A stretch of DNA of 29,228 nucleotides from a virus, in IMG/VR virus record IMGVR_UViG_3300010338_000991; one strand, 5' to 3'. Position numbers and translations under genes: made by a program. This document shows positions 1-29,228 of this stretch, in pieces. The number at the start of each line of letters is the position of its first letter. Within the stretch, counting starts at the first letter, position 1. The notes beneath the pieces were generated by a model. That model saw only the letters and a list, made by a program, of their open reading frames with translations. It ran no database searches and was not told where the DNA came from.

Positions 1-127
1 CAGAGATACAATTTAGGATTTCAGACGCTCTTGATCTTTGGATCGATTTAGCCAAATCAACAAACTTTGATGTAAAGGCTGCGGAACAAAAAGTGATACA
101 TTTGCGACCATCAACCGGAGATTATAC
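1..127. repeat. Terminal overlap copy 1: identical to 29102-29228 (circular contig closure or short terminal redundancy)
   Basis: Direct comparison of the two window ends; 127 nt identical, and the reading frame of the tail gene is preserved across the junction. Confidence 0.85.
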
Positions 128-1184
128 CATAGCCAACTTTATTGAAGAATTGGCTGTTGGTTTCCCGGAAGAGATGCGCACAATTCTGCTTTATGACTAT
201 AGTCCATTTCGTGTTAATGATCTCAAAATAAATTTTGCCAAATACAATGATGATTGGCTTCGGTGGACCGGGCTTGCTCTGCCTATTGATGATCCAATTG
301 CTGCAGAATATTGGGATGTCGAAACAACCTATAACACATTGCTTGCTCAATTCCTGTTGTATGCCGCTGGCGGATGGTCGTGGGATACCGGTGATGGAAT
401 TTGGCGCATTACAAGATTTGTGGTATTTATAGACGATCCGAACGGGCTGTGGGATGAATTAGGCTTTTATGGACAAGTTAGATATTGGATGGCAGACATA
501 GACACAAACAATCAATTCCAAATCGTGTCCGAAATAACGGGAAACAGTAAACCGATTGTGTATAAACGCCAGTTGCCGAGAAAACTTATGAAACTAAAGC
601 TATACCCTGAATCAATGGAAAGTGAAGTCTATGCGGCTCATTATCCCATTATTCCACCTACTTCAATCGTAACAGAAAATTTCTCAATCGTTCAAAGAAA
701 TTGGGCTGAGTTTTATTACAGTGGAGATATTCAGCTCAATTCTATAGTGCTTAATGCCGGTTCATATAACTACGCTCGAGTAGTAAAAGCGGCACTAATA
801 GCCAATAGATTAACCATGTATCCAGGATCTTCTGCTATCGTGATTAGACAACACATAACAAGCCTTAATGATGAACATGAAGCCATCCCTCTTACGGATG
901 AAGATATGTCACATCTAATGATTAATGGCTCTTTGGGGCAAATTGATTTGTCAGATATGAATGAAGTCAACGCAGGATATTTAATTCCTGCTCTTGATAA
1001 AGCATACAGCGATTTATTGGGGTCGCTCAGGAAGCAACTACGATTTTCCCTAAAAACGCAAATAGCGAATACTGTCGGATTGCTTGATAAAATATCTATT
1101 GACGGGAAATCTTACTACATAACATCAATTGGACATCCTAACGATAACGGAACAACAGACATAATTGCAATAGGAGAGAGATAG
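1..1184 (+). CDS. Tail protein, 3' part of the junction-spanning gene (distal tail or baseplate-like by position)
   Basis: ORF-track frame 93-1184 is open back to base 3 and in phase with 28801-29228 through the 127-nt overlap; TAG stop at 1182-1184. Confidence 0.5.
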   Translation, partial: EIQFRISDALDLWIDLAKSTNFDVKAAEQKVIHLRPSTGDYTIANFIEELAVGFPEEMRTILLYDYSPFRVNDLKINFAKYNDDWLRWTGLALPIDDPIAAEYWDVETTYNTLLAQFLLYAAGGWSWDTGDGIWRITRFVVFIDDPNGLWDELGFYGQVRYWMADIDTNNQFQIVSEITGNSKPIVYKRQLPRKLMKLKLYPESMESEVYAAHYPIIPPTSIVTENFSIVQRNWAEFYYSGDIQLNSIVLNAGSYNYARVVKAALIANRLTMYPGSSAIVIRQHITSLNDEHEAIPLTDEDMSHLMINGSLGQIDLSDMNEVNAGYLIPALDKAYSDLLGSLRKQLRFSLKTQIANTVGLLDKISIDGKSYYITSIGHPNDNGTTDIIAIGER

Positions 1185-1709
1185 ATGAGAATGATCTGGG
1201 GCTTTGGCGGCGCTAAATTTTCGCAGCCGGATAACGAGCTATATACAAAAACATTCCCGAACGCAATCGGCACAATGTGGGTAGAAGAGGAGTCATCGTC
1301 ATGGATTACACGTAGCCGGAAAAGCGTCAAGGTCGTTCATGGCTATCGCGTATATATGCGCATCCGGTTATTCAATATCGATTTAGGCATGAATAATGCT
1401 AATCAAATTACCGGGCTGTTCAACATTCTATCAAATTGCCACGAAAGCGGGATTATGGTATATCCGCGATATAGCGAAGCGACGGGATCTACCCAAGGAT
1501 ATCTTTGCCATTTAAACGGCAACATCTCTCCGCAGGATATTGCCAATGTTCCGGTCGGGCAATGGATTGATCTCGAGTTTAAGAGCATTAATCTGGTGAA
1601 CCGCATACCAACCGCAAGCGATTATCCGGACTACTATAACTTGATAACCAGCAATGGTGACAACATAACTACAACAAACGGTAAAAACATTACGGTGAGG
1701 AAACACTAA
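1185..1709 (+). CDS. Hypothetical tail or baseplate protein (174 aa)
   Basis: ATG directly abuts the upstream stop; tightly packed in the tail gene block. Confidence 0.4.
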   Translation: MRMIWGFGGAKFSQPDNELYTKTFPNAIGTMWVEEESSSWITRSRKSVKVVHGYRVYMRIRLFNIDLGMNNANQITGLFNILSNCHESGIMVYPRYSEATGSTQGYLCHLNGNISPQDIANVPVGQWIDLEFKSINLVNRIPTASDYPDYYNLITSNGDNITTTNGKNITVRKH

Positions 1710-2473
1710 TGATAGACATAACAATTCAAGATCTTGATCTAATTACATCGCCATCGCTTTTGGCGAATGGTGATATTTTCCACTTTCAAGATGAAAGTGA
1801 TGCATACACCGACAAGGTAGCAGCTCTATCGGCAATAGCAGAATTTATTTTGCGGGAGAAAACCATCCCTTCTGTGGGAAGCGCAATTGTAACCGATACC
1901 GCCACACAAACCTTGACAAACAAAACGCTTACATCGCCTAAGATCAATAGTGCCACTTCGATCACCGCTAATGGCGCGGACATCAACAAACTCTCCGGCA
2001 TGACATCAACCACAGCCGAGCTAAATAAGCTCCATGGCGTGACCGCAAGCACGGCAGAAATCAACCACCTAACTGGCGTCACAAGCAACATTCAAACGCA
2101 AATAAACAATATCGCAAACCAATCTCAAGATGTCACAAGCAGAATATATCATTATTCACCCGGCGTTATTTCTGGAGTAACATCGCAAATCATTAACGAA
2201 GCAACCTTAAGAGCAGAACACGGAATTAACTCAAGTTATAGGGTTGACCCCGATTCAATCACTGTAAGCGTGTATAAGCTTGAAAACGAACGCTGGTATT
2301 TGCTCCCGCCAGCAGTACCTTCCGAAGGATCCGATGGAGTGGTCTTTTTCAACACCACCACAGCAGGAATAGCCAGTCAAACCGTATTAAATAGCATATA
2401 CGTATTGCTCTCAAGCTCAGAGTCTTATCGGATTGTAGTTAACTATAAAGTTTTAGCATTAGCAGGAGTATAA
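1709..2473 (+). CDS. Tail fibre protein with short tandem peptide repeats (Phage_fiber_2-like)
   Basis: Translation shows repeated units TSTTAELNKLHGVTAS / TAEINHLTGVTSN, resembling the phage tail-fibre repeat; start overlaps upstream stop (TAATG). Confidence 0.55.
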   Translation: MIDITIQDLDLITSPSLLANGDIFHFQDESDAYTDKVAALSAIAEFILREKTIPSVGSAIVTDTATQTLTNKTLTSPKINSATSITANGADINKLSGMTSTTAELNKLHGVTASTAEINHLTGVTSNIQTQINNIANQSQDVTSRIYHYSPGVISGVTSQIINEATLRAEHGINSSYRVDPDSITVSVYKLENERWYLLPPAVPSEGSDGVVFFNTTTAGIASQTVLNSIYVLLSSSESYRIVVNYKVLALAGV

Positions 2474-2474
2474 C

Positions 2475-2795
2475 ATGAAACATTTACAGCTCGACCCTAA
2501 TGGAAATCCTATGCCGGTATTTTTCCCCGGCACAAAAACCGCAAACGCAACAATCAAAGTGGATGGCACAGGTGCAAGCGCCGCAACCACAAGTGCAATT
2601 CACGCAACCGAAAACACGGTCGTTCGGCTTCTCGCAGATGCCGATTGCCATATCGCCATTGATACGGCTCCCACTGCCACAGTGGGCGACATCCCGTTGA
2701 CTGCAGGATTGCCAGAGTATTTCGTAATCAGTGCCGGAGCTAAAATCGCGGTTCTTGGCGCAAACCTTTATATTACAGCACACACAGGAGCATAA
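2475..2795 (+). CDS. Hypothetical protein (106 aa), tail region
   Basis: ORF with ATG 2 nt after the upstream stop; Ala/Thr-rich. Confidence 0.4.
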   Translation: MKHLQLDPNGNPMPVFFPGTKTANATIKVDGTGASAATTSAIHATENTVVRLLADADCHIAIDTAPTATVGDIPLTAGLPEYFVISAGAKIAVLGANLYITAHTGA

Positions 2796-2797
2796 CC

Positions 2798-3211
2798 ATG
2801 TTTGACGCAATACTTTCCAACATCGACAAAATGCAGGCTATAATTGTAGCCTTATCTGCGCTTATCGGCGCAATCGTGACATTGGTGATCACGAGTATCC
2901 GTGAATACAAGCGCATACGCAAGGAACTCGCAGCAGAAGAGTTCAAAGAAATTGCTGCACCATTCTGCAAGATAGCCGAGACTGAACCCATGAAGGTGCT
3001 GGCAAATTTGATTAAGCCTCCCGTTGACGATTCGCCAATGATAGCCAACAGCAATGAAGGCAAGGCGCTAATCGTTGGTCAAGCAGCTATCGAGAAAGCG
3101 CAGATAAAGAAGCCGAGCATACTTAAGAAGCTTGGCATCAATAGCGCCGCCGATGCCGTTCCGCTGGTATCGAGCTTGTATAAGCTCATCAAGCCGCTGG
3201 TGAAGAAATGA
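2798..3211 (+). CDS. Membrane-anchored hypothetical protein (137 aa)
   Basis: N-terminal hydrophobic helix (AIIVALSALIGAIVTLVITSI) then a Lys-rich soluble part; stop overlaps the next start (ATGA). Confidence 0.4.
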   Translation: MFDAILSNIDKMQAIIVALSALIGAIVTLVITSIREYKRIRKELAAEEFKEIAAPFCKIAETEPMKVLANLIKPPVDDSPMIANSNEGKALIVGQAAIEKAQIKKPSILKKLGINSAADAVPLVSSLYKLIKPLVKK

Positions 3212-4110
3212 GCTTAGGTCTCGGCTTAGGTCTCGGTCTCGGCTTGTCTCGTGCGCGTGGCGGGGGAGAAACATACACAGATATTGAACTCCCACTAATC
3301 GCAAACATCATTCGTGCATGGTCAACCCGCAGATTGATACCGGATTACAAAGATGGTGTCGCAATTATGGCTGACCGCACAGATCCGATTGGCGACATAC
3401 CTGATGATGGATTCCCGGTAAATTTCAGACCGGATGGAACGATATTGATTCCCGCCGGAGACGATGCTCGTGCTTATGAGCTTCACGAACAACATGGAAT
3501 AGCTGAATCGAAGCTCATCAACCCAGTGTTCGCTAATTGTCCGCAGGTGCTGGCGTCTAATGCCATGAAGAAGGGCTTGGATTGGTCATACAAAGAGACA
3601 GGTTCAGGCAATAATCTATATATGAATCCAGAAGATCCGGAGATTGAGGAGGTGTTTCTTGGCTCGTTTTCGCTAATTGTGTGGGCTTTTCTTGACCGCA
3701 ATAACCAGTCCGTGTTTTACCGAAGAAAGGAAGGAGGAAGTGGAAGATGGAGCATAAGAAGCAACTATGCCGCAGTGAATAGCTTAATATGCCATCTTTC
3801 AGGTGAATCAGACATCATTTTTACTCCAGACGCCGGAAACACATATAGAAACAAATGGGCATCATTTGGATTTGTCATCAATAGAGTTCCAGAAACTGCT
3901 GTTTACACTGTATATTTGAACGGCATCAGTATCGGCACAGGCAATCTTCCCACACCAGCGGCGGTAGGAAGCAACACTTTGCGAATTGGCTCTGGATATT
4001 CAGTCACAAATGCAATAGCCGTCAATGATTTGGCGATATGGGATACAGCCTTATCTGATGAACAGATGAAAGCTGCACACGATGCTATGGCTCCATATTA
4101 TGCAACATAG
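3208..4110 (+). CDS. LamG (concanavalin A-like lectin) domain tail fibre / receptor-binding candidate with N-terminal (LG)n repeat
   Basis: C-terminal motif NAIAVNDLAIWDTALSDEQMKAAHD matches the typical end of Laminin_G_3 domains; N-terminus MSLGLGLGLGLGL. Confidence 0.55.
   Translation: MSLGLGLGLGLGLSRARGGGETYTDIELPLIANIIRAWSTRRLIPDYKDGVAIMADRTDPIGDIPDDGFPVNFRPDGTILIPAGDDARAYELHEQHGIAESKLINPVFANCPQVLASNAMKKGLDWSYKETGSGNNLYMNPEDPEIEEVFLGSFSLIVWAFLDRNNQSVFYRRKEGGSGRWSIRSNYAAVNSLICHLSGESDIIFTPDAGNTYRNKWASFGFVINRVPETAVYTVYLNGISIGTGNLPTPAAVGSNTLRIGSGYSVTNAIAVNDLAIWDTALSDEQMKAAHDAMAPYYAT
3211..3246 (+). repeat. Coding tandem repeat (12-bp unit cttaggtctcgg x2 plus partial) encoding the (Leu-Gly)n tract
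   Basis: Sequence agcttaggtctcggcttaggtctcggtctcggcttg read directly. Confidence 0.6.
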
Positions 4111-4125
4111 GGAAAGGGGTAAATT

Positions 4126-4344
4126 ATGGATTACTTAATATTCGACACCGAGCAGGAAGCAATGGCATATAGCCATGCTGAAGCTGTAAGACATGGACAT
4201 GGTAAACTGAACTCCACTATACAGTATTGGTGGGCATGGCGAGAGACAGTAGATGGGAAATGGGCTGTGCAGTGTCCAGATGGCACGGAAGAAGAACCGA
4301 TTTGGAAACCACTGGAGGTGGAAGATGAAGATGAAATTGACTAA
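4126..4344 (+). CDS. Hypothetical small acidic protein (72 aa)
   Basis: ORF with acidic C-terminus (EVEDEDEID); no recognisable motif. Confidence 0.35.
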   Translation: MDYLIFDTEQEAMAYSHAEAVRHGHGKLNSTIQYWWAWRETVDGKWAVQCPDGTEEEPIWKPLEVEDEDEID

Positions 4345-4627
4345 TACATGGAAACACTTAGGCGTCATGCTATTGCTTGGTCTCGCAGCTTGGGCTTTCG
4401 CTTACTTCGGCAAGGCGCATGGCTTTGGCTGGTTCCCGAATGTGGCAGCGTTTATGGTCACCGTTTATGTTGAGTATCGTCAATGGTCTTTGAGCGGTAA
4501 GCCGTTCTGGACTCTGGTGCGTGAGCGGGGATTCGATACACTCATTGACATCGCTGCGGGAAACCTCGGCTTCTGGCTCGGATACAATCTGCTACTCAAA
4601 CTAACGGCTGGCGGATGGATAGTATAA
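4325..4627 (+). CDS. Holin-like small membrane protein (about 100 aa; ATG at 4325 or 4331)
   Basis: GGAGG shortly upstream of ATG 4325; two to three hydrophobic helices; immediately upstream of and overlapping the endolysin start. Confidence 0.45.
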   Translation: MKMKLTNTWKHLGVMLLLGLAAWAFAYFGKAHGFGWFPNVAAFMVTVYVEYRQWSLSGKPFWTLVRERGFDTLIDIAAGNLGFWLGYNLLLKLTAGGWIV

Positions 4628-4995
4628 TGGCACGGCTATCAAAGAACTTCACCACAGACGAGTTCGCTTGCAAGTGTGGCTGCGGATACGATACGCCTAA
4701 TCCAGAGCTTATCAGAATGCTTCAGGATGCACGTGACCTATATGGCAAGCCAATACGCATCACAAGCGGATGCAGATGCATAAAGCACAATCGCAATGTG
4801 GGCGGAACAGCGAACTCTGCGCACATCTCAGGGATGGCTGTTGACATCGCCACCCCCACCGGTGAATCTCGCTATCTGATAATCGAGTCACTCATGGCAG
4901 CTGGATTCAAGCGCATAGGGATAAACTTCAAACAACGATTCGTTCACGCAGACATAGACGATTCAAAGCCACACCCCACGATCTTTAGCTACTAA
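4615..4995 (+). CDS. Endolysin, peptidase M15 family (alternative ATG at 4627)
   Basis: Motifs FACKCGCGYD, ITSGCRCIKHN, GGTANSAHISGMAVD, FVHADID typical of Peptidase_M15_3 zinc peptidases; small single-domain enzyme. Confidence 0.8.
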   Translation: MDSIMARLSKNFTTDEFACKCGCGYDTPNPELIRMLQDARDLYGKPIRITSGCRCIKHNRNVGGTANSAHISGMAVDIATPTGESRYLIIESLMAAGFKRIGINFKQRFVHADIDDSKPHPTIFSY

Positions 4996-5021
4996 AACAG
5001 CCATTTATTAAGGAGTTTAAC

Positions 5022-5357
5022 ATGATTACCAATCTCAAAAAACACGCCCTCGTAGGCTTTGCCGTCGGGTTTATTTCAGCCATCCTGGTGAATTTCCTTC
5101 CCTGGATGGACAAGGTTCCAGGGCGTCCGGCCAACCCGCAGGTAAACAAGACCTGGATTATTGGGACAGTAGCCTGGATTGGCATTATCCTGGCGTGGGA
5201 ACTGCTGCAGCTCCTAACCAGTAAAAAGAAGAACCAGTACATCAGCAACAAGTGGTTGGACAGCCTGGCTGACATCGTGGTGGGCTGGGTGGCGTTCATG
5301 CTTCCCTGGTCAGTATTGGTGTTGGGCAGTTATGGCGGAAACCTCTTGAGACCGTAA
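5022..5357 (+). CDS. Membrane protein (111 aa, about three TM helices), lysis-associated or moron
   Basis: Hydrophobic segments in translation; lies in a visibly GC-richer patch just after the endolysin. Confidence 0.45.
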   Translation: MITNLKKHALVGFAVGFISAILVNFLPWMDKVPGRPANPQVNKTWIIGTVAWIGIILAWELLQLLTSKKKNQYISNKWLDSLADIVVGWVAFMLPWSVLVLGSYGGNLLRP

Positions 5358-5360
5358 CAG

Positions 5361-5552
5361 ATGTCAAAATTCACGCAGCGCCAACACAAGGCCCTGGCTG
5401 CTATTTCAGCCAGAACAGCGCACCTGCGCCCGTTCGCCGATTGCAGCCCGCAGGTGCGCGCCGAGCGTATTGAGCGCGCTACAGGTGACGGGTGGGGGGC
5501 GTTCTCATATTTTTGTGAAACGTATTTCCCACATATATTTAGCTTACCTTAA
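5361..5552 (+). CDS. Hypothetical protein (63 aa), GC-rich
   Basis: ORF only; weak ribosome-binding site; GC content clearly above the rest of the genome. Confidence 0.25.
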   Translation: MSKFTQRQHKALAAISARTAHLRPFADCSPQVRAERIERATGDGWGAFSYFCETYFPHIFSLP

Positions 5553-5562
5553 GGAAGAAACG

Positions 5563-5940
5563 ATGGACATTAACAGTATCGACACATTGAGGATGGATGG
5601 CATAGACTATGCTGTGTCCATAATCGAGCCAAACGAACTTGGGGCCGCTATCGATGGCGAAATAAACTATGGACAGCAAAAGATTATCATAAAAAACATG
5701 AAACCGTCTGCGTGGCTGCAAACGATATGGCACGAGATAATCCACCACATCGACACATATCGCCTGCGCAATACGTTATCTGAAAGCGATATTGACACCA
5801 TAGCTACCTCAATCAATGCGATCCTGCTTGATAATCCTGATCTCACTATGGAAATTTGGCAAGTGGCAGAATCAGGCAATTTCACAATAGAGGATGATAC
5901 GGATACTTCGAGCAGAAACCCGGTAAGCCTTCGGATATAG
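5563..5940 (+). CDS. Small HExxH-motif protein, putative zinc metallopeptidase-like (125 aa)
   Basis: AAGGAAG 6 nt upstream of ATG 5563; motif WHEIIHHID in the translation. Confidence 0.4.
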   Translation: MDINSIDTLRMDGIDYAVSIIEPNELGAAIDGEINYGQQKIIIKNMKPSAWLQTIWHEIIHHIDTYRLRNTLSESDIDTIATSINAILLDNPDLTMEIWQVAESGNFTIEDDTDTSSRNPVSLRI

Positions 5941-6030
5941 GGATGCTGAAATACACAATCAAAACCAAAATACGAGACAAATCAACCGCTATAACTTCGC
6001 TGGAAAAAATATACATCTAAGGACTGACAA

Positions 6031-6249
6031 ATGGGAATCACAATTGGGAACGTAATCACATTGGGACTCGCAGTGGTTTCATTCATTTTCGGATACGCTA
6101 CGCTCCATCAGAGAGTAAAGCAATTGGAAACGCAAATCGCCGAAATTGACACGCTTCGGAAAGACATCCGCAACATTAGCGACACACTACAAAACCTGAT
6201 GGGGAAATTGGATATTTTCATCAAAATTCAATGTGAAAAAAAAGAATAA
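6031..6249 (+). CDS. Small membrane-anchored coiled-coil protein (72 aa), last gene of the plus-strand unit
   Basis: N-terminal TM helix followed by a heptad-like segment; function not determinable. Confidence 0.4.
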   Translation: MGITIGNVITLGLAVVSFIFGYATLHQRVKQLETQIAEIDTLRKDIRNISDTLQNLMGKLDIFIKIQCEKKE

Positions 6250-6268
6250 TGCCCATCATCTACTCCTG

Positions 6269-6295
6269 ACCGCTCTGCAATACGGGCGGTTTTTT
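6269..6295 (+). terminator. Putative intrinsic terminator for the plus-strand unit
   Basis: accgctc..gggcggt stem (about 7 bp with one G-U pair) followed by TTTTT, 20 nt after the stop at 6249. Confidence 0.4.
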
Positions 6296-6310
6296 GTAGG
6301 CAAAGAAAAA

Positions 6311-6341
6311 CCCCCACCCGTTAGAGTGAGCCGGGCGGGGG
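6311..6341 (-). terminator. Putative intrinsic terminator for the minus-strand unit
   Basis: cccccacccg / cgggcggggg stem (10 bp, one mismatch); on the minus strand it is followed by TTTTTCTTT. Confidence 0.45.
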
Positions 6342-6468
6342 AGACCGAGTATCTAAACTGTGAGCAACTTATTTTAACGCGCGCTTCCTGTCAAGAGATT
6401 TGTTTTGCGCAATAAAAAAAGCCCCAGCGAAATAAACAACCGAGGCTTTGGAGATACCGAACCAGCTT

Positions 6469-6897
6469 TCATGATCGAATGTTATTTGTCCACTCTTTTC
6501 TTTCCCACACTCGCATAATGATTGCGTCATTGCATCCGTATCGCTTCCACGCATGAATGCACACAATTTGGCTGTCATCGTTCCAAATCACGCCGTTAAG
6601 CGCATCGAATACACCCTTACATAGATTATCTATGTCTGGTCGCGATGGCTTATATACGCTTCTTTCTCGCAGTTCTGCGATGCGCTTCTTCCCCCACGAT
6701 TTTGGATGTTTCCAAACGAACTCGACAGACACATACAGATCACCGGATAGCGATCGCATGTCTTGAGTGGTTTGCGCCAATGCCATTGCCGTTATCGCTT
6801 TTTGGTAATCGGTTACGGCTTTGCTCTGGTAGCTGTGCTTACCCATGCGAAAGCTTTGCTTTGCTTTCGGCGTGATGTCGAAATATAGGCTGATCAT
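6469..6897 (-). CDS. rusA: RusA-family Holliday junction resolvase (ORF track extends to 6909)
   Basis: Motifs KPSRPDIDNLCKGVFDALNGVIWNDDSQIV typical of RusA; GGAG 8 nt upstream of the ATG at 6897. Confidence 0.8.
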   Translation of the reverse strand: MISLYFDITPKAKQSFRMGKHSYQSKAVTDYQKAITAMALAQTTQDMRSLSGDLYVSVEFVWKHPKSWGKKRIAELRERSVYKPSRPDIDNLCKGVFDALNGVIWNDDSQIVCIHAWKRYGCNDAIIMRVWERKEWTNNIRS

Positions 6898-7060
6898 TTT
6901 CCGCTCCATAGAAAGATCAGGAAAAATATGATGCCTATGCCGGCAGCGATGTTCAGGTGTGGAATGTTCACCCGAAAAACATACGCAATCACCAGCGGAG
7001 CCTCTGCAAGTGTCGCTATCAGCAGACTTATATCTGCTATTTTATGTTTCAATTTCTTAC

Positions 7061-7288
7061 TCATGATTTTCTCCTTTGCATTGCCATGTCTTTATCCGCC
7101 AAAAGCGCGTCCGTAATCTCCTGGAAGTGCTTACCAATCCCATTGCGCTCGTATCCATTCGTTCCAGCTAGCCATGCGTAGAATTGCCGATCACTGATGT
7201 TATGTATCCGGCAAAATCCGGTGATCGAATATCCGCGATCCCGTATCGCCTTCTTTATTTCCATTCCTTGATCTTTTGTTATTCTCAT
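7061..7288 (-). CDS. Small putative HTH DNA-binding protein (75 aa)
   Basis: Start ATG overlaps the upstream stop (TAATG) with GAGG upstream; helix-turn-helix-like segment YSITGFCRIHNISDRQFYAWL. Confidence 0.4.
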   Translation of the reverse strand: MRITKDQGMEIKKAIRDRGYSITGFCRIHNISDRQFYAWLAGTNGYERNGIGKHFQEITDALLADKDMAMQRRKS

Positions 7289-7566
7289 TATCTTGCCTCG
7301 CAATTTTCGCACACGTAATAATTGCCATGATCAGCCACCTGCTTCCATGTATATAGTCTGCCGCATTTGCCACAGCGAGCTATGCTATGCGCTTTGATTT
7401 TTTCGTATTCCTTGCCTAAGTTTTTTAGCGATCTGCGCAAGGCAATTTCTGTCTCTGCGTGTTTCAAACTCGCTCTTATCCTGTGCTTATCAATTAGCTT
7501 TGCTCGGCGGGCAAAATAACCCGCCAGAGCAATTGCGATAATGGTTATGCATATCATTATGATCAT
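7288..7566 (-). CDS. Membrane-anchored zinc-ribbon protein (about 92 aa; ORF track extends to 7608)
   Basis: AAGGAG 8 nt upstream of ATG 7566, which overlaps the RecT stop (ATGA); N-terminal TM helix; C-terminal CGKCG..CENC. Confidence 0.4.
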   Translation of the reverse strand: MIIMICITIIAIALAGYFARRAKLIDKHRIRASLKHAETEIALRRSLKNLGKEYEKIKAHSIARCGKCGRLYTWKQVADHGNYYVCENCEAR

Positions 7567-8534
7567 TTTGAATCTCCTTCTAAACTTGTTTTGTTTTCGT
7601 TCAGCCATGTTTCTACTTCGTCAAGTGCGGCATGGCGTGTCGCGCTCTGGATTTTCGGCAACCACTCTTCTAATTCTTCTCCGGTAGCAAGTTTCGTCAT
7701 TCTTTCAATTAGCTCGACTTGCCGCTCTTTTATTGTTGGTTTTGCGTTCGCACCGCGCAATATCGCGGCGAGATGGTTATGGTATTCATATAGATCATGG
7801 AAGTTCGTGCATTCGGCAATCATGCTACACCCTAAATGTTTTTGGATGCTCGAATGCCTGCGAACCTCATTATCAAAGCCGTCAATTTTGTTATCCACAA
7901 GGTTTCGCATGACGCCCTGTGTCGCTTTCATGAGCAGATCAAACTCTGATTCGCCTGCCGGGGCAGGATCCGGAACCGACTCGAACTCCGCGTCAATCGC
8001 ATCGTGATGCGCGCTTGCTTCCGGCACTTCTTGCGCATCGTTACCAGAAGTAACAAGATCAACAGCCTCTTCATGAGACAGCATGCCAAACACGATATCC
8101 GGGAACAGATCATTGACCGCGTAGCTAATCGCTCGCGCCTTCAGCATGCGTTGCGGGTATTTGCGCCAATTGTCCTTTTTAGCAAGCTCGGCACGGATCG
8201 CGTCTTGCATTGTAAATGTGATCTCTACGGACTCAACTTGGCCATCCCTGCGCTTGCGGCTCATTTTCACGATGCATCGTTCTGCAGTGGCATCAATCTC
8301 ACAGCCATTGTATTCAGGGTGGTTCTTGGCCAGTGCCAACTTGAGATCGGCCTTTAAACTCGGCATGCCGTTGACATTGTAGATATTCATCAGTGCTGTC
8401 GCTGCGTTTAATCCGAGTGCCTGGCCAGCACTCAGAACGAATAGCACGTCAGCAGGGTTCCTGTGAGCATGGAGCCGGCTTTGCGCCAGCTCCTTCGAAA
8501 TCGATTGCAAGGCTACAAGATCGTTCATCATCAT
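7563..8534 (-). CDS. recT: RecT/Bet-like single-strand annealing protein
   Basis: Segment NWRKYPQRMLKARAISYAVNDLFPDIVFGMLSHEEA resembles the conserved core of lambda Bet and E. coli RecT; AAGGAG upstream of ATG 8534; acidic C-terminal extension. Confidence 0.65.
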   Translation of the reverse strand: MMMNDLVALQSISKELAQSRLHAHRNPADVLFVLSAGQALGLNAATALMNIYNVNGMPSLKADLKLALAKNHPEYNGCEIDATAERCIVKMSRKRRDGQVESVEITFTMQDAIRAELAKKDNWRKYPQRMLKARAISYAVNDLFPDIVFGMLSHEEAVDLVTSGNDAQEVPEASAHHDAIDAEFESVPDPAPAGESEFDLLMKATQGVMRNLVDNKIDGFDNEVRRHSSIQKHLGCSMIAECTNFHDLYEYHNHLAAILRGANAKPTIKERQVELIERMTKLATGEELEEWLPKIQSATRHAALDEVETWLNENKTSLEGDSK

Positions 8535-8548
8535 CTTAATTCTCCTTT

Positions 8549-8881
8549 TTATTTAGTTAATATTTGTTTTACCATTTGAACCATGTCTATCGGCGTAGAA
8601 AGCGCATCCTTCACGCGATCTACCATCTCATCATATGCGGCGGCTCTTGCGGCGCACTCAGGGCAAAGATCGTCTTCGTCAAGTTCGCCTTCAACAAACT
8701 CTTTCTCGCAATCATCGCAGAAATACGCCTCATAAACATCAGCCGATCCGCATACTGGGCATATGTTTATGTATTCATCTTTCTCCCAGTTTTCCGAGCC
8801 ATTGCCGATGCGTCCAGCACGATACAACACTGTATCCGGATCGTAAAACTGTGATTCGCAGTCACTGCATTTCCATGTCAT
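8549..8881 (-). CDS. Cys-rich zinc-ribbon protein (110 aa)
   Basis: CSDC..CPVC and CDDC..CPEC pairs; GGAGG upstream of the ATG. Confidence 0.45.
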   Translation of the reverse strand: MTWKCSDCESQFYDPDTVLYRAGRIGNGSENWEKDEYINICPVCGSADVYEAYFCDDCEKEFVEGELDEDDLCPECAARAAAYDEMVDRVKDALSTPIDMVQMVKQILTK

Positions 8882-9663
8882 CTTTTCCTCCCTGTTCTGG
8901 CTTTAATGTGGTATGCAATATCGAATTCATTGCAGAAACCAATAACTGTCTCAACTGCGTTATTATAGAAGCTCTGATAATCAGGATAGGTGGATACCAA
9001 CTTGTTATAATGCAACCTGCCAAAGATAATCCTATCAGTGAAGGAAACTTTATCAAGTAATGACACCAAGTCTTGCTTTACTATATTGGGCGTTGGATAT
9101 GGTTCTATACTCACCCACGTTCTACAACCCAGATCATGCAAATTCTTTATGCTTGCCAGGCGGGTAGGGTAATCTGCGGAAAATGGTTCATATTGCTTTC
9201 TGAAGCCTTCATCGAAAGATACCAGTGAAATGCCCCATTCATGCTTTCTATCAAACCTCGATAGTTCCGAAGGCAGTAATCCTTTGGTTAGCGCTGTGCA
9301 CTTGATGCCATAATGATCCAGTAGCTTGATGATCTCGAGGCTCATTTTCGTTACTTCAGGGTATCCACTCATGAATGGGTCTGTGGTAAAGCAAAGATGC
9401 ACGGACTTAATGCTTTTCTGCTTCCTTGGGATTTCTTTCTTCAGCAGATCAAGAGCGTTTTCAACCAGCCTTGGTTTCAGCCAATCGTCGTAGTCTTTTA
9501 TCCTGCCAAATCTGCGAGCCATCATGAAGGCGTAACAGGGATAAGTGCAACCATGAGAACAACCTAACACATGGTTTATTGTGAAGTCTCCGTATTCTAC
9601 ACCTGTTTTATAGAGAAGCTGTTTTCTTAAATTAGTCTTGCTGGTTGTTTCCTTGTCGCTCAT
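8878..9663 (-). CDS. Hypothetical protein with N-terminal Cys cluster (GCSHGCTYPCYA), possibly DUF5131 (phage Gp37/Gp68)-like
   Basis: N-terminus EYGDFTINHVLGCSHGCTYPCYA resembles, from memory, the conserved start of DUF5131 proteins; not a canonical radical-SAM CxxxCxxC. Confidence 0.4.
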   Translation of the reverse strand: MSDKETTSKTNLRKQLLYKTGVEYGDFTINHVLGCSHGCTYPCYAFMMARRFGRIKDYDDWLKPRLVENALDLLKKEIPRKQKSIKSVHLCFTTDPFMSGYPEVTKMSLEIIKLLDHYGIKCTALTKGLLPSELSRFDRKHEWGISLVSFDEGFRKQYEPFSADYPTRLASIKNLHDLGCRTWVSIEPYPTPNIVKQDLVSLLDKVSFTDRIIFGRLHYNKLVSTYPDYQSFYNNAVETVIGFCNEFDIAYHIKARTGRKR

Positions 9664-9869
9664 AGCTCTATCTCCAGTTGTTCAGGATTATTGAATAACT
9701 GGTTTTCATCATTAGAGTCAGGTATCCACAGTAGCTGTTTGCTATAAACACAGCCGTTGTCGCGGTGTATCCAAGAGTATCCGTAGATCGGGCTGTAGTC
9801 GCAGGGCGGCATTAAGGTGTGGCATACGGGACAAAAACGTATAGGTGGGCGTTCTCGTTTGTGTTCCAT
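9660..9869 (-). CDS. Small Cys-rich protein (69 aa)
   Basis: AAAGGAG 6 nt upstream of the ATG; CPVC..PPC motif. Confidence 0.4.
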   Translation of the reverse strand: MEHKRERPPIRFCPVCHTLMPPCDYSPIYGYSWIHRDNGCVYSKQLLWIPDSNDENQLFNNPEQLEIEL

Positions 9870-9875
9870 TGTTTT

Positions 9876-9906
9876 CTCCTTTATTTTATTGTGTTTATCA
9901 TTTCTG
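9876..9906. repeat. Copy 1 of a duplicated 30-bp element (minus-strand sense ATGATAAACACAATAAAATAAAGGAG)
   Basis: Near-identical to 11919-11955; both copies end in an SD sequence directly upstream of a minus-strand start codon. Confidence 0.6.
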
Positions 9907-10005
9907 TCAAGTCCTGAAATGGCGGACTGTTTTTTAGCTTTTGTTGTTTAGCCTAAGCCCCTACATATAATCCCGCTACCGAGCAGGGTTGGCAAAAAGT
10001 GAAAC

Positions 10006-10878
10006 TTACGCAGCATCATATAGTTGGGCAGGTATCTGGTAGTTAATGCCGGCATGCAGGCGACAGTGATTGTAATCGTGGATGGACAATTTGATCAACT
10101 CCCTGGCCAGGCGTTTGCTCTTCAGGACCTTATGGATCAGGTATTCATGCTTCAGGGTATTGAAGAAGCGCTCTATTTTGGCATTGTCATAGCAGTGGTT
10201 TTTCCCCGTGAAGCTTATAGTCAGGCCATGGGACTGGAGTTTTTTCAGATATCGATAGGAACAATACTAGCAGCCATGGTCTGAATGGTGGATGGCTCCT
10301 TTCAGTTCCGGCGTGCTTTTCAAAGCCTTATTAAGGCAATCCAGAGCCCCGTCAGTGCGCAGATTGTTGCTGATGTTGAAGCTGAGTATCTTACGGGAAT
10401 ACATGTCCATCAGAACCGACAGGTAGAGAATGCCTTCGGTGGTGTGGATATAGGTGATGTCGGCGCAGATCGCCTGGTTGGGACGGGTTATAGGTAGTCC
10501 CTTGATCAGGTTTTCAAAGCTGGAGTCATAAATACCGGGGATAGACGTGCGAACCTTCCTGTAACGCCGGGACAGGACCAAGCCGCGATCGCGCAGGATC
10601 CTGTGGAGTTTGTCACGGCCGATCCCAATCCCCAGGTTGGACAACTCATGCCACAGCTTGCGGATGCCGTAAGCAGGATGCGCCGCCCTGATCTTAAGTA
10701 CCTCGTCCACAATCATCTGCTCGTATTCCGCAACCTTCTGGGAGGATGCCAGGGTCTCATAATACCAGGACTTGCTCTTGTTGAGATTCTTGCAGATGGC
10801 GCTCATGGACGCTTTGACAGAAGCCGCTCCAGCGTTCTTCTTTGCTCGGGGGACAGCCTGGAAAGTGAAGTTTTTTTT
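10006..10878 (-). pseudogene. IS3 transposase OrfB (DDE catalytic domain) interrupted by one in-frame TAG at 10267-10269
   Basis: Translation reads ...AIHHSDHGC, then TAG, then a further 86 in-frame codons (YCSYRYLKK...GKNHCYDNAKIERFFNTLK...) up to TAA at 10006. Confidence 0.7.
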
Positions 10879-11218
10879 CAGCCTCGCTGATGTTCTCGTT
10901 GACCACCTCCACATAGCTCTGAAGGCAAATATTGTGCAGGGTGACAGAGGCCAGGGCGGACTCCAACTCCTTGATCCGGTCTTTTTGCTCTTGCAGTATC
11001 GATTTCTCGTCTTTCATCTCAATCCTCACGTATCTTCTTATTACTTGATCCTTTCCGTATTTGCGGAGCCACTTGTAGATCGTGGTTCTGCCATTGATTT
11101 CATAAAGACGGGTTGCCTCTGCTATTGTCAACCTTCCTTTATCAATCTCCTGAACAACTTTCAACTTGAACGCCTCACTGTAGCGAAGCGTTACCTGGGC
11201 GATGGACTGTTTGGCCAT
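10757..11218 (-). CDS. IS3 transposase OrfA (HTH and leucine-zipper part)
   Basis: AAGGAG upstream of ATG 11218; N-terminal HTH-like LTIAEATRLYEINGRTTIYKWLRKY; coiled-coil segment; overlaps OrfB in the -1 frame. Confidence 0.8.
   Translation of the reverse strand: MAKQSIAQVTLRYSEAFKLKVVQEIDKGRLTIAEATRLYEINGRTTIYKWLRKYGKDQVIRRYVRIEMKDEKSILQEQKDRIKELESALASVTLHNICLQSYVEVVNENISEAEKKLHFPGCPPSKEERWSGFCQSVHERHLQESQQEQVLVL
10871..10877 (-). other. Programmed -1 ribosomal frameshift site A_AAA_AAA for OrfAB fusion transposase
   Basis: Minus-strand codons GAA AAA AAA in the OrfA frame; OrfB frame is open in -1 from this point. Confidence 0.5.
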
Positions 11219-11258
11219 TTTTTACTCCTTATTTTAGTCCACCTTTTTCAGGACACCT

Positions 11259-11286
11259 CAGCCAGGCGGGAGATCCCGCCTGGCTG
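11259..11286. repeat. Perfect 12-bp-stem hairpin (CAGCCAGGCGGG agat CCCGCCTGGCTG) abutting the IS end
   Basis: Inverted repeat read directly; 10 nt downstream of the stop of gene 11297-11539; no U-tract on either strand. Confidence 0.5.
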
Positions 11287-11296
11287 GGTAAATGTT

Positions 11297-11539
11297 TCAG
11301 CATCCGCAGGGAGTTCCCCCGCGGTATATTCTACCGCAGGAGTACTCCTCTTCCTCCCACTGACACCCGCAATGGGTGCAGTGCACCACCCTTGTTCCGA
11401 GATAGTAGGTCCCGTTGGGACCCCTATCTTCATCGCAAACGAGGGGGTTCCGATACTCTGCGAGGAGGTATTTCTCCTCGATGAGCCTTGCGGCGAGAAG
11501 ATCGCCGCAAAGATTTGTTAGGGTCATTTGCTTTTTCAT
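11297..11539 (-). CDS. Small Cys-rich protein (80 aa)
   Basis: AAGGAG upstream of the ATG; CTHCGC..C..CGC cysteine pattern. Confidence 0.4.
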   Translation of the reverse strand: MKKQMTLTNLCGDLLAARLIEEKYLLAEYRNPLVCDEDRGPNGTYYLGTRVVHCTHCGCQWEEEEYSCGRIYRGGTPCGC

Positions 11540-11739
11540 GGTATCTCCTTTTTTAGGTGAGCCCTATATTTCCCTTTCGGGTGGCTCACTCTATATGTGT
11601 ACAAGATAATCAATGCCGGTATTCTGTCAAGAAGTTTTTTCACTTTTTTTGTCTTTTTTTTTAGCCCCATGCCGCAAGCCATTGTAGCGATAAGACTTAC
11701 GGCATAAAACTTTTTTGCTCACGCTATTTGTTCCAGTTT

Positions 11740-11910
11740 TTAACGATAATCTCGTCTGAGATCCCGGCCGCATGGATCACCTTTTTTACTGCCTCCGGTG
11801 GCAACGTCTCGAAAAGCGTAACCACCGCAACGCATGTGTCGGCAAGCTGGTGTTAATGGAACAGGCTCTTCCAGCATACGGAAAAGATTGTCATCGTGTT
11901 CTTCAAACAT
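11740..11910 (-). CDS. Small ORF (56 aa), not in the supplied track
   Basis: ATG at 11910 preceded by AAAGGAG at 8-nt spacing; translation MFEEHDDNLFRMLEEPVPLTPACRHMRCGGYAFRDVATGGSKKGDPCGRDLRRDYR. Confidence 0.3.
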   Translation of the reverse strand: MFEEHDDNLFRMLEEPVPLTPACRHMRCGGYAFRDVATGGSKKGDPCGRDLRRDYR

Positions 11911-11918
11911 TTGTCATT

Positions 11919-11955
11919 CTCCTTTATTTTGTTATTGTGTTTATCATTTTTTCTG
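11919..11955. repeat. Copy 2 of the duplicated element; overlaps the last codons of gene 11924-12307 and the SD of the small ORF
   Basis: Minus-strand sense CAGAAAAAATGATAAACACAATAACAAAATAAAGGAG; compare 9876-9906. Confidence 0.6.
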
Positions 11956-12307
11956 CCAGGTGCTTGCGATCTCGCATTGCGAAACCGTAGCGCAAAACGG
12001 CAATCAACACATCCATCTCGTCGGGAATTCCGCGAGCCTTGACAGCATCAATGTGGTCAAGCAGATTCGGATAGCGAATTTCGCCCTTGCGCACCGGTGG
12101 CTCAGGATAGCACTCGTGACAATAGACGCTACGAGTGCATGCTTGCCAAGCGAACGGATCAATCGAATCGTTCATAATCGCGTCATAGTGACCGTGCGCG
12201 CCTATGTAATCGTAATCAGGCACGCGGATCATGCCGGAACCGGAACACCAAGCGCAAGCCGGATTGTGAACGATCGTGCCGGTAGGCTCTTTCGCTTTGA
12301 AACTCAT
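11924..12307 (-). CDS. Hypothetical protein (127 aa)
   Basis: ORF whose start overlaps the upstream stop (ATGA); no motif recognised. Confidence 0.45.
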   Translation of the reverse strand: MSFKAKEPTGTIVHNPACAWCSGSGMIRVPDYDYIGAHGHYDAIMNDSIDPFAWQACTRSVYCHECYPEPPVRKGEIRYPNLLDHIDAVKARGIPDEMDVLIAVLRYGFAMRDRKHLAEKMINTITK

Positions 12308-12861
12308 ACTTTCACCACCTTGATTTGCTTTTTCCTGTAGCTTGCGGCACTAAACGGAATCAGAGTATAGAACTCCACCAAGCGGTCAATAATGCGCTCA
12401 CCGTATATTTCACCTATCAATTCGCAGGACAAATTCGTGGTGATAATACAGCGATTGAACTTGCCTTCACGATAGCGTTCGTATTGCATGGCGATCAGAT
12501 TCGCGAAATAAGCCCTTGCCGCAGGCGTGTCCATCTCAGTGCCAAGATCGTCAAGCACCACGAGATCATAACTCAAGTAGCGTTCCAGTTTAGCGATCTC
12601 GTCACTTCTTGCCTTGCCGTCAAGCGCGCTTGCTTTCAAGTATTGCGCATACATCGATTGTGCGCTGATGCCTATCGCGGAAAAATGCGGATCATTGTCA
12701 TGCTGTTCCGCGATGTGATTATACACCACCTCTGCCGCAGCAGTCTTGCCGCATCCAGGCCTTCCGATAAACAACCAAGCAAACGGGTCTCCACTCGCTA
12801 CGATTGGCTCGATATAAGCGTGTAACTTCTGCTGTGGAATATACCAATCAGGATGTTTCAC
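12304..12861 (-). CDS. DnaC/IstB-like AAA+ ATPase (helicase loader)
   Basis: Walker A GRPGCGKT and Walker B LVVLDDLG in the translation; sits directly downstream of the replisome-organiser gene. Confidence 0.75.
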   Translation of the reverse strand: MKHPDWYIPQQKLHAYIEPIVASGDPFAWLFIGRPGCGKTAAAEVVYNHIAEQHDNDPHFSAIGISAQSMYAQYLKASALDGKARSDEIAKLERYLSYDLVVLDDLGTEMDTPAARAYFANLIAMQYERYREGKFNRCIITTNLSCELIGEIYGERIIDRLVEFYTLIPFSAASYRKKQIKVVKV

Positions 12862-13637
12862 GTCATCTCCTTCCCGATAAAATCGGTAACATTGTTAATC
12901 TGCTCAATGCGGCTCATTTGTTTTGCCGCGCTTGCGTTCTTATCCTTGCGATATTTGCCGAGTATCTCGTCATGATCTCCGGCAAACACCGGAAAGCCGT
13001 TCTTTCTGCTCAGGAACTCGGCAAGTTTCCATTGATACGAGAAAAAGCAATCAGGATCATTGATAACGGCATGATAGTTTTCTATGCCTTGCTTTATCTC
13101 GGCTAACGTGTATTCTTTGCAGCGTTTTGCGACGGCTTTCTCAATGTCGCTTGTGAGCTTCTTGCACCTAAGGCTCTGCGCCTTAGCGTTCCAATGCTCA
13201 ATGATCTCGCTTGCGTAGCTTGGCTGCTTAGGCGATTGTTTGGGTGCTGGTGTTTCTGGCTCTGATTGAGCTTGTGCTTTAGCTTTGCCGCCGATAGCGC
13301 CTGCCACGCTCCTCACTTCCGAAATCCTCTTGCGCTTTTCCAGTGTTTCCTGAACGATATCGGCACTGTATTTGTTGTCACACAAGATAAACGCCTCAAT
13401 TGACACGCAATAAGAAAAGAAGCGCTCAAGCTCATCGCAGTCAACGCCATAATCATCTGCATAGATCTCGATATCATCATGCTCTATCCAGCCACCGGAG
13501 CGCATCATTATCTCAATGCTAATATAATACATAGCATATCCCTTAAGCTTGCCAAACCTCGCCTTAATTCTCCGCATCTGTGGCTCATTGTGCGAATCAA
13601 TAGAGTGTTTGAACCATTTTTCGGGATTATGATTCAT
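12858..13637 (-). CDS. Replication initiation / replisome organiser with DUF4373 (Lin1244-like) N-terminal domain
   Basis: N-terminus WFKHSIDSHNEPQMRRIKARFGKLKGYAMYYISIEIMMRSGG resembles the DUF4373 signature of phage DnaD-like organisers; Lys/Ala-rich linker. Confidence 0.6.
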   Translation of the reverse strand: MNHNPEKWFKHSIDSHNEPQMRRIKARFGKLKGYAMYYISIEIMMRSGGWIEHDDIEIYADDYGVDCDELERFFSYCVSIEAFILCDNKYSADIVQETLEKRKRISEVRSVAGAIGGKAKAQAQSEPETPAPKQSPKQPSYASEIIEHWNAKAQSLRCKKLTSDIEKAVAKRCKEYTLAEIKQGIENYHAVINDPDCFFSYQWKLAEFLSRKNGFPVFAGDHDEILGKYRKDKNASAAKQMSRIEQINNVTDFIGKEMT

Positions 13638-13816
13638 TATTTCCCCCGATGTTCTACCATGAACTTATCAAGGTCTTGAATGTCAAACATCATCTCCTTT
13701 CCGCCGGGACGGGAATACTGCACCTTGCCCTGCTTTGCGTATCTCCTGAGCATGTATTCAGTAATGCCCAAATACTTGGCTGCTTGTGACGTTTTAAGAT
13801 ATCTCTGGGCAATCAT
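13637..13816 (-). CDS. Small HTH DNA-binding protein (excisionase/MerR-like), first gene of the minus-strand unit (ORF track extends to 13987)
   Basis: GGGAGA upstream of ATG 13816; HTH segment LKTSQAAKYLGITEYMLRRYAKQGKV. Confidence 0.5.
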   Translation of the reverse strand: MIAQRYLKTSQAAKYLGITEYMLRRYAKQGKVQYSRPGGKEMMFDIQDLDKFMVEHRGK

Positions 13817-13970
13817 GTTTTTCTCCCGTTGATGTAATTGCTTTTGTGTTTGTGTGTCTGGCTCATAAGAACCTCCTTTTAATTTCTGAATCCACCAAAA
13901 TACAGCCGCAAATCCTGTAAAGCATTTTCTTTGATTTGTGTTGACTTGTATTAATGTGAATGCGTAAATC

Positions 13971-14096
13971 AAGCAAATGCTAAGCAAATGCTAAGCAAAT
14001 GCTAAGCAAAATCAAGCAAACCGAAGCAGATAAGATAAGATAAGATAAGATAAGAGTAGATGAGATTAGATGAGATTAGAGGAGATTAGAATAGAC
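13971..14096. repeat. Iteron-like tandem repeat array: AAGCA-containing units at 11/11/11/10/10-bp spacing, GATAA x5, and four 10-bp units (TAGATGAGAT x2, TAGAGGAGAT, TAGAATAGAC)
   Basis: Read directly from sequence; located in the divergent intergenic region upstream of the replication module. Confidence 0.7.
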
Positions 14097-14142
14097 TATC
14101 ACTTTGCTAACGCAAAGATGATATATACACCATGAAAACCGT

Positions 14143-14160
14143 TTTCGTGACGTCACGAAA
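14143..14160. promoter_or_regulatory. Perfect 18-bp palindrome TTTCGTGACGTCACGAAA (candidate operator)
   Basis: Exact two-fold symmetry; overlaps a second palindrome GAAAACCGTTTTC (14134-14146); lies about 45 bp upstream of the TTGACA box. Confidence 0.45.
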
Positions 14161-14203
14161 TTGGTTAAGGCGATGCTGCCGGATCACCAAAATCACATTT
14201 TTC

Positions 14204-14231
14204 TTGACAAATAATTAATGCTGATTATATT
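14204..14231 (+). promoter_or_regulatory. Sigma70-like promoter candidate (TTGACA, 16 bp, TATATT) for the plus-strand unit
   Basis: Hexamers read directly; a TATAAT also occurs at 14244-14249. Confidence 0.4.
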
Positions 14232-14262
14232 GTAATCATGAGCTATAATTTTGATCACGATT

Positions 14263-14306
14263 TTGACATTGACATTGACATCGACTCGATTAACATCGAC
14301 ATCGAT
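14263..14306. repeat. Hexamer array TTGACA x3 in tandem followed by TCGAC/ATCGAC/ATCGAT repeats
   Basis: Sequence ttgacattgacattgacatcgactcgattaacatcgacatcgat, ending 47 bp upstream of the ParB-like gene start. Confidence 0.4.
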
Positions 14307-14352
14307 GAAAAAGACGAGCGCAAACACAATGTGTCTCGCATGGAGGCGATGA

Positions 14353-14820
14353 GTGAAGACAAATAAGCTTAAATTCAATCCCAATAATCCTCGCAAATGT
14401 AGTAAAGACAAGCTTGAAAAACTTATGCGCTCAATCGAATCATTCCCTGAAATGATGAAGTTGCGCCCAATGGTTTACGATCCCGAAACCATGTATGTTT
14501 TAGGCGGGAATCAGCGCCTCGCAGCTATTAGAAAGCTCGGCATGAAAGACATCCCGGATGAGTGGACGATCGCCGCCACAGATCTCACCCCAGAACAGCA
14601 AAAGGAATTTGTTCTGCGAGATAATGTGCAGTTCGGCGATTGGGACTTTGAGATGCTGTCTGCTGAGTTTGGCGAATTTGATCTTGAAGAAATGGGCATG
14701 GATATGCCAGAGATAGAGGCAGAAGAGCCATATGTCCCAAGTGAAACTAAAGAAATTGACACAGATATAGCATTTGATCACAAGTGCCCAAAATGTGGAT
14801 TTGAGTTTAATGAATCTTAG
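14353..14820 (+). CDS. ParB-like nuclease (ParB/Srx) domain protein with C-terminal zinc ribbon
   Basis: GGAGG 5 nt upstream of a GTG start; N-terminal KLKFNPNNPRK...MYVLGGNQRLAAIRKLG resembles the ParBc domain; C-terminal CPKCG. Confidence 0.6.
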   Translation: MKTNKLKFNPNNPRKCSKDKLEKLMRSIESFPEMMKLRPMVYDPETMYVLGGNQRLAAIRKLGMKDIPDEWTIAATDLTPEQQKEFVLRDNVQFGDWDFEMLSAEFGEFDLEEMGMDMPEIEAEEPYVPSETKEIDTDIAFDHKCPKCGFEFNES

Positions 14821-15829
14821 ATATAACATTAAAGACATTGCAGATATAGAAAAGACGCATAAAGCATTTTCTACTTTTGCGTGTGGTGGGGGATCGTCAA
14901 TAGGCTACAAACTGGCAGGGATTGAAGTTATTGGAGCAAATGATATTGATCCTGAAATGAAGTGGCACTATACAAAAAACCTTAACCCATCGCTATATTA
15001 TTTATGCCCAATATCTGACATGATATCAATGGAATTGCCAAACGAGCTTTTTGCCCTTGACATATTAGATGGATCACCTCCATGCTCAACTTTTAGCACA
15101 TCTGGGAACAGAGAAAAGGATTGGGGCAAAAACAAATACTTTAGGGAAGGTCAAGCAAAGCAAGTTCTTTCTGACTTGTTTTTTGACTACATAGACCTTG
15201 TCAAAAGGCTACAGCCAAAAGTATCTATATCAGAAAATGTAACTGGAATTATCAAAGGAAATGCTAAATATTACGCCAAAACAATAGTGCAAAAACTTGA
15301 TGAAGCAGGATATGTTACTCAAGTTTTTCAGATAAACGCAGCAAATTGCGGTGTCCCTCAAATGAGAGAACGCGTGTTTTTTATAAGTAGGCGCAAAGAT
15401 ATAGACAAAAAACCACTTGTATTATCACCAAAAGAAAAAATACTTACTGTATGGGATGCTATACACGACATACAGGATTTGACAGATGATGAGATTAGGG
15501 ACACAGCCCCAAATAACACTGACTTGAAATATTGGAACAAAACCAAGCCAGGATGCAGCTATTCAAGCGTTCACGAAAAAGGCAGCTTTTTTTCTTATTA
15601 TAGGCTAAACAAAGACAAACCAAGCAACACTATCCAAGCAAACCATCAATGTTATACTCACCCATCAGAATGCAGAAACCTAACTTTTAGAGAAGTCAAA
15701 AGACTGTCGTCATTTCCAGATGATTACGAAGCAAAAACAGATAACATCGGGAAGTATATGTGCGGAATGAGTGTGCCTCCATTTATGATGTATCAAGTAG
15801 CAAAAGCAGTAAAAGAGCAGTGGCTATAA
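14810..15829 (+). CDS. DNA (cytosine-5)-methyltransferase (ORF track starts at a TTG at 14774)
   Basis: Motif I FACGGGSSIGYKLAG, catalytic PC motif GSPPCSTFS, ENV motif ISENVTG, QxRxR motif VPQMRERVFF. Confidence 0.85.
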   Translation: MNLRYNIKDIADIEKTHKAFSTFACGGGSSIGYKLAGIEVIGANDIDPEMKWHYTKNLNPSLYYLCPISDMISMELPNELFALDILDGSPPCSTFSTSGNREKDWGKNKYFREGQAKQVLSDLFFDYIDLVKRLQPKVSISENVTGIIKGNAKYYAKTIVQKLDEAGYVTQVFQINAANCGVPQMRERVFFISRRKDIDKKPLVLSPKEKILTVWDAIHDIQDLTDDEIRDTAPNNTDLKYWNKTKPGCSYSSVHEKGSFFSYYRLNKDKPSNTIQANHQCYTHPSECRNLTFREVKRLSSFPDDYEAKTDNIGKYMCGMSVPPFMMYQVAKAVKEQWL

Positions 15830-15865
15830 TGTGTGATGAGACAATATCCGGACAAGGAGTATCGA

Positions 15866-16813
15866 ATGATTAGAACCGCTGAATGTGTAACGCCGAAGCA
15901 TCCAGACAAGCTGTGCGACCGCATAGCTGATGCCATATTGACGGAGGCAATAAAGCAAGATCCAAACGCCAGAACGGCAATAGAAGTTTGTGCCGGTCAT
16001 GGCATTGTGACCGTTCTGGGCGAAATGACAACCACAGCCTTTGTTGATGTTGCTGACATAGCCCGCAGGATTACAGATGGTGAGTGCGGCGTGCAAGTCA
16101 ATATTGTGCGACAGTCACCCGACATAGCGATGGGAGTTGATGCCGGAGGCGCCGGAGATCAAGGCATTATGATCGGATATGCCTGCAACGAAAATGATAA
16201 TTTTATTCCTACGGAATTAAACCTCGCCAGAGATTTGTGCCAATTCATTTATATGCGACACGAAGTTGACGGCAAAACTCAAATCACAATGGACGGCAAT
16301 AAAATATCAACTATTGTCGCAAGCTTTCACAACACAAAGAGCGGAGATCTGAGATCCCTTGTGCACCAGTGGCTTGATGGCAGAAAATGCGAATCGATAA
16401 TGTGTAATCCTGCCGGCGATTGGAAAACCGGCGGGCTTAACGCTGATTCTGGCGTAACGGGAAGGAAACTTGCCATAGACAACTACGGAACCAGAACACC
16501 CATTGGCGGCGGCGCATTTAGCGGAAAAGACCCCACCAAAGTGGATCGCTCTGCCGCGTATATGGCAAGAAAAATTGCTGTCGATATCTTGCGCCAGAAA
16601 AATGCAAAAGAAGTTATCGTTTCGCTTGCTTATGCAATCGGCGTTCCTGATCCGGTAATGACGGAGTGTATTGCCGATGGAAATCATGTTGACATTTCAC
16701 ACTACAGCTTGACACCAAAAGCAATTATCGATGCGCTTGGGCTTCGTGATATTGATTATGAAAAAACAGCAGCGTGGGGGCACTTCGGCATCGGCATGCC
16801 GTGGGACAAATAA
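15866..16813 (+). CDS. metK: S-adenosylmethionine synthetase (MetK), compact form of about 315 aa
   Basis: AAGGAG 6 nt upstream of ATG 15866; motifs KHPDKLCDRIADAILTEA, GAGDQGIMIGYA, DGKTQIT, GGGAFSGKDPTKVDRSAAYMARKIA and C-terminal TAAWGHFG, aligning with bacterial MetK. Confidence 0.85.
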   Translation: MIRTAECVTPKHPDKLCDRIADAILTEAIKQDPNARTAIEVCAGHGIVTVLGEMTTTAFVDVADIARRITDGECGVQVNIVRQSPDIAMGVDAGGAGDQGIMIGYACNENDNFIPTELNLARDLCQFIYMRHEVDGKTQITMDGNKISTIVASFHNTKSGDLRSLVHQWLDGRKCESIMCNPAGDWKTGGLNADSGVTGRKLAIDNYGTRTPIGGGAFSGKDPTKVDRSAAYMARKIAVDILRQKNAKEVIVSLAYAIGVPDPVMTECIADGNHVDISHYSLTPKAIIDALGLRDIDYEKTAAWGHFGIGMPWDK

Positions 16814-16814
16814 A

Positions 16815-17213
16815 ATGGCAACGACCAAAAAAGCTTCCAATAAAGCGACTCCAGACTTCACACTTAAAAAAAGCCAAATGCTGGAGGCGCTTGAAAAGTC
16901 TCTTGGCGTGGTGACCACCGCCGCTCAGAAGGTAGGCATCAGCAGGCGGCAACATTACAACTGGCTCAAATCCGATCCTGCCTATTGCGAGGCCGTTGCC
17001 GAGATTAATAACATATCGCTTGACCTTGCTGAGTCCAAGCTATTCACGGCTGTTAATAATGGTGAGTTATCTGCTATCATTTTCTTTCTGAAATGCAAAG
17101 GCAAGAAGCGCGGATATATCGAGAGGCCGGCAGACGAGCCGGCGCCGCAAGACCACAACAAACCCGAAATATGCATGCGCCCAGCGCGGCTAGCGGAATC
17201 CGATGAAGATTAA
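16815..17213 (+). CDS. terS: Terminase small subunit candidate (132 aa)
   Basis: HTH-like segment LGVVTTAAQKVGISRRQHYNWL; directly upstream of and overlapping the large terminase. Confidence 0.5.
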   Translation: MATTKKASNKATPDFTLKKSQMLEALEKSLGVVTTAAQKVGISRRQHYNWLKSDPAYCEAVAEINNISLDLAESKLFTAVNNGELSAIIFFLKCKGKKRGYIERPADEPAPQDHNKPEICMRPARLAESDED

Positions 17214-18453
17214 CTTTTGTGAAGATCATTATTTGCCGCATCAATGGCAATTCCTTAATGATTGGAGCAGAACGCTTGGATTGATCGGCGGGCTCGGCTC
17301 CGGCAAAACTGCGGCGTTTCTTGCTAAGACATTCATCTGCCACATCAGCCGACCGGGCGCAACCGGAAAGAGCAATGTCGGCATTGGCTACCCGTCGTAT
17401 GGCGATGCGAAGGAATTGTTCTTCTACCCGTATTGCGATATGTTAGAGATGGCTGGAATCAAATACGTAGAAAACAAATCAGAGCTTACGATTAAAACTG
17501 AGCAGGGTCAAGTCAAGATCGTGTCTGCGTTCCATCCGGAGCGGATCAAGGGTTTTTCGTTCACCGATTTCGGTTTTGACGAGATCGACACGCTTGATTT
17601 GGCGAAAGGCAAAACCGCTATCCGCCGGGCAAGAGAACGCTTGCGTGGACGCAGAGACGCTCAATTGTTTCTGGTCTCGTCACCGGAAGGTTTTTCCACC
17701 TGTTACGAGGTGCTGAAGAAGAATCCGAATCCGGGCACATCCGTCATTCATGCCGATACGCGATCGAACACATATCTTCCCACCGAATACATTAATGATT
17801 TGCTCAATACTTATGATGAACAGATGGCTATGGCATATATTAGTGGTCAATTTGTTAACCTGAACAATATGCAAGCGCACTATGCCTTCCGCCGGGATGT
17901 TCACGTGCATAGCATTCCGATGCCTGAGCCGCACGATGTGATACTGGTGGGGATAGATTTTAATGTTAATCCAATGACGGCGGCTTTGTGCTATTCGCGC
18001 GAAATTGACGGGCGCACACATTACTTTTTCTTTGCAGAATACTATCTTTTGAACGCAAACACATATCTGTTGTCAGACTTGTTAGCGGAAGACTACCCGA
18101 ATCGCGTATTGCGCTGCTATCCTGATCCGACTGGAATTGCGCGCAAGACATCATCTGATGCAAGCGATATAGAAATACTGAAGCGCAAGGGCTTCGATGT
18201 CCGGTATCGACACGGTATAACGCAACGCAGATCGCTCAATATCGCCAATGGCGCATTTGCGCATAATGCTATCCACATCGATCCTTGTTGTGAAAACTTG
18301 ATTAACGATCTTGAGCAGGTGGTCACCGATGCGGCCGGCGCTATAATGAAACCAAACAACACAATGCTGACACATATTTCTGACGCAATGCGCAATATAA
18401 TCGTTGTTGACGCATTGGTAAAGCAAGAACAAACACCGTGGGATGTAGCATGA
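17203..18453 (+). CDS. terL: Terminase large subunit
   Basis: Walker A GGLGSGKT, Walker B-like FGFDEID, C-terminal nuclease-like region (VGIDFNVNP); 416 aa. Confidence 0.8.
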   Translation: MKINFCEDHYLPHQWQFLNDWSRTLGLIGGLGSGKTAAFLAKTFICHISRPGATGKSNVGIGYPSYGDAKELFFYPYCDMLEMAGIKYVENKSELTIKTEQGQVKIVSAFHPERIKGFSFTDFGFDEIDTLDLAKGKTAIRRARERLRGRRDAQLFLVSSPEGFSTCYEVLKKNPNPGTSVIHADTRSNTYLPTEYINDLLNTYDEQMAMAYISGQFVNLNNMQAHYAFRRDVHVHSIPMPEPHDVILVGIDFNVNPMTAALCYSREIDGRTHYFFFAEYYLLNANTYLLSDLLAEDYPNRVLRCYPDPTGIARKTSSDASDIEILKRKGFDVRYRHGITQRRSLNIANGAFAHNAIHIDPCCENLINDLEQVVTDAAGAIMKPNNTMLTHISDAMRNIIVVDALVKQEQTPWDVA

Positions 18454-19838
18454 ACTTAAATTTAATACGCAGAGCAAAAGCGGCGAGCATAATGCAAGAC
18501 GATTTACAGCGACGCGCAATTACGCGCATGGCGATCGACTTTTACAACTATAACCAAGAACCCTATACTATGGCGAAAATCAAAAGCCGATACCCGGACA
18601 CATATACCGATCTGCAACACTATATTGTGGCGACAGATTTATCTCGCGCACTAACCCGCCAGCTTGCCAAGATATTTCAGCAAGACCCGCTTATCACATT
18701 AGATGGAGCGTCAGATGATTTAGTTAAACATTTTACTGATTTGCTTGATGGAGCGAATTTATTCGGTTCTTTGCGCGTTATTGATCGTTACGCAGAGACT
18801 TGCAATCAGATCGGCATTGCGCCAATTTTTAATCCGCGAACAGGCAAAATAAAGCTGGACTTCATTACGCCTGACCGCTGCATAGTTTGGCAAGATGATA
18901 TTGACCCAACCGAGGCCGTAGCTGTAGCTTACACAATCCGCAACAAGTTCAATACTCCGATTGCAGATCGCTCTGACGTGTATGCACTCTGGACGGATGA
19001 CGCATATCGCGTAGTGACTCTAAAAACGGATGGAACGATTGACACAGACATTGAGCCGCCTCAGCCTAATCCATACGGTCGCATCCCAATTGCTTGGTTT
19101 CGCACTGATATGGCAATTGACTCTTTTTGGCTTGATCGTCAATTTCCTATGGTAGAGGCCAATCTGCGCGCCAATATTCAGCTGACCAATCTTGATGTTG
19201 CGCTGGACTATCAATCGTTCAGCACAATGTGGACGTCTGGCATGCCTGAAGGTGCGAAGCTTAATGTAGGCGTTCAGCGATACATCAACATCCCTCGCGA
19301 TCCTGTAACCGGCAATGTGAGCGGCTCTATTGGCTACGCTACGCCATCACCACAGCTTCAGACGGTCTGGGATATTATTAACGATAACATAGCGCTTGCG
19401 GCGGCTCTTATGGGCATTAGCGCGGAAGCAATCAAGCAAGGAAGCTCATTCAGTTCCGGTTATCAATTGCGCCTATCAAAATCCGATGTGATATCGTATA
19501 ATGTGGAAAAGCGATCTATATATCGAGAGCCATTGCGCGATCTCGTGCAGCTCATCATGGACTGCAAACGGCTTAATAGCAATATCAACATGCCGGAAGC
19601 TGCCGATATAAAGATTGACTTTGCCGATATCACGATTGAACAAAATCCGTTAGAAGAAGAGCAGGTTCGCTCGCTGAAGATTTCCAATGGCACAATGAGC
19701 CGCGTAGATGCCATCATGCTTGATAATCAAGACTTGAGCCGTGAAGATGCGGAAAAGGAAATTGAGCGAATAGACGCCGATAACAATCGCTTCCGCATTG
19801 GCGCGGCAAACATTGATCAGGGCTTGTTTGATGAATAA
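18450..19838 (+). CDS. Portal protein candidate (about 462 aa)
   Basis: Size and position immediately after the large terminase; ATG overlaps the terminase stop (ATGA). Confidence 0.55.
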   Translation: MNLNLIRRAKAASIMQDDLQRRAITRMAIDFYNYNQEPYTMAKIKSRYPDTYTDLQHYIVATDLSRALTRQLAKIFQQDPLITLDGASDDLVKHFTDLLDGANLFGSLRVIDRYAETCNQIGIAPIFNPRTGKIKLDFITPDRCIVWQDDIDPTEAVAVAYTIRNKFNTPIADRSDVYALWTDDAYRVVTLKTDGTIDTDIEPPQPNPYGRIPIAWFRTDMAIDSFWLDRQFPMVEANLRANIQLTNLDVALDYQSFSTMWTSGMPEGAKLNVGVQRYINIPRDPVTGNVSGSIGYATPSPQLQTVWDIINDNIALAAALMGISAEAIKQGSSFSSGYQLRLSKSDVISYNVEKRSIYREPLRDLVQLIMDCKRLNSNINMPEAADIKIDFADITIEQNPLEEEQVRSLKISNGTMSRVDAIMLDNQDLSREDAEKEIERIDADNNRFRIGAANIDQGLFDE

Positions 19839-20622
19839 AGCAGTTTCGACTAAAATTGATCAACAAACCGCGTGGTTTGAGCGCAACATGCAGAAGATTG
19901 CGAGACGATTGGATGAGCGCATTTCCTCATTAATCCGCGAGCTTGACTCCGGTGGCGGGCATGTGCTGAACACAGAAGAAAACATCCAGCTGTGGGCGCA
20001 AATCTATGGATCAATTTTAGAAGAACTTAGTGCATCCGGATACACTGAACTTGTATCTCGGTTAAACGAAAAAGAAAACGATTTACTGCGCACAATGAAA
20101 AAGTCAAGTGTCCCCGGAGCGGTTCCTTTGGCATTCACGCAGACAAGCCAATCGGCTATAGCTGCTTTCAATTCGCTTTGGAATGCGCGGATTGGCAATC
20201 TCGGCAATGATGTGGCGCGCCAGATTCATGCCATTATTGGCGACAGCATTTTTGGCGGAACGAACATTTCAGATCTGGTAAAATCGGTTAGAATAATACT
20301 TGACAAGCAGCTTGTGCGCTATGCTACCACCTATGTGAACACCAGCCGCGCAAAGTTTATCCAAATGATGCAATACGAAGCCGCTCGCAATTATGATGGC
20401 GAATTGTTTTGGATATACGAGGGTCCGGAAGATGATGTTACGCGTCCGGTATGTCGCGAAGGCACCGGTATGGATGTTAATGCGATGTTTCCTAATGCGC
20501 CATATTTTACCGAAGAAGAGCGCATCGAATTTGAATCTTATAGCGCACCGGAGCGGACGTATAACTGCCGCCATTCCTTTATGCAAATAACAAAAGAATA
20601 CTATTACGATCACGTGAGGTGA
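19831..20622 (+). CDS. Minor head / head morphogenesis protein (Mu F or SPP1 gp7-like)
   Basis: Position after portal; conserved C-terminal region with DDVTRPVCRE; ATG overlaps the portal stop. Confidence 0.5.
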   Translation: MNKAVSTKIDQQTAWFERNMQKIARRLDERISSLIRELDSGGGHVLNTEENIQLWAQIYGSILEELSASGYTELVSRLNEKENDLLRTMKKSSVPGAVPLAFTQTSQSAIAAFNSLWNARIGNLGNDVARQIHAIIGDSIFGGTNISDLVKSVRIILDKQLVRYATTYVNTSRAKFIQMMQYEAARNYDGELFWIYEGPEDDVTRPVCREGTGMDVNAMFPNAPYFTEEERIEFESYSAPERTYNCRHSFMQITKEYYYDHVR

Positions 20623-20624
20623 AT

Positions 20625-20864
20625 ATGGCATATCGTAAAATTGATGATAACGATACCATTCAGATTCGCAGAGCGCAAGGTGGCAACAAACCGGAAACGC
20701 GCACCGCTGCGGAGCTGAACGAGTGTTTCAGCAAAGAAGAACCGACTATAACCCCCGGCGCCGCTGGATCTTTGCGCTATTCCGATACTGCGCTTTATGT
20801 ATCGGTTGGCGCAAGCACAACTGCTGTATCAAATTGGAAATCAATAACATTTAACAACGAATGA
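20625..20864 (+). CDS. Hypothetical protein (80 aa)
   Basis: GAGGTGA upstream of the ATG; no motif. Confidence 0.35.
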   Translation: MAYRKIDDNDTIQIRRAQGGNKPETRTAAELNECFSKEEPTITPGAAGSLRYSDTALYVSVGASTTAVSNWKSITFNNE

Positions 20865-20871
20865 GGACAAC

Positions 20872-21462
20872 ATGGCACTAAAAGAAATCTTGGATAAGAT
20901 TATGAACTCACTTCCTGCTGATGCGGGAAACGACATTCTTTCTCTGCTGGCAGATGCCAAGCGAGAGGCGAACATCGTGCTTGCGGATCTGTCCGCAGCA
21001 AACAACGAATCAAAGGAACGCAGATTGAAGCTTGCCGAGATGTCAAGTCAGATTGATGCGCTTAACGCTAAACTGGCGGATGCCACGAAAGCGGATCCAG
21101 AACTTGATTCGATTAAAGAGAAGGCTGCCAAATATGACGAGCTTTTGCAAAGCAAGAAAACCGAAACCCTGAATCTATGGAAAGCCAAACATGAAGAATT
21201 GCAAAAGATTTTGTCAAGTGATACGGATAAGCGCAAAGACAAGGTCGCCGCGCTGATGCCTGACTTCTCAATCCCGGCAGACGGCGAAGAGCTTGATGCC
21301 GACACAGCCGCACAGAACCTGAAATTGTATTCTGTATTGGAAAAAGCGGGAGTATTTGCCGATCCTGCTGACACCAAAACGGATTTCCAGCGAAAGAGCA
21401 ATCCGGGTGGCGGCGAAAAAGAACCCTACACCTTCGGCAAAGCATTACAAAAAAAAGCATGA
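20872..21462 (+). CDS. Scaffolding protein candidate
   Basis: Ala/Lys/Glu-rich, predicted coiled coil; directly upstream of the putative major capsid gene. Confidence 0.5.
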   Translation: MALKEILDKIMNSLPADAGNDILSLLADAKREANIVLADLSAANNESKERRLKLAEMSSQIDALNAKLADATKADPELDSIKEKAAKYDELLQSKKTETLNLWKAKHEELQKILSSDTDKRKDKVAALMPDFSIPADGEELDADTAAQNLKLYSVLEKAGVFADPADTKTDFQRKSNPGGGEKEPYTFGKALQKKA

Positions 21463-21470
21463 GGTAAAAC

Positions 21471-22424
21471 ATGAATATCAGAGATTTTCTTATCTCGCTA
21501 CAAAGCGAACAAGCTCCCATCGTAACCGATTTGGTGAAGAGCTTGGGTATTTTAGAAACCGCGCAATTCGGATTCAGCAGCGATTATCTGCGCCATGAAT
21601 TTGAGGTCCAGACAGATGATGGCGATGCCGCCGTACGTGCAATCAATGGATCAATCGTAGCCACAATGTCAAATAGTATCCTTGGCAGCGTTCAGCTTCC
21701 GGCTATCGAGCGCCTCGTTGAAATCGACAAAGTGCTCGCTAAGAAGTGGGGCGGCATTCAGGGATTCTTGAACAACAAGAATCGCACAGTCGCATACATG
21801 CGCTCAATCCTACAGCTACTTGCAAAGGCTATGATTTATGGTGACGACCCTACTTTTGGCGTGCCGGGTGCATTCAAGGGACTGCATCAGATCGCTAAAG
21901 CCAACAGCAATGTTGTTGCTCAGCTTTCAGGTGCTACCGGAAGCAGAACATCAATCTTTGCCGTGCATTGGAGCGAAGGCGAGACCGAAATTGTAATGCC
22001 ACAGGAACAAACCGGCGACATCGTTCAAATCGAATTGGTCGGCGGAGGCACCTTGCAAGCACCAACCGCAGACACCACCACGAAAGCGCGTCAACTTGTT
22101 TACGGAGCTAACTTCTGGACTAATGCTGCTCTGTGCGCTCCGTCGAAGGCGTCTGTTGCCGCAATCACCCAAATCGATGGCACACACAAACCCACCGCCG
22201 CACAGATTGACTTACTGATTGACGCCGTCAAAGGTCTTGCTGATGGCAAAACGTTCCTGTATATGAATCGCGAGGGGCGCAGATACATAAAAGAGCTTAA
22301 AAACACTAAGCTCAGCATGGCTCCCGGCGATACCGGCTACAACACCGTAGTATCCGATTGGGATGGCATCCCGGTCGTTCTGGAAGAATCAATCCTCAGC
22401 ACAGAAACCACTGCGCTGGACTAA
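21471..22424 (+). CDS. Major capsid protein candidate (317 aa)
   Basis: Synteny (after scaffold), size, GAGG upstream of the ATG; no profile search done. Confidence 0.55.
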   Translation: MNIRDFLISLQSEQAPIVTDLVKSLGILETAQFGFSSDYLRHEFEVQTDDGDAAVRAINGSIVATMSNSILGSVQLPAIERLVEIDKVLAKKWGGIQGFLNNKNRTVAYMRSILQLLAKAMIYGDDPTFGVPGAFKGLHQIAKANSNVVAQLSGATGSRTSIFAVHWSEGETEIVMPQEQTGDIVQIELVGGGTLQAPTADTTTKARQLVYGANFWTNAALCAPSKASVAAITQIDGTHKPTAAQIDLLIDAVKGLADGKTFLYMNREGRRYIKELKNTKLSMAPGDTGYNTVVSDWDGIPVVLEESILSTETTALD

Positions 22425-22438
22425 AAAAGAGGTAAATA

Positions 22439-22855
22439 ATGGCTTATAAAAATCGTTCCTATGTCGTGGATCAAAAATTGATCCTTAGCTCCGCACAAGC
22501 CCTGCCGAACAAAACAAGCGCAGATTCCACCAATGTCGTTGACTTTGGCGGAAACTCTGGCGGACTTGCCAAAATTGTAGTCAAGGCAAACACCAACATC
22601 GCTGTTGCAAACACATATAAATTGACCATTGTAGCCAGCTATGGATCCACCAGCACACCGACTGATACGTTGGACAAGGTGCTCTTTACCAAAACAGCTC
22701 CGGCAGCTGGCTTTTCTTATGCCGCTGGAGACACCATCGTAGAAGAGATTATCCCGGATTCGCTCCCTGATAACTATCATTTCCTTAAACTAACCTATAC
22801 CACCACAGCCAATGAGTCAAATGAGAAAGTTGATGCCTATGTGGTGATGACCTAA
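22439..22855 (+). CDS. Hypothetical virion protein (138 aa; head decoration or Ig-like candidate)
   Basis: Thr/Ser-rich beta-like composition directly after the capsid gene. Confidence 0.35.
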   Translation: MAYKNRSYVVDQKLILSSAQALPNKTSADSTNVVDFGGNSGGLAKIVVKANTNIAVANTYKLTIVASYGSTSTPTDTLDKVLFTKTAPAAGFSYAAGDTIVEEIIPDSLPDNYHFLKLTYTTTANESNEKVDAYVVMT

Positions 22856-22868
22856 CACTCCCTCCCGA

Positions 22869-22897
22869 GCGGGGCGGTTTCCTCCTTGCCGCCCCGC
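22869..22897 (+). other. GC-rich hairpin (GCGGGGCGG, 11-nt loop, CCGCCCCGC) after the capsid block
   Basis: Perfect 9-bp stem read directly; no U-tract follows, so a terminator role is uncertain. Confidence 0.4.
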
Positions 22898-22911
22898 ACA
22901 TTTAAGGATGT

Positions 22912-23628
22912 ATGATGAAAACACTTGCAACGCTTGACACGATCTCTCGGTGGGAAAAAGAGGTCAATAACCTTGGCGGATATACAGAATCATGGGGCTT
23001 GATCTCTGTCTCTAATGAATCGCCGGCTACAATTTCGGTTTCTGATAATGTAGCAAAAGGGATATTTGCTCTTGCCGCGGGCGGTTTTTCTTCCGTTGTG
23101 GCAGAAGATAATCTTTTGAGCATCCCGCCGGTGCAGACCGTATCTGTCGCGCTTTACGATTCCGGGGATGCGCACATTGATACATTTGCGCTCAATGAAG
23201 GGCATGGCGTTTATCTCTTTGGCGCAAACGGCATTGAAACCGGAACGCTGTCAGACGCGTCTGCATGGGCTGTCTGCCAATCTGCGCGCACATGGCAAGA
23301 CAAAGTTGATATTGCGCATCTTGTTGTTGAGAATGATGTATTGACAGCGCTGTATAATCGCCTGAGCCAATACACTGATTCCGAAATTATCGATGCAATA
23401 ACCAACATTGACGCGCTTGCGATTGCTGTTGACATGAAAGCGCTGGAGCTTATCTATATGGATTTAGCGAATAGCGGATTCAATCAATTGTATCAAACCA
23501 AGGCAACAGAATACGCGCGCCGATATGCGGCTGAACTGCGCTCCGCGATTCAGCGGATTAACATCAATATCGATGGCAGCGCAAAAGATCCAAATCGCAT
23601 CGTAACGCAAGGGATGTTGTCAAGATGA
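22912..23628 (+). CDS. Hypothetical protein (238 aa), head-tail connector region
   Basis: ORF with AAGGA upstream; position between capsid and tail genes. Confidence 0.4.
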   Translation: MMKTLATLDTISRWEKEVNNLGGYTESWGLISVSNESPATISVSDNVAKGIFALAAGGFSSVVAEDNLLSIPPVQTVSVALYDSGDAHIDTFALNEGHGVYLFGANGIETGTLSDASAWAVCQSARTWQDKVDIAHLVVENDVLTALYNRLSQYTDSEIIDAITNIDALAIAVDMKALELIYMDLANSGFNQLYQTKATEYARRYAAELRSAIQRININIDGSAKDPNRIVTQGMLSR

Positions 23629-24059
23629 AGATTGATACTATCTCAGTACCGCGCACAAATTTGCGATTTTCGGTCAGCGCATCTGCCATGAAAAAAATCG
23701 GTGACGAAGCCGTACGCATGATGATAGACAGAACAAAGAAAGGCATAGATATTGATGGCATGCCATTCGCTCCATATTCGCCACAATACGTCAAATACAA
23801 GGGCGAAGCCGGGCGCGTTACTGATCCCGTTAATCTACAATTCAATGGTGAGATGCACCGCTCAATGGTGGTCGTGGCTACGAACAATAACGCCAATATC
23901 AGCTATGGCGATCGCCAGCGCGCATTGGTTGCGCTATATCATCAAACCGGGAACGGTCAACCGCAGCGCAAGCATTTTGGCCTTACATCGGAGCAAGCGC
24001 GGCGCATTATGGATATGCTAACGGCTGAAATTCGCAAGGCGGTGAAAAGTGGTAAATAA
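23625..24059 (+). CDS. Hypothetical protein (144 aa), head-tail joining region
   Basis: Start overlaps upstream stop (ATGA); position. Confidence 0.4.
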   Translation: MKIDTISVPRTNLRFSVSASAMKKIGDEAVRMMIDRTKKGIDIDGMPFAPYSPQYVKYKGEAGRVTDPVNLQFNGEMHRSMVVVATNNNANISYGDRQRALVALYHQTGNGQPQRKHFGLTSEQARRIMDMLTAEIRKAVKSGK

Positions 24060-24480
24060 AATAGAGCCGGTTAAAGAGGTTGTACGCACGCGTCTAATAG
24101 CAGCTGGCATCAAGCGCTGTTTGGACTATCCTGAACAAATTGACGCCATTGGCAATTTCCTGCCAATGGCATTCTTGCGCTCCGGTAACACGCCCGTAAC
24201 GCCAGTGCCCAGCGGATGTGTCATGCTGAACTATGCGCTCACAATATACATTATCTCACAGACGGGGATTGCCAAGACAAAGCACCACGAAGACTTGATC
24301 TTTGCGTGCGCAGATAGCTTGATGCAAGATCTCGACATGGGCGGGACTGCGTATTCGGTAAATCTGTCGGAGCTTTACTTCAACGACTCAATTCCGTATG
24401 TCACCGACGCGCAACCGCAAAACAGCATACAAACAAGTTCAATAACATTATCAATACAAATAAAGGACTCACGACTATGA
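24049..24480 (+). CDS. Hypothetical protein (143 aa), tail completion region
   Basis: ORF with GTG start overlapping the upstream gene; position. Confidence 0.35.
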   Translation: MVNKIEPVKEVVRTRLIAAGIKRCLDYPEQIDAIGNFLPMAFLRSGNTPVTPVPSGCVMLNYALTIYIISQTGIAKTKHHEDLIFACADSLMQDLDMGGTAYSVNLSELYFNDSIPYVTDAQPQNSIQTSSITLSIQIKDSRL

Positions 24481-24674
24481 AAATGAAATCAATCAATGAT
24501 AAGCCCATTTACGGCGTTTACGATGGCAAAGCGTATCTGCTGGACGGCGAGCCAAGAGACTATCCAGAAGCCGTCAAAATGGCATATGCCGATATCTTAA
24601 TTGACGCAGAACCTGCACCGGAAGCAGAGGAAGCAATCGAACCGGATGACAACGAATATGATGGAGGCTACTAA
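24477..24674 (+). CDS. Hypothetical small acidic protein (65 aa)
   Basis: Start overlaps upstream stop (ATGA). Confidence 0.35.
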   Translation: MKMKSINDKPIYGVYDGKAYLLDGEPRDYPEAVKMAYADILIDAEPAPEAEEAIEPDDNEYDGGY

Positions 24675-25666
24675 TGGCTAAAAGATTTGGAAATCAATAC
24701 AGAATCGCTATTGGCAAAGAGACAAGCTACGGTAGTGGCTTCACGAAGACAAGCACAAGCGGAACGCCTGTAGTCGGAAGCGTGGCATGGACTGATCTGC
24801 TTGTCCATTCCGGCGTTATCAATATGACGCCCACAATCAACACTGCTCAAACGACATACAAAAGCGGATTGACCGTAACGCATCCCTGTGAAGAAGTGCA
24901 GACTACCTCGATGGGAACCGTTACCGTTTCTGGCGACGCATCTCTTGCTATCCTCCAAAAATATATTGGCGGGGTGATGGTTGAACGCGCATTTCCACCG
25001 GCTATGGTGTTTCCTGCAGATACAGCAGATATTCCTTCTTTCGTGCTGTATCAGATTTGGGATGATGCCCCCTCTGAAGGGAAATTCAAAGTTAATCGCG
25101 TCAAGGGCGCAAAATTGCAACAGCTTGTCATTACCGGCTCACAGGGTGGACTTATCCAATTTGAGGCTACATTCGAGACGCAGACCGTAGAGCGCGAAGT
25201 TCAGCAAGAAATAACTGGCATTGATCCCGGCAGAATCTGCGGAACAGCGCTTCAGTTTGGTGAGGTAGATGCGAGTTTGGCGATGGGCAATGCGGCTACC
25301 GCATTAGACACATTCTCCATAACATTCACAAACGAGTTTACTGCTGATGCGTCCAAATTTGCCAATAATATGACGCTGTTCAATCCGCATATCATAAAAC
25401 AAGGCGGCGAGATTAGCTACACTTGTAATTACGACAGTGCTGGAGCGGAAATTAACTTAAGCATTATTAGCGACCCAGAGACGATTAATACCGACACGAT
25501 AACTATAATGTCTGGAGTAAATTACTTTCAGGCTATTATTCCCAGTATTGCAACATCGCTTGATGTGCCGGACGTTGAGCGCGATTACTTCAAGCTTAAC
25601 TACACAGGTCGCATTATAAGTGATGGCGTAAGCAATGTGCCAGAAGTTAATATCTCAAACGCATAG
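24674..25666 (+). CDS. Major tail (tube) protein candidate (330 aa)
   Basis: GGAGG upstream; position immediately before the chaperone pair and tape measure. Confidence 0.45.
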   Translation: MAKRFGNQYRIAIGKETSYGSGFTKTSTSGTPVVGSVAWTDLLVHSGVINMTPTINTAQTTYKSGLTVTHPCEEVQTTSMGTVTVSGDASLAILQKYIGGVMVERAFPPAMVFPADTADIPSFVLYQIWDDAPSEGKFKVNRVKGAKLQQLVITGSQGGLIQFEATFETQTVEREVQQEITGIDPGRICGTALQFGEVDASLAMGNAATALDTFSITFTNEFTADASKFANNMTLFNPHIIKQGGEISYTCNYDSAGAEINLSIISDPETINTDTITIMSGVNYFQAIIPSIATSLDVPDVERDYFKLNYTGRIISDGVSNVPEVNISNA

Positions 25667-25676
25667 GAGATAAACA

Positions 25677-26027
25677 ATGAGCAAATTCAAAAACTGTTTC
25701 GCTACGGCGAATGATATGCGCGACTATGATATCGTCATTGACGGTGAGATCGTAGCGAAGGCGCATACTCTGACGATTCAGGATAAAGCGGAAATAGAGC
25801 GCAAGAGCATCACAAAAACCTTAAACGCGAACGGCGTCAATACGGACATCAATTCTAATGCGCTCATGCTTTATACCGTATTGCGCGCTTTGGATTCATG
25901 GATCATTGACGCACCGCTAAACGAAGAGAACCTTGGCAAACATCCGATGCTGATGGACATGTTCAATGCCGTTACCCAACACGAAACAGATGTTGCCCAA
26001 ACCATGCGAGATAATGAAAAAAACTGA
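25677..26027 (+). CDS. Tail assembly chaperone (G-like)
   Basis: Small acidic protein directly upstream of the tape measure gene, ending in the slippery heptamer A_AAA_AAC just before its stop. Confidence 0.55.
   Translation: MSKFKNCFATANDMRDYDIVIDGEIVAKAHTLTIQDKAEIERKSITKTLNANGVNTDINSNALMLYTVLRALDSWIIDAPLNEENLGKHPMLMDMFNAVTQHETDVAQTMRDNEKN
26018..26024 (+). other. Programmed -1 frameshift site (A AAA AAC) giving a G-T fusion chaperone
   Basis: Heptamer is in X_XXY_YYZ phase with the 25677 frame; the -1 frame is open from here into ORF 26036-26350. Confidence 0.55.
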
Positions 26028-26035
26028 TACGATCG

Positions 26036-26350
26036 GTGGAGGTCTTATTCCGCACAGACCCCGCCGATCCATTCCGAGATAATAACATGAAAACGTCCAT
26101 GTGTCGCCACTGCGAGTTAGACCAAACCTGCGAAAAACTACAGGATTACCCTAAAATCAGCCATCTATCCGCGTGGCTGATTAAGTGGCATTATGAAATT
26201 GAGGCGGGATTTGTGATCTATCCGCGTGGTGGCTCGTGGGAAAACCAATGGCAATGGTTCATCGATGGTCTCGGCATCGTGCGGAACACTGTTGCGCAAG
26301 AAGAAATGCGAAAAGCTCAAGAAGGATCGAAAAAACATGGCAGATTATAG
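26036..26350 (+). CDS. Tail assembly chaperone T-extension (expressed as a -1 frameshift fusion with 25677-26027)
   Basis: ORF in the -1 frame relative to the G gene, overlapping the tape measure start. Confidence 0.5.
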   Translation: MEVLFRTDPADPFRDNNMKTSMCRHCELDQTCEKLQDYPKISHLSAWLIKWHYEIEAGFVIYPRGGSWENQWQWFIDGLGIVRNTVAQEEMRKAQEGSKKHGRL

Positions 26351-28811
26351 CGGAGACCTTAAATATCGCATCACCGTAGATGGCGCAGAGGCGTCACAAG
26401 CTAAGCTTTCCGGTCTCGGAGCTTCGTTCAAGAGTGTCGCTTCGACCGTCGCAGCAAGTGTTGCAGCGATGGTGTCCTTCCGAAAAGCAATCGAGTTTGC
26501 TGGCAATGCAATGGCAAACTACGAGAATGCGATCCGAGCGGTACGCCAGCTTGACGCGACCCTGGTGTCCACCGGCAGAGCAGCAGAATTCACCTCGCAA
26601 GAACTCAAGAATATGGCTTCAGAGCTGCAAAGGCTAAGCAATTTCGGTGATGAAGACATACTGCAGGGCGTAACGCTGCAGCTGCTTCGCTTTGATGCCA
26701 TCGGTAGGGATATCTTTCCACGCGCACAGCAGCTTGTAATTGACCTTGCCGAATCTATGGGCGGTGTAGAAAATGCTGCAAGAACTCTTGGCATCTCTTT
26801 GGCTGACCCGACTCTTGGTCTCACGCGCTTACGCAGAATAGGCGTGGCCTTTAATTCCACACAGGAAGCGCAAATTAAAAACTTTGTGGAGACAGGTAAA
26901 GTAGCTGAGGCACAAGCGGTTTTGATGTCTGCGTTAGAGGAGCGTTTTGGCGGATTGGCTTTGGCGTCTGTATCTGCGACCACACAAATGAAAAATGCTT
27001 GGGGCGATTACTTAGAAAGCGTTGGATCTTCGCTCTCCTTTTTCGATGGAGTCAAACGCGGCATTACTGCAATGTTGGTCAGTGTAGCGGGGGCGCACGA
27101 TGTTACATCGAAATCCGCTCAGCTTGCTGCGCTGGAAACACAAAAAGCTTGGGGTGAGGCAACAATAAACATTGGCAATATTATAGCCGATATATCTACC
27201 GGAGTTGTTGCTGTTATACATGGCGTGATCAAGGCGTTTGATTTTGCCGGGAAGGCGATCCCCACTGCGCTTGGGCTCGCTATGGAAGGAGCGCATTTAG
27301 TCGTTGCGTCTTCAATGAATTCCATCGTTGACCTAATTTTCTCACCAATAGAAGGCTTGTTTAATGATATTGATGCTGTTTATGCTAAAATAACTGGGAA
27401 ATCGCTTGGTATTACCAATGCCTTTGACGCTGTACGCATCGATGTTACTGGTGTAAGGGCAGACATTTCCAGCAGCGCAGACGATCTTTCTTTGTTATGG
27501 ATTGATGTTAAGGAGTTTTATCGCACGTGGGGAGATGTTGCCTCCGGTATCGCGACAGGAAAATTTAGCAACGCAGACGAACAAATTAAATTGCTGCGCG
27601 AAGGCATTGACGCACAGCGTAAGGCAATTGAAAACGGGCTTCTAAACATAGATTTGCCTGAATCAAAAGGCAGCAAGGAAGATCGCGGCGGCATGGGCGG
27701 CGATATTGCGCAAATTACAAACTATTATGATACCATAATGGCATTAAACAATAGCACATCGCAGCAGATCATGGATAAGTACAACAAAATGCGTGCTGCG
27801 CTTGACGAATATTTGCGCGCCAATACCAAAAGCCAAGAAGAGTATCAAAACAAGCTTAGACTTGGTCTAGCAGAAATCGCCAAAGCAGAAACAGCCGAAT
27901 TGGCTGCGGAAAAAGAACGCCAGCTGTCTATGGTAGAATCCTTTGTCAATTCTGTTATCAATCTTAATGCGTCTGAAAAAGATGCCATTGCCAAAAAGTA
28001 TGCGGATATGCGCACAACAGCAGAAGCATTTTATGCGGACGGCTTGATGTCTGAACAAGCGTTTAGCGATGCAATTACACAAATAAACCAAGCAGAACTT
28101 GATGCCATTACAAATTTGGAAGCTAAACGTCTTGATCTGCGCATACAAACGCTTGGTAGCATTCGCGGTTTTGAAGATGAGTTTTACCATGCCAGGATTA
28201 CACAGATTGACGCCGAAACCGAAAAGTTGCGCGAAGCAGGATTAGCAGAGATAGAAATTGAAGCATGGAAGCTGCAGCAGATAGCTGAACTTGAAACTGA
28301 AATTCACCAGCGCAGAATTGACCAAATGTCTGAATATGAGCGCTTTGTTCTGGGTTCCGATCAGCGGATAATGAACACGCTGGAAGGCTCTCTTGCCAAT
28401 TCACTCGCAAGCATGATTTCCGGGACCAAATCCGCATTAGATGTGTGGAGATCTCTTTGGGCGAATGTTGCGCAAGCCGTTATTGCAGAAATCAGCAAAA
28501 TTATCGTAAAGGCACTATTCGCCAACACATTGCTCAAGGGCTTGGGCATGATCGGCAATTTTTTCTTCCCCGCAGCTGGAATAATAACACCAGTTGTAGC
28601 GCAAGGCGCAAATTTGCTTAGCAACAATCCTATACACAACACGCCAACAATCCCAAGCAATAACAACAATGTCGTGCAATTGATGAGGAAAATAGATTCA
28701 TTAATTGAATCGATAGAAAATAACCCGCCACAAATATATACTCAATTAATAGAAGGCGTTCCGCTCAATAATGCAGTGCGCAGGGCTTCGGTGATGGCTA
28801 ATGAGTTATAA
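26337..28811 (+). CDS. Tail tape measure protein (about 824 aa; ORF track starts at 26226)
   Basis: Long Ala/Glu/Lys/Gln-rich protein after the chaperone pair; hydrophobic Gly-rich C-terminal segment. Confidence 0.75.
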   Translation: MADYSGDLKYRITVDGAEASQAKLSGLGASFKSVASTVAASVAAMVSFRKAIEFAGNAMANYENAIRAVRQLDATLVSTGRAAEFTSQELKNMASELQRLSNFGDEDILQGVTLQLLRFDAIGRDIFPRAQQLVIDLAESMGGVENAARTLGISLADPTLGLTRLRRIGVAFNSTQEAQIKNFVETGKVAEAQAVLMSALEERFGGLALASVSATTQMKNAWGDYLESVGSSLSFFDGVKRGITAMLVSVAGAHDVTSKSAQLAALETQKAWGEATINIGNIIADISTGVVAVIHGVIKAFDFAGKAIPTALGLAMEGAHLVVASSMNSIVDLIFSPIEGLFNDIDAVYAKITGKSLGITNAFDAVRIDVTGVRADISSSADDLSLLWIDVKEFYRTWGDVASGIATGKFSNADEQIKLLREGIDAQRKAIENGLLNIDLPESKGSKEDRGGMGGDIAQITNYYDTIMALNNSTSQQIMDKYNKMRAALDEYLRANTKSQEEYQNKLRLGLAEIAKAETAELAAEKERQLSMVESFVNSVINLNASEKDAIAKKYADMRTTAEAFYADGLMSEQAFSDAITQINQAELDAITNLEAKRLDLRIQTLGSIRGFEDEFYHARITQIDAETEKLREAGLAEIEIEAWKLQQIAELETEIHQRRIDQMSEYERFVLGSDQRIMNTLEGSLANSLASMISGTKSALDVWRSLWANVAQAVIAEISKIIVKALFANTLLKGLGMIGNFFFPAAGIITPVVAQGANLLSNNPIHNTPTIPSNNNNVVQLMRKIDSLIESIENNPPQIYTQLIEGVPLNNAVRRASVMANEL

Positions 28812-29228
28812 ACTTGTTTACATTGATCACAATGATTACGAGCACACTTTTTATAATGTGCTTAATTTTAGCATTGATCCTATACAAGCTAATACAGACA
28901 ACATTTTTACTTCATCCGGCAGAAAGCTAAGCATAACAATCCCCTATGATGCTTCCGCCATAAACGCATTCCACAATAACGATCAGCCGAATGAAATATA
29001 TCCGGAATATTTAGCAGGGCACTTTAGATTCTTTAAGGATAACGAAGTAATTTTTATTGGCATGGCAAAAGTTACATTTATCGACATTGATGAGCAGAAT
29101 GCAGAGATACAATTTAGGATTTCAGACGCTCTTGATCTTTGGATCGATTTAGCCAAATCAACAAACTTTGATGTAAAGGCTGCGGAACAAAAAGTGATAC
29201 ATTTGCGACCATCAACCGGAGATTATAC
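28801..29228 (+). CDS. Tail protein, 5' part (ATG at 28801 overlapping the tape-measure stop; runs off the window end and continues at 1-1184; full product about 494 aa)
   Basis: Open frame from ATG 28801 with no stop to the window end; the last 127 nt equal bases 1-127 and the frame matches ORF 93-1184; position immediately downstream of the tape measure gene. Confidence 0.5.
   Translation, partial: MSYKLVYIDHNDYEHTFYNVLNFSIDPIQANTDNIFTSSGRKLSITIPYDASAINAFHNNDQPNEIYPEYLAGHFRFFKDNEVIFIGMAKVTFIDIDEQNAEIQFRISDALDLWIDLAKSTNFDVKAAEQKVIHLRPSTGDY
29102..29228. repeat. Terminal overlap copy 2: identical to 1-127
   Basis: Same as above; unique genome length is therefore about 29101 bp. Confidence 0.85.

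What the first reader, a model, noticed from the sequence alone, without database searches (positions are those of the whole stretch)
25677..26350. Canonical -1 programmed frameshift in the tail-assembly chaperone pair
Seen: the slippery heptamer A_AAA_AAC at 26018-26024 sits in X_XXY_YYZ phase immediately before the stop of the first gene, and the -1 frame stays open for about 108 more codons into the tape measure start. Established: the G/GT frameshift upstream of the tape measure gene is conserved in long-tailed phages. This supports the siphovirus-like assignment and the identity of the flanking genes.
Basis: partly seen in the sequence, partly recalled or inferred. Interest (0 to 1): 0.45.

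Follow-up and report, generated by a model that had tools for sequence, protein, structure and literature searches.

The report
Phage tail-chaperone G/GT frameshift site
This is a genuine but ordinary example of the well-known "slip back one base" signal that lets a tailed phage make a short and a long version of its tail-assembly chaperone, here with a conserved RNA hairpin that probably boosts the slip.

Summary
A_AAA_AAC (26018-26024) is in X_XXY_YYZ phase in the last two sense codons of a 116-aa ORF (25677-26027). The -1 frame has a TGA at 26015-17, so the heptamer is the only place where a -1 shift can join the frames. The -1 frame then runs 108 codons to TAG 26348-50, overlapping the tape measure start (ATG 26337, not 26338).

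The motif alone is not rare in the window. What carries the case:
- The heptamer is invariant in about 30 loci from four clades (G identity down to 26%).
- All but two of the full-length representatives of 34 protein clusters end in K-N.
- Substitutions right after the site are synonymous only in the -1 frame.
- One clade has no start codon for 42 codons of conserved -1 sequence.
- A 14-bp hairpin (26031-26069) lies 6 nt downstream and is kept by compensatory changes.
- The G model has the tail-assembly-chaperone fold (YqbN, HK97; Mu FS-gp41).

Verdict: a real, previously unannotated -1 programmed frameshift producing G (116 aa) and GT (224 aa). It is a new member of a known kind. The frameshift does not by itself indicate a siphovirus, because myoviruses have it too. 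Nothing was tested experimentally.

The parts
24674..25666 (+). Probable major tail (tube) protein, 330 aa, immediately upstream of G
   Evidence: Weak Pfam Phage_tube_2 match (E 0.0016, 18.6 bits, below the 27-bit cut-off). The syntenic homolog in L048 scores 25.9 bits. The position between the neck genes and G/GT is conserved in L020 and L048.
25665..25669 (+). Shine-Dalgarno-like AGGAG, 7 nt upstream of the G start codon
   Evidence: Read directly from the sequence.
25677..26027 (+). Gene G: tail assembly chaperone, 116 aa, product of standard decoding (stop TGA 26025-26027)
26015..26017 (+). TGA stop in the -1 frame immediately 5' of the heptamer; it limits the possible shift window to the heptamer
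   Evidence: Also present in clades A, B and C.
26018..26024 (+). Slippery heptamer A_AAA_AAC in X_XXY_YYZ phase (P-site AAA Lys, A-site AAC Asn)
   Evidence: Phase verified. Invariant in all loci of four clades plus intermediates. The terminal K-N is invariant in the 35-sequence family alignment.
26025..26030 (+). 6-nt spacer (UGAUAC; its first three bases are the 0-frame stop codon)
   Evidence: Substitutions here are synonymous in the -1 frame.
26031..26069 (+). Stimulatory RNA hairpin: 9 bp, bulged A26040, 5 bp, 10-nt loop (26046-26055)
   Evidence: MFE -23 kcal/mol, z -3.8, 0 of 200 shuffles fold as well. Top 0.2% of all 46-nt windows. 100% of cells paired against 28-50% for slid controls. 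Four pairs with changes on both sides across three clades. Equivalent hairpins in L020 (z -5.75) and L048 (z -4.64). Not terminator-like.
26024..26350 (+). T segment: 108 codons in the -1 frame plus TAG 26348-26350, translated only as the C-terminal part of GT. GT = join(25677..26024, 26024..26350), 224 aa
   Evidence: [quoted passage not shown] Homologous in clades C and D. No family match.
26337..28811 (+). Tape measure protein, 824 aa; its start overlaps the end of GT by 14 nt
   Evidence: PHROG tape measure families (phrog_27166 E 4.5e-30 and three others). Pfam TMP_2 is weak.

Best explanation
Genes 25677-26027 and 26024-26350 form the G/GT tail-assembly chaperone pair of a small (~29.1 kb) siphovirus-like phage.

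Most ribosomes translate G (116 aa) and terminate at UGA 26025. A minority slip. With tRNA-Lys on AAA (26019-21) and tRNA-Asn on AAC (26022-24), they slide back one base onto AAA AAA (26018-23) and continue with CUG at 26024 in the -1 frame. The result is a 224-aa GT fusion reading ...NEKN-LIRSVEV....

The slip is promoted by a stable 14-bp hairpin that begins 6 nt after the heptamer. This resembles the dnaX and IS-element arrangement. The hairpin plausibly compensates for A_AAA_AAC being a weak bacterial shift site.

By analogy with phage lambda, the G part would coat the tape measure protein, and the T part would recruit the tube protein.

Shown here (computationally): the sequence anatomy, its conservation, -1-frame coding from the slip site, hairpin covariation, the TAC fold of G, and the TMP identity.
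Inferred: that the slip happens at all, its efficiency, the exact ribosomal step, and the binding roles of G and T.
For: Anatomy and phase. The -1 stop at 26015-17 and the 0-frame stop at 26025-27 bracket exactly the heptamer. This is the only heptamer of 204 in the window with that ORF configuration.

Heptamer conservation:
- Identical at the DNA level, including synonymous positions, in clades A (~95% G identity), B (~80%), C (34%) and D (26%) and in intermediates.
- 34 clusters at 50% identity. All full-length members end ...K-N, and K115 and N116 are two of only three invariant columns.

The -1 frame is translated from the slip site:
- In 26024-26087, synonymous/non-synonymous counts are 55/14 (vs clade B) and 24/0 (vs clade A) in the -1 frame, against 14/48 and 0/24 in the 0 frame.
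- GTG 26036 is GTA in clade B.
- Most clade C loci have no ATG, GTG or TTG for 42 codons after the slip, although the conserved LIR.VE and C-R-x-C...C motifs lie there.
- The T segment is homologous in clade D (hhalign 95%, E 3e-8).
- Gene callers assign T inconsistent starts of 83, 87, 101 and 104 aa.

Hairpin.

G is a TAC. TMP downstream.

Literature: the G-T frameshift is conserved in long-tailed phages, A_AAA_AAC is used for g-t in HCTV-2, and A_AAA_AAC is much less shift-prone than A_AAA_AAG in E. coli (PMC5009743).
Against: - No experimental evidence exists: no fusion peptide and no reporter assay.
- DNA-level evidence covers only four clades plus intermediates, so the covariation rests on few independent events.
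- The 5' arm of the hairpin also encodes a conserved peptide, so part of its conservation could be protein-driven.
- A_AAA_AAC is a weak shift site in E. coli, and the host here is unknown.
- Pseudoknot formation was not evaluated.
Confidence: 0.9

Rival explanations
1. Transcriptional slippage. RNA polymerase stutters on the A7 run (26017-26023) and adds one A to a fraction of the mRNAs. Standard translation of those mRNAs then gives a G-T fusion with the junction ...NEKK-LIR....
For: There is an uninterrupted run of seven A's. Transcriptional slippage on A-runs is used productively in bacteria, for example in Thermus dnaX and Shigella spa13 (PMC5009743). The protein outcome would be almost identical.
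Against: Clade D (TCA AAA AAC) and the representatives ending S/L/V-K-N can have only six A's, which is short for polymerase slippage. The conserved unit is the heptamer including the final C, with Asn invariant in 35 of 35 sequences. Slippage on a homopolymer would not require that. A hairpin conserved by compensatory changes 6-8 nt downstream is the signature of a ribosomal stimulator, not a polymerase one.
Confidence: 0.05
2. Same -1 ribosomal frameshift and same product, but by a different step. Slippage occurs after translocation, with the heptamer tRNAs in the E and P sites (or peptidyl-tRNA-Asn alone in the P site). The slowly decoded stop codon UGA/UAA sits in the A site and provides the pause.
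For: The 0-frame stop directly abuts the heptamer in all four clades and, judged from C-termini, in 33 of 35 family members. Such tight conservation suggests the stop may be part of the signal. The review describes P-site-only models for dnaX variants (PMC5009743).
Against: Two family members (P0028 ...VKNS, P0044 ...VKNLKKQSG) keep K-N but lack an immediately adjacent stop. The 6-nt spacer to the hairpin fits the classic P/A-site geometry. Sequence analysis cannot separate the two models.
Confidence: 0.2
3. There is no recoding. The downstream ORF is translated independently, from GTG 26036 or ATG 26088, or by termination-reinitiation, and the heptamer is incidental.
For: A GTG at 26036 and an ATG at 26088 exist in the window. 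AAAAAAC is common in this genome. Gene callers do call a separate ORF.
Against: GTG 26036 is GTA in clade B, and ATG 26088 is Leu or His in clades C and D. Most clade C loci have no start codon for 42 codons. The stretch from the heptamer to 26087 evolves under -1-frame purifying selection. No SD-like motif precedes 26036. The heptamer is invariant at synonymous positions.
Confidence: 0.03

Closest known systems
Phage lambda G/GT tail assembly chaperone frameshift (Levin et al. 1993; Xu, Hendrix & Duda 2004, 2013, 2014; summarised in PMC5009743)
   Same: Two overlapping ORFs lie between the major tail protein and tape measure genes. [quoted passage not shown] The second ORF has no start of its own. 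The short product is expected to be in excess over the fusion. The G model has a TAC fold shared with the HK97 chaperone.
   Different: The heptamer is A_AAA_AAC rather than G_GGA_AAG. It occupies the last two sense codons, with the stop directly adjacent. A conserved, covarying 3' hairpin is present; to my recollection, lambda's site needs no downstream structure (from memory, not checked here). There is no detectable sequence similarity to lambda G or T. The T segment carries a conserved C-x2-C-x5-C motif.
E. coli dnaX and IS3-family (IS911-type) -1 frameshift cassettes
   Same: A-rich heptamer (dnaX: A_AAA_AAG) followed after about 6 nt by a stable stem-loop that stimulates the slip (PMC5009743).
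   Different: No conserved upstream Shine-Dalgarno-like stimulator. The Z base is C, so the A-site tRNA is Asn rather than Lys. The biological role is a virion assembly chaperone. No Rfam frameshift element matches.
g-t frameshift of haloarchaeal siphovirus HCTV-2
   Same: Uses the same A_AAA_AAC heptamer for tail chaperone G-T expression (PMC5009743).
   Different: Archaeal host. I did not compare the sequences or check HCTV-2 for a downstream structure.
Pfam PF08748 Phage_TAC_4, and XkdN/YqbN-like TACs (PF08890 Phage_TAC_5; PDB 3klu)
   Different: The window's own G gives no hit to these models even at E <= 1. Sequence identity to structural matches is 9-11%.

Membership tests
Phage G/GT tail-assembly-chaperone -1 programmed frameshift (lambda paradigm) | Two overlapping ORFs located between the major tail/tube gene and the tape measure gene | tested here: met
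   Probable tube gene 24674-25666, G 25677-26027, T 26024-26350, TMP 26337-28811. The same order is found in L020 and L048.
Phage G/GT tail-assembly-chaperone -1 programmed frameshift (lambda paradigm) | Slippery X_XXY_YYZ heptamer in phase inside the overlap of the 0 and -1 frames | tested here: met
   A_AAA_AAC 26018-26024. The overlap window is exactly these 7 nt. Invariant in four clades.
Phage G/GT tail-assembly-chaperone -1 programmed frameshift (lambda paradigm) | Downstream ORF lacks its own conserved start and is coding from the slip site onward | tested here: met
   Synonymous/non-synonymous counts of 55/14 and 24/0 in the -1 frame. GTG becomes GTA in clade B. No start codon for 42 codons in most clade C loci.
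Phage G/GT tail-assembly-chaperone -1 programmed frameshift (lambda paradigm) | Upstream ORF is a tail assembly chaperone | tested here: met
   Relatives hit Phage_TAC_4 (14 of 35, best E 1.7e-5). AF2 model pLDDT 90.4. Matches YqbN, the HK97 TAC, Mu FS-gp41 and annotated TACs.
Phage G/GT tail-assembly-chaperone -1 programmed frameshift (lambda paradigm) | A GT fusion protein is actually made, at a low fixed ratio to G, and is required for tail assembly | not testable with these tools
   Needs proteomics, a reporter assay or genetics.
Phage G/GT tail-assembly-chaperone -1 programmed frameshift (lambda paradigm) | G binds the tape measure protein; the T domain binds the major tail protein | not testable with these tools
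   Inferred by analogy only. T has no detectable homolog of known function.
Stem-loop-stimulated bacterial -1 PRF cassette (dnaX / IS3 type) | Stable 3' stem-loop about 5-9 nt downstream of the heptamer, supported by covariation | tested here: met
   6-nt spacer, -23 kcal/mol, z -3.8. 100% of cells paired and compensatory changes at 4 pairs. Equivalent hairpins in clades C and D.
Stem-loop-stimulated bacterial -1 PRF cassette (dnaX / IS3 type) | Upstream Shine-Dalgarno-like stimulator | tested here: not met
   The 12 nt upstream differ between clades (gcgagataatga, gcttggtaatga, tgagaataatga, agagggcatctc). Only L048 has a GAGGG-like motif. This was inspected by eye only.
Pfam PF08748 Phage_TAC_4 | Score above the family's gathering threshold | tested here: inconclusive
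   The window's G has no hit at E <= 1. 14 of 35 relatives hit at E <= 1 (best 1.7e-5), and whether any passes the gathering score was not shown.
Rfam frameshift elements | Covariance-model match | tested here: not met
   No match at E <= 10 in 25600-26450.

The most novel reading that the evidence does not exclude
This divergent, unannotated TAC family (at least 34 clusters at 50% identity, binned with MAGs of several phyla) may use a fixed three-part recoding cassette: A_AAA_AAC, an immediately adjacent stop, and a covarying 3' hairpin. That would be a dnaX-like, structure-stimulated version of the G/GT shift, and it might set a GT:G ratio different from lambda's ~1:30. It would deliver a new type of T domain with a conserved Cys3 (C-x2-C-x5-C, possibly metal-binding) motif.
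Probability: 0.25. Interest if true: 0.4.

Novelty: new member of a known kind. Interest (0 to 1): 0.25.

Why it matters
In practical terms, it corrects the annotation of this phage and about 30 related metagenomic contigs. There, G and T are both labelled "hypothetical protein", and T is given arbitrary start codons. It also defines a TAC family recognisable by its invariant ...K-N C-terminus.

Scientifically, it adds a clean, comparatively well-supported example of a phage G/GT frameshift that carries a conserved, covarying downstream hairpin on a weak bacterial heptamer. That could be useful for training frameshift predictors such as PRFect, and for studying how shift-site strength and stimulator strength are traded off. 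It does not change our understanding of the mechanism or of tail assembly.

Tried and rejected
- blastn and tblastn of the region, G and a distant relative against 50,697 cultured-phage records found no match. There is no cultured reference.
- The window's G and T, and T from four clades, gave no match against Pfam and PHROGs. Profile searches against PDB sequences gave only noise.
- The first AF2 model of G, built on a shallow 8-sequence alignment, reached only pLDDT 49 and was discarded. The 35-sequence alignment gave a usable model.
- P0012/L021 looked like a 58% T relative but is an error-ridden assembly with broken frames, so I discarded it.
- P0040, P0016 and P0029 were not found in IMG/VR. 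The metagenome scan with P0040 gave three spurious low-complexity or unrelated hits (L049, L050, L052) and one distant TAC-like gene (L051).
- Rfam gave no match.
- The hairpin as an intrinsic terminator was rejected. It has no T-tract and was not picked up by the terminator scan.
- A loop-to-downstream pseudoknot was considered by eye. Only a weak, non-conserved A/U pairing is possible, and I did not pursue it.
- The G_GGA_AAC at 4558 was considered as a second frameshift site and judged most likely a chance overlap.

Full report
**1. The observation**

Reading the sequence and the ORF table: the ORF at 25677-26027 (116 aa, preceded by AGGAG 7 nt upstream) ends ...GAT AAT GAA AAA AAC TGA. The heptamer A_AAA_AAC at 26018-26024 therefore lies exactly in X_XXY_YYZ phase. 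AAA (26019-21) and AAC (26022-24) are the last two sense codons, and the stop follows at once.

In the -1 frame there is a TGA at 26015-17. After it the frame is open from 26018 to TAG 26348-50, which is 108 codons after the slip. The region in which a -1 shift can fuse the two ORFs is thus exactly the seven bases of the heptamer.

The tape measure ATG is at 26337, not 26338.

**2. Is it more than chance?**

The motif by itself is not. AAAAAAC occurs 15 times on the two strands against 7.2 +/- 2.6 expected. There are 204 XXXYYYZ heptamers in all.

The configuration is unique, however. Only 26018 combines a 0-frame ORF of at least 80 codons upstream, a 0-frame stop within 15 codons and at least 60 open -1 codons.

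**3. Comparative evidence for the slip site**

No cultured phage matches, but metagenomic relatives do. These are IMG/VR clade A (~95% G identity, L001-L010) and clade B (~80%, L011-L017). Clade C comprises L020 from a Flavobacteriales MAG bin plus IMG/VR loci, with G 34% and T 41% identical. Clade D is L048, with G 26% identical at BLASTP E 8e-10, and T matching by hhalign at 95% probability and E 3e-8. L053-L056 are intermediates.

In every locus the G homolog ends xxA AAA AAC followed by a stop, and the -1 frame continues for 98-114 codons into a tape measure gene. The flanking codons differ between clades (GAT AAT GAA, GGT AAT GAA, AAT AAT GAA, ATC TCA). Lys is always AAA and Asn is always AAC, so the constraint acts on nucleotides.

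An exhaustive profile search found 34 clusters at 50% identity. All full-length representatives carry (E/S/L/V)-K-N at, or in two cases near, the C-terminus. In a 35-sequence alignment with 31% mean column identity, the only invariant columns are W75, K115 and N116.

**4. Is the -1 frame translated from the slip site?**

In the 21 codons between the heptamer and the first ATG (26024-26087), synonymous/non-synonymous codon differences in the -1 frame are 55/14 against clade B and 24/0 against clade A. In the 0 frame they are 14/48 and 0/24. These counts include related sequences. In distinct events, that is about nine synonymous and two non-synonymous codon changes between the window and clade B.

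Yet the conserved LIR.VE and C-R-x-C-x5-C motifs lie in that stretch.

Public gene calls give the T piece starts at 83, 87, 101 or 104 aa, and every member is labelled 'hypothetical protein'. Independent initiation and termination-reinitiation are therefore effectively excluded for the family.

**5. A stimulatory structure**

Six nucleotides after the heptamer, 26031-26069 folds into a hairpin of 9 bp, a bulged A, 5 bp and a 10-nt loop. Its MFE is -23 kcal/mol, with z = -3.8 and 0 of 200 shuffles folding as well. That puts it in the top 0.2% of all 46-nt windows on both strands.

Clade B folds identically (-18.6 kcal/mol, z -3.7). On the A/B alignment, 100% of cells pair, against 28-50% when partners are slid. 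Five of 14 pairs vary, and all remain paired.

In a structure-aware three-clade alignment, all 14 pairs are standard in all 12 sequences. Changes on both sides occur at four pairs: U-A/G-U, G-C/A-U, G-C/A-U and G-C/U-A. Intermediates show the stepwise path.

The 3' arm encodes non-conserved peptide (RTDPADP in the window, ANQNSTV in clade C). Pairing, not protein, is what is preserved there.

Clade C (-20.8 kcal/mol, z -5.75) and clade D (-22 kcal/mol, z -4.64) have hairpins of different sequence at the same place. The hairpin is not followed by a T-tract, the terminator scan does not flag it, and it matches no Rfam family.

The depth is limited to four clades. The shuffle control is not a probability. 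The 5' arm is also under protein constraint. I did not evaluate pseudoknots.

**6. Identity of the proteins**

The TMP is secure (phrog_27166, E 4.5e-30).

The window's G has no direct family hit. However, 14 of 35 family members hit Pfam Phage_TAC_4 and 2 hit Phage_TAC_5.

T has no detectable relatives of known function.

The upstream 330-aa protein is a probable tail tube protein: Phage_tube_2 at 18.6 bits here and 25.9 bits in the L048 homolog, both under the 27-bit cut-off.

**7. Mechanism**

Best explanation (about 0.9): a -1 programmed ribosomal frameshift on A_AAA_AAC stimulated by the 3' hairpin. It yields G (116 aa) and GT (224 aa, join(25677..26024, 26024..26350), junction ...NEKN-LIRSVEV...). 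According to PMC5009743:
- The lambda G/GT shift sets a ~30:1 ratio and is widely conserved in long-tailed phages, including P2-like myoviruses.
- A_AAA_AAC is the g-t site in HCTV-2.
- A_AAA_AAC is much less shift-prone than A_AAA_AAG in E. coli. This gives a rationale for the accompanying hairpin.

Rivals:
- *Transcriptional slippage on the A-run (about 0.05).* This is disfavoured for three reasons. Clade D and the S/L/V-K-N members can have only six A's. The final C (Asn) is invariant. The conserved structure lies downstream.
- *A post-translocation E/P-site or P-site slip with the adjacent stop in the A site (about 0.2, as a variant of the main model).* It gives the same product and cannot be separated by sequence. 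The near-universal adjacent stop hints that it may contribute.
- *Independent translation of T (about 0.03).*

**8. Comparison with what is known, and novelty**

This is a member of the lambda-type G/GT class by every feature I could test. It differs from lambda in three respects: the heptamer, the directly abutting stop, and a conserved 3' hairpin that makes the cassette resemble dnaX or IS3 signals, though without a conserved upstream SD-like element.

The frameshift shows that the phage is long-tailed, not that it is a siphovirus. That follows instead from the gene order capsid - neck - tube - G/GT - TMP with no sheath gene.

Verdict: real, well supported computationally, previously unannotated, and ordinary in kind.

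Noticed in passing
window 1-127 and 29102-29228: The window has an exact 127-bp direct repeat at its two ends, which indicates a circular (complete, ~29.1 kb) assembly. The ORF that starts at 28801, just at the TMP stop, runs off the 3' end and presumably continues at the window's start.
   Followed up: partly
window 4558-4564 (ORF 4253-4627 and ORF 4615-4995): A second in-phase heptamer, G_GGA_AAC, lies near the end of ORF 4253-4627, with the -1 frame open for 143 codons. That -1 ORF is an endolysin (phrog_894, E 8.6e-35) with its own ATG at 4615. This is most likely an ordinary gene overlap, perhaps holin-endolysin, and not recoding. Conservation was not checked.
   Followed up: partly
window 26102-26131 (T segment residues 27-36); L020 2478-2507; L048 ~2932-2961: The T segment carries a conserved C-R-x-C-x5-C motif in all four clades, together with a conserved W-(E/D)-(N/Q)-(Q/P)-x-(Q/D)-W-F motif. 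This may be a metal-binding or disulfide element. I do not know it as a feature of T domains.
   Followed up: partly
window 26330-26336: A second AAAAAAC directly abuts the tape measure ATG (26337). In the T frame it reads AAA AAA C, which is not in X_XXY_YYZ phase. It is probably just an A-rich translation initiation region.
   Followed up: no
window ~22856-22910; ~11241-11353 (both strands); ~5416-5463; ~7496-7543: These are the other very stable local hairpins, with a 46-nt MFE of -23 kcal/mol or lower. The one at ~22856 lies just after ORF 22439-22855, downstream of the major capsid gene, and could be a terminator or attenuator. The 11.2-11.35 kb one is stable on both strands, in a T-rich intergenic region between divergent gene blocks.
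   Followed up: no
L051 ~2210-2237 (Ga0233415_10000347): A distant TAC-like gene (37% identity to P0040 over 57 aa) ends ATG GGA AAA TAG, a lambda-like G_GGA_AAA in phase, with 78 open -1 codons. Related chaperones therefore use a different heptamer.
   Followed up: partly
L019, L020, cluster member P0060: MAG bins carrying these phage contigs are assigned to unrelated phyla: Pseudomonadota, Flavobacteriales, and Rectinema sp. of the Spirochaetota. The contigs are short (1.8-3.1 kb for the two MAG loci, L019 and L020), so host assignment is unreliable and the real host is unknown.
   Followed up: no
L021 (ena:ERZ1645045:ctg7161): This contig is a heavily frameshifted, apparently error-ridden assembly of a related phage. 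Its 'protein' P0012 is an artefactual chimera of frames.
   Followed up: yes
window 14774-15829 and 15833-16813: A DNA methyltransferase (phrog_116, E 2.8e-67) and a strongly conserved protein of unknown function (phrog_1569, E 1.3e-92) lie immediately upstream of the small terminase gene.
   Followed up: no
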